Source: an uncultured Acidobacteriota bacterium
GTDB lineage: Bacteria > Acidobacteriota > Terriglobia > Terriglobales > Acidobacteriaceae
Length of the DNA stretch: 64,000 nucleotides
Direction: 5' to 3'
Assembly (NCBI GenBank): GCA_963703735.1
Contig: CAVPFM010000007.1
Span: 52,723 to 116,722, forward strand
Shown here: positions 1 through 64,000 of the stretch, piece after piece
Numbering within the stretch: position 1 is the first letter of the stretch
Layout of the letters: every line of letters starts with the position of its first letter
Made by a program: the position numbers and the translations under genes
Notes under the pieces: model-generated
What the model saw: the letters and a program-made list of their open reading frames with translations, nothing else
What the model was told of the DNA's origin: nothing
Databases searched by the model: none

Positions 1-1
1 G

Positions 2-145
2 GAATGCGTCGACCGTGGACTCCGACGGAAGATTCTCGCCGCTGGAAGCAGGCTTAGCGGCGCTTGATTTTGGGGGCGCGTTTTGAGCTGTGGCAACCGA
101 GAAGGTCAGAAAAAGAATACAGAACAAAGTCAGAAAACTGCGCAT
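2..145 (-). CDS. 5' end of an exported protein of unknown function; gene runs off the left edge
   Basis: Too short for the ORF track. ATG at 145-143 with AAGGAAG just upstream. Hand translation MRSFLTLFCILFLTFSVATAQNAPPKSSAAKPASSGENLPSESTVDAF shows a classical Sec signal peptide. The frame stays open to position 2. Confidence 0.45.
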   Translation of the reverse strand, partial: MRSFLTLFCILFLTFSVATAQNAPPKSSAAKPASSGENLPSESTVDAF

Positions 146-229
146 AGCTTCCTTTCGTATTTGATGTCGCTGAAACTTGGAAAAAATGAAATCGGGATTG
201 CAGTTGAACCGCACCATCCAGAACTAAAC

Positions 230-1870
230 TCAAACCTCAGACTTGGCGGCAATCGGAAAACGGCGTCCATAGCCGAATGCCTTGGGAGAAATCTTGAGTC
301 CCGGGGCGGCTTGTTGCCGCTTATATTCCACGCGATCTACCATGCGGACGACACGCCGCACGACGTCGGTATCAAAGCCGCGATCGGCTGCAATCTGCTC
401 CGGGGAGTGCGCATCTTCCACATAGTCTTCCAAAACCGCGTCCAAGACTTCATACGGTGGCAGAGAGTCGCTGTCTTTCTGATTCGGGCGTAACTCGGCT
501 GAAGGTGGCTTTTCCAGCGTGTCGTGCGGAATCACGGCGCGCCGCGAATTCACGTAGCGGCTCAGCCGATAGACCAGGGTTTTGGGGACGTCCGAAATCA
601 CTGCAAGGCCGCCAGCCATGTCTCCGTAAAGTGTACAGTAGCCCACTCCGAGTTCACTCTTGTTGCCGGTGGAGAGCACGATCGCGCCAAACTTATTGGA
701 GAGCGCCATCAGCAACATGCCGCGGGCGCGGGACTGCAAGTTCTCTTCGGTCGTGTCTTCTTGCTGCCCGGCAAAGACTGGCTTCAGCATTTCGCGATAT
801 GCCTCGTAGGCCGGATCGATCGAGATCAGCTCGAATCGAATACCTAGATTCTTTGCCAGGGTGCGCGCGTCGTCGATCGATCCGGGCGAAGAATATGGCC
901 CGGGCATACCGACGCCGATGACGTTCTGAGGGCCGACGGCGTCGGAAGCGATCACTGCGGTGAGTGCGGAATCGATGCCGCCGCTCAAGCCGATGATGGC
1001 CTTCTGAAATCCGCACTTGTGCATGTAGTCGCGCGTGCCCAAAACAAGAGCGCCATAGGCGCTGGCTTCGTCTCCGGGAATCTGCTCGTGCAGATCGCCA
1101 GTCAGAGTTTGAGAATCAAAGAAGATCAGATCCTCTTCGAACGACTTGCCTTGCGCGATCACCTGCCCTTCTCGATTGAGCACCAAGCTGGAGCCATCGA
1201 AAACGAGGCTGTCGTTGCCACCCACTTGATTGACCAGGGCCACTGGAACCTTGTGCTGCCGTGCGATGCTGGCCAGCATGTCGCGGCGGAATTCGCGCTT
1301 GCCGATCCAGAATGGAGAAGCGGATATGTTGAGCACGAAATTGCCGCCGGCGTGAATGAGTGATTCGACGGGATCAACCGTGTACAGGCGTTTCGTCCAA
1401 AAGCGCTTGTCGTTCCACGCGTCTTCGCAGATCGTGAGAGCCATCCGATTGCCGCAGAATGGAAACAGTTCCTGATGTTTAGCGGGGGCGAAGTTGCGCA
1501 TCTCGTCGAACACGTCGTAGGTGGGAAGCAGCATCTTCGACTGGATGAATTCGATCTTACCGTCCCGAAGCAGAGCCGCAGAATTCATGACCGTCTTGCC
1601 GGTGTCGGCGTGGGCGGGCATGACCAGACCGCAGATCACGGCAATTCCTATGGTTTCGGCCGCGATTTTCTCGGCCCATTCTCGATTGTGGACAACGAAC
1701 GACGAGCGCTCGACCAGATCCCGGGGCGGGTATCCGCAGACCGATAATTCGGGGAAGAGGATGAGTCCGGCGCCAGCCGATTCGGCCCGCCGGGAGAATT
1801 CAACCATCTTGGCGGCGTTGCCGGAGAAATCTCCGACGGTAGGATTGATCTGGCCCAGCGCGATCTTCAC
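230..1870 (-). CDS. nadE: Glutamine-dependent NAD+ synthetase
   Basis: 546 aa. N-terminal CN-hydrolase/glutaminase domain (LILFPELSVCGYPPRDL, LTICED). C-terminal ATP-pyrophosphatase motif GLSGGIDSA. Confidence 0.93.
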   Translation of the reverse strand: MKIALGQINPTVGDFSGNAAKMVEFSRRAESAGAGLILFPELSVCGYPPRDLVERSSFVVHNREWAEKIAAETIGIAVICGLVMPAHADTGKTVMNSAALLRDGKIEFIQSKMLLPTYDVFDEMRNFAPAKHQELFPFCGNRMALTICEDAWNDKRFWTKRLYTVDPVESLIHAGGNFVLNISASPFWIGKREFRRDMLASIARQHKVPVALVNQVGGNDSLVFDGSSLVLNREGQVIAQGKSFEEDLIFFDSQTLTGDLHEQIPGDEASAYGALVLGTRDYMHKCGFQKAIIGLSGGIDSALTAVIASDAVGPQNVIGVGMPGPYSSPGSIDDARTLAKNLGIRFELISIDPAYEAYREMLKPVFAGQQEDTTEENLQSRARGMLLMALSNKFGAIVLSTGNKSELGVGYCTLYGDMAGGLAVISDVPKTLVYRLSRYVNSRRAVIPHDTLEKPPSAELRPNQKDSDSLPPYEVLDAVLEDYVEDAHSPEQIAADRGFDTDVVRRVVRMVDRVEYKRQQAAPGLKISPKAFGYGRRFPIAAKSEV

Positions 1871-2009
1871 TTATCAAGTGTAAAACCTGCTTGAAGATAT
1901 TGCACAGCACACCGCGGAACGCTGTTTCGCTCGGAGGTTCTCCGGATACGCCAAAAACTTGCGGAGCCTGCTACAATAACGATTTTGCAGCGAAACCGGA
2001 GGTAGGGCG

Positions 2010-4253
2010 ATGCGCCTACGTACGCAAGCGATTGCGAAATACTGCCTGTTCTTCTCTCTGTCATTTTCGATATTCAACCTTCTTCTTTCTTCCGCCGCCG
2101 CGCAGAACACCACCGGCAAAGCACATCCCTGGATGAACGCGAGCCTGTCTCCCGACGATCGTGCGTCGCTGGTCGTTAAAGAGATGACGCTCGACGAAAA
2201 GATTTCCATGCTTCACGGCACGGGCATGCAAGGTTTGAGTCCAATGAGCCCGCTGGCGATCAGTTCTAATGGCGGAGCGGGATATGTTCCCGCGGTTCCC
2301 CGGCTGGGGATTCCGGCGATTCAGATGTCGGACGCCGCCTATGGCGTCCGAAGCAGCGGTGAAAACGGCCGCTACTCGACCGCGCTCCCCTCCGACATCG
2401 CGGGCGCCGCAACCTGGGATATCAACGGCGCTTACTCCTATGGTGCTCTGATCGGCCGCGAGCTTCGCGCACAGGGCTACAACATGTCGTTAGGCGGAGG
2501 CATGAACCTCACACGTGAGCCACGCAACGGGCGCACTTTTGAATACATGGGCGAGGATCCAATTCTTGCCGGAACGATGGTCGGATCCGTCATGAAAGGT
2601 CTGCAGGCGCAGCATGTTCTCGGCGACATCAAGCATTACGCGCTGAACGACCAGGAGAGCGGGCGCAATGCGGTGAACATTACCATCGACGAGCGTGCGG
2701 CTCGAGAGAGCGACCTGCTCGCCTTTGAAATCGGGCTGGAGAAATCCGACTCAGCGGCAGTGATGTGTTCCTACAATCGCTTGGATGGCGATTACGCGTG
2801 TGAAAATAAGCACTTGCTCACCGACGTCCTGAAAAATGACTGGAAGTTCAAAGGATTTGTTATCAGCGACTGGCAAGCCGCACACAGCTCCGCCAAATCG
2901 TCAGCGGCCGGCCTGGACCACGAAGAGCCCGGATGGATTTTCTATGGAGACGACGTGAAGAAACTGGTGGAGTCGGGCACGGTGCCTCAGTCGGAGATTG
3001 ACGATCACGTGCGCCGGATTTTGCGGTCGATGTTTGCGACCGGCGTGGTCGACGATCCTGGTCAAAAGAGTGTCGTCGACGTGCTCGGCGGGCTCGAAGT
3101 GGCGCGGAAGATCGAAGAGTCGGCGATTGTGCTGTTGAAGAATGACGGAGCACAGCTTCCGCTGGATGCTTCAAACGTTCACAGCATTGTTGTCATCGGT
3201 CCGCACGCGGATGTGGGAATGATTTCCGGCGGCGGCTCGGCGCAGGTCGATCCTCCGGGCGGAAATGCGATTCTGCCCCCCGGCAAGGGGCAGACGCGAT
3301 GGCTGGAGCCGATGTGGTTCCCGACTTCGCCGTTGAAATCCGTCAAAGCCAAGGCCGACGGCGCAACTGTGCAGTTTGATTCCGGTGCTGATCCGGCTGC
3401 GGCTGCGGCTCTGGCCAAGAGCGCGGACGTCGTCATCGTATTCGCTTACCAATGGGAGAGCGAGGGCATGGACCTCGACAGCCTGTCTCTGCCCGAGCAT
3501 CAGGATGATTTGATCGCGAGAGTCGCAGCGGCGAATCCACATACGGTGGTGGTCCTCGAAACTGGTGGTCCGGTGACGATGCCGTGGGCGGGACAGGTCA
3601 GCGCGATCCTCGAAGCCTGGTACGCCGGCAGCAGTGGGTCGGACGCTGTTGCGAATGTTCTTTTCGGAATTGTGAATCCGAGCGCGAAGCTGCCGGTGAC
3701 GTTTCCGCGCAGCGAAGCCGATCTCCCGCATCCGACGATCGTCAAACCTCCCAAAGCGACCGTCGACGCGGACCGACAAGGCTGGAAGCGAATCGCGGCA
3801 GGCTTGCCGGTATTTCAGGTGACTTACGACGAAGGCGTCAAGGTCGGATATAAGTGGTACGACGCCGAAAACAAACCGGTGCTGTTCCCCTTCGGCTTCG
3901 GGCTCTCTTATACGACGTATTCGTATTCGAATCTTAGAGTGACCCCTGGGAAGAATCCGCGAGTGTCCTTCACCGTCACCAACACCGGGAACCGCCCGGG
4001 AGCCGAAGTTGCAGAAGTCTATGCATCCCTGCCCCCTTCCGCCAATGAACCCCCCAAACGCCTGGTTGGATGGAACAAAGTGCAGCTTAAGGCGGGAGAG
4101 AGTAAAGAAGTCAGTGTCGAAGTCGATCCGAAATATCTCTCGATTTTCGACGTGAAGCAGAACGCATGGCAACTGGTTCCCGGAGAGTACAGCTTCATGG
4201 CCGGCGGCTCCTCTGAGAGCTTGCCGCTGAAGCAGGCCGTGAATCTGAATTAG
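2010..4253 (+). CDS. Secreted glycoside hydrolase family 3 beta-glucosidase
   Basis: 747 aa. Signal peptide ending SSAAAQ. GH3 signatures KHYALNDQE and nucleophile context GFVISDW, plus a C-terminal sandwich/Fn3-like domain. GGAGG lies 7 nt upstream of the ATG at 2010. Confidence 0.9.
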   Translation: MRLRTQAIAKYCLFFSLSFSIFNLLLSSAAAQNTTGKAHPWMNASLSPDDRASLVVKEMTLDEKISMLHGTGMQGLSPMSPLAISSNGGAGYVPAVPRLGIPAIQMSDAAYGVRSSGENGRYSTALPSDIAGAATWDINGAYSYGALIGRELRAQGYNMSLGGGMNLTREPRNGRTFEYMGEDPILAGTMVGSVMKGLQAQHVLGDIKHYALNDQESGRNAVNITIDERAARESDLLAFEIGLEKSDSAAVMCSYNRLDGDYACENKHLLTDVLKNDWKFKGFVISDWQAAHSSAKSSAAGLDHEEPGWIFYGDDVKKLVESGTVPQSEIDDHVRRILRSMFATGVVDDPGQKSVVDVLGGLEVARKIEESAIVLLKNDGAQLPLDASNVHSIVVIGPHADVGMISGGGSAQVDPPGGNAILPPGKGQTRWLEPMWFPTSPLKSVKAKADGATVQFDSGADPAAAAALAKSADVVIVFAYQWESEGMDLDSLSLPEHQDDLIARVAAANPHTVVVLETGGPVTMPWAGQVSAILEAWYAGSSGSDAVANVLFGIVNPSAKLPVTFPRSEADLPHPTIVKPPKATVDADRQGWKRIAAGLPVFQVTYDEGVKVGYKWYDAENKPVLFPFGFGLSYTTYSYSNLRVTPGKNPRVSFTVTNTGNRPGAEVAEVYASLPPSANEPPKRLVGWNKVQLKAGESKEVSVEVDPKYLSIFDVKQNAWQLVPGEYSFMAGGSSESLPLKQAVNLN

Positions 4254-4282
4254 GATTTGGAATGAGAGTAGCGCCGTCGGCA

Positions 4283-7102
4283 CTACTCTTCTCCACCTGC
4301 TGGAAATACCGTGTGCCGCGCTGCAGGCATCGGCGCTGCACCTTTCCGATCCTGCCAGAGCACGCGATTGAGTTGCGCTGCGCCCGCGGCATCGGGACGC
4401 GAGAAATTCATCTTCGCAGAGATCTTGGCGCCCGGTGCGTCTTTTTTATTCGTTTCGTAGATCAGCCCATTCTTCAGATTACGGAAGTCCGCCTTGTACG
4501 GCGCTTGATCCCCAGGTCCCGAGAACAGGCCGCTCATCACGGGAGCATACGCGTCGTTCTGATTCATCGACGGAAGCCCCAACAGCATTTCCATGGTGTG
4601 GATGACATTGACTGTCGTATAGAAGCGGTGCTCGAGATTGGGCTGCGCGGCAGATCCAGGCGCGTACTTGCTAATGACGAAGGCCATTGAGCGATGTGCG
4701 TCCACATGGTCGGCGCCATCCTGCGCGTCGTCTTCGAGGACCAAGATGGCGGTGTCATCCCAATAGGGGCTGTGCGAAACAGCATCGACAACGCGGCCAA
4801 GAGCGAGATCGTTGTCGGCCACGGAAGCCGCGGGGCGCGGAAAGTTCGGACGCGTGCCTCCCGTGTGATCGTCGGGTAAATACAGCAGAACGAAGGCAGG
4901 CATCTCGAATCGCGGTCCCTCGTTCTGCTGACGAGCGCGCACGAAGGCGGAGAACTCATTTAGAAATTCGTCAGCACGAAGCTGGTCGGGATATTCCGTA
5001 TTGAAGTCCGGAAATAGTGGATCAAAATGATCGCGCAATTCGGCCTTGCTCGGCTTTACACCGCTAAACAACGGCACCTCCCACGGAAACGGGCTCGATC
5101 CTCCGTGCGGGTCGCCGACATTTGGAGGCAGCGTGTCGCCCTGGTTCATCACCGAGCGAGGACACTTCGCTTCCTGGCCCGAGGGAGTTCCCTGCTTCGG
5201 ACTCGCGGCCTTGCGCTTCTGGTTGCACCACTCCGCATTCACAAACTCTCCGTAGTCGCGGAAGCTTACGTGATTGCGCGCGAGATTGTCCCATAGGAAG
5301 CCGGTTGACGGATCATCAATATCGGGCTGGTTGTGCTCGAGTGGATATTCGTCGGCGACCTGGCCCTGGAAATCGTAGGTCCGTTCCTTGCCGCGATAGG
5401 CAATCTGCCAAGTCTTCTCGTTGTAGTCGGAAGTGATGGCAGCCGTCGACCAGAGATGGCCGTCGCCGGAGACTTCGCCGCTGTCGTAGAAATTGTCGAG
5501 CACTCCGAACTGGAGCGCGAGTTTGTGTTCGTTCGGCGTGATGTCCTGGCCGTAGAGCGTGAGCGAGGGATCTCCGTCGCCAACTTTCAAATCTCCGAGG
5601 ATCTGGTCGTAGGTGCGGTTCTCTTTAATGATGTAAATGACGTGCTTGATCGGATTCTGCCCGCTAGCGAAATTGATCGTTCCGGGATCGCTATGAAAGA
5701 GGTTGTCTCGTTCCACCGTCTGTGTGAACTCAGGCAGCTTCTGCAAAGTTGACGGAATGTTGAGACGGGCGATTGACCCTCTAAGAAGGGTTGGAATATA
5801 GGGATGATCTTTGTGCTTGGTCTCGTACACCGTCTTGCCCATGTCTTTGTTCGCGCGCGCTCCTGCGCCTTTGGCGGTTGCGATGAGGAGATCATCGCCA
5901 TGAACGGCAAGGGCGCTGGGATACCAATCCGTCGGAATGAAAGATGGATCCGCGAAAAACGTGTCGCCCGGGCCCGGACCGTTGGAAACCTTAGAGACAT
6001 CGAGAACGGCGACCGCATCCAGCGACGCGTCGGCTACAAATAGATGTTCTCCATCCCCTGTTTGAGCAAGAGCAATGGGAGCATTTCCACCGAATTTCTG
6101 TTGGCTTATAGAGACGGGCAGGAAGTGAAAGGCTTGGCCCTGGTCGGTTGAGACGACGGCGACTTCGTCAAGATTGGACAATGTCACGTACAAACTCTTC
6201 TCGTTCGGACTCAGCAACATCGCCGTCGGGTGCGATCCCGGCGCGAGTGGATCGTCCGGTTGCTTCAGCGTGATCCAGCGCGCCACTTTACCGCTCGTCA
6301 AATCCAGTTCCGCCACCTGCGATGCGTTCCATAAGCTGCACCACGCACGGCGGCCATCGCGTGTAGCGACACATGTGTATGGAAATGACGACGGCACCAG
6401 ATCGTTCGTGCTGAGATCGAATGTCTGCAGAATCTTCCCGCTGGCTGGATCGAGCAGCACAACGTTGTCCGAGAGATTGTTGGCGACCAACAGCTTGTCT
6501 TGGCCGCGGTCGGAGATGAGCGCAAGTCCGGCAGGATACGGAATCGCCGTACGCGGGGGCGCCTTTAGTCCGACCGCAAGTTTTTTCTCGGTTGAGAGCG
6601 GCTGCGGTGGAATCGAAATGAATCCCTGCGGAGCTACCTTGCCCGCGGAAAAGGTGTACACGGCAATTCCGTTACCCGTGTCGCCTGCTTTTGTGCCCGT
6701 CGGATCGGACAGTGATCCCACAGACGCGTACAACCGCTTGCCATCCGAGCTGAACGCCAGCCCGATGAAATAGCTCTGGTGTGATTCGTCGCTGAGTCGC
6801 GCATCGGGAAATTCCGTGATCTGATTCGTCTTCAGATTCAGCACCGAAATCGACTGGTGCGCGAACGTCTCCTGCGTGCCGTAGCCGTCATTGAGCAGCG
6901 CGGCGTAGTTGCCGTCGGGGCTGACGACCATTGTGGCCGGAAAACTGTTCGTGCTACCGATACGTCCCGGAGAAGGGACGGTCAGCATCTTGCTGGTCGG
7001 CAGATTGATCGGCGGACGATCGGGAGCGGGAGATTGTGCGCACAAGACCGTAGGCGCGAGTAAGCATAAAGGCAGCAGACGACGAACGAGTGCAGGCTTC
7101 AC
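4283..7102 (-). CDS. Secreted beta-propeller (YncE/YVTN-like) fused to a phosphoesterase-family (PlcN/AcpA-type) domain
   Basis: 939 aa. Signal peptide MKPALVRRLLPLCLLAPTVLCAQ. The N-terminal half has repeated propeller-like units (LYASVGS, LLVANNLSDNVVLLD, LYVTLSNLDEVAVV, LFVADASLDAVAVLD). The C-terminal half has the phosphoesterase motifs IKHVIYIIKENRTYDQILGDL, LPDDHTGG and EDDAQDGADHVDAHRS. Confidence 0.8.
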   Translation of the reverse strand: MKPALVRRLLPLCLLAPTVLCAQSPAPDRPPINLPTSKMLTVPSPGRIGSTNSFPATMVVSPDGNYAALLNDGYGTQETFAHQSISVLNLKTNQITEFPDARLSDESHQSYFIGLAFSSDGKRLYASVGSLSDPTGTKAGDTGNGIAVYTFSAGKVAPQGFISIPPQPLSTEKKLAVGLKAPPRTAIPYPAGLALISDRGQDKLLVANNLSDNVVLLDPASGKILQTFDLSTNDLVPSSFPYTCVATRDGRRAWCSLWNASQVAELDLTSGKVARWITLKQPDDPLAPGSHPTAMLLSPNEKSLYVTLSNLDEVAVVSTDQGQAFHFLPVSISQQKFGGNAPIALAQTGDGEHLFVADASLDAVAVLDVSKVSNGPGPGDTFFADPSFIPTDWYPSALAVHGDDLLIATAKGAGARANKDMGKTVYETKHKDHPYIPTLLRGSIARLNIPSTLQKLPEFTQTVERDNLFHSDPGTINFASGQNPIKHVIYIIKENRTYDQILGDLKVGDGDPSLTLYGQDITPNEHKLALQFGVLDNFYDSGEVSGDGHLWSTAAITSDYNEKTWQIAYRGKERTYDFQGQVADEYPLEHNQPDIDDPSTGFLWDNLARNHVSFRDYGEFVNAEWCNQKRKAASPKQGTPSGQEAKCPRSVMNQGDTLPPNVGDPHGGSSPFPWEVPLFSGVKPSKAELRDHFDPLFPDFNTEYPDQLRADEFLNEFSAFVRARQQNEGPRFEMPAFVLLYLPDDHTGGTRPNFPRPAASVADNDLALGRVVDAVSHSPYWDDTAILVLEDDAQDGADHVDAHRSMAFVISKYAPGSAAQPNLEHRFYTTVNVIHTMEMLLGLPSMNQNDAYAPVMSGLFSGPGDQAPYKADFRNLKNGLIYETNKKDAPGAKISAKMNFSRPDAAGAAQLNRVLWQDRKGAAPMPAARHTVFPAGGEE

Positions 7103-7216
7103 GGACCCTCCGCGATGGATGGAGTCAGAAATGAAAGAGGTGATGAGCGTAATTCAACCCGGCGCGAACGGTCAAAGCTGAGCTCTCAAAGCGAAGTTTT
7201 GCTAGCGACAGAGCCA

Positions 7217-7256
7217 GTCGAGCTTCGCTCGACCGGACAGCCGAGGGCGGCTGTCC
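7217..7256 (-). terminator. Two tandem GC-rich hairpins downstream of phoU; possible terminator or repeat unit
   Basis: GTCGAGC-ttc-GCTCGAC (7217-7233) followed by GGACAGCC-gagggc-GGCTGTCC (7235-7256), 18-57 nt after the phoU stop. No U-tract follows, so it is not a canonical intrinsic terminator. Confidence 0.3.
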
Positions 7257-7273
7257 CCACACGGACTGTGTCG

Positions 7274-7987
7274 CTAGATGCCTGAAGCGCGCGTAGGGAG
7301 TTGCGGTTCCGGAGCCGACGGAGTTTCTTCCGGATGAACGTTGTGCCGCACGTCAGAACCCTGTACCCAGAAGATGACATCCTCGGCGATATTCGTGGCG
7401 TGGTCGGCAACGCGTTCTAAATTGCGGGCGACCAGCAGTGCATCCAGAGCCTGCCGCACGATCTCAGGACGATCGTTCATCGTCTTGACCAGCTGGATGA
7501 AGGCGTCGTCGCGCATCCGGTCGATGACGTTGTCCATTTCGAGCACAGCTTGTGCGAGCTCCACTTTGCCCTCGATGAACGACTCTAACGCCCGGCGCAC
7601 CATGGCACTCACGGCTGTTCCCATACGCGCGATGTCGACGGGAAGGTCTGCCGCAGGCAGTTCCACCATGTCCATCACGCGCTCGGCGATGTTCACCGCC
7701 TGATCGCCAACACGCTCGAGATCGGAATTAATCTTGGTGACGGCGAGGATGAAGCGCAGGTCCACCGCCATCGGCTGCTGCATAGCGAGCATGTCAAAAG
7801 CAGCTTCGTCGATTTCGCGTTCGGCGATGTTGATCAGATTTTCGCCTTCGAGCACCATCTGGCAGCGGGTCAGGTCGCGCTCTACATAGGCCTGGCGGGC
7901 GCGGTCCACCGCCTGCTCCGCCAGTCCTCCCATGCGAAGCAACCGCTGCCGTAGATCGTCGAGCCCCTGCTGAAAGCGCGTACGCAT
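7274..7987 (-). CDS. phoU: Phosphate signalling complex protein PhoU
   Basis: 237 aa. Two PhoU repeats with metal-binding-type motifs (VGDQAVNIAERV, VADHATNIAEDV). Lies directly downstream of pstB. Confidence 0.93.
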   Translation of the reverse strand: MRTRFQQGLDDLRQRLLRMGGLAEQAVDRARQAYVERDLTRCQMVLEGENLINIAEREIDEAAFDMLAMQQPMAVDLRFILAVTKINSDLERVGDQAVNIAERVMDMVELPAADLPVDIARMGTAVSAMVRRALESFIEGKVELAQAVLEMDNVIDRMRDDAFIQLVKTMNDRPEIVRQALDALLVARNLERVADHATNIAEDVIFWVQGSDVRHNVHPEETPSAPEPQLPTRASGI

Positions 7988-8016
7988 TATCCGAACCTTT
8001 CCTTACTTGAATCTGC

Positions 8017-8775
8017 CTACCCGAATCTGCCGGTGATGTAATCTTCCGTCTTCTTGTCGGACGGCTTGGTAAAAATTTTCTCGGTCTTATCGAACTCAAT
8101 CATCTTGCCCAGCAGGAAAAAGCCGGTGAACTCTGCGACGCGCGCCGCCTGTTGCATGTTGTGCGTCACGATTACGATGGTATACCGCTCTTTCAGCTGG
8201 AAGATCAACTCTTCAATTTTTCCGGTAGAAATCGGATCGAGCGCCGAGCAGGGTTCGTCCATCAGGAGAACTTCGGGCTCGACCGCCAGGGCGCGCGCGA
8301 TACACAACCGCTGCTGCTGGCCGCCTGAAAGACTGGCTCCGGATTTCTTATGGAGATGGTCCTTGGCTTCGTCCCACAGAGCCGAAACTTCCAGCGAACG
8401 CTGCACGATCTCGTCCAGCTTGCGGCGGTCGCGAAATCCATTCAACTTGAGCCCCGACGCGACGTTGTCGTAAATCGACATGGTGGGGAACGGATTCGGC
8501 TTCTGGAATACCATGCCGACGCGACGTCGCAGCTGTGTAGCGGAAGTTCCGTTGTAGGCGTCGATTTCGCCGATGCGGACGCGGCCTTCCACCCGCGCTT
8601 CCGGAATCGTCTCGTGCATGCGATTAATGCAGCGGATGAACGTCGATTTTCCGCACCCCGAAGGACCAATCAGCGCGGTGGCATGGTTCGCCGCCACCTT
8701 GAGATTGATGTCAAATAACGCTTGGCCCTTGCCATACCAGGCATTCAGGTTCTCGACCTGGATTCCAACGCCCAT
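8017..8775 (-). CDS. pstB: Phosphate ABC transporter ATP-binding protein
   Basis: 252 aa. Walker [13 protein letters not shown] signature LSGGQQQRL, Walker B LLMDEP. PstB-typical N-terminus. Confidence 0.95.
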
Positions 8776-8778
8776 AAA

Positions 8779-9651
8779 TTATGCCGCTCCGAACGAGCCG
8801 CGCCGAACCGCATACCGAACGGCAGCGACCGAGCTTACGATAAGAAGGATGAGAACGAACGATCCGGCCCATGCCTGACGATGCCAGTCATCATAAGCGG
8901 AGTTGGCGTACACATAGATCTGCAACGGTAGGGCGGCGGTGGGCTGATCGTACCGCAGATTCCAAAACGTATTGCCCAGCGCAGTGAAAAGCAACGGCGC
9001 AGTTTCGCCCGCTACTCTAGCGAAGGCCAGCATGACGCCGGTGATCACACCGGAAGTCGCGGTGCGAAGCGTGATCGAAAGTGTTGTCCGCCAGCGCGGG
9101 ACGCCGAGGCCATACGCCGCCTCCCGTAGCGCCTGCGGGACTAACAGCAGCATCTCTTCCGTCGTCCGGCAAATGGTCGGGACCATCATGATCGACAGTG
9201 CCACTCCGCCGGCCAGCGCTGAAAATCCGCGACCGCGAACCAGGATCGCCCAGGCGACGATGCCGATCACGATCGACGGCACTCCGTTGAGCACGTCTGC
9301 GGTGAAGCGAATGGCGGCTCCGAAGCGATTGCGTCCGAACTCAGCCAGGTAGATGCCAGCGCCGACTCCAAACGGTACGCCAATGACGCTGGCAATCCCG
9401 AGAATCAGCATCGATCCGACGATCGCGTTGGCCATGCCTCCGCCGGGCTCGCCGACGGGCTTGGGAGTTTGGGTGAGGAAAGCCCAGTTAAGGGAGCCCA
9501 CGCCCTTGTAGACGAGGTAGCCAAAGATAGCAATCAGCGGAGCCAACACCAGCACGACGGTCAGCACGGCCACACCCGTCATCACATGATCGGTGACGCG
9601 GCGGCGCAGACTGATCGGTGGAACGGTGGCCTGTGAAGTGGATGTGCTCAT
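8779..9651 (-). CDS. pstA: Phosphate ABC transporter permease PstA
   Basis: 290 aa polytopic permease. Its stop lies 3 nt before the pstB start, in the order pstC-pstA-pstB-phoU. Confidence 0.9.
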   Translation of the reverse strand: MSTSTSQATVPPISLRRRVTDHVMTGVAVLTVVLVLAPLIAIFGYLVYKGVGSLNWAFLTQTPKPVGEPGGGMANAIVGSMLILGIASVIGVPFGVGAGIYLAEFGRNRFGAAIRFTADVLNGVPSIVIGIVAWAILVRGRGFSALAGGVALSIMMVPTICRTTEEMLLLVPQALREAAYGLGVPRWRTTLSITLRTATSGVITGVMLAFARVAGETAPLLFTALGNTFWNLRYDQPTAALPLQIYVYANSAYDDWHRQAWAGSFVLILLIVSSVAAVRYAVRRGSFGAA

Positions 9652-9655
9652 GAGT

Positions 9656-10699
9656 TCAGGCGTTTCCCCTCGCAGGCTGACCGCGTGTCACGGTCCACAC
9701 AAGAAGTTGCGCCAGCGCATTGACAACGATCGTGACCACGAAGAGCGCAAGGCCAATCTCGACTAGAGCGGAAAGATAGGTATCGCCGGTCGCCTCGCTA
9801 AACTCGTTGGCGAGCACGCTAGCCATGGTGTATCCGGGCGCAAATAGGGACTTCGCAATCTCCGGGCGGTTGCCGATCACCATGGTGACTGCCATGGTCT
9901 CTCCCAGCGCACGGCCCAATCCAAGAATGATTCCGCCAACGATCCCGGCGCGCGCGTTGCGCAGAACCCCGACTCGAATCATCTCCCAGCGCGTTGCACC
10001 CAGGGCCAGCACCGCCTCTCGCTGGTGTTGTGGGACGACCATCAGCACTTCGCGGGCGATCGAGGAGATGATCGGAATGATCATGACGGCCAGGATAATT
10101 CCGGCAGCCAGCATTCCGATCCCGTAAGGAGCGCCGGTAAAGAGCCCAGTCCATCCGAGAGTCTTTCCCAGAAACGGTTCGACGTAGCCGCTCAACAGCG
10201 GCACCAACACAAACATCGCCCAGAGCCCGTAGATCACGCTGGGAATCGCCGCCAGCAATTCCACGAAAAACGACAGTGGAGCGCGGAAGACTTTGGGGCA
10301 CATCTCAGTGGTGAAGACGGCAACCCCGACCGCTAGCGGGACTGCGATGATGAGCGCCACCAGGGATGAAACCAGGGTTCCGTAGATAAAGGGCAGAGCG
10401 CCGAATTGCTCGCTCACCGGGTCCCAATCGCTGCCGGCGAAGAATTTGAACCCAAATGCGTGCCAGGAAAGTCCGGAACCTGAGATCAGGGCGTAGACGA
10501 TCAGGATCAAAACTCCCAGGACGGCCAGGCCGCAAGCTGTCATCAACGACTTAAAAACACGGTCGGGAATTTCGCCGCCTGAAACGTGCAGCAGGGGTGC
10601 CGTCCGGGGCTCGGTCAAGGCTGTAACTTTCGTAGCTTCAACAGGTTGCGGACCAGGCATATCAGGCCGTGAGAACGCATGGTTGGCCATTCGGCTCAA
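9656..10699 (-). CDS. pstC: Phosphate ABC transporter permease PstC; start uncertain
   Basis: 347 aa polytopic permease, 4 nt upstream of pstA. The track start at 10699 is TTG. An in-frame ATG sits at 10690 (MANHAF...) and another at 10660. No good SD sequence is visible for any of them. Confidence 0.88.
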   Translation of the reverse strand: MSRMANHAFSRPDMPGPQPVEATKVTALTEPRTAPLLHVSGGEIPDRVFKSLMTACGLAVLGVLILIVYALISGSGLSWHAFGFKFFAGSDWDPVSEQFGALPFIYGTLVSSLVALIIAVPLAVGVAVFTTEMCPKVFRAPLSFFVELLAAIPSVIYGLWAMFVLVPLLSGYVEPFLGKTLGWTGLFTGAPYGIGMLAAGIILAVMIIPIISSIAREVLMVVPQHQREAVLALGATRWEMIRVGVLRNARAGIVGGIILGLGRALGETMAVTMVIGNRPEIAKSLFAPGYTMASVLANEFSEATGDTYLSALVEIGLALFVVTIVVNALAQLLVWTVTRGQPARGNA

Positions 10700-10713
10700 C
10701 CGTAGCAGAGACT

Positions 10714-10741
10714 TGTTACAAAGATGTTAAAATGGGGTAGT
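10714..10741 (-). promoter_or_regulatory. Candidate Pho box: phased hexamers ACTACC-N5-TTAACA-N5-GTAACA
   Basis: Read on the minus strand. Hexamers at 10741-10736, 10730-10725 and 10719-10714 have 11-bp periodicity. They lie in the pstC/CHAD divergent intergenic region. The architecture matches the pstS site at 19188-19215. Confidence 0.4.
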
Positions 10742-10875
10742 TTTTCAGCCGTCCTGAGTTCCCTCATCAATCGGCCGGAGTTTTGAATCACTGGACACCC
10801 GCAGCACCCAGGCTCTTAATTTCCAGCGTGATGGATTCTTTTCCTCCCTCAGGACCTGATTTTTGTTCGATTTTT

Positions 10876-11724
10876 ATGGCTATCGCATCCAAGCGCGGCA
10901 AACTTATTTTTCGCAAGACCGAGCGCGACCTGCTCCGGCTATCCGCCGGGCACGAGCCCGAAGTGGTACACAGCTTCCGCACGACAACCCGCCGTCTGCA
11001 GATCCTGCTGGAGAAACTGGTTTCTGACCAAGATCGGAACCAGAAGAAGCTGCTAAAGATGCTGAACCGCATCCGCAAGCGTGCGGGAAGGGTGCGCGAC
11101 CTTGACGCTCAACTAGCAGCGCTGCGAAGCCTGAAGGTTCCCTTGGAACCGCGCCGAAAAACTCAGCTCACGCAACAACTTCTTGAGCTTCGTGCGAAAC
11201 ACGAAACAAAGCTTGGCAAGGCTCTGAAAAACAAAGAAGTCCGCGACATTCGTAAACGTTTGGAGCGTGCCGCAAAATCGGTGGAGTTCGAAACCGAGCG
11301 GGATCCTTTGACCGTTGCTCGGCAGATGATCCAATCGGTCGATCGTCCCTCCGGCAAAATCGCTGAGGACTTGCTCCATCGGTACCGGATCGCCGTCAAG
11401 CGGGCGCGCTATGCCGCGGAGTTCGCGCCAAAGTCGGCGGAGTCCACGGAATTCGTCGCGCAACTGAAGCGCTTGCAGGACGCGCTGGGCAACTGGCATG
11501 ACTGGCTCATCCTGACGCACACAGCGGTCCAGCGTCTGGGCGAGATCAACCAGTCGCCGCTCGTCGCCGCGTTGCACAATGTGACGCGAGGTAAGTTCCG
11601 GCACGCGGTGGCCGAACTCACTGCGAACGGAAACGTGAGCATCGGAAAGCCTATGGCACCGGTTCCTCAGAAATTGGACACGAAGGGTCCGACTCTCGTT
11701 GGCAAGACTGAAACGGCCGCTTAG
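10876..11724 (+). CDS. CHAD domain protein (polyphosphate-granule-associated family)
   Basis: Start re-set to the ATG at 10876 (MAIASKRGKL...). Helical, basic protein with CHAD-type motifs HSFRTTTRRLQ, YRIAVKRARY and LGNWHDW. Adjacent to ppx. Confidence 0.8.
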   Translation: MAIASKRGKLIFRKTERDLLRLSAGHEPEVVHSFRTTTRRLQILLEKLVSDQDRNQKKLLKMLNRIRKRAGRVRDLDAQLAALRSLKVPLEPRRKTQLTQQLLELRAKHETKLGKALKNKEVRDIRKRLERAAKSVEFETERDPLTVARQMIQSVDRPSGKIAEDLLHRYRIAVKRARYAAEFAPKSAESTEFVAQLKRLQDALGNWHDWLILTHTAVQRLGEINQSPLVAALHNVTRGKFRHAVAELTANGNVSIGKPMAPVPQKLDTKGPTLVGKTETAA

Positions 11725-11818
11725 TTTCCGATCCGAGCCCGACCTAAGCCTCATTCCAGAAACTGTTGTGGCTCAATTCCCTTCCGCTCCCTTCCGCATG
11801 TAAACTGTTGGGCTTCCC

Positions 11819-13348
11819 ATGCCCACGTTCGCCGCGGTCGATGTCGGCTCCAATTCCGTTCGCCTTAAGATTGCTCGCCTTCAAGGCGGCCGCCTGCGCG
11901 CCTTGCACGAAGACCGTGAAGTGACGCGTCTCGGCGACGGAGTGTTCGGCTCTGGATTTCTCACTCCCGATTCAATGGCCGAGACCGTCAAAGTCTTGCG
12001 CCGCTTTCATCGCGCCACGCAGCAGATTGTCACCGACACTGTGCGCGTGGTTGCCACCAGTGCGCTGCGCGACGCGCGCAACTCGCAGGCATTTCTGGAG
12101 TGGGTGCGATCCGCAACGGGTTGGCGGGTTGAAATCATCTCCGGCGTGGAAGAAGCGCGCCTCATTCACCTCGGGCTAGTCTCTGGACCGCGCATCGACA
12201 GCGCTCCCATGCTGATGATGGATCTGGGCGGCGGAAGCTGCGAACTAACCGTTTCCCAAGGCGGACACATCCGGGACGCCGCCAGCCTTCCGCTGGGCGC
12301 GGTTCGCCTGACGAACGAATTCCTCCGCCACGACCCTCCGCGCAAGGGAGAACTTAAGCGTCTGCGCGGTTTCGTCGCGCGCGAGGTGAATCGAGTAGTA
12401 GATCGCATTTCCGCTTCGAAGGTGAAGAACGTAATTGCGACCTCCGGCACAGCAGCGGCGCTGGCTGCTGTGGCGGGCCATATGCGGCGCGGGGCCGCGC
12501 GTCAGAGAAACATGGTGTCGCGGGCTGAGATGACCCGCATCGCCAAACGCCTGGCCCGGCTACCGGTCGCCGAGCGTCGCAAAATCGAGGGAATCGGACC
12601 CCGCCGCGCGGAAATCATCGTCGCCGGCGCCACGGTCTATCACGAACTGCTGGACCGTCTCCATCTCAAGGGCTTCCGCTATTCCCCTCTCGGATTGCGC
12701 GACGGAATCCTGGCGCAGATGGCGGCAGATTACGATCGCAGCACGCGCTCGGGCCGTCAGATCGAATCCGAGCGCTGGGAATCGATCATGAAGGCGGTCG
12801 CGCATTATCACGTGGATCGCAAGCACGCGCTGGATGTCCGCGACGCGGCTACTTTGCTTTTCACCTCGCTGCGCTCCGTGCACCGCCTTCCGCCGGAATA
12901 CCGCGAGTGGCTGGCCGCAGCCGCCATGCTGTATGAAGTTGGCGACTACGTCAATCGTAACGGGCGCCACCGGCACGCCAACTACATCATTTCCAATTCT
13001 GAAATCCTCGGCTACACGCCGCAAGAGCGCCGCCTGATCGCGGCGATTGCGCGCTATCTGGGAAAAACGCGTCCCAGCCTAGAAGACGGTCCGATGAAAG
13101 CGATTGAGGCACCTGAGCGCGCGGACGTGCAGAAGGCGATCGTCCTTCTCCGCCTGGCACGCGCGCTCAATCTAGGCCGCAGCCGCGCGGTGGAGAAAGT
13201 TCGCATCGGAGTTCGATCCGCCGGAGTAAAGTTGACGCTCGTGCCCCGACGTCGCATGGGAGTGGATCTGGAACTCTGGGCAATTGAAAAAGAGTGTGAT
13301 TACTTCCGCGAGGTGTTCGGACGGGAGCTTTCCACTGCCGTGTCGTAA
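11819..13348 (+). CDS. ppx: Exopolyphosphatase / guanosine pentaphosphate phosphohydrolase family
   Basis: 509 aa. ASKHA-fold motifs AAVDVGSNSVRL and MDLGGGSCEL. C-terminal HD-like helical domain. Confidence 0.9.
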   Translation: MPTFAAVDVGSNSVRLKIARLQGGRLRALHEDREVTRLGDGVFGSGFLTPDSMAETVKVLRRFHRATQQIVTDTVRVVATSALRDARNSQAFLEWVRSATGWRVEIISGVEEARLIHLGLVSGPRIDSAPMLMMDLGGGSCELTVSQGGHIRDAASLPLGAVRLTNEFLRHDPPRKGELKRLRGFVAREVNRVVDRISASKVKNVIATSGTAAALAAVAGHMRRGAARQRNMVSRAEMTRIAKRLARLPVAERRKIEGIGPRRAEIIVAGATVYHELLDRLHLKGFRYSPLGLRDGILAQMAADYDRSTRSGRQIESERWESIMKAVAHYHVDRKHALDVRDAATLLFTSLRSVHRLPPEYREWLAAAAMLYEVGDYVNRNGRHRHANYIISNSEILGYTPQERRLIAAIARYLGKTRPSLEDGPMKAIEAPERADVQKAIVLLRLARALNLGRSRAVEKVRIGVRSAGVKLTLVPRRRMGVDLELWAIEKECDYFREVFGRELSTAVS

Positions 13349-13830
13349 AGCGTCCGCAGCAGCTTTGGCGTAATGCACCATTGCAGGGTCCCAGAGGTAC
13401 GGCGCATTTCCACTTTGGCGACCGCGCCTTTCTTCAGTTCGAGCGACGCTTCGCACCCTGAATCGCTGATGATCGCGCCCAGAAACTGGCTCAGATTGGG
13501 ATTGTGCCCAACAACCATAATCGCTTCCTGCCGCGAATATTTCTCCAGCAACTTGCGGAAGTCAGCAAGCCCGGCGATCGGACGCAGCGCGGCGTCGATC
13601 TGCAATTTCCCTTCGTAGCCAAGCTCATTGCCCACCAGCGAAGCGGTCTGCGTGCATCGTTTCAGCGGGCTAGAGACAATTGCGTCCACCTGAGCGTTTA
13701 GCGCCGTAAGAGCGCGGCCAACGTAGCCGCACTGCTCGATTCCCTCTTTGTCGAGGGCGCGTTTTTCATCCTTTTTCGGATTGGCGATGTGCTCGCCGGC
13801 ACTGGCGTGGCGCAGAAAATAAAGAATCAT
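13300..13830 (-). CDS. sixA: SixA-type phosphohistidine phosphatase
   Basis: 176 aa. Histidine-phosphatase RHA motif (MILYFLRHASAGEH) and VGHNP. The start lies 3 nt after the ppk1 stop. The 3' end overlaps the ppx 3' end by 49 nt (convergent). Confidence 0.8.
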   Translation of the reverse strand: MILYFLRHASAGEHIANPKKDEKRALDKEGIEQCGYVGRALTALNAQVDAIVSSPLKRCTQTASLVGNELGYEGKLQIDAALRPIAGLADFRKLLEKYSRQEAIMVVGHNPNLSQFLGAIISDSGCEASLELKKGAVAKVEMRRTSGTLQWCITPKLLRTLYDTAVESSRPNTSRK

Positions 13831-13833
13831 GGC

Positions 13834-16002
13834 TTACCGTTCCCTTCCCACGCTTACTTTACGCCTTGGCGCGGGAACTAGGGCGGGCATGAGCGCCGGT
13901 GCCTTCCCTTCCGCCACGCTCATCAGAAAATCCTGCGCACTGAAGGCTGCAGCACCGAGGGGCGGACGGCGATTTCTTTTTCCATGGATCGGCTGCCATC
14001 CAGGGATATACGTCGCGTCACTCAGCAGGATGCGTGCTTTCCGGTTGTCCGCCAGGTATGCACCCAGAATCTCGTGACGAATCCTTTCTCGCAGCATCTC
14101 GTCGCGGACCGGCACCAGCACTTCGACACGTTCATAGAGATTGCGCGGCATCCAATCCGCGCTGCCGATATAAATCTCTTCGTCGCCACCATTGGCGAAG
14201 GAGAAGATTCGGCTGTGCTCCAGAAAGCGCCCCACAATGCTGCGCACGCGGATATTGGCGCTGACTCCGCGTACTCCCGGACGCAACGCGCAGATACCGC
14301 GAACAATCAAATCGATGTGCACTCCCGCCTGCGACGAGCGGTAGAGCGCCTGAATAATATTCTTGTCGAGCAGCGCGTTCATCTTGGCGATGATCCGCGC
14401 CGGCTTTCCCTGCAGAGCGTGCTCGGCCTCGCGGTCAATCAGGGCGACACACTTTTCCGCTAAATCGAGGGGAGCGACCAGAAGCGGTTCGTAGCTTGGG
14501 TTCTCGGCATACGCGGTCAGAAAACTGAACACATCGTGGACGGCGCGGGTGACCTCGGGATTCGCCGTGAACAGGCTCAGGTCGGTATAGATGCGAGCGG
14601 TCGTCGCGTTGTAGTTTCCCGTGCCGATATGCGCGTAACTGCGCGGGACTCCATCGGGATCGCGACGCACGAGCAGCGACAGCTTGCAGTGCGTCTTCAG
14701 CCCGACGAGGCCGTGAAAGACTTGCACGCCGGCGTCCTCCATATCGCGCGCCCAGCGGATGTTCGAAGCTTCATCGAAACGCGCCTTCAACTCCACGACT
14801 GCCGTCACTTCCTTGCGCGACGCGGCTTCCATGAGCGCGGGCACAATGTGCGAACGTTCGCTGGTCCGGTAAAGCGTCTGCTTGATCGAGAGAACGTTGT
14901 CGTCCTCGGCCGCCGAGCCGATGAACGAAACCACCGCGTCGTAAGAATCAAACGGGTGGTGCAGCAGCACGTCGTGCTGCCGCAACTCCTCGAACATATC
15001 CTTCGATTTCGAAGTGAGCCGTAGTTCCCGCGGAGCAAACGGACGATCCTTCAGCTCCGGACGGTCGACTTGCTCGTAGACATTGAACAAACGCACGAGG
15101 TTCACGGGCCCGTTGACAGGAAAGACCTGCCACGGATCCAGCTCAAAGACGGTCCGCAGTCGCTCGATAATCTCTGGATCGGCGTCGGCTTCGATCTCCA
15201 TGCGTACCGCATCGCCCTTGCGGCGATTGTGCAATTCGGTGCGGACCGACTCGAGCAGGCTGCGCGCCTCCTCTTCCGCCAGATACAGGTTGCTATTGCG
15301 GGTCACGCGGAAAGGGGCCGAGGAAACGATGTCGTAACCCTGATACATGCGGACGGCGTGATGCGCGACCAGATCCGCGAGAAAAATAAAATCCGCAGGT
15401 CCTTCGGACGGAAGTCGAACGAGTCTTGGCAAAGCGCGCGGAACCGAAACCACTCCGGTATAGGTCAGCGCGGAACGACGACGACGCCGCAACAGAAATC
15501 CGACGCACAAGGCCTTGTTGATCACCCGCGGAAACGGATGCGCCGGGTCCACGGTCACCGGGGTCAGCAGCGGGTCCAGTTCCCGCTCGCAATACTCATC
15601 CACGAACCGCAAGGCACGAGAGTCCAACTCGTGCAAACCCAGCACGCGAATTCCGTTGACCGAGAGCGCCGGTCGCAGGCGGGTACTCCAGCAGTCATAT
15701 TGGTCGTCAACAAACTCGTGCGTCAGCTTATTGAGGACATCCCGTTTTTCGGTCAGCGTCAGACCGTCGGGGCCTGCCTCGTTGTAGCCGTCTTCGATCT
15801 GCTGCATCATCGCCGCAACCCGCACTTCGAAGAATTCGTCGAGGTTGCTGGCGGAAATAGACAAGAACTTTAGCCGCTCGAGAAGAGGATTGCCCTCGTC
15901 CTCGGCTTCTTCGAGCACACGCCGGTTAAACGCGAGCCACGAGGTGTCGCGATTGAGGAAGTACTGAGGATTATCCAGCGAGATGCGAGCCATGGAACGC
16001 AC
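13834..16002 (-). CDS. ppk: Polyphosphate kinase 1
   Basis: 722 aa. N-terminal FLNRDTSWLAFNRRVLEEA. Two PLD-like C-terminal domains (GLKTHCKLSLLVRR, VGRFLEHSRIF). Confidence 0.95.
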   Translation of the reverse strand: MRSMARISLDNPQYFLNRDTSWLAFNRRVLEEAEDEGNPLLERLKFLSISASNLDEFFEVRVAAMMQQIEDGYNEAGPDGLTLTEKRDVLNKLTHEFVDDQYDCWSTRLRPALSVNGIRVLGLHELDSRALRFVDEYCERELDPLLTPVTVDPAHPFPRVINKALCVGFLLRRRRRSALTYTGVVSVPRALPRLVRLPSEGPADFIFLADLVAHHAVRMYQGYDIVSSAPFRVTRNSNLYLAEEEARSLLESVRTELHNRRKGDAVRMEIEADADPEIIERLRTVFELDPWQVFPVNGPVNLVRLFNVYEQVDRPELKDRPFAPRELRLTSKSKDMFEELRQHDVLLHHPFDSYDAVVSFIGSAAEDDNVLSIKQTLYRTSERSHIVPALMEAASRKEVTAVVELKARFDEASNIRWARDMEDAGVQVFHGLVGLKTHCKLSLLVRRDPDGVPRSYAHIGTGNYNATTARIYTDLSLFTANPEVTRAVHDVFSFLTAYAENPSYEPLLVAPLDLAEKCVALIDREAEHALQGKPARIIAKMNALLDKNIIQALYRSSQAGVHIDLIVRGICALRPGVRGVSANIRVRSIVGRFLEHSRIFSFANGGDEEIYIGSADWMPRNLYERVEVLVPVRDEMLRERIRHEILGAYLADNRKARILLSDATYIPGWQPIHGKRNRRPPLGAAAFSAQDFLMSVAEGKAPALMPALVPAPRRKVSVGRER

Positions 16003-16148
16003 TTATTGGAATGCTGTTTGAAGTCGAACTCACCACCGGAGCATCATTCGCATCGGAGCGCCGAATGCGAACCGCTAGTATAAAGCATCCTCGGAGTCTT
16101 GCTCGGATGCCGACTCAACTCTTGCACTGCCTTCTGCTGATAATGAAA

Positions 16149-16185
16149 CCCGGCACGGACCGCGCATCTGCGCTCTCCGTGCCGG
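16149..16185 (-). terminator. Intrinsic terminator downstream of the porin gene
   Basis: CCGGCACGGA...TCCGTGCCGG forms a 10-bp stem, with an inner GCGCA/TGCGC pairing. On the minus strand it is followed by TTTCATTATC. It lies 40 nt after the porin stop. Confidence 0.55.
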
Positions 16186-16224
16186 TAGCTGTTGCCTTGT
16201 CCTGAACCTAACTACGATCGCTCG

Positions 16225-18081
16225 TTACGGCAGGTAATACCGGAACGACGTGAAGATCATCGAGTCGAGTCCATGCGGCTGGTTCGGCGATGAAGCTCCC
16301 GACCAGGCATTGCGGGTAACGTACGAGTACTGTGGTCCCCACTGGACGCGGCCTTTGGGTCCGTTGTAAATGCGATACCAGAAGCCCGCCGTTCCTTCGA
16401 TCAGCACGCGCGTGTCTGCAGTGCAGCTCGACAGCCCGCCCGGCAGGAATCCGTTGTTGTTCACAGGACCGGTTTCCGTGAAGCATCCCGTGTTGCTGAA
16501 CTGCGGAGACCCGTAGCCGACAGCCTTTTTGAGGATCGGGTCAAATGTCGCGCTGCGGCCCGCATATTCCGCTCCGGTATTGAAGTAAATATCTAGCTTG
16601 GGTCCGTGCCACTCGAGAGTCGCCAAACCCTGCAAGCTCTTGATCAAGCCCAGCGTGCCGTCATCGCGCACGGTCACGTCGGAGAGTCCACCGGTGCCGT
16701 AGCGGCCGATTCCGGCGCCACCGAGGCCGTGCAAACCGAAGTCGACCTTCTTGCCGGCAAATGACCAGCGAGCATTGGCGCCGATACCGCCGCCGTTCTT
16801 CGAAGAGTTGTAGGCTCCCTTGGCATTCGGCCCAGCAGTAGTGCTCAGGCAATCCGTCGTCGAAGAAACGTCTTCGCAGGGGAACACCCGGTCACGGAAG
16901 CGGCTGAACACACCGAAGACTTCGTAGTGTCCAAAGCCAGGCTCGAAGGCAAGCTTGGCAACAACGTCTGGCGAGGGATTGAACGCATACGACGCCGCAG
17001 GCGTACAGGTTGTGGTCGCTGCGGTGTCGGTGCTGTTGAGTGCAGTGCTGCAAGTGGTGATGGCGCCGTTGTAAAGTCCACCACCTGCTCCGGCCGAGCC
17101 CAGCAGGAAGTTGGCAGCGTTGTTATGGGTGGTCAGAGTGGCCTGCGCGTTTTCGAGCGAAACCGCGAACCAGACCTTGTTGTCGAAGTTTTTCGCGAGG
17201 CGAACGCCGTACTGCCGCGCCCAACTGAAACCCACGGTATATTGCGGGTCGATGGTCATGGGCAGAGCCTCACTACGGTTGTCCACGCCATGCTTGGTTT
17301 CGGTCACCAGACTCCACATCTGGCCGCCAGTGAAGCTCCAGCCATTGTCGAACGCAGCCTGGCCCCACGCCTGGCGCTGGCGGAGCGTGTAGCTGTTGCT
17401 CTCGTTGTTGTTGGAAGTGACGCCGGCCGAGAGGAAGTCAGCCTCGACGTAGCCGGAAAGCTTCACGAAATCCAACTTCCCTTCCGCGAGCATCGAGAGG
17501 CGTGACTGCCGTCCGGAACCGAAGAACTCGGAAACCGAACTCTGTGATGCGCCCGGCATGGTTACAGAGTTGAAGGGAGTGTTGATGTCGGCGGCCAGTG
17601 CACGCGTGCGGTAGACCGATTCTGCCGCCAGGAAGCCACCGGGGGTGATCGTGATTCCCTTGACGTGAATTGCAGTGGGCGGTTCCGAGAGCTTCTTCTG
17701 CGTGTCCTGCACGGCCACCACGGTGTTCGCCATGTTGCCCTTGAGGTCGGTGACATCGTTCTTCAAATCAGTGACGGTCTGCTGCTGCTGCGTGGCGACG
17801 GCCTGAGCGGCGTCCGCTTTGCTGGACGCATCTGCGGCAGTGCTCTGGGCCTGCTGGACGGTCTGATCCTTTTGGTGAAGCAGGTCCCGCAACTCCTGAA
17901 TTTGCCGCTCCTGCTGCGCCAACGCTGCCTGTTGCGAGGTGATCGCATCCTTCAGGGCCTGTACGTCAGCTGCTGTAATCGCAGCTGACTTCTTTTTTGT
18001 AGATTTCGGCGGTGTACTGGTTTGCCCCACCAGTCCGGTCGCCAGCAGAAGAATTGCACACCATCTCCACTCGAACCTCAT
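16225..18081 (-). CDS. Outer-membrane porin with N-terminal coiled coil; putative phosphate/anion-selective porin by context
   Basis: 618 aa. Signal peptide MRFEWRWCAILLLATGLVGQ. A roughly 100-aa Q/A-rich heptad-like segment (QQAALAQQERQIQELRDLLHQKDQ...) is followed by alternating beta-strand-like sequence rich in G/Y/F/N. AAGGAGAG SD sequence. Lies between pstS and ppk1. Confidence 0.6.
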   Translation of the reverse strand: MRFEWRWCAILLLATGLVGQTSTPPKSTKKKSAAITAADVQALKDAITSQQAALAQQERQIQELRDLLHQKDQTVQQAQSTAADASSKADAAQAVATQQQQTVTDLKNDVTDLKGNMANTVVAVQDTQKKLSEPPTAIHVKGITITPGGFLAAESVYRTRALAADINTPFNSVTMPGASQSSVSEFFGSGRQSRLSMLAEGKLDFVKLSGYVEADFLSAGVTSNNNESNSYTLRQRQAWGQAAFDNGWSFTGGQMWSLVTETKHGVDNRSEALPMTIDPQYTVGFSWARQYGVRLAKNFDNKVWFAVSLENAQATLTTHNNAANFLLGSAGAGGGLYNGAITTCSTALNSTDTAATTTCTPAASYAFNPSPDVVAKLAFEPGFGHYEVFGVFSRFRDRVFPCEDVSSTTDCLSTTAGPNAKGAYNSSKNGGGIGANARWSFAGKKVDFGLHGLGGAGIGRYGTGGLSDVTVRDDGTLGLIKSLQGLATLEWHGPKLDIYFNTGAEYAGRSATFDPILKKAVGYGSPQFSNTGCFTETGPVNNNGFLPGGLSSCTADTRVLIEGTAGFWYRIYNGPKGRVQWGPQYSYVTRNAWSGASSPNQPHGLDSMIFTSFRYYLP

Positions 18082-18111
18082 CGTTCACTCTCCTTTTTTT
18101 CGCGATGCATC

Positions 18112-18135
18112 AAAACCCGGGGCGCCTTGGGTTTT
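18112..18135 (-). terminator. Hairpin at the pstS stop codon; possible attenuating terminator between pstS and the porin gene
   Basis: AAAACCC...GGGTTTT is a 7-bp stem with an inner GGCGCC. The U-run is part of, or follows, the 3' arm on the minus strand. The porin SD sequence lies 20 nt downstream. Confidence 0.4.
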
Positions 18136-19139
18136 TACTTGACTTGCTTGATTGCTTCTTTCACTTTCGCAACCACGTTATCCGGCAGCGACGCATAGGA
18201 CAGGCCGGAGGTCATCTTCTGCCCGTCGGTCACCATCCAATTCAGAAAATCAGCGAGGATTTTCCCCTTGGCCGCATCTTTGGACTGCGCTGGAATCAGT
18301 AGCCACGTAAAGCTTGAAATCGGATACGCGTCCTTGCCGGGCGCGTTTGTGATCGATACTCGAAAATCCGCCGGCATCTTCGGTGCCGAAGCCGCTGCCG
18401 CCGTCACGCCGTCGAGGGATGCCTTTACGAACGCCCCCGCCGAATTCCTCACGCTTCCGTGAGGAATGTTGTTTTGAACCGCGTAGATCAATTCGACGTA
18501 GCCGATCGATCCCGACAACTGCCGGATCAATCCCGAAACGCCTTCATTGCCCTTGCCGCCCATCCCGATCGGCCACTTCACCGAAGTGTCCGCCCCCACC
18601 TGGTTCTTCCAGTCGGGGCTCACTTTCGAAAGGTAGTCCGTCCAGACAAAGCTGGTGCCGCTGCCGTCGGAGCGGTGCACGACGATGATGTCTTTGTCAG
18701 GAAAGTTAACGCCAGGATTGGCGGCAGTCAGAGCTTTATCATTCCATTTCGAAATCTTGCCGAGGAAAATTCCGGCCAGCGCTTCTGGCGTGAACTTCAC
18801 TTCGCCGCTCACTCCAGGAACGTTATAGGCCGGAACGACTGCGCCCAAGACAGTCGGAATATTCAAAATCTTGACCTTCGAATCCTGCAATTGCTTGTCG
18901 GTCATGGGCATGTCGCTGGCGCCGAAATCGACCGTTCCGGATGTGACCTGCCGGATTCCCCCGCCGCTCCCAATCGGCTGATAGTTCACTTGAACGTCGG
19001 AATGAATCTTGTGATATTCGCTAAACCATTTCGAGTACATGGGTGCGGGAAACGTAGCGCCTGCTCCGTTCAGCGTGGTCTGCCCTACGACCGGCATGGC
19101 CAACAGGACACACACCAACAGCAGCACAATTTTGCGCAT
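18135..19139 (-). CDS. pstS: Phosphate ABC transporter substrate-binding protein
   Basis: 334 aa. Signal peptide. PstS motifs GAGATFPAPMY, GSGGGI and SDGSGTSF. AGGAGGAG SD sequence. Confidence 0.93.
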   Translation of the reverse strand: MRKIVLLLVCVLLAMPVVGQTTLNGAGATFPAPMYSKWFSEYHKIHSDVQVNYQPIGSGGGIRQVTSGTVDFGASDMPMTDKQLQDSKVKILNIPTVLGAVVPAYNVPGVSGEVKFTPEALAGIFLGKISKWNDKALTAANPGVNFPDKDIIVVHRSDGSGTSFVWTDYLSKVSPDWKNQVGADTSVKWPIGMGGKGNEGVSGLIRQLSGSIGYVELIYAVQNNIPHGSVRNSAGAFVKASLDGVTAAAASAPKMPADFRVSITNAPGKDAYPISSFTWLLIPAQSKDAAKGKILADFLNWMVTDGQKMTSGLSYASLPDNVVAKVKEAIKQVK

Positions 19140-19187
19140 TGCCAGGTGACTCCTCCTTGAATAGGTGTCCCCTTTCTATCGTCGGTG

Positions 19188-19215
19188 TGTTAAAGGACGG
19201 TTACAAACGGGTAAA
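19188..19215 (-). promoter_or_regulatory. Candidate Pho box: three phased hexamers TTTACC-N5-GTAACC-N5-TTAACA
   Basis: Read on the minus strand, 49-76 nt upstream of the pstS ATG. Exact 6+5 (11-bp) phasing. The hexamers resemble the PhoP-type TT(A/T/C)ACA direct-repeat consensus. Confidence 0.5.
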
Positions 19216-19472
19216 TTTCTGATGAACGGGATGAGAATGAAAACGTGGAGAGTCAACCCTAGAAGAGATCTAATAGCTGGTGGATCTGCGAAGAAGTTTT
19301 CAGCCGGCAGCTTGGAGTCGAGCGGTGCATGGTCCCGATTTTGCCGGCGCTGCGCTCCACGTTAGTCACGCCCCACGTATGCTTGGATGACGACTTCAAT
19401 GGAATCACCACCAGCCTTGTAAAACACTTGTTTCTTTGACTGGGATACATTTGAGTTCGAGGATTGCGATCC

Positions 19473-21884
19473 ATGACTGATTCCCCCACCCGCTACGCTC
19501 CCGGATGGCCCGGTATTCCGCCGCGCTGGACCTCCAGCGCCAAGAGTGGTGTCGGCACGGCACTCAACCAGCACAGCAAAGTCTGGTTCACTTTAAGTCA
19601 CGGCATCCTGAATGAAGTCTATTTTCCCCGAGTGGACCAGGCATGTACGCGCGACATGGGATTCATCGTTACCGATGGCCGCGATTTTTTTTCGGAAGAA
19701 AAACGGAATTGCACACTCGAAAACCGCCCGGTGGAACCCGGCATTCCGGCGTATGAAATGATCAACAGCTGCAACTCGGGACGCTACCGCATTCACAAAG
19801 AAGTGCTGACCGATCCCTTCCGCAACGTGGTTCTGCAAAAAGTCCGCTTCGAGCCCCTGACCGGTCAACTGTCCGACTACCACTTATTTGCCTTGCTCTC
19901 GCCTCATCTGGCCAACTTCGGAAATGGCAATACGGGATGGATCGGCGACTACAAAGGCTACCCCATGTTCTTCGCCCAGCACGACGGAGCGACCTTGAGT
20001 CTGGCTTCGTCGACGCCGTGGAAAAAGATGTCCGTCGGCTTTGTCGGAGCCTCCGACGGCTGGCAGGACCTCTCGCAGCACTTCAAGATGGAGTGGGAAT
20101 ATACGCGCGCGGAGAACGGCAACATTGCCTTCACCGGAGAAATTGACCTCGCTGCCTGCAACGGCGAGTTCATCCTTGCTCTTGGCTTCGGCGCGATCTG
20201 GACCGAGGCCGGGCAACAATCCCGCTCAGCCCTGTTTGAGGACTACAACGAAATTCGCCTGCAGTACATCACGCAATGGAGCAACTGGCAAACCAAGCTG
20301 CTAAAGCTCGACCAGCCCTTACGGCAAAATGATTTATATCGCGCGTCCACGGCCGCCCTGCGAACGCACGAGTCCAAGGACTTTCTCGGCGGCATCATCG
20401 CCAGCCTTTCGATTCCGTGGGGATTCAACAAGGGCGACGAGGATCTCGGCGGATATCACCTCGTCTGGCCGCGCGACCTGGTTGAGACTGCGGGAGCGCT
20501 GTTGGCAGCCGGTGCGGTCAATGACGCGGTGCGTGTGCTCCGATACCTCGAGGCCACGCAGGAGGCAGACGGCAATTGGGCGCAGAATCTGTGGCTCGAT
20601 GGGCGACCTTACTGGAGCGGCATCCAGATGGATGAGACCGCCTTTCCCATTCTGCTGATCGATCTCCTCCGCCGCGAAGCGCCGGAAGCCTTGGGCAAGC
20701 TCGATCGCTGGTGGCCGATGGTCCACAACGCCGCGAGCTTCATCATCCGCAATGGCCCGGTCACGCAGCAAGATCGCTGGGAAGAAGACGCCGGCTATTC
20801 TCCGTTTACTCTCGCGGCAGAAATTTCAGCGCTGCTGGCTGGCGCCGATCTGGCGGATCTCACCGGGCATTCGGACCAGGCCCAAACCATGCGGGATGTC
20901 GCCGACGCGTGGAACGACAACATCGAACGTTGGGTTTATGCCAGTGGCGGCGACCTCGCGCAGCAACTCGGGGTGGAAGGATACTACGTACGGATCGCCC
21001 CTCCCGACACCGATGGCGCCGCATCGCCTACGGAGGGCTTCGTGCCGATCAAGAACCGTCCGCCGGGGCAGGACGGGGAGCGCGCCTACCATATCATCAG
21101 CCCCGATGCACTGGCACTAGTTCGCTTCGGCTTGCGTGCGCCCGACGATCCGCGGATTCTCAACACGCTTCGTGCGATTGATGCGCTTCTTGCTGTCCAA
21201 CTTCCGCAGGGGCCGTGCTGGTATCGCTACAACGGCGACGGTTATGGAGAGCACAAAGACGGCTCTGCCTTCGACGGGACCGGCATCGGCCGCGCCTGGC
21301 CGCTGCTCGCCGGAGAGCGCGGTCATTACTCTTTGGCTGCCGGACATCGCGATGAAGCCGTGGCGCTGCTTACCGTGATGGAAAATTCGACTGCCGGACA
21401 TAGCCGCTTGCTTCCCGAGCAGGTTTGGGATGCGGCCGATATTCCGGCGCTCGAACTCTTCCGTGGCAAGCCAACCGGCTCGGCGTGCCCGCTAGTGTGG
21501 GCGCATTCCGAATACATCAAGCTGCGCCGCTCGATTCGCGACGGCAAAATCTTCGACCAGCCCCCGCAAACCGTGAAGCGATATCTGATCGATAAACATG
21601 TGCGACAAATCTTCGGTTGGAGATTTAATAACAAGACGCGTTCAATTCCGCGGAACAAGACGCTCCGCATCGTGATGCTCTCTCCCGCGCGCGTGCACTG
21701 GAGTGTCGACGACTGGAAGACGGCGCACGACACCGACACCCGCGATACGGGACTCGGAATCCATGTCCTCGACCTGCCGACCGCGTCTCTGCCGGTGGGA
21801 GCTCAGGCGATCTTCACGTTTTTCTGGTCGGAAGAAAATCGATGGGAAGGTACGGACTATCTTGTTACGGTCGAAAAGAACTGA
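19473..21884 (+). CDS. GH15 glucoamylase/glucodextranase-type glycoside hydrolase
   Basis: Start re-set to the ATG at 19473, with GAGGA 9 nt upstream; the track start at 19464 is TTG. N-terminal beta-sandwich domain followed by an (alpha/alpha)6 catalytic domain. Motifs LWPRDL, WEEDAGYSPFTLAA and LLPEQVWD. Confidence 0.85.
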   Translation: MTDSPTRYAPGWPGIPPRWTSSAKSGVGTALNQHSKVWFTLSHGILNEVYFPRVDQACTRDMGFIVTDGRDFFSEEKRNCTLENRPVEPGIPAYEMINSCNSGRYRIHKEVLTDPFRNVVLQKVRFEPLTGQLSDYHLFALLSPHLANFGNGNTGWIGDYKGYPMFFAQHDGATLSLASSTPWKKMSVGFVGASDGWQDLSQHFKMEWEYTRAENGNIAFTGEIDLAACNGEFILALGFGAIWTEAGQQSRSALFEDYNEIRLQYITQWSNWQTKLLKLDQPLRQNDLYRASTAALRTHESKDFLGGIIASLSIPWGFNKGDEDLGGYHLVWPRDLVETAGALLAAGAVNDAVRVLRYLEATQEADGNWAQNLWLDGRPYWSGIQMDETAFPILLIDLLRREAPEALGKLDRWWPMVHNAASFIIRNGPVTQQDRWEEDAGYSPFTLAAEISALLAGADLADLTGHSDQAQTMRDVADAWNDNIERWVYASGGDLAQQLGVEGYYVRIAPPDTDGAASPTEGFVPIKNRPPGQDGERAYHIISPDALALVRFGLRAPDDPRILNTLRAIDALLAVQLPQGPCWYRYNGDGYGEHKDGSAFDGTGIGRAWPLLAGERGHYSLAAGHRDEAVALLTVMENSTAGHSRLLPEQVWDAADIPALELFRGKPTGSACPLVWAHSEYIKLRRSIRDGKIFDQPPQTVKRYLIDKHVRQIFGWRFNNKTRSIPRNKTLRIVMLSPARVHWSVDDWKTAHDTDTRDTGLGIHVLDLPTASLPVGAQAIFTFFWSEENRWEGTDYLVTVEKN

Positions 21885-21907
21885 AAGGATTCGACGCTCG
21901 ACTGACT

Positions 21908-21983
21908 CCACGAAGAACATGAAGCGGCAGGAAGGAAACGGCGGAGAAAGGCAGTCCTTCGTGAGACTTCGTGTCCTTCGTGG
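21908..21983. repeat. Inverted/direct repeat cluster: CCACGAAG ... 3x CTTCGTG
   Basis: CCACGAAG at 21908-21915. CTTCGTG at 21957-63, 21967-73 and 21976-82(+G). Lies between the convergent GH15 and PP2C genes. Confidence 0.6.
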
Positions 21984-21995
21984 TTAACAGGATTT

Positions 21996-23684
21996 CTATG
22001 AAAGCTCAGGGTCGGAATAGCACAATTCCACGACGGTGCAATCGTCGCTCAACGGATTCCCCGCGCAAAATTCAGTAACTGCGGAAAATATGCCTTCCAG
22101 CGTCGGCGACTTGGCGGCAGCCGCCTCCAACCGGAAGTCTTCAAAAAAATCTCCCATCGCGTTTTCCGCTTCCGTCACTCCGTCCGTTACGAGGATGAAG
22201 CGGTCGCCGGACCGCATCTGACAGGTCGAACTTTCAAATGTCGCATCCGGCAGCAATCCAACAGGAACATTGCCGTGCGGAGGGCGTATGACCTCGCCGG
22301 CGCAAACCAGCAGAGGAGGCACGTGGCCGCAATTCACGTATTCGAGTTCGCCATCGCGCCGTAGCCGTACCAGCAGCACAGTCGCATATTTTTCACCCAC
22401 CAGCTTGTCGGTAAAGAAGCGGTTCACCGCCGAAACCACATCGAGCAACGGCATTCCGGCGGTCAAATGCGAATAGATCATTCCCTGCAGCGTAGAAGCC
22501 AGTAGCGCTGCCGAAACTCCCTTGCCACTGACGTCCGCCAACACCACGGCCAAGCCCTCTTTGGTATTCACTGCATCAAAGAAGTCGCCACCAATTTCTT
22601 TGCAAGACAAGTTCTTGCCGCGCAGCTGCGCAAATGGCACTTCTGGAATCTTCACTTGCATCAGCCGCTGCTGGATGCTGGCCGCAATGCCCAACTCCTG
22701 CTGGTAACGCCGGGCCTCTTCTTCCGCTTGCACAAGGCGCGCATTCTCGATGAGCGACGCAGCTTCTGTCGCGATCGCGTGCAAAATGTCGTGGCCGACC
22801 CCGCTGATATCGCGGGAAGCAAAGCGCGAGTCGACGTACAAAACACCCATCGCCTGCGCCGCGTTCGCTCCGGGCAGAGGCGTCTGCGCATCGCGCGTCG
22901 CTTGCACCTGCATTTTGCGCAGCGGAATGCACACCACCGTCCGCAGATCGTAGGCGACTATACTCTGCCGGCCGGCCATATCGAGCGACTGGCTCGTGTC
23001 GGTCAGCAGAAACTCCGAATTCGCCCGCATCGATTCTTCCAGGATGGAGTGCGAAATCGTCTTGTCGTCGAGCAGCGGTTCCTTCTTGGCATTGCGCCCG
23101 GCCGCCAGCCGCAGCTTCCCTTCTTCGTCCTTCAGGAAGACGTAGGCGCGTTCCGCCCGCGTCAGTTGCAAGGTAACGTCCAGCATGGTGATCAGAATCT
23201 CATCCAGCACCCCCGCCGTATTTAACTTGCGCGCTGCTTCGAGGAACCAACGGAGGGTTTCAAGTTCCGTGGTTTCTGGCTTGATGCCGATGCCGGAAAT
23301 CTGGCTGAGAAATTCTCTCGCTGTGTTCGAAGTGGCATGCGCCGGGTTGAACAGGATGTAGGCCGAGTCGCGCGCGCCAAACTCAAGCCGGTCGCCGCGT
23401 TCCAGCTTCTGACGCTGGATCCGCTCCCCATTAACGAACGTGCCGTGTTTGCTTCCGAGATCGACCAGGAAGAATTCCTGGCCCTCCTGCATGATCTGTG
23501 CGTGATCGCGCGAGACTCGCGGGTCGGCGATGACCAGGTCTTTGTCCACCTTCCGCCCCACCGTAAAGGGCGTGCGGTTCAGGACAATGTTTTTCTGTTC
23601 GCTGCCCTGGACAAACACAAGGGCGGGAAAAACTCCGGATCCGGAGCCGTGATGGCTGTGATGACTGATTGTATTCAGGGCCAT
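21996..23684 (-). CDS. FHA - GAF - PP2C/SpoIIE-type serine/threonine phosphatase
   Basis: 562 aa. FHA domain (FTVGRKVDKDLVIADPRVSRDHAQI...GSKHGTFVNG). GAF domain (LTRAERAYVFLKDEEGKLRLAAGRN). PPM domain (GGDFFD, LADVSGKGVSAALL, NCGHVPP, LVTDGVTEA). Confidence 0.88.
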   Translation of the reverse strand: MALNTISHHSHHGSGSGVFPALVFVQGSEQKNIVLNRTPFTVGRKVDKDLVIADPRVSRDHAQIMQEGQEFFLVDLGSKHGTFVNGERIQRQKLERGDRLEFGARDSAYILFNPAHATSNTAREFLSQISGIGIKPETTELETLRWFLEAARKLNTAGVLDEILITMLDVTLQLTRAERAYVFLKDEEGKLRLAAGRNAKKEPLLDDKTISHSILEESMRANSEFLLTDTSQSLDMAGRQSIVAYDLRTVVCIPLRKMQVQATRDAQTPLPGANAAQAMGVLYVDSRFASRDISGVGHDILHAIATEAASLIENARLVQAEEEARRYQQELGIAASIQQRLMQVKIPEVPFAQLRGKNLSCKEIGGDFFDAVNTKEGLAVVLADVSGKGVSAALLASTLQGMIYSHLTAGMPLLDVVSAVNRFFTDKLVGEKYATVLLVRLRRDGELEYVNCGHVPPLLVCAGEVIRPPHGNVPVGLLPDATFESSTCQMRSGDRFILVTDGVTEAENAMGDFFEDFRLEAAAAKSPTLEGIFSAVTEFCAGNPLSDDCTVVELCYSDPELS

Positions 23685-23759
23685 GAAAGGTCAGTCGGCG
23701 CGCTGTTCCCCCCGGCCAACCAGCAGCGCTCCGGGGCCACATCTCTCGCAGCCAACAGA

Positions 23760-25061
23760 CTACTCTGCCGCCGCGTCCTGCCGCAAGATGCGCTGCCCCA
23801 GCACAACGCTCCTGGTCACTAGCAGCAACGCTAAGACTAGGACTGGAATGGCAAAGTTTGAGTACAGAGGCAGCGCCCACAATGCCTGCAAACCCGACGC
23901 CGGTAGGAACAGCAACGCAGTCGCCAGTAACGCGGCCCCAATCCAGGGCAAAAACACTGCCAGCGCTGTCACCACAACTAGGAGCCGCGAGAGTCGGTTC
24001 GTCCGCCACAAATCTCCGATCGAGCGCACGATCAACATCACCGCCGGAATCAAAAGGAGCTGGTTGTATGGCGCGAACATCGGAATCACCACAAGCGTGA
24101 CGGCGAGAGCCAGAGAAACGGACCATTGGAAGTCTGCCGAGCCCTCAGGCGCCTTCCTTACCCGCCAAGTTAATAAGATAAAGGCGCCGACGAGAATCAT
24201 TGATAGGACCCTGCCCCACGCTGGAGTCAGGGCGACGTCGAGCACCGACTTTCCCCCGCCCGTGTACTGGTAATACGCAGCACAAGCCGCTCGAAATTCG
24301 TGGATCCATCCTGGTAATGCAGCTTCACCCGCAACCACGAGCGCTGCCAAAGTCAGGATGAAACTCCAAAGCGCACGCTGCCGGTCGCGCCAGTTACCAA
24401 CCACCCAAATGCACAGCCAGAGAGCCGGCAATGCCGACAGTTGTGGCTTGACGGTGGCAACAGCTAACAGGATCCCGGCCCAGATAAACTGCCGCCGAGC
24501 GAGGGCGCACATCGCGGCTGCCAGCAACGCCGCGACCAACACCGAAAGTTGTTGCAACTTCAGTCCTTGAATGGCCGGGAAGCAACTCAATGCGAGCAGT
24601 ATCCATTCGAACTTCCCCAGCCACGAAACGCGCCATCCGATCGCCTCCAACCAGAGCAGCGCGGATACAATCGTGATTGCCAAGAACATCCAGAAGAAGA
24701 CCGTATGCACGATTGAGAAAGGCAATCCTATCGTCGGCGCCAGCAAGAACACGACGTACAGCGGGTAAGCAAATGCCTGCTGGTCTTTGGGATCGTTCGG
24801 CCGCGCCGGATCCAGCGGGCGTCCGTAGTAGCCAATTTGAATCTCACGCGTGATGTCGGCCCCATACGGGTCGCGCCGGTGCCGCAGCAACTCCCGCGCG
24901 CCCAGCCATCGCGGATAAAGGTCGGAAAGATTTCCCCGAGGCCTCTGCTTCGCCAGTTCGTCCGCCCGCTGATGAGGAATCAAGATCAGTTGGACGTAGA
25001 GCCACATGCTGCCCGCAGCAAACAGCGCCAACAAAAGACCGAGTTTTGATCGACTCCCCAT
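23760..25061 (-). CDS. Polytopic membrane protein, DUF2029/GT87-like glycosyltransferase
   Basis: About 12 TM segments; ATVKPQ loop motif. Start set to the ATG at 25061 (MGSRSKLGLLL...) to avoid overlap with the divergent neighbour. The track start at 25124 is also possible. Confidence 0.6.
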   Translation of the reverse strand: MGSRSKLGLLLALFAAGSMWLYVQLILIPHQRADELAKQRPRGNLSDLYPRWLGARELLRHRRDPYGADITREIQIGYYGRPLDPARPNDPKDQQAFAYPLYVVFLLAPTIGLPFSIVHTVFFWMFLAITIVSALLWLEAIGWRVSWLGKFEWILLALSCFPAIQGLKLQQLSVLVAALLAAAMCALARRQFIWAGILLAVATVKPQLSALPALWLCIWVVGNWRDRQRALWSFILTLAALVVAGEAALPGWIHEFRAACAAYYQYTGGGKSVLDVALTPAWGRVLSMILVGAFILLTWRVRKAPEGSADFQWSVSLALAVTLVVIPMFAPYNQLLLIPAVMLIVRSIGDLWRTNRLSRLLVVVTALAVFLPWIGAALLATALLFLPASGLQALWALPLYSNFAIPVLVLALLLVTRSVVLGQRILRQDAAAE

Positions 25062-25101
25062 GTTCTGCAGCGTGTGGGCCCTACTAGAGAAGCGCGGACC
25101 C

Positions 25102-26055
25102 ATGTTACAACTTATGCTTCCCATGCCAGAGACGCGACCCCGTCTGCTGATCTCGACCGCTCTCGGCCTCGCGACCGGGCTGTTCTGCTGGTTCCTAATG
25201 GTCCGCCTTCATCAAGGCAGCGCGGATTTTTCGTGGGCCATTCGCGCCGCCCGCGACTTGCTCGCAAGACGGAATCCATACGACACTCCCTACCAACTCT
25301 ATCCTCTCTCCTCCGCCCTGTTCGGACTGCCATTCGTTCGGATGAGCCCTGAAATCGCCGCGGGAATCTTCTATGGACTCAGCACCGCGCTGCTCGCCTT
25401 CGGAATCTCGCGGCACGGATATCACCGGCTGCTGATTTTTCTTGCGTACCCGTACTGGGCGGGAATGTTGACCGCGCAATGGATTCCGCTCCTCATGGCG
25501 AGCGCGTTCTTTTCGCTTTTGCTACCCGTCACTCTTGCAAAACCACAGATCGGGCTCCCCGTTGCGCTGACTCACCTTGACCGGAAGGGCGCAGTCGCAT
25601 GTCTGGTGGTCCTGCTTTTGAGTTTCCTGATCATGCCGCACTGGGTTTCTCTGTGGCTGGCTCAACTGGGACGTTACGCGCGCTTCATCCCTCTACTCGT
25701 CCTTCCTGGGCCGCTGCTGGCAGCGGTATTGCTTCGCTATCGGGATCGGGATGCCTGGCTTCTGTTTCTCGGAGCGTGCATGCCGCAGCGGTGGTTCTAC
25801 GATCCGTTTTACTTGTGGCTGATCCCGAGAACTCGACGACAGATTGTCTACACGGCGAGCTTGAGCTGGATCCCAGGAATATGGCGGTGGTACCACGCCC
25901 CGCGCGATTTCACCGAAGTCGGCCGCTGGACGGTACTGTGGCTGTACTTGCCAATGCTAGTGGTCTTGCTGTTGCGGGAGACATCGCCAGACAACACACC
26001 AGGCCTAGAAGCACAAGAGCAAACAGATTCTCGTGCGAGTAGTGCAACGTCATAA
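25102..26055 (+). CDS. Polytopic membrane protein, smaller DUF2029-like paralogue
   Basis: About 9 TM segments; TLAKPQIG motif. The start is ambiguous (ATG at 25006, 25060, 25102, 25114 or 25123). I chose 25102, just before the basic stretch and the first TM segment. Confidence 0.55.
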   Translation: MLQLMLPMPETRPRLLISTALGLATGLFCWFLMVRLHQGSADFSWAIRAARDLLARRNPYDTPYQLYPLSSALFGLPFVRMSPEIAAGIFYGLSTALLAFGISRHGYHRLLIFLAYPYWAGMLTAQWIPLLMASAFFSLLLPVTLAKPQIGLPVALTHLDRKGAVACLVVLLLSFLIMPHWVSLWLAQLGRYARFIPLLVLPGPLLAAVLLRYRDRDAWLLFLGACMPQRWFYDPFYLWLIPRTRRQIVYTASLSWIPGIWRWYHAPRDFTEVGRWTVLWLYLPMLVVLLLRETSPDNTPGLEAQEQTDSRASSATS

Positions 26056-27202
26056 TCAGGTAGAGTGGCGTGAAAAACATGAGGGCCAGAACGACTTCGA
26101 GTCGTTTGGTGCCCGCCCCGAGTCGCTGAGACTGCTCTCCCAAGATACCGTCCACCGTAACCAAAACGGGCAGCAGCAGAATGCTCATGTCGTGGTTGTA
26201 GCTGTGATAACCGACCAGGAATGTCGCCACCATCGCGATCGAGAAACCCTTGTTCCAGGCATCGACTTCTCGCAAGTTCTCCGGGCGCCAATAACGAGAC
26301 GCCCAAACCAGAAGTCCGACCGACACCGCAATCAAGACCAGTTGTAGCCACGCCGCAGGAGGCTTCAGCTCGCTCCATCCGGTGAACAGACCCCGCAGGT
26401 TCGGCATGTTTTCCGGGACGATCACGCCCGGCGGCTGTTGTCGATTGATCTGCAAAATATATCGCGGGTAGTAAAGCAGTTGCTTCCAACCGACAACTGC
26501 CCACGAAACGGCGAAGTCGAATCCCAGGCCAAGAAGCATCCCTCCCACGGCGCGCCAGCGGCGGCGCAACAGCAAAACGAACACAAACGGCAAAACCAGG
26601 TGGAACTTAAATAGCCCCAGGCCGAGAAAAACTCCCGCTCGCATGTCTCGCGCGCGGCGGAACGAGCCATAGGCCAGGCAATAGAGGACCAGCAACAGGA
26701 TGGAATCCTGCCCCTGCAGCAGAGCGTATGCCACCGGAAAGAAGGCTAACGGGGCCAGTATGAGCAACGAGCGGAACCCTGATTCAACTGTGGGGAGCCA
26801 CGGGCGCATCAGATATGCGCTCACGCCGATCAGTAGCAGATTCACGAGAAACCACAACAAATAGGCGCGAAGATACGGCAAATAGGTCATGCAGAGGAAT
26901 GGCACCGCTTCAAACGGAGGATGGTTGAAGGGCAAAGGATGGTCGCGAACGGCCGCGCCCGGGACAACTTCCCGCCAGGTTGCCCTTTGCGCATCGGCGC
27001 TGTATAGGACCGGGCCCCGATCCTGCCGGAGCATGAGTCCAGCCGTATAAAAGATGCTGAAATCGGGGGATCCGGCCTGAACCCGGTAACGGGCCAGCCA
27101 GAAAACCGCGCAATGCAGCGCGATCATTCCCAAACAAAACGACGTCAGCGCAAACCGGAGCTTGGGCCTGTCGGACATGAGGCGCGGTCGATTGTATCCC
27201 AC
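25910..27202 (-). CDS. Polytopic membrane protein, DUF2029/GT87-like glycosyltransferase
   Basis: 430 aa, about 12 TM segments. N-terminal region typical of the family (GSPDFSIFYTAG). The 3' end overlaps the convergent neighbour by 146 nt. Confidence 0.6.
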   Translation of the reverse strand: MGYNRPRLMSDRPKLRFALTSFCLGMIALHCAVFWLARYRVQAGSPDFSIFYTAGLMLRQDRGPVLYSADAQRATWREVVPGAAVRDHPLPFNHPPFEAVPFLCMTYLPYLRAYLLWFLVNLLLIGVSAYLMRPWLPTVESGFRSLLILAPLAFFPVAYALLQGQDSILLLVLYCLAYGSFRRARDMRAGVFLGLGLFKFHLVLPFVFVLLLRRRWRAVGGMLLGLGFDFAVSWAVVGWKQLLYYPRYILQINRQQPPGVIVPENMPNLRGLFTGWSELKPPAAWLQLVLIAVSVGLLVWASRYWRPENLREVDAWNKGFSIAMVATFLVGYHSYNHDMSILLLPVLVTVDGILGEQSQRLGAGTKRLEVVLALMFFTPLYLIMTLHYSHENLFALVLLGLVCCLAMSPATARPLALASTATVPSSGRLR

Positions 27203-27416
27203 AGGCGCCCGGCCGACCCCTCGGATTCCGGCCCTCCGAACCCCGGCACCGGATTGGTTACCGACAGTAATCCCGGGTGCAAGAATTTGTCACTTTATTC
27301 CGAGATGCAGGTATGATTACCGTAAGTCGAGTGGCGGCGAGCCCTAAATGAGGTCCCAGCTGGGCTCTCGAATACCATTCCTTATCGATCTCGAAAATGC
27401 AGTTAGGAGAAAACCA

Positions 27417-27584
27417 ATGATCCTTGAGGCAGCGCGTCAGCTTTGGTCCGAAGAGCAGGGGCAGGACATCGCCGAATATGCAGTCATGCTGGCGGTGATC
27501 CTGGTGATCGTCGTCGGAACGATCCGGTTAATCGGGTCCAACGCCAACAATGTGTTCTCCAACGTCGCCAGTTCGATTCAGTAG
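27417..27584 (+). CDS. flp: Flp family type IVb pilin
   Basis: Start re-set to the ATG at 27417, with AGGAGA 7 nt upstream. 55 aa. Flp motif G-QDIA-EY followed by the hydrophobic helix AVMLAVILVIVVGTI. Confidence 0.88.
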   Translation: MILEAARQLWSEEQGQDIAEYAVMLAVILVIVVGTIRLIGSNANNVFSNVASSIQ

Positions 27585-27638
27585 CGAATAAAAACGCCCA
27601 AGTTCGACGGAAGCAGTGACGCAGTTTAAGGAAATGGA

Positions 27639-28508
27639 ATGAATCGCACACGTCTGTTAATGATCGGGGTTCTGGCGCTTGGGTTGGGCCTGTTCGTAAG
27701 TATGTACGTCTACAAGAGCTTGCAAGCGAAAAGCGGTGCAGGCGGCGACCCCGGCGTCGATGTCATGGTGGCCGCGAACGATTTGCAGGTGGGCGCACGC
27801 GTCGAAGAACACGACATCAAGATCATTCGGATACCTGGCGGAGATCTCCCGCCGGGCGCGCCCAGAAAGCGTTCCGAAGTCGTTGGGCACGGCGTCATCA
27901 TTCCGATCTCCCGCGGTGAATTCATTCTGCCCAATCGTCTTGCCGCCGAGAATGCCGGATCGGGCCTCCCATCTCTGATTCCGCCCGGGATGCGCGCCGT
28001 TTCCGTTCGCGTGAATGAAGTTGTATCCGTGGCTGGATTTGTGACTCCCGGAACACGCGTGGATGTTCTGCTCACCGGAACGCCCAGCAACAACGGGGAT
28101 CAGGAAACCACGACGGTTCTGCAAAATGTTGCAGTTCTCGCTTCGGGTCATACGCTGGAACGAACTTCAACTGGCGAGGCCCAGAATACGGCCGTGATTA
28201 CGCTTCTGGTTTCTCCCGACGACGCGCAGCGACTCACTCTCGCCAGTTCGCAAGGACATATTCAACTCGCGCTGCGCAATCCGCTCGACACCAAGCAAGA
28301 TGAAGTGCCGTCGTCCAACTCCAAGGGTCTTTATAGGTTGATGGCGACACCCGAACCTGTCGTGCACGCCCCGGTTCATCGCGTTGCGACCCCGAAAGCC
28401 GCTCCGCCTCCTCCGCCCGCAACCGGGGTCAGCGTAGAGGTCTATCAGGGCGACAAGAAAGTCGATGTAGTGAAATGTGGCGATGACGGTTGTGGTGAGG
28501 CCAAGTGA
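27639..28508 (+). CDS. cpaB: Flp pilus assembly protein CpaB/RcpC
   Basis: 289 aa. N-terminal TM segment, SAF-like domain (VMVAANDLQVGARVEEHDI) and RcpC beta-clip domain. Position in the tad operon. Confidence 0.85.
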   Translation: MNRTRLLMIGVLALGLGLFVSMYVYKSLQAKSGAGGDPGVDVMVAANDLQVGARVEEHDIKIIRIPGGDLPPGAPRKRSEVVGHGVIIPISRGEFILPNRLAAENAGSGLPSLIPPGMRAVSVRVNEVVSVAGFVTPGTRVDVLLTGTPSNNGDQETTTVLQNVAVLASGHTLERTSTGEAQNTAVITLLVSPDDAQRLTLASSQGHIQLALRNPLDTKQDEVPSSNSKGLYRLMATPEPVVHAPVHRVATPKAAPPPPPATGVSVEVYQGDKKVDVVKCGDDGCGEAK

Positions 28509-28582
28509 TCCGTAGAGATTCGATGTTGCTCAACGCCACGTTGCACACCGGTCAGTTTCCTCACAGGGAGACCAATCTGACA

Positions 28583-29977
28583 ATGAACGTTCGCATGTCT
28601 TTGCTTGGGGCCCTGCTGCTCGCGTCGCTTATCCTGCCCGCGTCCTCCGAAACCGTGCAGCAAGCAGACGCCCCGGCGCAGCCTCAGAGCCCGGTTCCGA
28701 CCGGAACCCAGACCGCTAACCTTCCGGCTCAGTCCCAAGCCACGCAAGGATCGGCGCCCCTGCGCGTGATGGTGGGCAAATCGCTGCTCATCAATACGAC
28801 GGAGCGCCTGAAGCGCATCTCTATCACCGACCCAAACATCGCCTTTGCCCAGCCGATCACTCCGACGCAGATTCTCGTGCACGGCAAATCTCCCGGAGAA
28901 GTTTCGCTTCTCATCTGGGATGAACTGGAGCGCTCGCGTAGCTTCGACCTGCGGGTTGACGTCGACGTCAGCGCCTGCGCCGAAGAAGAGCATCGCGTTT
29001 TCCCCGACGAGCAAATTACGGTCACGCCATCGCGGGCGGCCATCGTTCTCTCCGGACACGTTTCAACCGAGGATGTGGCCAAGCGCGCCGGCGAGCTTGC
29101 CAGCGCCTATTCGCCGAAGGTCGTGAATGTTCTGACCTTCGGTCCCGTCGGCGCACAAGAAGTTCTGCTGCAGGTAAAGTTTGCTGAAGTGGATCGCACC
29201 GCCCTCACACAGCTGGGCGTGAATTTTCTTTCCAACGGCGCCGCGAATACCATCGGCACGATTACAACTGGACAGTACGGCGGCTTCGGACCGCAAACTT
29301 TAACCAACCAAAACGGCACCACGACCACGACCGGTCAGACTCTTAACAACGTGTTGAACCTGTTCGTCTTTCGTCCGGACATTAATTTCGGCGCTGTGAT
29401 TGAAGCTCTGGAAACTAAGAATCTTCTTCAAATCCTGGCCGAGCCGAATCTCATCGCCGTCAACGGCAAGAAAGCCAGCTTCCTCGCCGGCGGACAATTT
29501 CCCTTCCCCATCGTGCAGCCGGGCGCTGGCTTTACCGCAGTCACCATCTCATTCAAAGAGTTCGGCGTGCGGCTGGAGTTCACCCCCGTCATCACTCCGA
29601 ACGGCAGCATCCATCTAACCGTCGCTCCCGAAGTCAGCACGCTCGATTTTGCCAACGCGCTCACCATCTCCGGATTCACCGTCCCTGCGCTTAGCACCCG
29701 CAAGGCTGAAACTGAATTCGAAGTCCAGGACGGACAGAGTTTCGTAATCGCCGGTTTGATGGACAACCGCGTGACCGATATTTACAACAAAATCCCGGGG
29801 CTCGGGGACATTCCGATCCTGGGGGCGTTCTTCCGCAGCAAGAGTCTTCAAAAGAGCAATTCGGAACTGATGGTGCTTTGCACGGTGCATCGTGTTTCAC
29901 CGACCACGGACCCGCCGGCTCCGCCGAAGAACGCGAAGCCTTTCATGGATACGGGCAAGTTTGATAAGAGCAAGTAG
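28583..29977 (+). CDS. cpaC: Tad secretin CpaC/RcpA
   Basis: Start re-set to the ATG at 28583 (MNVRMSLLGALLLASLILPASSE signal peptide). Pilus-N domain (LRVMVGKSLLINT...ISITDPNIA). Secretin domain (LLQILAEPNLIAVNGKKASFLAGGQFPFP...GDIPILGAFFRS). Confidence 0.9.
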   Translation: MNVRMSLLGALLLASLILPASSETVQQADAPAQPQSPVPTGTQTANLPAQSQATQGSAPLRVMVGKSLLINTTERLKRISITDPNIAFAQPITPTQILVHGKSPGEVSLLIWDELERSRSFDLRVDVDVSACAEEEHRVFPDEQITVTPSRAAIVLSGHVSTEDVAKRAGELASAYSPKVVNVLTFGPVGAQEVLLQVKFAEVDRTALTQLGVNFLSNGAANTIGTITTGQYGGFGPQTLTNQNGTTTTTGQTLNNVLNLFVFRPDINFGAVIEALETKNLLQILAEPNLIAVNGKKASFLAGGQFPFPIVQPGAGFTAVTISFKEFGVRLEFTPVITPNGSIHLTVAPEVSTLDFANALTISGFTVPALSTRKAETEFEVQDGQSFVIAGLMDNRVTDIYNKIPGLGDIPILGAFFRSKSLQKSNSELMVLCTVHRVSPTTDPPAPPKNAKPFMDTGKFDKSK

Positions 29978-30047
29978 CTACGAATTCCTCTCGTGATGGG
30001 CTCGGCACGACAGGAGCAAGTCTTAACGTGAAGGGCCACAGATTGCT

Positions 30048-31220
30048 ATGCCAGAGCTGACAGTCGTCATCGTGGCCACCGACAACGAGCAGCGCGCCCT
30101 TCTGCAGGTGCTCGTTGACAACACCAGTGTGGCCAGGACCGCTCACACTTGCGCAAGTTATCCGCTGGCTTCATCGGATCCGGTCACCCGCCGCGTGCGC
30201 GCCGCCAATCCCGATGTAACTCTGGTCGATATTCCTACCGACAATGCACCCCAGGCACTCCGTGCCATCGAACTGCTTCACCAGGAAATGCCGGATCTCG
30301 CCATCTTTGCCATCGGCAATCTGAATCAGCCGCAGGTGATTGTGAACGCCATGCGCGCCGGCGCAAAGGAATTCATCGAGCGTCCCACCACCACGACCGA
30401 TCTTCTCGAAGCTTTTGTGCGCCTCTCGGCCGCGCAACGCCGCGGACAGCAAGAAGGCTTGCGAGGCAAGGTGTTTTCCGTCGTCAATGCTAAAGGTGGA
30501 AACGGCGCGACGACTGTCGCCGTGAATCTGGCGCTGGCGCTGCAGTCCGCATACAGCCAAACGGCTCTAGTCGACCTGGCTCCCCTGGGCCACGCGGCGC
30601 TGCACATGAACCTGAAGCCAGTGTTCACCGTGGCCGACGCCACCCGCAACTTGCACCGCATGGACGCTTCCCTGCTCGAAAGCTTCATGACGCGGCACAA
30701 TGGAGGATTGCAGCTGCTCGCGGGAACGAACGTGCCCGCAGCTCTAGATCCGTCGACCGCAGAGTTTGTGCGTCTGTTCGATATGCTGGTCACGCATTAC
30801 CGTTACGTCGTGGTCGATGCCTCTTCGCGCTTCGACGCAGCCACCCGGCTCATCGCCAGTTTGTCCGAAACCGTGTTGCTCGTTGCCTGCAGCGATGTCG
30901 CATCGCTATGGAGCGCAGCCCGCGTTCAGCAGTATTTGGGAGAAACCGGCGGGCGCGAGCGCGTCCGGTTAGTTTTGAACCGGTTTCGCAAAGTTCCAGG
31001 CTTCAGCGAAGCCGACGCCGAGGCTGCGGTCGGCGCCAAACTCCTGTGGCGGGTGCCTAATCAGTATTTCGCCGTCTCCAGCGCGATCGATCGCGGAACT
31101 CCGGTGATGGATCAGCGCAACTCCGAGATCGCCCGCTGTTTCTCCGGATTGGCGCAGGAATTGACGCGCAACGACGCTGACGTGAAGCGCGCGGCGTGGT
31201 CATTGTTCAAGTCAGTTTAG
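30048..31220 (+). CDS. cpaE: CpaE/TadZ: receiver-like domain plus ParA/MinD-type ATPase
   Basis: 390 aa. N-terminal CheY-like fold. Deviant Walker A motif NAKGGNGATTVAVNLA. Confidence 0.85.
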   Translation: MPELTVVIVATDNEQRALLQVLVDNTSVARTAHTCASYPLASSDPVTRRVRAANPDVTLVDIPTDNAPQALRAIELLHQEMPDLAIFAIGNLNQPQVIVNAMRAGAKEFIERPTTTTDLLEAFVRLSAAQRRGQQEGLRGKVFSVVNAKGGNGATTVAVNLALALQSAYSQTALVDLAPLGHAALHMNLKPVFTVADATRNLHRMDASLLESFMTRHNGGLQLLAGTNVPAALDPSTAEFVRLFDMLVTHYRYVVVDASSRFDAATRLIASLSETVLLVACSDVASLWSAARVQQYLGETGGRERVRLVLNRFRKVPGFSEADAEAAVGAKLLWRVPNQYFAVSSAIDRGTPVMDQRNSEIARCFSGLAQELTRNDADVKRAAWSLFKSV

Positions 31221-31233
31221 AATTTAGGGGCTT

Positions 31234-32529
31234 ATGGCAAATCTTCAATCGTTCGAGCGCACCGACATTCAGCAGGTGAAAGCCGACCTGCACCGCAAGG
31301 TTCTCGACCGTTTGGACCTGGAAAAACTAGGCAAGGCGGCCGGAGACTCGGCTCGCGATGAAGTCCTGGTAGTGATCCGTGCGGTGGTCAACGGCGAAGT
31401 CGTTCCTCTCAGCTTTGCTGAACGCGAACGTCTTTCGCGTGAAATTCTCGATGAGATCTTCGGCCTCGGTCCGTTAGAGCAACTCCTCAAAGATCCCAAC
31501 ATCTCCGATATCCTGGTCAACCGTTACGATCGGGTGTACGTGGAAAAGGCGGGCAAACTCGAACTCACCACGCTGACGTTCAAGGACAACGTGCACTTGA
31601 TGCAGATCATCGAGCGCATCGTTTCCCGCGTAGGCCGCCGCGTCGACGAGTCCTCTCCAATGGTTGATGCGCGCCTCACCGATGGCTCCCGTGTGAACGC
31701 CATCATTCCGCCGCTCGCCCTCGACGGTCCGTGTCTCTCCATTCGCCGTTTCGGACGTGAGCCAGTCACCGCGCGGCAGATGATTGAAAATCAGACGCTC
31801 ACCGAATCGATGCTGGAACTCCTCTCGGCCATGGTCAAGGGTCGCCTCAACATCCTGGTATCTGGCGGAACCGGCGCCGGCAAGACCACCCTGCTCAACG
31901 TGCTCTCGGGGTACATTCCTAACACTGAGCGCATCGTCTCCATCGAAGACGCGGCCGAATTGCAGCTCAAGCAGGAAAACATCGTCCGCCTGGAAACTCG
32001 CCCGCCCAACATCGAAGGCAAGGGCGCTGTCCGCCAGCGGCAGCTGGTCATCAACAGTTTGCGTATGCGCCCCGACCGCATCGTAGTTGGCGAGGTGCGT
32101 GGCGAGGAAGCCTTCGACATGTTGCAGGCCATGAACACGGGTCACGAAGGATCGCTCACCACGGTCCACGCCAACTCTCCGCGCGATGCCATGGCTCGTA
32201 TCGAAAACATGGTCTCGATGGCCAATCTCAACATTCCGGAGCGGGCCGTACGCCAGCAAATCTCCTCCGCCGTGCATGCGGTGATTCAAATTGCCCGCCT
32301 GTCCGACGGTACGCGCAAAGTGACCACGATCTCCGAAGTCACCGGAATGGACGCCGATTCGATTGCGATGCAGGACATCTTTTCCTTCGATCGCACCGGC
32401 ATTGATGAGAACGGAAAGGTCCGCGGTGCGTTTCGAGCCACCGGGACTCGTCCGAAGTTTGCCGATCGCTTGGCAACCGCAGGCGCCCGTCTACGGCCTG
32501 CGCTGTTTGAATCGAAGGCCGAGGTCTAG
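31234..32529 (+). CDS. cpaF: Tad secretion ATPase CpaF/TadA
   Basis: 431 aa. Walker [15 protein letters not shown], Asp box [12 protein letters not shown], Walker [13 protein letters not shown], His box [11 protein letters not shown]. Confidence 0.95.
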
Positions 32530-32536
32530 GTCCAAT

Positions 32537-33508
32537 ATGACTGCAGCTCTGATCGCGCTGGTTGTCTTCGGAGTGGTCGCGCTCCTCGCGTTCGCGGTGT
32601 TCTCTCTTCTTGATCAGCGCAGCGCGCAAGCCCGCTTGATCAAAGAGCGACTGGCCAACGAGCGCAAAGCTCCCGATCTTGCCGCCGACGAAGAACTGGC
32701 GCTGCTGCGGGACGAGCAACTCAGCCGAATCCCCGCCCTCGACAACCTGCTTCGCCGTTCGGCTCGCGTCTCCGACCTGCAGAAAATGCTGCTACAGGCA
32801 GGCATGGACATGCGCGCTGGAAATTTCCTGGGATTCTCGGCGCTCAGCGGAATCGTCGTCACCATCGTCACCTATATTCTCAGCAAGCGCGTTGAAATCG
32901 CGTGGATTGGCCTGCTCGTCGGCTTCGTCCTGCCGTATTCCTACGCTTCGTATAAGCGCAATAAGCGCTTCGAGAAGTTCGAGGAACTCTTCCCGGAAGC
33001 CATCGACACTCTGGCTCGCGCCGTCCGAGCTGGTCACGCCTTTACCACCGCGCTCGAGATGATTACCAGCGAAATTTCAGAGCCGATCGCCGGCGAGTTC
33101 CGGCAGCTCTATGAGGAACAGAAGTTCGGCATGCCTGTCCGCGATGCTCTGCTGAATCTGACGGACCGGATGCCGCTGGTCGACGTGAAATTTTTTGTAA
33201 CAGCTGTCATGTTGCAGCGCGAGACCGGCGGCAACCTCGCGGAAATTCTCGACAACCTCTCTTATGTCATTCGCGAGCGCTTCAAAATACAGCGCCAGGT
33301 TCGCGTATATACCGCCCAGGGCCGCCTTACGATGGCCCTCCTGATGGGCATGCCGCCCATCATCGTCACCGTGATGCTGGTGCTGAATCCCAGCTTCATT
33401 CACCCGCTGTTTGCGGATCCCATCGGCCACACTCTTTTGGTCGCGGGAATCACTTTGCAAACCATTGGATATTTCGTGATCCGGAAAATTATCCGGATTC
33501 AGGTTTAA
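32537..33508 (+). CDS. tadB: Tad platform protein TadB
   Basis: Start re-set to the ATG at 32537 (MTAALIALVVF...), 7 nt after the cpaF stop. T2SF-like domain with 3-4 TM segments. Confidence 0.85.
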   Translation: MTAALIALVVFGVVALLAFAVFSLLDQRSAQARLIKERLANERKAPDLAADEELALLRDEQLSRIPALDNLLRRSARVSDLQKMLLQAGMDMRAGNFLGFSALSGIVVTIVTYILSKRVEIAWIGLLVGFVLPYSYASYKRNKRFEKFEELFPEAIDTLARAVRAGHAFTTALEMITSEISEPIAGEFRQLYEEQKFGMPVRDALLNLTDRMPLVDVKFFVTAVMLQRETGGNLAEILDNLSYVIRERFKIQRQVRVYTAQGRLTMALLMGMPPIIVTVMLVLNPSFIHPLFADPIGHTLLVAGITLQTIGYFVIRKIIRIQV

Positions 33509-33510
33509 CT

Positions 33511-34422
33511 ATGCTGCCTCTGCTGCTGATTGTCGTCGTCTTCATCACCGTCGTGGTGGGCGTGTTCGCCTTCGGCGCTGCCGCCGTAACGCCGAGTTCC
33601 ATGCTGGGCGCCCGCCTCCGCGCTCTTGGTGGACAGCAGGCACAACCGGCGGAGAACCGTCCCGCCATCCGGGAACGCATTGAGCAGGCGCTCGATCCTC
33701 TCAGCAAAGCCATTCCGCTCTCCGCTTCCGACGTCTCGCGCACGCGCCGCTGGCTGATTCAGGCCGGCTTCCGCGATGCCATTGACGTCAATTACTACTT
33801 CGGCGTGCGTCTTTTGGCGGCCGCCGTTGGTTTCGTCGGAGTGGTCGTCTTCTCCGGATTTGCCAATCCATTTCTGCTCGCCGGCATCTCGGGACTTGGA
33901 TTCTTCCTTCCGCGCTTCATGTTGAAGCGCATGATTCGGGACCGCCAGAACCGCATTCGCCTCGGATTGCCCGATGCCCTTGACTTGACCGTCATCTGCG
34001 TTGAGGCTGGCTTGGCGCTCGATCAGGCTCTGATGCGCGTAGGCCAGGATTTGCACCACGCCCATCCCGACCTCAGCGATGAATTTCATCTTGTCAACCT
34101 GGAAATGCGCGCCGGCAAGCCCCGCGCCGAGGCTCTCCGCAATCTGGTGGAGCGCACTGGTGTTGACGATATCCGCTCCCTTGTTGGTACACTGATTCAG
34201 ACCGACCGCTTCGGTACCAGCGTCGCCCAGGCTCTCCGCGTGCATTCCGATTCCCTCCGCACGGAACGCCGGCAACGCGCCGAAGAACAAGCTGCCAAGA
34301 CCACCATCAAAATGGTCCCCCCACTGGTAATCTTTGTTCTGCCGTCGATCATTTTTGTCACGATCGGTCCCGCCGTGATCGAATTGATCCGGCAACTGGG
34401 GCCGGTTTCAGGCGGCCGCTAG
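33511..34422 (+). CDS. tadC: Tad platform protein TadC
   Basis: 303 aa. Starts 2 nt after the tadB stop. T2SF-like domain (LPDALDLTVICVEAGLALDQAL). Confidence 0.85.
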   Translation: MLPLLLIVVVFITVVVGVFAFGAAAVTPSSMLGARLRALGGQQAQPAENRPAIRERIEQALDPLSKAIPLSASDVSRTRRWLIQAGFRDAIDVNYYFGVRLLAAAVGFVGVVVFSGFANPFLLAGISGLGFFLPRFMLKRMIRDRQNRIRLGLPDALDLTVICVEAGLALDQALMRVGQDLHHAHPDLSDEFHLVNLEMRAGKPRAEALRNLVERTGVDDIRSLVGTLIQTDRFGTSVAQALRVHSDSLRTERRQRAEEQAAKTTIKMVPPLVIFVLPSIIFVTIGPAVIELIRQLGPVSGGR

Positions 34423-34458
34423 CGGCGCAACCAGTTCCGCAGAACAACACGGGGTCTC

Positions 34459-34857
34459 ATGGCAGTTCTCTCCAGCGAAGGGCAGGCTTTCAATCAGACG
34501 CGACAGGCCTACCTCGCCACGTCACTGGCCGTCGCCGACACCCACTGGACTCGCCTGCGTGGGCTGGTTGGCCTGGGGGCCGATGACTTCCGTAATGGTT
34601 CAGGACTCTGGATCGTTCCCTGCCATGGCGTTCATACTCTAGGGATGGGGTTTCCCATTGATGTTGTCTATTTGGATCGGGCCATGACGGTGATACACGT
34701 TCAACCGGAATTGCGGCCGTGGCGATTCGCTCCAGTGCGTAGACAGGCTGCGTCGGTCTTGGAACTGCCGTGTAACGTCGCTGCCGAGACTCGAACGGCG
34801 GTGGGCGATAGAATTGAAATCACTCTCGCAAAGGATCCCAGCCAGCCAACTGCATGA
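34459..34857 (+). CDS. DUF192 (COG1430) family protein
   Basis: 132 aa. Core GLWIVPCHGVHTLGMGFPIDVVYLD is typical of DUF192. The stop overlaps the next start (ATGA at 34854-34857). Confidence 0.7.
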   Translation: MAVLSSEGQAFNQTRQAYLATSLAVADTHWTRLRGLVGLGADDFRNGSGLWIVPCHGVHTLGMGFPIDVVYLDRAMTVIHVQPELRPWRFAPVRRQAASVLELPCNVAAETRTAVGDRIEITLAKDPSQPTA

Positions 34858-37394
34858 GCAGCGTTCTCCAACTCGACGAGGCGGTCACCGTTCGTGACGT
34901 CCGGGACGCTCCTCGCCTTCTGGTTGAGTGGTCCTCGCCCTGGCAGGAATTCGTCAGCTCCATCAAGCCGGCGCTGATGCGATCGGAAGCCCGTCTGGCG
35001 GGAGAAGCTCCGTTTGGATTGATTCCTCTGCGGATCATGGCGCCCTCGTATTTCCTCGAGGCATTTCTGATCCTGGCGGCAATCTTTGTGCAGTACAAAG
35101 TCGCTGAACTGCGCCCTTATGTCTCGCCGCGATTATCGCCCCATGACGTTATTTATTACACCGGCGACGAACTGCCTCGTACCGAAGATCTCGGCGGCGC
35201 TCAGGCGGGAACGGCAGGCCGCGCTGGCGGCGATGAGTCGCACCATCGCACCCAGACCATCAAGATCGCGCGCGGCGGATCTCTCACTCCGCGCGTAGTC
35301 GATGCGCCGAATCTTAAGCTCACTCCTACGCACGATGCCGTAGCGAACCTGCTGGCCGTCAAGCCCGATCCCGGTCCACCGCCTGCGGAAGGGTTGCGTT
35401 CTGCGCGCTCGGCTCCGAATCTCGCTACGTCGATTGTGGCCCCAGCTCCCAATGTCATTCGCGACTACACGCGCAACGGAGTTCAACTCGATTCCGTGAT
35501 TGCGCCCGCTCCGAATGTCACGCGCGATCGCACGCTGACTGCGCCGACTTTCAACGCGACACTGATTCCTCCTGCGCCCAGCGTTCCGGATGATCACAAG
35601 CTCGTCGCTCCCGCGCTGGCTCCGTCGGTCATTGCTCCTGCGCCGCGAGTTTCACGGGATCGCTCGCTTACCGCCCGGTCACTCGACCCATCGGTCGTAG
35701 CACCCGCTCCAAGCGTCGCGCGCGACCGGGCTCGTTCCAGCCCCGCGCTTTCCTCGAATGTGATTCCGCCCCCTGGCGCATTCAGCCGCGAAATCTCTAG
35801 CACGCCCGTGCAGATGACGAATACGTCGGCGGTGCCTCCGCCCGTTTCCGCGCCCGAGCGCGCCACACTCCGGAATCCGAAGCTGTCGCTGCCATCGCCT
35901 TCCGTGGTCGCTCCTCCACCTTCATCCGACATCTCCCCCGACATGCGCCGTCTCGCGAGCGGTAGCGTACAAGATCCTGCGAAGACCGTCGTCCCTCCAC
36001 CGCCATCACAATCCGGCAGCGGAACGTTCATGAGCAGTCTGATCGGCAAGATTTTTGGAGCCACCGAGGTTGTGCCTCCGCCACCGTCCGTGAACACAGG
36101 AAGCACCCCCGGCGGACCGTCAACCTCACTCTCCAGCGATGTCGTCCCGCCTCCGCCCACAGTCGGCTCGGCGGCGGCTGGTGGTAATCCACGTGGCAGT
36201 CGCAACGGTGCCGGCGCATCGCTCGGTGCCAATGCGGTGGCTCCGCCTCCGGCCGTTGGAGCAAATGGCGGCACCGGCGCTCGTGCCAATGGCGCTGCGC
36301 CCTATCTCGGAAATCCCGGCGTGGTCCCGCCGCCCCCGTCGCTCTCGGGAGCAGGCGGCGGCACCGGCAACTCGGGAGGCGGCGCCGGCGCTCCCGGAGG
36401 AACTCTGCTCGCTAACAATATCGTGCCTCCGCCGCCATCAGTTGGCGGAGGATCGGCTGCGGGCGGGTCGGGTTCTGGCCGCAAGGGCGCTGGACTCGGC
36501 GCTCCCACGGATGTTGGCGCCGGTCTAACCCCGCCCACTAACGGCGGCAGCGGGACCAATGCTGGCGCAGTCATTTCCACTCAGCCCGGAGCCAAAGTCG
36601 GCATGCCCACCAGCGGCGGCTCAGGGTCGCTCGCGATGTCCCCCTCTGGGGCAGACAAATCCGGACTAGGTGGTGTGGGCAGCGGAACCGGCATCGGCCG
36701 CGACAACGGCCCCGGCAGCTCTCTCAATGGTCAAGGCGGCGGCGCTGCGAAAACCGGCGCCGGGCGCGGCTCCGATCCAAGCTCGAACGGAGGCATTTCT
36801 CCGACCCCGGGACCAGGAGGGGCTGGAAATTTGACTGCGGGTAACCCGCCCGTCCGGGGCGTCGACATCAGCGGTGGCAGCAGCATTGTCACCCTGCCTG
36901 GATTTGGCTCGGACAGTGGCGTAGCTAGCGAACCTGCTACACCGGGTCGCACCCCTGTGAAACAGCGAGACGCGCTGGGCGTAACGGTCGTAGCAACAGC
37001 CAGTTCCGGCGGAGCCTTCGAGCCTTACAAGAATCTTCTCCGCGGCGAGAAGTACACCACCTATTTGGATACGACGCTCGGGACGGTTGTCATGGAATTT
37101 GCCGACGAATCGACCACGGGGCATCCTTTCGGCGGAACTCTAGCCGCGCCAACGCCGATTAAAACCGATCTCGCGGAGGGCCTGCCCCGCGCGCGCATGG
37201 TCGTCACCTGCACGCTCGACGCGTCCGGCAATCTTAGAAATATCCGTGTTCTCGAAGCTGGACCCGCCACAATGACCGCCAAGGTTGTCGCAGCGCTCCG
37301 TGCCTGGAAATTCCAGCCCGCAACGCGAGGAACTCAGGCGGTGGAAGTAACCGCAATCCTGGGCTTCGGAATCGACACCAACGACCGCTTCTAA
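34854..37394 (+). CDS. Giant membrane-anchored Pro/Gly-rich protein with a C-terminal TonB-C-like domain
   Basis: 846 aa. One TM segment (SYFLEAFLILAAIFVQY, about aa 65-81). Fourteen [IVA][IV][AP]P[AP]P.. repeats, then a long Gly-rich stretch. The last 90 aa or so resemble TonB_C (MVVTCTLDASGNLRNIRVLEAGP...VVAALRAWKFQPATRGTQAVEV). Confidence 0.75.
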   Translation: MSSVLQLDEAVTVRDVRDAPRLLVEWSSPWQEFVSSIKPALMRSEARLAGEAPFGLIPLRIMAPSYFLEAFLILAAIFVQYKVAELRPYVSPRLSPHDVIYYTGDELPRTEDLGGAQAGTAGRAGGDESHHRTQTIKIARGGSLTPRVVDAPNLKLTPTHDAVANLLAVKPDPGPPPAEGLRSARSAPNLATSIVAPAPNVIRDYTRNGVQLDSVIAPAPNVTRDRTLTAPTFNATLIPPAPSVPDDHKLVAPALAPSVIAPAPRVSRDRSLTARSLDPSVVAPAPSVARDRARSSPALSSNVIPPPGAFSREISSTPVQMTNTSAVPPPVSAPERATLRNPKLSLPSPSVVAPPPSSDISPDMRRLASGSVQDPAKTVVPPPPSQSGSGTFMSSLIGKIFGATEVVPPPPSVNTGSTPGGPSTSLSSDVVPPPPTVGSAAAGGNPRGSRNGAGASLGANAVAPPPAVGANGGTGARANGAAPYLGNPGVVPPPPSLSGAGGGTGNSGGGAGAPGGTLLANNIVPPPPSVGGGSAAGGSGSGRKGAGLGAPTDVGAGLTPPTNGGSGTNAGAVISTQPGAKVGMPTSGGSGSLAMSPSGADKSGLGGVGSGTGIGRDNGPGSSLNGQGGGAAKTGAGRGSDPSSNGGISPTPGPGGAGNLTAGNPPVRGVDISGGSSIVTLPGFGSDSGVASEPATPGRTPVKQRDALGVTVVATASSGGAFEPYKNLLRGEKYTTYLDTTLGTVVMEFADESTTGHPFGGTLAAPTPIKTDLAEGLPRARMVVTCTLDASGNLRNIRVLEAGPATMTAKVVAALRAWKFQPATRGTQAVEVTAILGFGIDTNDRF
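35433..36443 (+). repeat. Fourteen coding repeats of the motif V-V-(A/P)-P-(A/P)-P-(S/N)-V
   Basis: IVAPAPNV, VIAPAPNV, LIPPAPSV, VIAPAPRV, VVAPAPSV, VIPPPGAF, AVPPPVSA, VVAPPPSS, VVPPPPSQ, VVPPPPSV, VVPPPPTV, AVAPPPAV, VVPPPPSL and IVPPPPSV, at aa 194-530. The first five have a period of about 22 aa. Confidence 0.9.
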
Positions 37395-37462
37395 CGTTCA
37401 TTCGCTTGGTGGAATTTCTTATGCCCCGTGAAGCTGGCGAAAGCGTCGCTTCAAATAGAAGG

Positions 37463-37510
37463 CGTCATCCCGACCGGAGCCGCTTTTCAGGCGAAGGGAG
37501 GGATCTCGCG
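37463..37510 (+). repeat. Short interspersed repeat, GTCATYCCGA...GCGAAGGG family (copy 1)
   Basis: gcGTCATCCCGAccggagccgcttttcagGCGAAGGGagggatctcgcg, between convergent genes. Related copies at 42341-42365 and on the minus strand at 54181-54254. Confidence 0.6.
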
Positions 37511-37536
37511 TGCAGCGGCACAGAACTATCCCCTAA

Positions 37537-39093
37537 TCACTTCGCATTCTTCCGAGCCCGCCGGCGAGGCGGCCTCCGCCCCTTTTCCGGCACTTCCTTC
37601 TCAATCGGATCCGACAACCGGTGCAGCGGCCGATCGCCCGCAGAAGATAACTGCCGCCCGGCAGCCTTCGCTGACAGCCCCTGGCCGGTGTAGATCGCTT
37701 CGCTGAACGTCGATCCCGAATTCGCCTGCGCCACCGCGAACACTCCATGCGGCACACCATTGGTAAACGCGGTCGCGATATAGTCGCCCACCATCAATCC
37801 GTTCTGAGAAACGGGCAGCCAGCTCACAAGCATCGGCCCGCTCAGCGAACTCGGACTATTCCAACTCGTCCCCCCATTCGCTGAAGAGATATACCCGAGC
37901 GCCAGCTGGCAGGTGGCCACCGTGCAACCGCTCTGCGAATAGTAGTAATAATGCAGAGCCACGTGCGCCACCGTGCCAGAAGTCGCCGGATCAATCCCAA
38001 TCCCCGGGATGAAATGATCCACCGTGCTCGACACATCGTCGATCGGAATCCTCGTCACTGCGCCCCAATTCACTCCATCGGCCGACGTGCTGTAAACAAG
38101 ATCATTCGAAGTACAGCTTGCGCGGAAGCGGCAATCTTCCCACACCACCCAAATCGTCCCCGCTCCATCCACCGCCGCTGACGGCAACGGTCCGCTGCGA
38201 ATTCCTCCCGCATCAGAATGAAACTGGATATTGGATATCGTCACCGGAGCGCTCCAGGTCACGCCCCCATCGCCGGAACTGTAGGCCAGCATCAACGGCG
38301 CAGCCGTGGACTCGATCGGCACCACCACCGTCCCGCTCGGCTGCACCAGCGGCTGTCCACCAATTCCGTCGGACAGGTTCGCCGTCGGCGTCGCAGCACC
38401 CCACGTCAGTCCGCCATCGCTCGACGTGCTCATCACGATCTCATCTGCGTTCAGCGGATCATCCCACTCCATATAGCAATTTCCGTAGTGCGGGCTACTC
38501 GGCCAGCTATCGCACACAATCCAGTTCTTGTCGGAGCTCTGCGACGTCGCGTCGACGCTCACCGGATTCTGCCACGTGAATCCGCCATCGGTGGAGCGGC
38601 TGACCACCACCGCCGGCGTCGCCGAACTATTCGACAGCGGCAACGACGAGATCATCCACGCTCCATGCTTCGCGTCGTAAGCCACCGCCGGATCGCTCGC
38701 CGCGTCGTATGGACCACTTCCCTCGCCAATCGTCAATCCCGGCAAAAAGCCGTGACTCCACGTCGTGCCGCCATCCGTCGACGTCGCCCATCCAATATCC
38801 GTCGCGCCTCCCGGGGAAATTCTTCCTGTCTGAAATGCCGCGACCAGCGTCGATCCGTTTGACAACATGTGCGGCTCGACCTCGGTCGCGTGCTGCCCCG
38901 GCCCCACGGTAAACGGATCCGAACTGACCTGCGTCAGATTCGATCCCACTGGATTTCCCGGCTGCGTCGTTGGTGGAGTTGTCGATGTTGAGATAGGAGA
39001 CGAAGATCCCGAGCACGCCGCGAGCGCCAGTGTGAGCGCCACCGCCGCGGCCACCCGTGCGGAAAAATACTGGGCCATTTTCAGTTGATCCAA
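37537..39093 (-). CDS. BNR/Asp-box repeat beta-propeller lipoprotein (sialidase-like fold)
   Basis: 518 aa. Lipobox LALAACS. Asp-box repeats STDGGTTWS, STDGGFTWQ, SSDGGLTWG, SGDGGVTWS and SANGGTSWN. Confidence 0.8.
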   Translation of the reverse strand: MDQLKMAQYFSARVAAAVALTLALAACSGSSSPISTSTTPPTTQPGNPVGSNLTQVSSDPFTVGPGQHATEVEPHMLSNGSTLVAAFQTGRISPGGATDIGWATSTDGGTTWSHGFLPGLTIGEGSGPYDAASDPAVAYDAKHGAWMISSLPLSNSSATPAVVVSRSTDGGFTWQNPVSVDATSQSSDKNWIVCDSWPSSPHYGNCYMEWDDPLNADEIVMSTSSDGGLTWGAATPTANLSDGIGGQPLVQPSGTVVVPIESTAAPLMLAYSSGDGGVTWSAPVTISNIQFHSDAGGIRSGPLPSAAVDGAGTIWVVWEDCRFRASCTSNDLVYSTSADGVNWGAVTRIPIDDVSSTVDHFIPGIGIDPATSGTVAHVALHYYYYSQSGCTVATCQLALGYISSANGGTSWNSPSSLSGPMLVSWLPVSQNGLMVGDYIATAFTNGVPHGVFAVAQANSGSTFSEAIYTGQGLSAKAAGRQLSSAGDRPLHRLSDPIEKEVPEKGRRPPRRRARKNAK

Positions 39094-39182
39094 GACGGCG
39101 CGAATGTGGAACTCAAGGACGCAGCGCCACTTTCATTTTCAGCGCGGCGAATAGAAAGGTCAATTGCCAGTTCATATGCGGA

Positions 39183-40799
39183 CTACGGCAGCTTCATCTC
39201 CGCGTGCAGTTTCACTCCGCTCTCCGGCCCGTTTGCAAACGCAATCGAGACGTCATCCTCGTAGATCACTCGCCACTCCGGAGTCTTTGCGAGAATACTC
39301 GCGAGCGCGGCATTCCTCGGCAGTAGCACGCACTGCGGATTATTCTCCCGGAGGAAATCCTCCCACCCATGCTCCAGATGCATCATGCGCAAGTACGATT
39401 GCAGAAATTCAGCCCCGTACAAATCGTGCCGGTCATCGACCACTACCGGCACCTGCGGATACATCCGGTAAATCAAATATCCGCCCCAGTAATCCGGGCT
39501 CAGGATCGGCCCCTGCACCGAATGCGCTTCCAGATAATTCACCGCATCCACCGGCATCCGCTTCGGACCGAAGTGCGCATCCATCAGCACGCTCGATCCC
39601 ACACGGCCCCCATTCAACGCAATCACCAACGTGCCAATGGTCACCACGATCGCCCAAAAATGCGCGCGCAACCCCAGTTCCACCGCGCTCATTCTCAGCG
39701 AGAATCCTTCGAGGAACTCCACTCGCGGCAGCCACGGCCCGACAATCATCGCGAGCAGAATGGCCGAAATCGGAATATTCCGCGACGCATACAATCCCGC
39801 ATACGTCACAAACAGCACGAGCAGCCCTTCACTCGTACGCAGCTTCCGTCCCCGCGTCACCAGCACTCCCAGCGACAGCACCAGCAAGAGCAGAAAGCAT
39901 TTCTGCGCCACGCCATGAAAATTTGGCGATTGAAACTCCTCGATGTGATCCATCAAAAAGCGGTTCGTCAGGTACGAATAAATATGCGCATGCAGCCGCC
40001 ATCCATACGGATTCACAAAACTCGCCAACACCGACGCCCCGCCCACTCGCGTCAGATCGCGCACCCGCTTCCCTGCGGCGATCCGGTGCAGCACTTCGTC
40101 AATTCGCGCACCCTTCGTTCGAAACAGGGTCCAGATCGATCCAAACCAGAAGATCGCCAGCAGCACAAACCCAAGCACAAACCCGCCGTGCACATTCACC
40201 CAGACGAGCATCAGGGGCGGCAAAGCCCAGAGTTTTCGATGCCGCCCCACTCCCTTGAAATAATTTCGCTCCGTCGAATCCAGGAGCCAGAAGAAGGCGA
40301 GCGTGAACATCCAGCTCACGATATGCGGACGCGCCAGAAAGTGCAGGGTCGATGCCGACAATGCCAGCAGCACCAGCAACAGCGCCGAAAATATGTTCAT
40401 CTCGCGCCGGACCAGCAGCCGAAACATCCAGCCAAACACTCCCGCGATCATCGCCGCCGTGAACCACACCACTCCATTCAATCCGGCAATATTCGCCAAC
40501 TCCCCGACGACCACGTCATAAAGCCACTCCCACGCAAACCAGGGCTTGCCGCCCATGGTCGAAGAAAAGGGATCGGTCCGCGGGATCGCGTGCGTCGCGA
40601 GAATCTGCTGCCCCGTCCGAATGTGCCATCCAATGCCCGCGTCGCCCAATAGCTTCACCGAGAGCGCCGTGAAGATCAAAAGGCACAGGACACAGACGAA
40701 GATCAGGTCCGAAACCGAGGGCAGCAACCATCGCACCCACGCCCGAGTAGATTTTTCCTGGGGAATGACAGTTGAATAACTTCTGGAACCATCGGCCAT
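39183..40799 (-). CDS. Large polytopic membrane protein with C-terminal soluble domain; GT-C-like, function unknown
   Basis: Start re-set to the ATG at 40799 (MADGSRSY...), because the track extension would overlap ndh. About 12 TM segments. N-terminal loop motif GWHIRTGQQILATHAIPRTDPFS...PWFAWEWL. Confidence 0.55.
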   Translation of the reverse strand: MADGSRSYSTVIPQEKSTRAWVRWLLPSVSDLIFVCVLCLLIFTALSVKLLGDAGIGWHIRTGQQILATHAIPRTDPFSSTMGGKPWFAWEWLYDVVVGELANIAGLNGVVWFTAAMIAGVFGWMFRLLVRREMNIFSALLLVLLALSASTLHFLARPHIVSWMFTLAFFWLLDSTERNYFKGVGRHRKLWALPPLMLVWVNVHGGFVLGFVLLAIFWFGSIWTLFRTKGARIDEVLHRIAAGKRVRDLTRVGGASVLASFVNPYGWRLHAHIYSYLTNRFLMDHIEEFQSPNFHGVAQKCFLLLLVLSLGVLVTRGRKLRTSEGLLVLFVTYAGLYASRNIPISAILLAMIVGPWLPRVEFLEGFSLRMSAVELGLRAHFWAIVVTIGTLVIALNGGRVGSSVLMDAHFGPKRMPVDAVNYLEAHSVQGPILSPDYWGGYLIYRMYPQVPVVVDDRHDLYGAEFLQSYLRMMHLEHGWEDFLRENNPQCVLLPRNAALASILAKTPEWRVIYEDDVSIAFANGPESGVKLHAEMKLP

Positions 40800-40836
40800 C
40801 GCGTGAATCTTATAGAGTGGAGCAGAGATCAGCAAG

Positions 40837-42273
40837 ATGACGAACCAACTTCCCCCTCGCGTAGTGATCGTCGGCGCTGGCTTCGGAGGCCTTAACGCAG
40901 CCCAGGTGCTGGCCAAAGCGCGCGTCCGCGTCACCGTCATCGATCGTAGGAATTACCACACGTTTCAGCCGCTGCTCTACCAGGTCGCCACCGCCGGACT
41001 CTCGCCCGGAGAAATCGCCGCGCCCATCCGTTCAATTCTTCGCTCAGATAAGAATATTGAAGTCCTCATGGCCGAGGTCACCGGATTCGATCTCAACCGC
41101 CGCGTCGTCCTCACTCCCGACGGCGAAATTCCCTATGCCTATCTGATCGTCGCCGCGGGAGCCGGACATTCTTATTTCGGACACGATGAGTGGGAACCCT
41201 ATGCTCCTGGGCTTAAGACCATCGAAGACGCCCTCGAGATCCGCCGCCGCGTATTACTCGCTTTCGAGTTGGCCGAGCGACAGGCGGCAGCCGGAGAAAC
41301 CAGCTCCCAGCTCAACTTTCTCGTCGTTGGTGGAGGCCCTACCGGAGTCGAACTAGCCGGCACGCTCGCGGAAATCAGCCGCCACGCTCTCGCCCACGAA
41401 TTTCGCACCATCGACCCCGCGCGCACCCACATCTTGTTGATCGAAGGGGGTCCGCGGATCCTCCCCGCGTACGCGGAAGATCTATCCCGCAGCGCCGAGC
41501 AACAACTGAATCACCTCGGGGTCGAGGTGCGCACCTCAACCATGGTCACGCAGGTCGAAGCCGGCGCCGTATATTTCGGCAGCACGCGCTTTCCCGCAAC
41601 CGTGATCCTCTGGGCCGCCGGAGTTGCAGCCTCCCCTCTCGGCAAGAAGTTGGGAGTCGCTGTCGACCGCGCCGGACGCGTCCCTGTGCAACCGGATTTG
41701 ACGATTCCCGGGCATCCCGAAGTCTTTGTCATCGGCGATCTCGCCGCAGCGAAAGACGAACAGGGCAAATTGCTCCCCGGCGTAGCTCCGGTCGCCATGC
41801 AGCAAGGCAACTACGTAGCAAAGCTAATTCGCAAAGAAGTGGAGTCACGCGAGGGTGCCCCACCCTTGTCGCTTTCTTTGCGAGAGAAGCCTGCCCGGAG
41901 CGCGACCGAGCGCAGCGAGGGCAAGTCGAAGGGTGGGGATTTTGACTCCGACCGTTCCAAGTTCCACTACTGGGATAAAGGCAGCCTGGCCACGATCGGC
42001 CGCGCCGCAGCAGTCGCTCAATTCGGAAAAATCCACATCTCCGGATTCCTCGCGTGGCTTTCCTGGCTCTTCATTCACATCCTGTTCCTGATCGGCTTCC
42101 GTAACCGCGTGCTCGTTTTCATTCAGTGGGCCTGGTCGTACGTCACCTACGAACGCGGCGCGAGACTGATCACCGGCAGCACCGACTTGCCGGGATGGAG
42201 ACCAACTCTTCCAACTCCCAGTGGCGCTCAAGTCTCCGCGCCTCAAGAAATTCAAACCAACACCCGCAAATAG
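40837..42273 (+). CDS. ndh: Type II NADH dehydrogenase (NDH-2) carrying an in-frame repeat-derived insertion
   Basis: 478 aa. Two Rossmann motifs (VVIVGAGFGGL, FLVVGGGPTGVE), GDLAA and FHYWDKGSLATIGR. About 35-40 extra residues (EGAPPLSLSLREKPARSATERSEGKSKGGDFDSDRS) are encoded by repeat 41847-41949. Confidence 0.88.
   Translation: MTNQLPPRVVIVGAGFGGLNAAQVLAKARVRVTVIDRRNYHTFQPLLYQVATAGLSPGEIAAPIRSILRSDKNIEVLMAEVTGFDLNRRVVLTPDGEIPYAYLIVAAGAGHSYFGHDEWEPYAPGLKTIEDALEIRRRVLLAFELAERQAAAGETSSQLNFLVVGGGPTGVELAGTLAEISRHALAHEFRTIDPARTHILLIEGGPRILPAYAEDLSRSAEQQLNHLGVEVRTSTMVTQVEAGAVYFGSTRFPATVILWAAGVAASPLGKKLGVAVDRAGRVPVQPDLTIPGHPEVFVIGDLAAAKDEQGKLLPGVAPVAMQQGNYVAKLIRKEVESREGAPPLSLSLREKPARSATERSEGKSKGGDFDSDRSKFHYWDKGSLATIGRAAAVAQFGKIHISGFLAWLSWLFIHILFLIGFRNRVLVFIQWAWSYVTYERGARLITGSTDLPGWRPTLPTPSGAQVSAPQEIQTNTRK
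41847..41949. repeat. Palindromic interspersed element (CCCCACCCTT ... AAGGGTGGGG family), copy A, inside the ndh coding sequence
   Basis: ACGCGAGGGTGCCCCACCCTT...(61 nt)...AAGGGTGGGGATTTTGACTCC. Arms at 41858-41867 and 41929-41938. The termini are shared with copy B. Confidence 0.8.
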
Positions 42274-42340
42274 GTGGACAATAGGATTGGACGCGGTGCC
42301 TCGCTCAACACCAAGTCGGCCGCGGCTTTCATGCATCTTT

Positions 42341-42365
42341 GTCATCCCGAGAGAAGCGAAGGGCC
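42341..42365 (+). repeat. GTCATYCCGA...GCGAAGGG family repeat (copy 2)
   Basis: GTCATCCCGAgagaAGCGAAGGGcc, ending 1 nt before the nfeD ATG. Confidence 0.5.
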
Positions 42366-42366
42366 T

Positions 42367-43710
42367 ATGCACTTCCTACCCAAATTCAATAATCTAATTC
42401 GCGCACTACTCTGGCTAGTGGCAGCGGTCGCATTCGCCGCACCCGCCTCCGCCCAGGTCCTCAAAATCGTTGTCGACGACACCATCCAGCCCATCAGCGC
42501 CGAATACATCTCCCGCGCCATTGATCAGGCCCACCGCTCCAACGCGCAAGCCGTATTGATTGAGATGAACACACCCGGCGGCCTCGTCAGCTCCACTCGC
42601 GAAATCATTGAGAAAATCACCAGTTCCCCGGTGCCGGTGATCGTTTACGTAACTCCCACCGGTGGACATGCGGGCTCCGCCGGGATCTTCATACTTGAGT
42701 CCGCGGATATTGCCGCCATGGCTCCCGGAACCGCCGCTGGAGCTGCTCATCCCGTAACTCTGATCGGCCCCGTCCAGGTGAAGCCCGACGATGAGATGAA
42801 GCAGAAAATCGAGAACGACACCGCCGCCCTGATGCGCTCCGTTGCCTCCAAGCGCGGACGCAATACCGACGCCGCCGAGAGCGCCGTGCGCGAATCGAAG
42901 TCTTTCACCGAGCAGGAAGCTCTCACCCAACATCTCATCGACTACGTCGCCAACCGTCGGGAAGATCTTTTCCGCCAGATGAGGGGAAAATCTTTCAAGC
43001 GCTTCAACGGTGAGACTGCAGCTCTCAACTTGACGGATCAGTCGATCCTTCCCTTTGAGATGACCGTCAAGGAGCGCGTTCTAGACGAACTGATGGACCC
43101 CAACGTCGCGTTCCTGATCCTCATCATCGGGGCGCTCGCCCTCTACGTCGAATTCAACCATCCGGGAGCCGTCATACCGGGAACGGTGGGAGTGGTCTTC
43201 ATCCTCGTCGCGGCCTTCGCGCTGAATCTTCTCCCTACACGCTTTGCCGCACTCATTCTGATTCTCGGAGCCTTCGCTCTCTTCGCCGCCGAAGCCAAAT
43301 TTGTTACTCACGGAGTTCTCACTGTCGGCGGCATCGCACTGCTCACTCTGGGTGGCCTGCTGCTCGTGGATTCCCCGATTCCTGAGATGCGCGTTCACCT
43401 GCTGACCGCGCTGGCAGTGAGCATTCCCTTCGGCATCATCACCGCGTTCCTGATGACGATTGCCTACCGGGCCCGCCGCAACAAGATCGTGACCGGAGAA
43501 CAGGGCCTGGTCGGTGAAACGGGAGTGGCGCAGACCGCGCTCGCGCCGCAGGGCAAGATCTTTGTCCACGGCGAACTATGGGACGCGATCGCTTCGACAA
43601 CTTTACCGGTAGGGCAGATCGTGGTAGTGCGCCAAATAGAGGGCCTGACGCTGCAAGTGGACCCGCTAGGCGCAACGCCAAACACAGATCCAGCCCCCGC
43701 AATTCTTTAA
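42367..43710 (+). CDS. nfeD: NfeD-family membrane-bound ClpP-class serine protease (long form)
   Basis: Start re-set to the ATG at 42367 (MHFLPKFNNLIRALLWLVAAVAFAAPASAQ signal peptide). ClpP-like domain (IEMNTPGGLV...GHAGSAGIFI). Four to five TM segments. C-terminal OB domain (GKIFVHGELWDA). Confidence 0.85.
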   Translation: MHFLPKFNNLIRALLWLVAAVAFAAPASAQVLKIVVDDTIQPISAEYISRAIDQAHRSNAQAVLIEMNTPGGLVSSTREIIEKITSSPVPVIVYVTPTGGHAGSAGIFILESADIAAMAPGTAAGAAHPVTLIGPVQVKPDDEMKQKIENDTAALMRSVASKRGRNTDAAESAVRESKSFTEQEALTQHLIDYVANRREDLFRQMRGKSFKRFNGETAALNLTDQSILPFEMTVKERVLDELMDPNVAFLILIIGALALYVEFNHPGAVIPGTVGVVFILVAAFALNLLPTRFAALILILGAFALFAAEAKFVTHGVLTVGGIALLTLGGLLLVDSPIPEMRVHLLTALAVSIPFGIITAFLMTIAYRARRNKIVTGEQGLVGETGVAQTALAPQGKIFVHGELWDAIASTTLPVGQIVVVRQIEGLTLQVDPLGATPNTDPAPAIL

Positions 43711-43718
43711 GAACAATG

Positions 43719-43776
43719 ACGCGAGGGTGCCCCACCCTTCTTGCGCCTTATGCGAGAGGGTGGGGAATTTGACTCC
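43719..43776. repeat. Palindromic element family, copy B
   Basis: ACGCGAGGGTGCCCCACCCTTcttgcgccttatgcgagAGGGTGGGGAATTTGACTCCC. Arms at 43730-43738 and 43757-43765. Intergenic, between convergent genes. Confidence 0.8.
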
Positions 43777-43887
43777 CTTCCCACGAAAGAAGTTGATACC
43801 CCAAAACAACAAGGCACCGAGGTCCGCCGAGCGGATGCGCCCCTCAATGCCTTTCCCTTTGCGAGAGAAATCAGACCAGAAGCGTAC

Positions 43888-44355
43888 TTACTTCACCATG
43901 ATCTTCTTGCCGCTCGGATCGAGCGTACCCTGCACGCGTACGCGCTTTCCATCGAACTTGGCGACGTCGGTCTGATGATCGATGTCATAAACCTGACCCG
44001 AGTCATCCTTCAGCACGTACTTGTCGCCCTGTTTCATCACGGTTCCCGAAAAAGTCTGGCTGTCGGTCGCGGTTGCGTCAGGAGAAGACTTCGATCCCGT
44101 TTGCGGAGCGTTCGGATCCGGCGTCTGTGACTGGTCCGGAGTCTGCGAGGAGGGCGCTTGCTGCGACTGCGGCGGCATCTCCGGCGACGAGGCTTGGGGC
44201 CGCTGCTGCGATGGAGTCGTGTCCGGCGCTGTCGCAGGCTGCTGCGTCTGCTGATCCGACGGTGTGGTTTGCGCATGGAGCGCGCTGCCCCAGGAGATCA
44301 TGCCGATGGCGATCGCCAGGGTGGCGAGGAACGAGAGAGACTGAATCTTTTTCAC
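43888..44355 (-). CDS. Small secreted protein with a Q/P/S-rich linker and C-terminal beta domain (DUF5818-like)
   Basis: 155 aa. Signal peptide MKKIQSLSFLATLAIAIGMISWGSALHAQ. C-terminal FSGTVMKQGDKYVLKDDSGQVYDIDHQTDVAKFDGKRVRVQGTLD. Confidence 0.6.
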   Translation of the reverse strand: MKKIQSLSFLATLAIAIGMISWGSALHAQTTPSDQQTQQPATAPDTTPSQQRPQASSPEMPPQSQQAPSSQTPDQSQTPDPNAPQTGSKSSPDATATDSQTFSGTVMKQGDKYVLKDDSGQVYDIDHQTDVAKFDGKRVRVQGTLDPSGKKIMVK

Positions 44356-44624
44356 AAATCCTCCAGGAGCCAGTGCGGCTCGTGCGAAGGTCTTTGCAAG
44401 CTCTCTGCCACAAAATCACCACCTTAGGATGGGCGAAACCACGGGGGTTGAAATCACAAGGTTTAGCGTACCTCACTAGATTCGCCCACAGGCCGATGTC
44501 AGGATTCTTTTCGGATGGCATACGTGGATCGCTGTAGCTCGTAATACGCAATCCAATTGCTCGCGGTGGAACCTGTCGAGCATTTCTTGCCAGATTTGAA
44601 GAAAAGTTTCCCTCAACAAGAATT

Positions 44625-44660
44625 CACAAAAGAAAAAAGCCGCGACGAAAGTCGCAGCTC
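44625..44660 (-). terminator. Rho-independent terminator of pnp
   Basis: On the minus strand, GCUGCGAC-uuuc-GUCGCGGC (8-bp stem, 44639-44658) is followed by UUUUUUCUUUUG. It lies about 50 nt after the pnp stop. Confidence 0.7.
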
Positions 44661-44707
44661 TTTTCATGAAACGAGGTTTTAATCCGCGCGAATCCGTGAC
44701 AAAGAAG

Positions 44708-47155
44708 TTAGTGTCGCCCTCCGCCACCGCCGCCGCCGCCGTGGCCTCCATGCCGGCCTCCGCCACCACCGCCGCTGCGGCCTCCGCGACCACGACCTCG
44801 GCCACCGCCGCCACCGCCGCCTGGACGTCCTCCACGGCCACCGCGATCTCCTCCACGGTCACCGCCTCGGGGACGCTCTCCAGCGCCAGCTCCAACCGGC
44901 GGAGCCCCGCCTTCACGATTGAAGTTAGGCTCATCCGGATCATCCGGAAAATCACCGCCGCCTTCGATCACCAGCGTTCCAGCCGGAAGCGGTTCGCCGC
45001 CCTCTTCCGCAGGAACTGCCGGAGCAGCTTCTCCGCCGCCCGAGGCCGCCATCTTCGCGCGCTGCTCTTTCAAAATCGCTTTGCGCGAGAGCCGTATGCG
45101 ATTGCCTTCGACGGCCAGCACCTTTACCAGCACCTGATCGCCTTCCTTCAACTCGTCGCGAACGTCAGCGATCCGATGCTCCGCCACTTCGCTGATGTGC
45201 AACAGGCCCTCCGTGCCCGGAATGATCTCGACGAATGCGCCGAAATCCGCCAGCCGCGTAACCTTGCCAAGGTAAGTCTTCCCGACTTCTGCTGTCGCCG
45301 TGATGTCGCCGATAATCTGCAGCGCCTTCGCCGCCGAAGCCTGATCGCTCGACGCCACCTTGACCAGTCCGGAATCTTCCACGTCGATCTTCACTCCTGT
45401 CTGCTCCACGATGCTGCGGATCATTTTCCCGCCCGGCCCAATCAGATCGCGAATCTTGTCGGTTGGGATCTGCACCGTGTAGAACCTCGGCGCGTAATCG
45501 GAAATCTTCTCGCGGCCCGTCGTGATCACTTCCTCCATCTTGCCGAGGATGTGCATCCGTCCGCGCTGCGCCTGCGACAGCGCCTCGCGCATGATCTGCG
45601 CCGTGATCCCCGCGACTTTGATATCCATTTGCAGCGCGGTAATTCCGTCCTTCGTTCCGGCAACTTTAAAGTCCATGTCGCCGTAGTGATCTTCCGCGCC
45701 CGCGATGTCGGTTAGGATGGCGTAATCGCTGCCTTCTTTTACCAATCCCATCGCAACGCCGGCCACCGGAGCCTTCAGCGGAACGCCTGCATCCATCAGC
45801 GAAAGTGAAGCTCCGCAGACGGTCGCCATCGATGACGATCCGTTCGATTCCAGAATGTCCGAAACCACGCGCATCGCATAAGGCCACTTCTCTTCCAGCG
45901 GCAACACTGCTGAGAGCGCCCTCTCCGCCAGCGCTCCGTGTCCAATCTCGCGCCGTCCCGCACCACGCATAAACGCCACTTCCCCAACCGAAAACGGCGG
46001 AAAATTATAGTGCAGCATGAAGCGCTTTTTGGCTTCGCCTTCGAAACCTTCGAGGCGCTGCATGTCGTCGCTGGTGCCGAGGGTAGTTGTGACCAGGGCT
46101 TGGGTTTCGCCGCGGGTGAAGATTGCGCTGCCGTGCGTCCGCGGAAGGACTCCGGCTTCGATCCAGATTTCGCGGACCTGGTCGAACGCGCGTCCATCGG
46201 GACGGCGCTTCTGATTGATCACCGCCTCGCGGAAGATGCGCTCGCGCAGCGTTTCGTAGTAGTGATCGAGCTTGCGCTTGGCTACTTCGTCGCCTTCGGG
46301 CAGCTCGGCTGCCAGCTTCTTCTTGATGTCCTTCACCAGCGTGTAGCTCTCGGCCTTGGGATGCTTCTTGGTATCGAGCGCGTCGGTGAGTTGCTCGCCC
46401 ACCTTGCCACGCAGGCTGTTGTAGTAGGCGTCATCGAACTGCGGAGGCTCGACTTTACGCTTCGGCTTCCCTGCCTTGTCGCGCAGCTCGTTGATCCCTG
46501 CGCAGACTTTCTTGATCTCGGTGTGTCCGAACTCGATCGCGTCGACAACCGTTTCTTCTTTTACTTCTTTCGCGCCCGACTCGATCATCACGATGCCATC
46601 CGCGGTGCCGACCACCATGATGTTCAGCAGGCTCTCTCGCATTTCGTCGTAGGTTGGATTGACCACGAACGACCCATTCACCAGGCCCACGCGCACTGCG
46701 CCAATCGGGCCAAGGAACGGAATGTCGGAAACGGTCAGAGCCGCCGAAGCGCCATTGATACCGCAAACATCGGGATCGTTATTCGTATCCGCGGAGAGTA
46801 CGAACGCGATGACCTGCGTCTCGCACTTGAATCCCTCGGCAAACATTGGACGCACTGGCCGATCAATCTGCCGGCTGGTGAGGACTTCGCGCTCGCTCAT
46901 CCGGCCTTCGCGCTTGATGAAGCCGCCAGGGAAACGTCCGCCGGCGTAGGTGTACTCGCGATAGTCCACGGTGAGGGGAAAGAAGTCGATGCCTTCGCGC
47001 GGGTCGGCGTTGGCGGTAGCGGTGGCGAGAACGACGTTCTCGCCCATGCGGACGACAGCGGATCCATGGGCCTGCTTGGCCAATTTTCCCGTTTCAAATG
47101 AGATGGATTTTCCGCCGGTCAGACTGACTGTAACTACGGTTGGATCTGGTTTCAT
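44708..47155 (-). CDS. pnp: Polyribonucleotide nucleotidyltransferase (PNPase) with a ~116-aa Gly/Arg-rich C-terminal extension
   Basis: 815 aa. Two RNase PH domains, a KH domain and an S1 domain (GKVTRLADFGAFVEIIPGTEGLLHISE). Then an acidic/Pro segment and the tail ...RGGDRGGDRGGRGGRPGGGGGGGRGRGRGGRSGGGGGGRHGGHGGGGGGGGRH. Confidence 0.95.
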   Translation of the reverse strand: MKPDPTVVTVSLTGGKSISFETGKLAKQAHGSAVVRMGENVVLATATANADPREGIDFFPLTVDYREYTYAGGRFPGGFIKREGRMSEREVLTSRQIDRPVRPMFAEGFKCETQVIAFVLSADTNNDPDVCGINGASAALTVSDIPFLGPIGAVRVGLVNGSFVVNPTYDEMRESLLNIMVVGTADGIVMIESGAKEVKEETVVDAIEFGHTEIKKVCAGINELRDKAGKPKRKVEPPQFDDAYYNSLRGKVGEQLTDALDTKKHPKAESYTLVKDIKKKLAAELPEGDEVAKRKLDHYYETLRERIFREAVINQKRRPDGRAFDQVREIWIEAGVLPRTHGSAIFTRGETQALVTTTLGTSDDMQRLEGFEGEAKKRFMLHYNFPPFSVGEVAFMRGAGRREIGHGALAERALSAVLPLEEKWPYAMRVVSDILESNGSSSMATVCGASLSLMDAGVPLKAPVAGVAMGLVKEGSDYAILTDIAGAEDHYGDMDFKVAGTKDGITALQMDIKVAGITAQIMREALSQAQRGRMHILGKMEEVITTGREKISDYAPRFYTVQIPTDKIRDLIGPGGKMIRSIVEQTGVKIDVEDSGLVKVASSDQASAAKALQIIGDITATAEVGKTYLGKVTRLADFGAFVEIIPGTEGLLHISEVAEHRIADVRDELKEGDQVLVKVLAVEGNRIRLSRKAILKEQRAKMAASGGGEAAPAVPAEEGGEPLPAGTLVIEGGGDFPDDPDEPNFNREGGAPPVGAGAGERPRGGDRGGDRGGRGGRPGGGGGGGRGRGRGGRSGGGGGGRHGGHGGGGGGGGRH

Positions 47156-47514
47156 GAATTGATTTCCTTTGGAGTGCTTAGAGCCGTGAGCCTTGAGCTA
47201 GGAGCGAGCGGGCGCCACATCCTTCGCGGTTTTCGAAGGGTGAGGATGTTGACGTAAGGTAGGCACACCTCACCCGACATCACCCTGGTGTGGAGATAGG
47301 CTGCGCTTGAAAAACGCACGTGTGGAGATTTCCTCGATGCTGCCGTTTCACCAGAAACGGCGCTCAGAAATAGCCCCGGGAAAGAAAGTTTCAAGGTTTC
47401 GAGATTCTCAATGTTTCAAGGTTCCGTTGGAAACCTTGAAACGTTGTCACTTTGAAACCTGGATGGATGCCCGCCGGTCGACGTTGTCGAAGCGAAGGGA
47501 TTCCCGGGTCAAGA
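47156..47514 (-). promoter_or_regulatory. Structured rpsO-pnp intergenic leader (multiple hairpins)
   Basis: 359 nt. Hairpin GTTTCAAGGTTCC-gtt-GGAAACCTTGAAAC (47413-47442), with extra arm copies at 47388-47400 and 47452-47460. GCCGTTTC-acca-GAAACGGC at 47342-47361. GGGTGAGG/CCTCACCC at 47238-47275. Confidence 0.5.
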
Positions 47515-47781
47515 CTACTTGCGGATGCCGAGTTTGGTAATGACGGTCTTGTATTTCTCGGTATCGTATTTCTTGAGGTAGTCGAGCAAGCTACGGCGCT
47601 TGCTGACCAGCATGAGAAGTCCGCGGCGTGAACCGTGGTCTTTCTGGTGCGTCTTGAAGTGCTCCGTCAACTGTCCAATACGTTCGCTAAGCAGGGCGAT
47701 CTGAACCTCGGGGCTGCCGGTATCGCTCGCAGTTCTCCCGTACTGGTCAATGAGGGATTTCTTTTGCTCTCTGGCTAACAC
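47515..47781 (-). CDS. rpsO: 30S ribosomal protein S15
   Basis: 88 aa, GTG start. S15 signature [48 protein letters not shown]. Confidence 0.95.
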
Positions 47782-47891
47782 TAAACTGGTGCACTCCTGT
47801 TCTTAATCGATTGTCTTTGTGACGCTTACGAGGATATCACGGGGGCTTGAAGACGGTAAAGGCTAAGCCGCGTCGATCGATTCCAGACCCC

Positions 47892-47950
47892 GGGGGGTGC
47901 CCCACCCTTCTTTCGCGTTCTTTGCGAAAGAGGGTGGGGATTCTGATTTT
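47892..47950. repeat. Palindromic element family, copy C
   Basis: GGGGTGCCCCACCCTTCTTTCGCgttctttGCGAAAGAGGGTGGGGATTCTGATTTT forms a stem of about 16 bp (47900-47916 / 47924-47939). Upstream of rpsO. Confidence 0.8.
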
Positions 47951-48253
47951 CGTGGACGACCAAGAAAATCGCTGCCCGAGCGACGCTTGGAGCGGCGCAC
48001 CCCCGAAACGAGAGGAGTAGGCTGGGGCCATGAAACCATGCATCTTTTGTGGCACGCCGTCCGATTCCAAGGAGGATTTGTTTCCGCGTTGGATTCTGAA
48101 GCGGGTCGTCACTCGCCAGCCGCTCTATCGCAAGATGGGGGACATGCAGCACGTCTCCGTGTCGCCAGCGAAAAACCCCAAATTCCCCTTGCCCGCTCCA
48201 ACGTTGCGAGCTAACGTGTGGTGCCCGAATTCGTTCGACAGGAGTTCACCCCT

Positions 48254-48688
48254 ATGTCGGCCGACGAAAACATCCAACTGATGCGCCGCTGGTTTCAGGA
48301 AGTATGGAATGAGGGCCGAACCGATACGATTCGCGAGTTGCTGGCTCCGAATGCGGTAGCCATCGGACAAAGAGGCGCGGACGCGAAGATTCACGGGCCA
48401 GAGGAATTCGATGCGTTCGTGCGCGAAATTCGCGGCGCGTTTCCGGATATCAGAGTCACCGTCGAAGACGTCTTTGGCGCCGGCGATAAAGTTGTCCTGC
48501 GCTGGTCGGCAGTTATGACTCACACGGGAGCTGCGCCTGGCCTTCCTGCCAGTGGCCGCACGGTGCGAAGTCGAGGCATCACGATCGCGCGGATTGTTGA
48601 CGGAAAGATCGTCGAGGGCTGGGATAACTGGGACCAACTCGGAATGCTCCAGCAAATCGGCGTGTACCCACAGCCCGTCGCAGCGTGA
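48254..48688 (+). CDS. SnoaL-like / ester cyclase family protein
   Basis: Start re-set to the ATG at 48254, with GGAG 9 nt upstream. Family hallmarks: N-terminal NIQLMRRWFQEVWNEGR and C-terminal GKIVEGWDNWD. Confidence 0.75.
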   Translation: MSADENIQLMRRWFQEVWNEGRTDTIRELLAPNAVAIGQRGADAKIHGPEEFDAFVREIRGAFPDIRVTVEDVFGAGDKVVLRWSAVMTHTGAAPGLPASGRTVRSRGITIARIVDGKIVEGWDNWDQLGMLQQIGVYPQPVAA

Positions 48689-48753
48689 GGCATATGCGGG
48701 ATACTGGGCCCTGAGGTTTTAGGCCTTGGCTTGCCGCCAGCACGAAAGCGGCT

Positions 48754-48787
48754 GCCCCCACCTTTGACGCTTTCGAATCGTGGGGGC
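48754..48787. repeat. Divergent palindromic element, copy D
   Basis: GCCCCCAC-ctttgacgctttcgaatc-GTGGGGGC, between convergent genes. Confidence 0.5.
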
Positions 48788-48793
48788 TTCGGC

Positions 48794-49723
48794 TTACGCG
48801 GCCTCCAGGGCCTTGCGGTCCCACTTCGCCGTGGTCGCTCCCGCATCGTATGTGCTCTGGAGAAACTCGAGCAACGCCGTGCTTGGCGATTTCGCACTCC
48901 TGACGTCGTCATACATCAAGAGGTACTCGCCCATGCCAGAGTGATAGAACGCCTCGCCAGGTCGCACGGTTTGTTCAGCGAATCCGGGCGCGGCGGGCGC
49001 GGCATAGCAATAGAACGCCGCTTCTTTGACCTCTCCGCCGCCGGGCCACCAGCCTGCGCTGATCACCTCATGCGAATACGCCTCCTGCATGATCTTGCGG
49101 AGGACCGGATCGGCGTCGTTACGCTCGGGAGCGCGCCGGCCTGAAAAACGCGTAACCGCCAGATCGAAGCTACCCCAGAAGAAATGCACGGGACTGGACT
49201 TGCCGATGAAACGCGAACGGAAGACTTTGAATACATCGTCCGCCGAGAGCAGAATCCGCCATAACCGCCGTGCGGATTCGCCATCGTAAGCAGCGTGAAC
49301 CGTATCCTGATCGAAGGGGATGGGATCGGCGACTTCCACTGGCACCTTCCAGATTTGTACCTCGATATCCAGCGAGCGGAGCGCGGACCTCAGTTCGCTG
49401 TAAAAATCGGCCACCGAACGCGGCGCTAGCGCTACAGACGCGGTCTTCGGATCGGAAGTACGAATCACCAGCTTGCTCTGGTGAAAATCAAACTCCATTT
49501 CGAAGGAGCGGCTTCCGTAAGGCATCATGGAGGTTGTGAGCCCGCATGAACTCACGTACAGCGGCACATTCCACCAGTGATTCACCTTCGGGGTGAGTGC
49601 GAGGCGTATCTTTCCGACGATCTGCGTCCACATGTGCAGCGTGGCGCAGGTGTCTTTCCAGTCAGCCAGCCGAAGCATCGGCCAGCATTCCGACAAATCC
49701 GAGATGTTGGTTGCCTTGGTCAC
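48794..49723 (-). CDS. DUF5996 family protein
   Basis: Conserved N-terminal region WPMLRLADWKDTCATLHMWTQIVGKIRLALTP. Preferred start is the GTG at 49723, with AGGAG 6 nt upstream. The track start, TTG at 49765, overlaps the cpaF2 stop. Confidence 0.7.
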   Translation of the reverse strand: MTKATNISDLSECWPMLRLADWKDTCATLHMWTQIVGKIRLALTPKVNHWWNVPLYVSSCGLTTSMMPYGSRSFEMEFDFHQSKLVIRTSDPKTASVALAPRSVADFYSELRSALRSLDIEVQIWKVPVEVADPIPFDQDTVHAAYDGESARRLWRILLSADDVFKVFRSRFIGKSSPVHFFWGSFDLAVTRFSGRRAPERNDADPVLRKIMQEAYSHEVISAGWWPGGGEVKEAAFYCYAAPAAPGFAEQTVRPGEAFYHSGMGEYLLMYDDVRSAKSPSTALLEFLQSTYDAGATTAKWDRKALEAA

Positions 49724-49761
49724 GGAATGCTCCTGTGAGTCTCGCAGCAGTTTCTCACCGT

Positions 49762-51120
49762 TCAACTCCGCTTTCGGCCGAGTTGATCGAACATGTCTAT
49801 TGGCAGATCGTATCCTGCGGCCTTGAGGCGCTCAGCAAATTTGGGACGGATTCCAGCCGCAGTGAAAGCTCCTACCACGCGGCCTTCCGCGGAAACTCCC
49901 TGTTTCTCGAAAGTAAACAGATCCTGCATGCTGACGACGTCAGACTCCATGCCGGTGATCTCGGTAATGTGCGTCAGACGCCGCGTGCCGTCGGTGAAGC
50001 GCGCTACCTGAAGGATCAGGCTCACCGCCGACGCGATCTGCTTGCGAATGGCTTTTTCTGGCAAGTTCAGGTTCGTCATCATAGCCATGGTTTCAATGCG
50101 AGCGAGAGCGTCGCGCGGGCTGTTGGCGTGGATCGTGGTCATCGATCCGTCATGGCCGGTGTTCATCGCTTGCAACATGTCGAGAGCTTCTTCGCCCCGC
50201 ACCTCGCCAACCACGATGCGATTGGGCCGCATGCGGAGGCTGTTGATCACCAACTGCCGCGCGTGAACGGCTCCCTTGCCGTCCGGATCGGGAGGACGGC
50301 ATTCCAGCCGGACAACGTGCCGCTGCTTCAGTTGCAACTCCGCGGAGTCTTCGATGGTGACGATGCGTTCTTTTGCCGAGATATATCCGGAAAGGACGTT
50401 GAGCAGCGTCGTCTTGCCCGCACCTGTTCCGCCCGAGATGATGATGTTGAGACGCGCTGCCACCGCGGCTTTCAGCAGCGACAGCATGGGCGCGGTCAGA
50501 GTCTGATTGGCGACGAGGTCGGCGTCGGTGATAGGAGTGTGGCCGAAGCGGCGGATCGAAAGATGAGGACCGTCGAGCGCCAGCGGCGGAAGGATGACGT
50601 TGACGCGGGATCCGTCGGCTAGGCGGGCATCGACCATGGGAGAAGACTCGTCGACGCGGCGTCCGATCGCGGAGACGATCTTCTGGATGATGCGCATCAG
50701 GTGCGCGTCGTCCTTGAAGACAACTTTGGTTTCCTCGAGCATTCCGCCGCGCTCGACGTAGACTTCTTTGGCGCCATTGACCAGGATGTCGCTCACGCCG
50801 GGATCTTGCAGCAGCGGCTCAAGCGGGCCGAGTCCGAAGACTTCTTCGAGAATTTCGCGGGAGAGTTGCTCTTTCTCTGGAGCGGAAAGTGGGGCTTTGA
50901 GATGCGCAACCACGTCCTGAATGACGGCGAACACCTGGAAGCGCGTGCGGTCGTCGGGAACGGCAGCGATCTGTTCGAGATCGAGTTTATTGAGCAGGTA
51001 GCGATGGATCCCGTGCTTGAGATCCTGATAGGCGCGAAAGTCGAGTCCGGCGGGCTTTTGAGGCAGGCCTGAAGTGAGAGGCTTGGCCGCGAGCGAGGGA
51101 GCTATTTCAGGCTTGCCCAT
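49762..51120 (-). CDS. Second, orphan CpaF/TadA-family secretion ATPase
   Basis: 452 aa. Alignable by eye with cpaF (31234-32529) over the whole core. Shared runs include [59 protein letters not shown] and HANSPRDA. No other tad genes are adjacent. Confidence 0.9.
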
Positions 51121-51237
51121 AGATATTCAATACCACGACAAGGCAAGAATTGTAGGGCTCGGCCAGAGGAAAGGAAAGCCCTGCGTCTCATCGCCGCGGC
51201 TGGCTGAGAGAAGCAGGGCTGATTCGTGGTGCGCTGA

Positions 51238-51996
51238 CTAGCCGACGAGCGTGAAATTGACTTGCACTTGGGTCTCGACTTCGACTGGCTGCTGGTTCAG
51301 CCGATAGGGTTTGTACTTCCACTGCTTCACGGCTTCGATGGCTGCGGGCGCGAGTTCGGGATGTCCGCTGATCAGTTCGATATTCTCGACATCGCCTTCC
51401 TTGCTGACGATGACCTTGAGAATGACAACGCCTTGAATGTGGGAATCCTTGGCTGCTTGCGGGTAAATCGGTGGCACTTTCTTGGCAACGAATGCGGACT
51501 CCACGCTCGATGAGACGCGTACGCGCTGCGGAGGAGGAAACAGTTTGCCCGAATCGACAGCGCCGACAATTCCTCCTTGTTGCCCGGGTTTGGCTCCGCC
51601 GGGAATGTCACCCGCAACCCCTTCCGCGGCAGGCTTATCGGAAAGCGTGAAGTTTACCGTGACCTGAGTTTCCACCGCGATAGGATCGCCGTTCAGAAGA
51701 TACGGTTTGTACTTCCACTGCTTGACGGCTTCGATGGCTGCAGGAACAAGCATGGGGTGTCCGCTGAGCATCTCAATGTTCTCAACGTCTCCGCCTTTTG
51801 TGAGTCGCACTTTCACTACAACCGTGCCCTGAACCCTCGCCTTGCGAGCGGCCTCGGGATAGATTGGTGGCACCTTTTTCAGGACGTAGCCCGACATGAC
51901 GTCTCTGGAAACGCGTACGCGCTCAGGGTGAACTTGAGCAATGGCGATCGAGGCGCAACCGATCAGGAGAAAAGATGCTGCGAGACGACGGGACAT
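51238..51996 (-). CDS. Secreted protein with two tandem TonB-C-like domains
   Basis: Start re-set to the ATG at 51996 (GGAGG SD sequence; signal peptide MSRRLAASFLLIGCASIAIAQ). Two ~93-aa repeats (aa 26-118 and 157-250) share KKVPPIYP, GDVENIE, SGHP, PAAIEAVKQWKYKPY and VNFTL. Confidence 0.8.
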   Translation of the reverse strand: MSRRLAASFLLIGCASIAIAQVHPERVRVSRDVMSGYVLKKVPPIYPEAARKARVQGTVVVKVRLTKGGDVENIEMLSGHPMLVPAAIEAVKQWKYKPYLLNGDPIAVETQVTVNFTLSDKPAAEGVAGDIPGGAKPGQQGGIVGAVDSGKLFPPPQRVRVSSSVESAFVAKKVPPIYPQAAKDSHIQGVVILKVIVSKEGDVENIELISGHPELAPAAIEAVKQWKYKPYRLNQQPVEVETQVQVNFTLVG

Positions 51997-52079
51997 TGAG
52001 ACCTCCACAGACGTGATGTCGCGGGTCGTTCGAGACCCGTTTCGTGTACCGGGGATTGGACCGCTGGGAACCTGCGTTA

Positions 52080-52892
52080 TTAGACGCCGATATGATCGGA
52101 TTTGTTCCCGGAGATGCGCGATACGAATCCCGCGATCGCTTCGAGAACGGCTTCGGGCTGATCGCGTTGCGGAGAGTGACGGCAATCCGGAAGAGCGAGA
52201 ATCACAACCGGTCCTGCACTCTGCTTCGCGATGGCTTCCACTTGGGCCATGGTTCCGTACTGGTCGTTGAGGCCCTGAATCACGAGGATCGGGCAGGTAA
52301 TGCGCGGGAGATATTCTTCGATGGTCCAGCAGCGGAAGTCGGGATGAAGCCAGATGTCGTTCCATCCCCAGAAGGTTCGGGCGGCGTCGCGATGATGACG
52401 GGCGAGTTTCTCCGGCACGTTTGTGGTCCGGAATTTCACTTTGGCTTCGGCGATGCTAGTCACGCTGAGGCCCTCGACAAAAACGTGAGGCGCAAGAAGG
52501 ACAAGACCAAGCACGCGATCGTGGGCTCCAGCGTGGATGAGAGCGATGGAGGCTCCGTCGCTGTCGCCGATCAGGATGGGTTCATCGATTTCGAGTTGCC
52601 CCAAAAGATCGGGGAGAGTAGTGAGGGCTTCGTCGTGCATGTAGGTTACGGCGCGAGCTTCGGCGAGCAGGTCTGAATTGCCGGAACCGTAGCGCGAATA
52701 AACGGAGACCGGACATCCCGTGGCATCGGCGACGCGCGCGGGAAAATCTTTCCAGTGTGAGACCGAGCCGAGGCCTTCATGCAGAAAGACCAGCTCTGGA
52801 GCTTGCGGGACGCGTCCCGGGACGCGGAAGACTTCAAGGCTGTGGCCTTGGACGGTGAGTTGGAATGTTTGGCAGTTGGGGGCTGGATTCAT
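52080..52892 (-). CDS. Alpha/beta hydrolase
   Basis: Start re-set to the ATG at 52892 (MNPAPNCQTF...), because the track extension overlaps the divergent gene. Oxyanion-type FLHEGLGS; nucleophile elbow GDSDG. Confidence 0.75.
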   Translation of the reverse strand: MNPAPNCQTFQLTVQGHSLEVFRVPGRVPQAPELVFLHEGLGSVSHWKDFPARVADATGCPVSVYSRYGSGNSDLLAEARAVTYMHDEALTTLPDLLGQLEIDEPILIGDSDGASIALIHAGAHDRVLGLVLLAPHVFVEGLSVTSIAEAKVKFRTTNVPEKLARHHRDAARTFWGWNDIWLHPDFRCWTIEEYLPRITCPILVIQGLNDQYGTMAQVEAIAKQSAGPVVILALPDCRHSPQRDQPEAVLEAIAGFVSRISGNKSDHIGV

Positions 52893-52965
52893 ATTGGCGC
52901 ACGGCGTCTTGATACTGCATCGAAGGTTCAAGATATCGTAAGCTATAGACAGGCACAGGAGGGAT

Positions 52966-54159
52966 ATGCGCTGCGCTCGCTGCGGCAATGAAAATCCGGA
53001 GGAGAACCGCTTCTGCGGGATGTGCGGGGCCACGTTATTGGCGACGCCCGCCGTGGCAGAGACACAGACCCAGCGCGCAGCCGGCGCGAGCCCTGTCCTT
53101 CCCACACCGGTAACGACTCCCCCAACACCTTCGGTGCCGCGCCAGGTTGACGGGCCTCGTCCTGTCCCTCCGCCTCCTCGAGATCCGCCAACCATCAGTG
53201 GACCTTCGTTTTTGGGCTTGAATGATCCGGGTCCGCGGAAGCGCGCCAGCTTAAGCATTGATCCACACGCTCCGGGATCGAGGGGCATCGACTATCTTCT
53301 GGATGATGAAGAGGAGCCGAGAAGCGGAGGCGCGGGAAAGTTCATTCTGATCCTGATCGCTCTCGCGTTGGCCGTGGGCTTCGGATATTTGCGCTGGAAG
53401 AACCAGGGGTTTGCGTGGCTGAATACGGGTGGGCACAAGCCTTCGGCTGCGGCACAAAGTCCGAGCGATGCTGATACCGGTACTCCTTCTAGCTCGCCCG
53501 CCAGTTCTCCGGCCAATTCGCCAGCGGCGGGGTCTCCGAGCATGACTCCGGACGCGCAAACACCAGCAGCGAACCAGCCCGCGGCGACACAGCCGGCTAC
53601 AACGCCCGCGCAGCCGCCCTCAGCAACGGGTCCTAGCGGGAATACAGCGGCGAATCCGCCTGGGGGAACGGGGACGGCATCGCCATCGAGTGCAGCTCCG
53701 GCGAAGAGCGACAATTCAAACGCGGCCAAAGCGAATCCGCCAGCCGATTCAGATGATTCGGATACAGCGGATGACAATGACACCGCGACGGCTGCAGCAA
53801 AGCCGGCGAAACCGGCGGCAAAGCCGTCCGCGGCGGCGCCGAAGCCGGTTCGGACCGGCGATCCGGTGAGCGAAGCGCAGAGATATCTCTACGGGAAGGG
53901 CTCGCCTCAGGATTGCGATCGCGGGCTGCGGATTTTGAAGCCCGCCGCGAATGAAGCAAATCCGAAGGCCATGATCCAAATGGGAGCGCTTTATTCCGCG
54001 GGGTTGTGTACGCCGCGCGACCTGCCGACGGCGTATCGCTGGTTCGCTCTAGCGCTGCGCAAGGATCCAGACAACATGGCGGTGCAGACGGATCTGCAAA
54101 AATTGTGGGGAGAGATGACGCAGCCGGAGAGGCAGCTGGCGATCAAGTTGTCGCAATAG
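52966..54159 (+). CDS. Zinc-ribbon / TM / low-complexity / Sel1-repeat protein
   Basis: 397 aa. N-terminal MRCARCGNENPEENRFCGMCG. One TM segment (FILILIALALAVGFGYL). A P/A/S-rich linker. C-terminal Sel1-like repeats (IQMGALYSAGLCTPRDLPTAYRWFALAL). Confidence 0.7.
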   Translation: MRCARCGNENPEENRFCGMCGATLLATPAVAETQTQRAAGASPVLPTPVTTPPTPSVPRQVDGPRPVPPPPRDPPTISGPSFLGLNDPGPRKRASLSIDPHAPGSRGIDYLLDDEEEPRSGGAGKFILILIALALAVGFGYLRWKNQGFAWLNTGGHKPSAAAQSPSDADTGTPSSSPASSPANSPAAGSPSMTPDAQTPAANQPAATQPATTPAQPPSATGPSGNTAANPPGGTGTASPSSAAPAKSDNSNAAKANPPADSDDSDTADDNDTATAAAKPAKPAAKPSAAAPKPVRTGDPVSEAQRYLYGKGSPQDCDRGLRILKPAANEANPKAMIQMGALYSAGLCTPRDLPTAYRWFALALRKDPDNMAVQTDLQKLWGEMTQPERQLAIKLSQ

Positions 54160-54180
54160 GTGCGCGTTCTTGCCGTTTAC

Positions 54181-54254
54181 CTCGCGAGGGTGGCGGGGTT
54201 CGTCGCGCTGCACGGGACAGCAAGTTCCTCGATCGCTTCGCTCCTCGGAATGAC
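54181..54254 (-). repeat. GTCATYCCGA...GCGAAG family repeat (copy 3)
   Basis: The minus strand reads GTCATTCCGAGGAGCGAAGCGATCGAGGAACTTGCTGTCCCGTGCAGCGCGACGAACCCCGCCACCCTCGCGAG. Between convergent genes. Confidence 0.5.
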
Positions 54255-54331
54255 AAGAGCCGGAGGGGCGATAAGAGCCGGACCGGCGGCTGCGTTAATT
54301 CCCTGGCCCGGCCCGGAATTCGATTTACGTT

Positions 54332-56308
54332 CTAGACTTCGTCTTGCTCTTTCAGTTTGGCGATTACGCCGAAATCTTCGAGCGTGGTTGTGTCGCCTTT
54401 CACGTCTCCGTTGGTGGCGAGTTCGCGGAGGAGACGGCGCATGATTTTTCCACTGCGCGTTTTGGGCAGACTGTCGGTGAAGCGGATGTCGTCAGGCTTG
54501 GCCAGCGCTCCGATTTCTTTTGCGACCCACTTGCGCAACTCTTCCTTCAGTTCGGCGGTGGGCTGTCTTCCCTGCTCCAGCGTTACGAAAGCGGAAATCG
54601 CCTGACCTTTTAGATCGTCGGGACGTCCGACTACCGCGGCTTCCGCGACCGCTTCGTGCGCCACCAGCGCGCTTTCGACTTCCATGGTGCTGAGGCGGTG
54701 TCCGCTGACGTTGAGGACGTCGTCGACGCGGCCCATGATCCAGAAATATCCGTCTTTGTCTTTGCGGGCGCCGTCACCGGTGAAGTACATGCCGGGAATC
54801 TGCGACCAGTAATTCTTCACGTAGCGATCAGGATCGCCGTAGACCGTGCGCAGCATGCCGGGCCACGGCCGCTTGATGACGAGAAATCCGCCCGAGCCCT
54901 CTGGGACAGGCTGGCCCTCCATGGTGACGATTTCAGCCACGACTCCCGGGAACGGGCGCGTTGCCGAGCCGGGCGTGGTCGCGATGGCGCCAGGGATCGG
55001 CGTGAGCATGATGTGACCAGTTTCGGTCTGCCACCAGGTATCAACGATGGGACAACGATTTCCGCCGATGGTTTCGCGATACCACATCCAGGCCTCGGGA
55101 TTGATGGGCTCACCGACGGTGCCGAGCAGGCGCAGGCTGGACATGTCGTGCTTCTTTGGCCACTGGTCACCCCACTTGATGAAGGTACGGATGGCCGTGG
55201 GCGCGGTGTAGAAGATGTTCACTTGGTGGCGGGCGATGATCGACCAGAAACGATCGGGCTCGGGACAATTCGGAGCACCTTCGTACATCAGGCTGGTAGC
55301 GCCGTTTTGCAGCGGGCCGTAGACGATGTAGCTGTGGCCGGTCACCCAACCGATGTCAGCTGTACACCAGTACGTGTCTTCCTCCTTGAGATCGAAAACC
55401 CACTTGGTGGTGAGATAGGTACCGACGGAATAGCCGCCGGTAGTGTGGACAACGCCCTTCGGTTTGCCGGTGGTGCCGGAGGTGTAGAGGATGTAGAGCG
55501 GGTGCTCGGCGTCGAGAGGCTCGGCGGGACAGACATCGGAGGCCTGGGCCATCAACTCGTGCCACCAGTGGTCGCGTCCGGCTTGCATGTGGATGGGAGT
55601 TCCGGTGCGCTTGTAGACAACGACGTGCTTCACGCTGGGACAAGACCTGAGCGCTTCTTCGACTGCGGGGAATAATTTCACTTCGGCGCCGCGCCGGTAA
55701 GAGCCATCCTGCGTGATGACGGCTGAGGCTTGCGAGTCATGAATGCGGTCGATGAGCGCGTTGGAAGAGAATCCGCCGAAGACGACGGTGTGCGGCGCTC
55801 CGATGCGGGCGCACGCCAGCATGGCGATGGGGAGCTCGGGCGTCATGCCCATGTAGATGGCGACGCGGTCTCCCTTTTTTACGCCGAGGGACTTGAGCAC
55901 ATTCGCGAACTTCTGCACTTCGCGATGGAGTTGCTGGTAGGTGAGGGTGCGGATTTCTCCGGGCTCGCTTTCCCAGATGATGGCGGCTTTATTTTTTCGC
56001 CAAGTCTCAACGTGGCGATCGAGACAGTTGTAGGAGAGATTGATCTGTCCGCCGACGAACCACTTTGCCCAGGGGCAATTCCACTCGAGCACCTTGTCCC
56101 ACTTCTTGAACCAGTGCAGTTCGCTGGCGACCCGCGACCAGAAAGTGTCGGGATCGTCGACCGATTCTTTGTAGAGGCGCTCGTATTCCGCGAGGCTCTT
56201 AATGTGGGCGTGACGGCTGAATTCGGCGGGCGGCTCGAATCTCCGCTGCTCCTGCAGGATGGAATCGATGTTGGTAGATTGCGTATCCATGAGTGCTTTG
56301 TCGGCCAT
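54332..56308 (-). CDS. acs: Acetyl-CoA synthetase
   Basis: 658 aa. AMP-binding motif [12 protein letters not shown]; [15 protein letters not shown]; C-terminal [12 protein letters not shown]. Confidence 0.95.
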
Positions 56309-56426
56309 GCGGCAACCTCAACGTGGAGGAATGATTTTTTCGCGTCCAAAAATCGGACACAGAATTTGCGAAGTTTATTCTACACACGAATGGCTGGATG
56401 TGACGGGGATCACAGGCCGGAGATAT

Positions 56427-57350
56427 TCACTTTTTCCCGATAAACCAGCCCAGCAGGTGGCTTTCGAATTGCTGCGGCGCTGTGGACATGGCACCGCAGT
56501 GATCGGCGCCGGGAACTTCCCATAGAACGGTCGCGGGGCTACGGGCGTGAATCAATCGGGAATGGCGGACGGGAATATTGCTATCGATTTGACCGTGAAT
56601 GGGCAGCACCGGGACGTGTGACGCGGCGACCGCGTCCGTTGGAGAGATCTCCCGCATATCTAGCTTGTACTTCCAGCGTGCGCGAAGGAATGCAATGTCG
56701 ACGAGCGGGCGGAGGAGAGTTCGGCCGATCCAGGGCCCGCGATGAAAGGGCTGCCCCATGCGATCGTAAGCGATCTCGCGAAAATCAGAGAACGAGGATT
56801 CGGCAACGACGGAACAGAACCGACTCTCACTTTGAAGAGACTGCAACAATTCTGCAGCTCCCATTGATTCGCCCAAGCCGTAGATGCAGCGCGGATGGAT
56901 TTCAGCAGAGAGTAAATCGAACCATTGATGGATGTCCTTGCGCTCGAGGAGTCCGTAGGTTGCCAAAGCGCCGCCGCTGAGGCCATGAGCGCGCGCATCG
57001 GGCAGGAGCACTGTGAATCCGTGCACGAGCAGGAACTCGGCGTATCCGGTCATTCCGAGGCGATTGTCGCCCAGGCCGTGAAGCAGCACGACAGCATCGC
57101 CGTTCGAGTGGACGGGACGCAGGAGCCAGGCACGCAGGACCGCGGCATCGGGAGCGGTGATGGATACATCCTCCATCTGCGCGTTCAGTTCGCCGACAGA
57201 TTGACGGAAACCGGCGACTTCTTGCTCTGTCAGTGGACGGCGAGCCGGACGTAGCGTCGCGTCCGCCAAATAAATGCCGCCGATCGAGCAAAGAGCGAAA
57301 TACATGGTGAATGCGAAGATCAGCCAACGCAGTCTGCGGCGGGAACGCAT
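56427..57350 (-). CDS. Membrane-anchored alpha/beta hydrolase
   Basis: 307 aa. N-terminal TM segment. HGLGDN; nucleophile elbow GESMG; C-terminal GADHCG. Confidence 0.75.
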   Translation of the reverse strand: MRSRRRLRWLIFAFTMYFALCSIGGIYLADATLRPARRPLTEQEVAGFRQSVGELNAQMEDVSITAPDAAVLRAWLLRPVHSNGDAVVLLHGLGDNRLGMTGYAEFLLVHGFTVLLPDARAHGLSGGALATYGLLERKDIHQWFDLLSAEIHPRCIYGLGESMGAAELLQSLQSESRFCSVVAESSFSDFREIAYDRMGQPFHRGPWIGRTLLRPLVDIAFLRARWKYKLDMREISPTDAVAASHVPVLPIHGQIDSNIPVRHSRLIHARSPATVLWEVPGADHCGAMSTAPQQFESHLLGWFIGKK

Positions 57351-57413
57351 GGTCGAATGAGGATACGCGGTCGGATGGTTTGCCGTTCCCCGTCTTCTAC
57401 ACCGATCAACAGA

Positions 57414-57860
57414 TCAGAGGTCGAGGAAGCGAGACCGGGTGGCATCGGTTGGGAGCGGACAGGCATCGTAGCGGCCGAAGATGCGATAGCGGTGACGCGC
57501 TACGAGGCAGTAGGCCCAATCCCTGATTAGGTGCGGAAGAAGCCGCATTATGAGAGCGAGGTGCCTCCAAATTTCACCCAGTTGCTCGATTACAAATAGA
57601 ACCGCGTCGGAACGGGAGAGCAATGATCCGGCGGGATGCGGATCATTCGCAGAATTCTGGTTCGGATCGTAGTCAAGAACGACATAGATCGTGTCGAGGG
57701 CCGCTACATTTGGGTGCTGCCGGGCGAGGATGTCTTTAGCCAAGGAGCTCTGCAGCGAGGCGAACCGAAAAATACCTTCGCTGTCGCGCTTCAGGATGAA
57801 CTTGACCATGCGGTCGCAGAGTCCGCAAACGCCATCGTAAAGGATGAGGGGATGGCTCAA
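57414..57860 (-). CDS. DCC-family thiol-disulfide oxidoreductase (DUF393)
   Basis: 148 aa, TTG start. N-terminal LILYDGVCGLCD motif. Confidence 0.75.
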   Translation of the reverse strand: MSHPLILYDGVCGLCDRMVKFILKRDSEGIFRFASLQSSLAKDILARQHPNVAALDTIYVVLDYDPNQNSANDPHPAGSLLSRSDAVLFVIEQLGEIWRHLALIMRLLPHLIRDWAYCLVARHRYRIFGRYDACPLPTDATRSRFLDL

Positions 57861-58101
57861 CTGTTTTTGCGCTTCGGCTTCAGGGTCTTGTCCGCGAATC
57901 TATCAATAGCGGTACCAACTGAGCAAATTGGCGAGGTGGCCTCCCAGGAGGCGGCTGACTCGCCGGAGCGGCGGGTGATCGAAGCATTGGAGCTTGGACG
58001 AATTGGAAGCTGCGGCATCACCGGCGTCGTGCTTGGATCCGTCGGCGGAAAAGCTGGATTTGTATCCTTCTGGTAATTGCTGTCGCGTATCCATAAATTT
58101 C

Positions 58102-58968
58102 TTATTTCGCAAACTGGGAGAGCGGAACACTTCTCACCGCGTTCTCGTTCGCTTGATCGGCGAGGAGCCCGGTGGGGTATCCGAGGCATGCGAGTGTTGC
58201 GGCGGCATAGTGCTCAATGAGCGCAGTTTGCTTCTGATTCAGTTTTTGGCGCCAGCCCTGAGCGACTCCCGAACTGATCAGGCGGCCTTCATGCATTCGG
58301 CTTTTGGGCAAGGTGGCGGATTGATCTTCTTTCGCGCGCATCTTTTCGATGGAGTTGTTTGCGCAGGCGCGATGAATCGTGGCGGGATCGGCCGGCATTG
58401 CCAGGAACGTCAGCGCACGCGACATCGTCGACTCGACGTCGTTGCAGACATCCTCGAAACGCAATAGCAGCAAGTTGCCGCTTGCGGCTAAAGGAGAGTT
58501 GAGCCACTCCTGGATGTGATTCTGCCAAGCACCCCAACGCGATGTTTTCCCCTGCATGAAGGGCTCGATGTATCGGTCAAGGGCAGCCGAATCGAGAAGA
58601 TCCATGGCGGCTTCGCGCGCGAAACTGGAGAGCAGGACGTCGCGCACATCTCGGACGACATAGATTGCGCGACGGTACTTGCGGCGGTAGCGTTCGTGGG
58701 TTTTGATCAAGCGTCCGCCACCAGGAAGAAGCGGATGCGCATACACGTGGACGCCGATCTCAGGAACGAGGCGCTGTACATTTTCGAAAGAACACAGCGC
58801 GCCACTGATCGCTTCGGCGAGAGGAAAGCGCAGAAGCGTATTGCCGGACCTGGGATAGGAGGCCAGAAATACGTCACTCGAGTCCAAGCCAAGATGTCGA
58901 ACCCAAACCAGAGGAGCCCGCAGCGAGGTGCGCGAAACTCGCGCGCGAATTCTGATCACGGCCGACAC
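58102..58968 (-). CDS. Sulfotransferase (Sulfotransfer_1-like, PAPS-dependent)
   Basis: 288 aa. The GTG start directly abuts the upstream stop (TGAGTG). 5'-PSB-like loop SYPRSGNTLL; 3'-PB-like IYVVRDVRDVLLS. Confidence 0.8.
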   Translation of the reverse strand: MSAVIRIRARVSRTSLRAPLVWVRHLGLDSSDVFLASYPRSGNTLLRFPLAEAISGALCSFENVQRLVPEIGVHVYAHPLLPGGGRLIKTHERYRRKYRRAIYVVRDVRDVLLSSFAREAAMDLLDSAALDRYIEPFMQGKTSRWGAWQNHIQEWLNSPLAASGNLLLLRFEDVCNDVESTMSRALTFLAMPADPATIHRACANNSIEKMRAKEDQSATLPKSRMHEGRLISSGVAQGWRQKLNQKQTALIEHYAAATLACLGYPTGLLADQANENAVRSVPLSQFAK

Positions 58969-60066
58969 TCAGACCTCTTTAGCCCCAACGAGTTCAGACT
59001 GAGAACGGAGGGCGGCTTCGGTCTTCACGGAGGGAGTCGCGGGCGTATCTCGATACTTCCTCTTGCGATAGCCTTGAAGAAGCGATAGCGGCGCCATCGA
59101 GAAGCAAAATGCAGTGAAACTATCGAAGGCGCGCAGAACGCGGTAGGTCAGCTTGTCCTTAATGCGTTGCAGCAGGTCAGCAGAGTTTGCCTTCGAGGCG
59201 TCAGCGCTCGGATAGGGCGGCCAGTTGCCCACGAAATGCTTGCGCCAGAAAACCACGTAGCGATCGATCTTGGCGCGTAGATCGTTGTCGACGACGTTGG
59301 GACGTGGGCCCGCAACGATCTTGTCCCCTTTGACGAACGCATGATGCTGGCCTCCGTAGATAGCGGTGCGATCCGCGCCTTGCAGATTCGCCAGATCATC
59401 CTGATACGGAATCTGCAGAAAGCTGCAGACTTCCCGCATGACCGCCGGAGTGTCGCGCACCAAATCTTCATAACTGAGGGCATAGACCGGCTTGCCGTGT
59501 GCAACCAGCCAATCGTGCTGCTGCTTGTAGACTCCATAACCGATCAGTCCGCGGAGGGTTGATCCCGGACGCTTGAAGTAGGAGTTCCCGCTCTTGGCGG
59601 CACGCAAGATGCTGTTGGCCGTACCCGCCGGATCGCGCCAGACGATGATGAACTTGGCGTTGGGAAATGTCTCAGCCATTTCCTGCAGACGGTCGTAGTA
59701 GTTGGGAGATTTGTCGCCCCAGATCGTCGCACCTTTGCGGCGTGCGAATTCTTTGTGGACCGCTTCGAAAGCCTTCGGGAAATCCGCGATGCCCTGATTG
59801 AAGTCTTGGACGTTGAGGCCGTGACGGGTGAAGGCCTGATTCCAGAATTCCCAACGCTGTGCCCAGTCGCAGGAGCGTCCGGCCTTCAGGAATGCTGAGC
59901 GCAGCAGCAGCAAGTCGGCCTCATACATGAGTCCGACCTGCGGATGCTTGTTCAACAAGGCGTAGAGCAACGACGAACCCGACCGCCACATGCTGACCAC
60001 AAAGAGCGGGCCCAAAACCTGCCCCGTCGCAGTATGGGTGGTCGGTTTAGCTGATGGCGATGGCAT
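58969..60066 (-). CDS. Sulfotransferase family protein (Sulfotransfer_3-like)
   Basis: Start re-set to the ATG at 60066 (MPSPSAKP...). P-loop-like SMWRSGSSLLYALL; KFIIVWRDP. Hydrophobic/amphipathic C-terminal segment AFDSFTAFCFSMAPLSLL. Overlaps the upstream gene by 20 nt. Confidence 0.7.
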   Translation of the reverse strand: MPSPSAKPTTHTATGQVLGPLFVVSMWRSGSSLLYALLNKHPQVGLMYEADLLLLRSAFLKAGRSCDWAQRWEFWNQAFTRHGLNVQDFNQGIADFPKAFEAVHKEFARRKGATIWGDKSPNYYDRLQEMAETFPNAKFIIVWRDPAGTANSILRAAKSGNSYFKRPGSTLRGLIGYGVYKQQHDWLVAHGKPVYALSYEDLVRDTPAVMREVCSFLQIPYQDDLANLQGADRTAIYGGQHHAFVKGDKIVAGPRPNVVDNDLRAKIDRYVVFWRKHFVGNWPPYPSADASKANSADLLQRIKDKLTYRVLRAFDSFTAFCFSMAPLSLLQGYRKRKYRDTPATPSVKTEAALRSQSELVGAKEV

Positions 60067-60706
60067 GTTTCGCCTCAATGTCCGCGGAATGCGCGGGGAA
60101 CGCGACAACGGGATTCGCCTCCGAGGAACGCATCCTCCACGCGCCATCCACTTTTTCGATAAACGTCACGGTGCCGGTGGACGGTCCTCCCTGCACCGGA
60201 ACTCGATCACGATCTCCGTGTTCGAGGATGGTCTTCGCCGCAAGGAGATTTCGCACGTGGGTCACGGCAACGATATACCCTGATGATTGCTCCGCCAGAG
60301 CGAGCATCTCGGTCAGGCGTCGCGAATAGCGGGCGTAGAACTGATGAAACGATTCGCCGTTCGGAGCCGGCAAGTCTGGACGCTCGTTCAGCAGATTCAG
60401 AAACGGGATGATCTCCCGCAGCAGTTGGCCGCCGAATACGCCCAGGTTCCACGGGCGAAGTTCGTCTGTGGTGACCACGGACGCATTGGTAGTACGGCGA
60501 ATCGCTTCTGCCGTCTGGCCAGCTCGCTTCAAATCGGAAGAGTAGATAGCGGTGACGGGATAACCAGCGATCTGGAGAGCGGTTTCCTCCGCTTCCTGCA
60601 AGCCTTGCTCATCGAGCGGAATGTCGAGCCAAGCGCGCAAACGCTCTTCTTTGCCGTGACTGTTAAGGGGAGTATGTCCGTGCCGAATCAGAATAAGCTT
60701 ACCCAC
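60047..60706 (-). CDS. Histidine phosphatase superfamily (PGAM-like) protein
   Basis: Start re-set to the GTG at 60706, with AGGAG 8 nt upstream. RHG motif KLILIRHGHT; later VTHVRN. Confidence 0.75.
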   Translation of the reverse strand: MGKLILIRHGHTPLNSHGKEERLRAWLDIPLDEQGLQEAEETALQIAGYPVTAIYSSDLKRAGQTAEAIRRTTNASVVTTDELRPWNLGVFGGQLLREIIPFLNLLNERPDLPAPNGESFHQFYARYSRRLTEMLALAEQSSGYIVAVTHVRNLLAAKTILEHGDRDRVPVQGGPSTGTVTFIEKVDGAWRMRSSEANPVVAFPAHSADIEAKHAIAIS

Positions 60707-60827
60707 AGATTGGACTCCTATTGAGATTTGTATGGCGCACGACAATGACGGTGCTATATACGGGATGCAGAGGCGTCGTCATGGACGTGTTGAACCGGAG
60801 GGGGAATCGTCAATCTATAGTAGTCCG

Positions 60828-60870
60828 ATTGACATTATGGGAATGTAACACGTCAGTAACAATTGTCAAT
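60828..60870 (+). promoter_or_regulatory. Inverted repeat ATTGACA/TGTCAAT enclosing two phased hexamers GTAACA-N5-GTAACA
   Basis: Inverted-repeat arms at 60828-60834 and 60864-60870. GTAACA at 60845-60850 and 60856-60861 (plus strand). Lies in an AT-rich 272-nt gap upstream of the phosphatase-sulfotransferase genes. The hexamer and 6+5 phasing match the pst sites. Confidence 0.4.
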
Positions 60871-61017
60871 AGGAATTTGGTGGTAGAGATGGCACTTTTC
60901 ACCCTGTATCAAACACGCGATTCCCGCACTGGACGCCGCTTTCCGGCCGACTAAGCCCATGAGGCAGGACTGGCGTTTCACCCGCTGCGCGGTCTCGACT
61001 CCTTCAAGAAGACGAGG

Positions 61018-61398
61018 CTAGCCCGCCAAAAGAGCCACTCCGCCGGCAACCAAGGCGGCGGCGATCCAGCGGCGGCGGTCGACTTTCTCATGAAGGAAGA
61101 ACCTCGCGGCGAAGGCATTGCCGATGAAGGTAAGGGAGGCGGCGGCGGGGGCGACAAGGCTGACATCTCCCCAGGACAGCGCAAAGAGCAGGCTGAAAAA
61201 TGCGAGCGCCATGGCCGTCACGCCGAAAAAGAAATTCGGATTACCGAGAGTGCGGCCGATGACGGTCCCCAGTCCGCGGCGCTTCCATACATCGTGCACG
61301 TCGCCAACCTGCTTCATCGCACGGGCGAGGACGACGTCCCCGACGACGGAAAAGAAAACGACGACGAGAATCCCACCCCAGGTGTAGAGGCTCTTCAT
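61018..61398 (-). CDS. Half-size EamA/DMT-superfamily membrane protein (4 TM)
   Basis: 126 aa, four predicted TM helices. The ATG overlaps the upstream stop (ATGA at 61395-61398). Confidence 0.65.
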   Translation of the reverse strand: MKSLYTWGGILVVVFFSVVGDVVLARAMKQVGDVHDVWKRRGLGTVIGRTLGNPNFFFGVTAMALAFFSLLFALSWGDVSLVAPAAASLTFIGNAFAARFFLHEKVDRRRWIAAALVAGGVALLAG

Positions 61399-61844
61399 CG
61401 CTTGCCTCCGCCTGCGGCCGCCGAGACAACAACCTCTTGAGCATCTTCTTCCGCCTCGGGATGAGAGTGCGAGGTGAGGGCCGGACCTCCGGCAACGAAG
61501 CTGACGCCACCGGAAATGAGAGCTATGCCCATCCAGCGCAGCGGGCTGACTTGCTCGTGCAGGAAGAACTTGGCGACCAGGGCCAGCAGAACGTATCCGA
61601 GCGAAGTTGCGGGCAGGACATACGTGAGGTCCGCCCAGGAAAGCGCATTCATGTAGGAAGCGAAGAAGGCGAGCAGCAAGATAATGCCGACCGCGACCCA
61701 GGGATTGAGAACCGCTGAGATGACGCCCTGGAGATGATGGACGGAAATCCTGCCGGTCTGCTTCATCCCGTGCGAGAGCATGGAGTCACCAGCCGCTGCG
61801 AAGACGGTCACTCCAGCCAGCACCAGATACTTGCGGAAGGTCAA
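61395..61844 (-). CDS. Half-size EamA/DMT-superfamily membrane protein (4 TM), paralogue of the downstream gene
   Basis: 149 aa, TTG start. Shares motifs with its neighbour (GD..L...MKQ.G; LSW.D....P). Acidic C-terminal tail. Confidence 0.6.
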   Translation of the reverse strand: MTFRKYLVLAGVTVFAAAGDSMLSHGMKQTGRISVHHLQGVISAVLNPWVAVGIILLLAFFASYMNALSWADLTYVLPATSLGYVLLALVAKFFLHEQVSPLRWMGIALISGGVSFVAGGPALTSHSHPEAEEDAQEVVVSAAAGGGKR

Positions 61845-61850
61845 CGGCAG

Positions 61851-61916
61851 TTCTCAGTTCTCAGCTGTCAGTTCTCAGTCCGGTTTTCAACGTTAGATTA
61901 TCTGGACTGAGAACTG
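61851..61916. repeat. Four tandem heptamers overlapping a 13-bp inverted repeat
   Basis: TTCTCAG TTCTCAG CTGTCAG TTCTCAG (61851-61878). CAGTTCTCAGTCC (61869-61881) pairs with GGACTGAGAACTG (61904-61916). Lies between the hpnJ 3' end and the EamA-like start. Confidence 0.8.
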
Positions 61917-61977
61917 GTTCCAAGAATCAGGTACGCAAAATCAGTTCCCGGCTCACAAATTGTTACTCTGAGATTTG

Positions 61978-63463
61978 TTAGTCTGACATGCTCGCGAAGC
62001 CCGTCGGGTGCGACGCCGCAGCTTCATCGGCGTGCTTCTTGACCAGTTTGTTGCGGGCCGTGCGCAGCTTCCAGAATGTTCTTGCTTCTTTGTACAACCG
62101 CCTGCGCTCATCGCCGTTGAAGATCGCCTTCTTCACAATCCGCCAGGCAGCCTTCGGACGGAAGTAGTACTCGTCGTAGAAGCGATGGACCGCGCCGAGA
62201 ATTTCGTCAGCCGGCAATCCGGGATACTGGATGTGGGCGAGTTGATGTCCGCCCTCATCGACCATCTTGTTGTCTCCGACGATGAACCCGTTCTTCACCG
62301 CGTAATCGTAGAGCTCGGTGCCTGGATAGGCGTGCGCGACCGAAACCTGAATGGTTTCGACGTCGAGCCTCCTTCGCGAAGGCGATTGTATTGTTGATTG
62401 TCTCGGGAGTCTCGCCGGGCAGTCCCAGGATGAAGTCGCCGTGGACGACCAAGCCGAGCTTGTGGCAGTCCTTGGTAAACTGGCGGGCGCGCTCGACCGT
62501 CGCGCCTTTCTTGATGTTCTTGAGAATCTGCGGGTCGCCGGACTCGTAGCCAACGATTAAGAGTCGGCAGCCGGCTTCTTTCATTGCCTTCAGCGTTTCG
62601 AAATCGGTTGTAACGCGCGAGGTGCAGGACCAGGTCAGTCCGAGCGGCTTCAGCTTCGCGCAGAGTTCGATGGTGCGCGCCTTCTGGATGTTGAAAGTGT
62701 CATCGTCGAAGAAAAATTCCTTTACGTTCGGCCAGTATTCTTTGGCCTTCGCCATCTCAGCAGCGACATCGTCGGTGGAACGCTTGCGCCACGGATGTCC
62801 GCTCAAAGTCTGCGGCCAGAGGCAGAAGGTGCATTGCGCCGGGCAGCCTCGGGTGGTATAGAGCGAGACGTATGGATTGAGCAAGAATGGAACGTTGTAT
62901 CTGGAAACGTCAAGATCGCGCTTGTAAACTTCGGTGACATGCGGCAGAGCGTCGAGATCCTGAATCTGCGGAGCATCGGGATTGTGGACGATCTTGCCGT
63001 CCTTCCGGAAAGAAACTCCGGCAATCTCTTCAAGAGGCTTGCCTTTGGCATAGTCGACAATGGCGTAGTCGAATTCCTTGCGGCAAATGAAATCGATGTC
63101 GGGACAATCGCGGAGGGATTTTTCCGGGAGCACGCTGACGTGCGGACCGACGAAGGCAATCTTCATCCTGGGATTCGCTTGTTTAATCGCGCTCGAGATT
63201 CGAACGTCGCCGGGAAAACCAGGCGTCGACGTAAACAGCACGAGGAATTCGTAATCCTTAGCGATCTCGATGGTTTCCGCAGCGGAGATATGATGCGGAG
63301 GAGCATCGAGCAGCCGTGAGCCCTCCAACAGGCCGGCGGGATAAGCGAGCCAGACGGGATACCAGAAACTCTCAATTTCGCGGGTGGCGGGCCAACGAGA
63401 GCCGGCGCCTCCGTCGAAATTCTCAAATGAGGGAGGGTTCAGAAACAGTGTCTTTAAAGGCAT
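61978..63463 (-). pseudogene. hpnJ: HpnJ-like B12-binding radical SAM gene, interrupted by a 1-nt frameshift
   Basis: ORF 62255-63463 has the N-terminus MPLKTLFLNPPSFENFDGGAGSRW and the radical SAM motif CPAQCTFC. It loses homology after ...TIAFAKE. The sequence continues in the +1 frame (ORF 61978-62553) as LDVETIQVSVAHAYPGTELYDYA... The junction is at AAGGAGGCTC, about 62366-62374. Confidence 0.7.
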
Positions 63464-63678
63464 ATTGGGTATTGTCTATATTTTAGCATTGGAACGAGGT
63501 TTCCCCAGAAAGCGCCCGTGTTCTGGCAGGTTCCCCGTAATCCTTCCGCTGGTACGTAAATCCTTGATTTAACTGTACTAGCATCCTTCCGAAAAACAAA
63601 TGGCCTTAGGGTGAACCTATGTTTGGATGCAGTGAATGGGGAAAGGGCGCTGTGAGTGGGGATGGGATGCTCGGGACG

Positions 63679-64000
63679 CTACTGGGCTTCGTTGGCCGTT
63701 GGAACGCGGAAGGTGACGCCACGGTCGTCGTTGGCCTTCGCAGTGGCGGCGAGGTCCAGATTGGATAGCGGGATTTTCTGCGTGCGCCCGGGAGTGAAAT
63801 TCCAGAGAGTTTGTCCGACGATCGCGTAGTTCTGAATTTCCTGTTGGCGCTGGTCGCGGAAAACCAGGACTGTGGGAGGAACCATTGAACTCGGCTGCGG
63901 ATCGCTGCTTGCGGCTCTCGGGGCAGGACGGGGTGCCGATCTGTGAGCGTAGAGATCCTGATCGCCGTCGGCTTCCTCCTGGCGCATCATCTGCTGCTGT
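63679..64000 (-). CDS. 3' part of a conserved hypothetical protein; frame open to the window edge
   Basis: The frame stays open from 64000 (..QQQMMRQEEADGDQD..). The C-terminal part VLVFRDQRQQEIQNYAIVGQTLWNF...LDLAATAKANDDRGVTFRVP looks like a folded domain. No family assigned. Confidence 0.45.
   Translation of the reverse strand, partial: QQQMMRQEEADGDQDLYAHRSAPRPAPRAASSDPQPSSMVPPTVLVFRDQRQQEIQNYAIVGQTLWNFTPGRTQKIPLSNLDLAATAKANDDRGVTFRVPTANEAQ

Follow-up and report, generated by a model that had tools for sequence, protein, structure and literature searches.

A conserved phosphatase-sulfotransferase operon adjoining a hopanoid-associated gene module in an acidobacterial genome

Does a run of minus-strand genes that brings together a hopanoid-associated radical SAM gene, two half-size membrane protein genes, a histidine phosphatase and two sulfotransferases encode one envelope-modifying pathway, or have separate units come to lie side by side? 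The question is raised by a 64,000-nucleotide stretch of DNA from an uncultured Acidobacteriota bacterium, the whole of which is referred to here as the window. A sequence-only reading had suggested one pathway, in which a lipid or glycan head group, possibly hopanoid-derived, would lose its phosphate, be sulfated and then cross the membrane, as a phosphate-to-sulfate swap under phosphate starvation. Its gene order, gene families, overlaps and common strand agree with the ORF coordinates and with Pfam and NCBIfam. The region starting at 56427 and ending at 63463 probably holds two unrelated functional units that are neighbors by chance in this lineage, the second being an autonomous sulfation operon. 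The features are as follows:

56427..57350, minus strand: alpha/beta hydrolase, membrane-anchored (Pfam Abhydrolase_6 and Hydrolase_4; one N-terminal TM segment)
57414..57860, minus strand: DCC1-like thiol-disulfide oxidoreductase (DCC; Pfam 86.5 bits)
58102..58968, minus strand: STB, Sulfotransfer_1 (SULT-like) sulfotransferase (Pfam 92.6 bits; GTG start abuts the STA stop)
58969..60066, minus strand: STA, Sulfotransfer_3-type sulfotransferase (Pfam 113.6 bits; 20-nt overlap with the end of HisPhos)
60047..60706, minus strand: HisPhos, His_Phos_1, first gene of the operon (Pfam 109.9 bits; alternative TTG start at 60745)
60801..60851, minus strand: conserved 5' element, TTACA ... TAAtGTCnAT ... 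TACTATAG ... C-rich box (alignment A5, model R1)
60842..60869, minus strand: sigma-70-like promoter, TTGACA-16-TGnTACATT (10/12 promoter positions, extended -10)
61018..61398, minus strand: DMT2, second half-size EamA protein (Pfam EamA 33.6 bits)
61395..61844, minus strand: DMT1, half-size EamA-type membrane protein, first of the paralogous pair (Pfam EamA 25.3 bits)
61851..61930, minus strand: stable hairpin in the hpnJ-DMT1 spacer, 13-bp stem (MFE -38.3 kcal/mol, z = -2.6)
61978..63463, minus strand: hpnJ, hopanoid-associated B12-binding radical SAM gene (TIGR03471; Pfam B12-binding and Radical_SAM)

Comparison of 61 related loci, selected by pattern, all from Acidobacteriota and mostly from Terriglobia, divides the region into three parts: hpnJ with the two DMT genes, HisPhos-STA-STB (the triad), and the DCC gene with the hydrolase gene. 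HisPhos lies immediately 5' of STA in 38 of the 61 loci, with STA identity down to ~48 %. A second gene of sulfotransferase type follows STA in 29 of these 38, being STB in 16 and c3 in 13; the c3 protein has no Pfam match, and statistical comparison gave no demonstration that it is a sulfotransferase. HisPhos and STA overlap by 20 nt in 12 loci and by 4 nt in nine, almost every locus has 0, -1 or +2 nt between STA and STB, and in one locus (P0102/L068) HisPhos is followed by a 625-aa STA-STB fusion. The phosphatase and sulfotransferase genes are co-conserved and tightly coupled, which supports this part of the sequence-only reading. In the window, the 20-nt overlap and the abutting stop and start would couple translation along this three-gene operon. 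Furthermore, the constant adjacency and the natural fusion suggest that STA and STB share an acceptor or a pathway, acting on the same molecule or on successive intermediates, while HisPhos would be a pathway-specific partner of STA.

The supposed connection between the triad and the hpnJ-DMT-DMT genes is not supported. Only 9 of the 61 loci (L001-6, L008, L010 and L013), those of the closest relatives, where Acs is 92-98 % identical, have hpnJ and the DMT genes less than 10 kb from the triad. The hpnJ-DMT-DMT block is itself widespread in Terriglobia: DMT1 is kept directly downstream of hpnJ, the full adjacency recurs in L062, L065, L066 and L067, and in all three other genomes examined (L065, L066 and L067) no triad adjoins it. 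L065 and the triad locus L011 share a single 859-kb contig, on which they lie ~40 kb apart in opposite orientation. The DCC and hydrolase genes, counted as cluster members in the earlier reading, are local backbone genes outside the conserved operon; L067 has both beside hpnJ-DMT-DMT with the triad absent, DCC is missing from triad loci L004, L005, L006, L010 and L013, and the presence of the hydrolase varies among triad loci. hpnJ likewise is part of a neighboring module and not of the sulfation operon. As the triad is conserved across soil Acidobacteria and the hopanoid gene is adjacent only in this lineage, HisPhos-STA-STB is a real, uncharacterized sulfation pathway that probably does not modify hopanoids. 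A link between the triad and hopanoids is not supported, although the adjacency in the nine closest relatives may reflect a lineage-specific functional link with hpnJ-DMT-DMT.

The DNA between the two units contains what would be the triad's own control region. The gap between DMT2 and HisPhos has the length first given, 272 nt (60746-61017), with the TTG start, and measures 311 nt if HisPhos starts at the GTG at 60706; this codon has GGAG 8 nt before it and was called as the start in L062. Its reported AT-richness is only mild (GC 0.526 vs ~0.58 in the flanks). Triad loci both near and far in relationship have the sequence TTGACA-N15-19-TAnnnT ~123-177 nt 5' of HisPhos, and transcription from the sigma-70-like promoter would run through the conserved 5' element. 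Sequence model R1 of this element gives 30 matches (E <= 1) in 1.23 Mb, a single one of them in the window, and all 30 lie on the coding strand just 5' of HisPhos or the operon's first gene. The element, which is confined to the triad, matches no Rfam family, is not recognizable as a Pho box and would act as an operator or within the 5' UTR; relatives do not share the small ORF of the leader. The hexamers described as Pho-box-like do exist as a direct repeat, TGTTAC-N5-TGTTAC (60845-60861), but they lie inside the sigma-70-like promoter, and the upstream copy is only partly kept in relatives. The repeat fits the Bacillus-type TTAACA-N5-TTAACA with 2 mismatches, one of four such matches in the window, and no proteobacterial Pho box (CTGTCAT-N4-CTGTCAT, <=3 mismatches) is present in the gap. 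Judged by sequence, Pho regulation of the region is not supported.

Both sulfotransferases keep PAPS-binding and catalytic motifs, of which the PAPS-binding ones were a test set by the sequence-only reading, and on these motifs would be PAPS-dependent O-sulfotransferases. In STA, for which 923 homologues were found, the invariant residues are RSGS (5'-PSB), WRDP..N (3'-PB) and E49/D51. Its AF2 model (pLDDT 80) has the CurM/OLS sulfotransferase domains and tyrosylprotein sulfotransferases (TPSTs) as nearest folds. Beyond these, STA has a conserved helical hairpin near its C-terminus (residues ~298-337), after which comes a basic cluster. STB conserves PRSGxT, THE and RDxRDVxxS, and in the PDB it matches SULT2B1 and Teg best. 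All three triad products are predicted to be soluble and cytoplasmic, and no transmembrane segment was detected in STA (maximum KD19 1.16). The putative chemistry of the triad as a whole rests on family membership and motifs.

HisPhos retains the RHG/Arg/His core, with R8, H9, R61 and H150 invariant in alignments A4 and A6. The position of the canonical catalytic Glu is occupied by an invariant Pro (LRPWNLG), which in alignment falls on the LRE-motif Glu of PhoE (1EBB). Given this replacement, HisPhos might work slowly or atypically as a phosphatase, serve as a phosphotransferase, or act only as a binding subunit. Among solved structures it is closest to the metabolite phosphatases PspA, GpgP Rv2419c, PhoE and CobC, and its AF2 model (pLDDT 81) is nearest to PspA, GpgP and PhoE (TM 0.7-0.8). 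It scores far below every NCBIfam equivalog cut-off (CobC, 75.6 vs 162.9 bits). By analogy with synthase/phosphatase pairs whose phosphatase completes the product (GpgS/GpgP and PspA-type phosphoserine phosphatases), we tentatively prefer a model in which HisPhos dephosphorylates the acceptor itself, whether sulfation comes first or second. This model is weakened by the lack of any co-conserved enzyme that would make a phosphorylated precursor. Dephosphorylation plus sulfation by the triad alone is possible. A less probable alternative is that HisPhos hydrolyses PAP, the by-product of sulfotransfer, as CysQ does in other sulfotransferase clusters; this is weakened in turn by a literature search that found no PAP phosphatase of the histidine-phosphatase superfamily.

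The acceptor is more likely to be a common metabolite or a sugar or glycan than a hopanoid. The 137 proteins flanking 24 diverse, spread-out triad loci match 143 Pfam families, none of which recurs in more than 7 of the proteins; hopanoid, EamA and PAPS-synthesis families are absent from the 25 most frequent. Around the same 24 loci, no family for hopanoids, DMT proteins or envelope export recurred, nor did any glycosyltransferase, polymerase or exporter. Additionally, no PAPS-synthesis gene was found closer than 10 kb to a HisPhos-linked locus, and a scan with one APS kinase motif was negative. The lean toward a sugar or glycan comes from STA relatives without HisPhos, a subclade of which lies beside sulfate adenylyltransferase with HD and HIT genes in two different arrangements, while others adjoin RmlC/RmlD or, in the outgroup, sit inside Wzy/GT4/WecG/epimerase clusters.

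A rival proposal is that the triad sulfates an envelope glycan (EPS, O-antigen or an LPS-core sugar) in the cytoplasm, with HisPhos replacing CysQ as a PAP/PAPS 3'-phosphatase that relieves product inhibition. The sugar-related surroundings of the STA relatives, the sulfate adenylyltransferase and the HD and HIT nucleotide hydrolases beside the subclade without HisPhos, the occurrence of cysQ in sulfated-capsule and Bacteroides sulfotransferase clusters and the lack of a co-conserved precursor-making enzyme are all consistent with it. It is nonetheless unlikely, since triad loci have no recurrent glycosyltransferase, polymerase or exporter, STA has no membrane segment, the nearest characterized HisPhos relatives act on phosphoserine/phosphoglycerate-type metabolites and not on nucleotides, and no PAP phosphatase precedent emerged for the superfamily. 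A single hopanoid pathway, in which an HpnJ-made head group would lose phosphate, receive two sulfates and be flipped by the DMT pair upon phosphate starvation, has been largely refuted by the co-conservation test and has very little probability left. The promoter and triad-specific 5' element lie between the modules, the modules are separate beyond the closest relatives and even within one genome, and the gap shows no recognizable Pho box of the proteobacterial type. Hopanoid synthesis is not known to pass through a phosphorylated intermediate. These points outweigh the co-directional adjacency of all genes in the window and nine close relatives, and also the hydroxysteroid/cholesterol SULT2 enzymes as best solved relatives of STB, as that likeness is confined to the PAPS-binding half (residues 96-249). 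Also in favor of this pathway, both bacteriohopanepolyol production and hpnJ are documented for Acidobacteria of subdivisions 1 and 3 (PMC5462960).

Two further readings follow from the relatives of STA, and both are highly improbable. In one, sulfation is an activation step that yields no stable sulfated product, sulfate being eliminated as a leaving group as with the CurM/olefin-synthase sulfotransferase domains and LGS1. CurM/OLS enzymes are indeed the best matches of STA in sequence (E = 1e-6) and in fold (E = 3e-7, TM 0.43-0.55), and LGS1 is matched as well, but identity is weak at 19-22 %, TPSTs score almost equally, nothing conserved nearby, be it a thioesterase, ACP, PKS or another partner, would exploit the leaving group, and two serial sulfotransferases are hard to rationalize. 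In the other reading, which is just as remote, STA is a TPST-like tyrosine sulfotransferase and HisPhos a pHis, pTyr or pSer phosphatase of the same protein or peptide. In both fold and sequence, human and tick TPSTs come second among the neighbors of STA, the protein phosphatases SixA, Sts-1 and PGAM5 belong to the histidine-phosphatase superfamily, and HisPhos matches SixA weakly. However, its fold neighbors are metabolite phosphatases, the surroundings lack a conserved gene for a precursor peptide, protease or exporter, and the small leader ORF is unconserved.

Among known systems, the Bacteroides cholesterol-sulfotransferase cluster (cysC, cysDN, symporter, cysQ) and the Cobetia marina sulfated-capsule cluster resemble the triad in joining sulfotransferase and phosphatase genes in a compact co-transcribed unit, and STB has the full SULT-type motif set. 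Sulfotransferase clusters carrying the PAP phosphatase gene cysQ are documented (PMC11766843; PMC11503954). In contrast to these two clusters, whose phosphatases are of the CysQ/inositol-monophosphatase family, the triad has a phosphatase of the histidine-phosphatase superfamily, two sulfotransferases of different Pfam families, and no linked cysC, cysDN or sulfate transporter. As in two-step metabolite pathways where a histidine phosphatase follows a transferase, such as glucosylglycerate synthesis by GpgS/GpgP and those of PspA-type phosphoserine phosphatase and CobC, HisPhos is genetically coupled to a group-transfer enzyme, but here that enzyme is a sulfotransferase rather than a glycosyltransferase, and the catalytic Glu is replaced. 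CurM/OLS and TPSTs for STA, and SULT2 and the Teg/StaL glycopeptide sulfotransferases for STB, share the fold and the 5'-PSB and 3'-PB motifs at an identity of only 17-25 %, which justifies no substrate inference; the STA hairpin is an extra feature.

The first unit would comprise hpnJ and a heterodimer-type pair of half-size DMT proteins. DMT1 and DMT2 share 38-40 % identity and overlap by ATGA at stop and start. Like ArnE/ArnF, the heterodimeric flippase of undecaprenyl-phospho-L-Ara4N, they are adjacent, paralogous, overlapping genes for proteins of ~125-150 aa. They are not Arn orthologues, as ArnE scores reach only 25 bits (25.5 for DMT1) against a cut-off of 92, and their conserved partner is hpnJ rather than arn genes or sulfotransferases; the EamA score of DMT1 also falls below its cut-off of 28.2 bits. 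The hairpin in the hpnJ-DMT1 spacer has sub-threshold Rfam matches to miRNA-precursor hairpins. Compared with the HpnI/HpnK/HpnJ route to bacteriohopanetetrol cyclitol ether, hpnJ here has no hpnI, hpnK or other hpn gene beside it; upstream lie genes for an unknown 261-aa protein, cytochrome c and a PolyA_pol-family protein. Acidobacteria of subdivisions 1 and 3 have been reported to be without hpnK (PMC5462960). The assignment of the gene as HpnJ-like was upheld, its N part alone passing the TIGR03471 equivalog cut-off (644.4 vs 577.6 bits; C part 129.6 bits), but it is no single ORF in this assembly, where an extra G at 62369, located against L062, breaks the frame. In the L062 contig, which is 99.92 % identical, hpnJ is intact and encodes 494 aa.

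The gene list of the sequence-only reading, all of it on the minus strand, was borne out by the ORF listing together with Pfam and NCBIfam scans, and the observation is correct in essence. The genes and the short names used for them here are as follows.

61978-63463, minus strand: hpnJ, matching TIGR03471 (644 bits for the N-terminal part alone; cut-off 577.6)
61395-61844, minus strand: DMT1, half-size EamA protein
61018-61398, minus strand: DMT2, half-size EamA protein
60047-60745, minus strand: HisPhos, branch-1 histidine phosphatase
58969-60066, minus strand: STA, Sulfotransfer_3 protein
58102-58968, minus strand: STB, Sulfotransfer_1 protein
57414-57860, minus strand: DCC, DCC1-like protein
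56427-57350, minus strand: alpha/beta hydrolase with one N-terminal TM segment

In the window, HisPhos and STA overlap by 20 nt and the stop of STA is abutted by the GTG of STB. A more likely start for HisPhos than 60745 is the GTG at 60706, which has GGAG 8 nt upstream and is also the start called in L062, a contig from another assembly that is 99.92 % identical to the window. The gap between DMT2 and HisPhos, described earlier as AT-rich, is so only mildly (GC 0.526). An extra G at 62369 splits hpnJ of the window into two frames, while hpnJ of L062 is intact at 494 aa. L062 lacks 1 nt of the DCC gene, at window position 57749, and here two short-read assemblies, neither of which extends to hpnJ, side with the window. 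Both indels are probably long-read assembly errors. Over 15 kb compared between the window and L062, all 10 substitutions cluster within 1.2 kb of acs, the gene for acetyl-CoA synthetase (54975-56161), which may reflect a recombined tract or a mixture of strains in this gene.

Homology searches found 923 relatives of STA at E <= 1e-5 and 627 of HisPhos. Alignment of the STA homologues against one genome per GTDB species yielded 61 loci, all from Acidobacteriota MAGs, among them Terriglobia (Terriglobales), many of these labelled Candidatus Sulfotelmatobacter, and a few Bryobacteraceae. Co-conservation was then read from tblastn of all window proteins against these loci, 10 kb either side of STA. 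HisPhos stands immediately upstream of STA in 38 of the 61 loci, with STA identity down to about 48 %, and in a neighbor-joining tree of STA proteins this linkage is found on nearly all ingroup branches. STB follows STA directly in 15 of the 38 HisPhos-STA loci, and in another of them, L026, it lies upstream of HisPhos. Clustering of all ORFs placed another protein family, c3, where STB would stand in 13 of the remaining HisPhos-STA loci, so that a third gene of sulfotransferase type (STB or c3) is present in 29 of the 38. The junctions are similarly constant: HisPhos and STA overlap by 20 nt in 12 loci and by 4 nt in 9, and with few exceptions the STA/STB junction measures 0, -1 or +2 nt. Furthermore, a metagenomic contig (L068, 5274-7151) encodes a natural STA-STB fusion of 625 aa (P0102), with a HisPhos gene before it and a Na/H exchanger gene after it. 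The adjacency counts, the conserved junctions and the fusion show that the phosphatase-sulfotransferase-sulfotransferase triad, whose conservation across genomes the sequence-only reading had proposed to test, is a genuine unit and much more than genes that are neighbours by chance.

Both sulfotransferases were assigned on a Pfam score above the cut-off, an xRSGxT/S loop, an RxxxxxS 3'-phosphate segment and a catalytic base, and in both the PAPS-binding residues, the lack of which would have counted against the earlier claim, are present. STA is a predicted PAPS-dependent sulfotransferase (Pfam, 113.6 bits) with invariant R28-S29-G30-x-S32 (5'-phosphosulfate loop), W143-R144-x-P146...N151 (3'-phosphate segment) and E49/D51. 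Its AF2 model (pLDDT 80) has a sulfotransferase fold, the nearest neighbours of which are the sulfotransferase domains of CurM/OLS and the TPSTs, all of them distant (TM 0.4-0.55, 17-22 % identity). A membrane anchor was rejected for STA, as no segment reaches KD19 >= 1.6, and the helical hairpin and basic cluster conserved at its C-terminus would be a peripheral element at most. STB is likewise a predicted PAPS-dependent sulfotransferase (Pfam, 92.6 bits), with P39-R40-S41-G42-T44, T90-H91-E92 (containing the catalytic His) and R106..R109-D110-V111..S114 when aligned to SULT2B1. Its best solved relatives are SULT2B1, SULT2A1 and Teg/StaL, in alignments mainly over the PAPS-binding half.

Neither enzyme could be placed with a named family. 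There is no equivalog-level match to NodH/NoeE, Stf0 or other named bacterial sulfotransferases (for NoeE the score is 19.3 bits, the cut-off being 500), STB has zero NCBIfam matches, and Stf0, Stf1 and Stf9 are distant fold matches only (E >= 1.8e-3). Fold searches with STA and HisPhos against PDB and BFVD recovered generic family neighbours only and nothing at substrate level. The c3 family comprises ORFs of 250-355 aa that follow STA (L018, L027, L034, L037, L039-L042, L045, L046, L049, L056 and L061) and match nothing in Pfam, NCBIfam or PDB. Three collinear motifs of c3, GRxGTTF, VIVRxPExxxLS and F(D/E)Q..NF, resemble those of sulfotransferases, but hhalign gives a probability of only 1-6 %, short of statistical significance. 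The c3 family may be an unrecognised, very divergent sulfotransferase family.

HisPhos belongs to the branch-1 superfamily (PF00300) with 109.9 bits against a cut-off of 21.7, and alignments of 27 and of 18 orthologues show no variation at R8, H9, G10, R61 and H150, the residues of the RHG motif with the nucleophilic His and of the phosphate pocket with its two Arg and second His. The AF2 model (pLDDT 81) aligns at TM 0.7-0.8 to PspA-type phosphoserine phosphatase, PhoE, dPGMs and the glucosyl-3-phosphoglycerate phosphatase Rv2419c (GpgP). In PhoE and dPGM, the Glu of the 'LRE..G' segment (Glu83 in PhoE) is the general acid/base. When HisPhos is aligned to 1EBB, this canonical catalytic position is occupied by Pro (LRPWNLG), invariant in all orthologues, and the same Pro is found in 72 of the 150 nearest relatives at the level of 50 %-identity clusters (P0241-P0390). 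The clade with this Pro (LRPW[ND]xG) includes fusions to Phage_portal_3, Portal_Mu, XkdF-type prohead protease and methyltransferase domains, some members are parts of proteins as long as 5,803 aa, and its matching PHROG, phrog_12933, is without an annotated function. As a phosphatase that lacks the textbook Glu and belongs to a clade fused by phages to portal and prohead proteins, HisPhos has a chemistry that may be informative beyond this operon.

The linkage of the triad to hopanoid genes and to the DMT pair, in contrast to the triad itself, does not extend beyond the closest relatives. Both hpnJ and the DMT pair lie within 10 kb in only 9 of the 61 loci (L001-6, L008, L010 and L013), and these are the closest relatives, with acetyl-CoA synthetases 92-98 % identical. 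In three other genomes the modules are separate. The hpnJ-DMT-DMT locus L065 and the triad locus L011 are about 40 kb apart and in opposite orientation on the same 859-kb contig, L066 and L067 have the block without the triad beside it, and in L067 DCC and the hydrolase follow hpnJ-DMT-DMT by a few genes without the triad. DCC is absent from L004, L005, L006, L010 and L013. The simplest history these arrangements suggest is that, in one lineage, the triad was inserted into the backbone hpnJ-DMT-DMT ... DCC-hydrolase-acs at a junction that is variable.

The flanks of 24 triad loci spread over the phylogeny contributed 137 proteins, which matched 143 families in Pfam, none of them in more than 7 proteins. 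The commonest (SHMT, ECF sigma/anti-sigma, response regulators and Na/H exchanger) reflect local synteny. None of the top 25 families around these 24 loci is squalene-hopene cyclase, radical-SAM/B12, EamA, polysaccharide-export or PAPS-synthesis, and a hopanoid cluster as the home of the triad thus finds no support in the flanks. It is very improbable that the acceptor of the triad is a hopanoid. Most of the integrated proposal, a 'phosphate-to-sulfate swap' on a hopanoid, is not supported: the triad exists as a unit and its sulfotransferase motifs are intact, but the hopanoid and DMT links are limited to the nine loci and the gap contains no proteobacterial Pho box. What is left of the proposal is that dephosphorylation and sulfation may be coupled. 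Neither annotation nor citation of this locus for hopanoid sulfation is warranted.

Apart from the sulfation operon, the hpnJ-DMT-DMT block is worth attention as a candidate hopanoid head-group transporter. HpnJ has the B12-binding and Radical_SAM architecture in Pfam, and its N- and C-terminal ORFs score 644.4 and 129.6 bits against the TIGR03471 equivalog (cut-off 577.6). Against Pfam EamA (cut-off 28.2), DMT2 scores 33.6 bits and DMT1 25.3 bits; the two were assigned together as a half-size DMT pair, are 38-40 % identical and overlap by ATGA. Identity with ArnE/ArnF was rejected, since the pair reaches only 25.5 and 24.6 bits against the PRK15051 cut-off of 92, and its neighbours are hpnJ and an uncharacterised protein instead of arn genes. 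DMT1 has 5,939 homologues, and the best 120 of these are all at least 75 % identical. The order of a protein of about 250-270 aa, hpnJ, DMT and DMT was found in three of three genomes looked up (L065, L066 and L067), none of which has a phosphatase or sulfotransferase after the DMT pair. With L062 included, this order is kept in every Terriglobia genome examined, whether or not sulfotransferases are present; in the window, the first protein is cut by the window end, leaving an ORF at 63679-63990. Neither hpnI nor hpnK lies near the block in the window (61018-63990) or in these four contigs. The half-size pair may transport or flip the product of HpnJ. The spacer that separates hpnJ from DMT1 measures 133 nt and has a predicted long, stable hairpin with a 13-bp stem at 61851-61930 (z = -2.6), with sub-threshold matches to miRNA precursors in Rfam.

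Of the 7.7 kb scanned for sigma-70-like sites, the gap upstream of HisPhos has the best one, TTGACA-16-TG-n-TACATT (60869-60842). Sites of the form TTGACA-N15-19-TAnnnT recur at about 123-177 nt before HisPhos, in distant as well as close triad loci, and are followed downstream by conserved blocks: TTACA, TAA(T)GTCnAT, TACT(A/G)TAG and a C-rich box. In the window, these blocks make up an element of about 50 nt at 60801-60851 (TTACA ... TAAtGTCnAT ... TACTATAG ... CTCCCC), which occupies the equivalent position in 29 loci. A sequence-only model of 52 positions, searched in 1.23 Mb made up of the window and 64 loci, gave 30 matches at E <= 1. All were on the coding strand, immediately before HisPhos or whichever gene opens the operon, 11 were in loci outside the training set, and exactly one was in the window. 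Given that the element occurs nowhere else in the DNA searched, which amounts to 1.2 Mb only, a dedicated regulator fits better than a global regulon.

The element may be an operator or a 5'-UTR element, with a DNA operator at least as likely. Its sequence blocks are conserved, while its hairpins are lineage-specific, with arms that differ and are non-homologous between lineages. A riboswitch or anti-SD leader was rejected, as the C-rich box pairs with the SD in only some loci in single-sequence folds; the differing arms and this patchy pairing do not support a common RNA structure. A leader peptide (ATG TCA ATC ...) was also rejected, not being conserved as an ORF (for example, L006 has TGA). 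No Rfam family was matched across 57.3-64 kb, the gap included, where the only hits were sub-threshold ones to miRNA-like hairpins. The 'Pho-box-like hexamers' noticed earlier correspond to a TGTTAC-N5-TGTTAC repeat at 60845-60861, with 2 mismatches to a Bacillus-type PhoP repeat. Relatives keep the upstream copy of this repeat only in degenerate form, and the gap has no proteobacterial Pho box (CTGTCAT-N4-CTGTCAT). No acidobacterial Pho box is known to have been defined. The phosphate-starvation part of the earlier interpretation is not supported by these patterns.

The triad is probably a self-contained operon of cytoplasmic enzymes, in which two cooperating sulfotransferases are joined by a phosphatase that is the most constant partner of STA. 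PAPS would be the sulfate donor, and STA and STB would act on one acceptor or on successive intermediates. For HisPhos, a nearly even chance is given to dephosphorylation of the acceptor, before or after sulfation. The nearest characterised relatives of HisPhos complete two-step syntheses by dephosphorylation, and the adjacency of HisPhos and STA is stricter than would be expected of a housekeeping scavenger, both of which argue for this role. Somewhat unlikely is that HisPhos clears PAP, the by-product of sulfotransfer. In favour of PAP removal, cysQ is documented as a member of other sulfotransferase clusters (PMC11766843, PMC11503954), and no precursor-making enzyme is co-conserved with the triad. 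It is further favoured by one subclade of STA relatives without HisPhos (L025, L029, L030, L035, L043 and L044), which adjoins sulfate adenylyltransferase (NCBIfam, 462 bits). In two gene arrangements, L029, L030, L035 and L044 also have an HD phosphohydrolase, an uncharacterised 261-aa protein and either one or two HIT proteins. No APS kinase was seen near this subclade, and a scan of all loci for the APS-kinase P-loop motif, a weak test, was negative. HisPhos itself is not a CysQ-type (inositol-monophosphatase) enzyme, the only phosphatase of the operon being of the His_Phos_1 family. The rest of the probability falls to a role of HisPhos other than dephosphorylating the acceptor or clearing PAP.

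Extending dephosphorylation of the acceptor, a Terriglobia-wide pathway can be proposed that would exchange a phospho for a sulfo group on the same metabolite or envelope sugar, with the Glu-less HisPhos working with two sulfotransferases, maybe in a complex, under a dedicated cis-element; as a whole this is rather unlikely. The triad is of the same kind as PAPS-type sulfation gene clusters and differs from them by its atypical histidine-phosphatase partner. The families are ordinary, and the combination of HisPhos with two sulfotransferases, and its breadth, are undescribed in the literature searched, where no report was found joining a sulfotransferase and a histidine phosphatase in Acidobacteria or Sulfotelmatobacter and none on a histidine phosphatase and PAP. 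Terriglobia are among the most abundant bacteria of soil and peat, and Sulfotelmatobacter-type lineages are implicated in peatland sulfur cycling. The triad is a sulfation operon, so far uncharacterised, that is widespread in these dominant bacteria of the soil, and it would be a new sink for activated sulfate. With relatives of STA and HisPhos in such numbers, its conservation suggests that Terriglobia make a sulfated metabolite, glycan or lipid that has gone unrecognised.

Among these acceptors, the STA family tilts to sugars or glycans because of its distant relatives, although the triad loci themselves have no RmlC/RmlD or Wzy/GT4/WecG/epimerase genes. The distant STA-like genes (L050, L053-L055 and L059; L028 and L032) are found in Wzy/GT4/WecG/epimerase clusters or directly before rmlC-rmlD, sometimes two to a locus, and their gene neighbourhoods point to sulfated polysaccharides in some Acidobacteriota.
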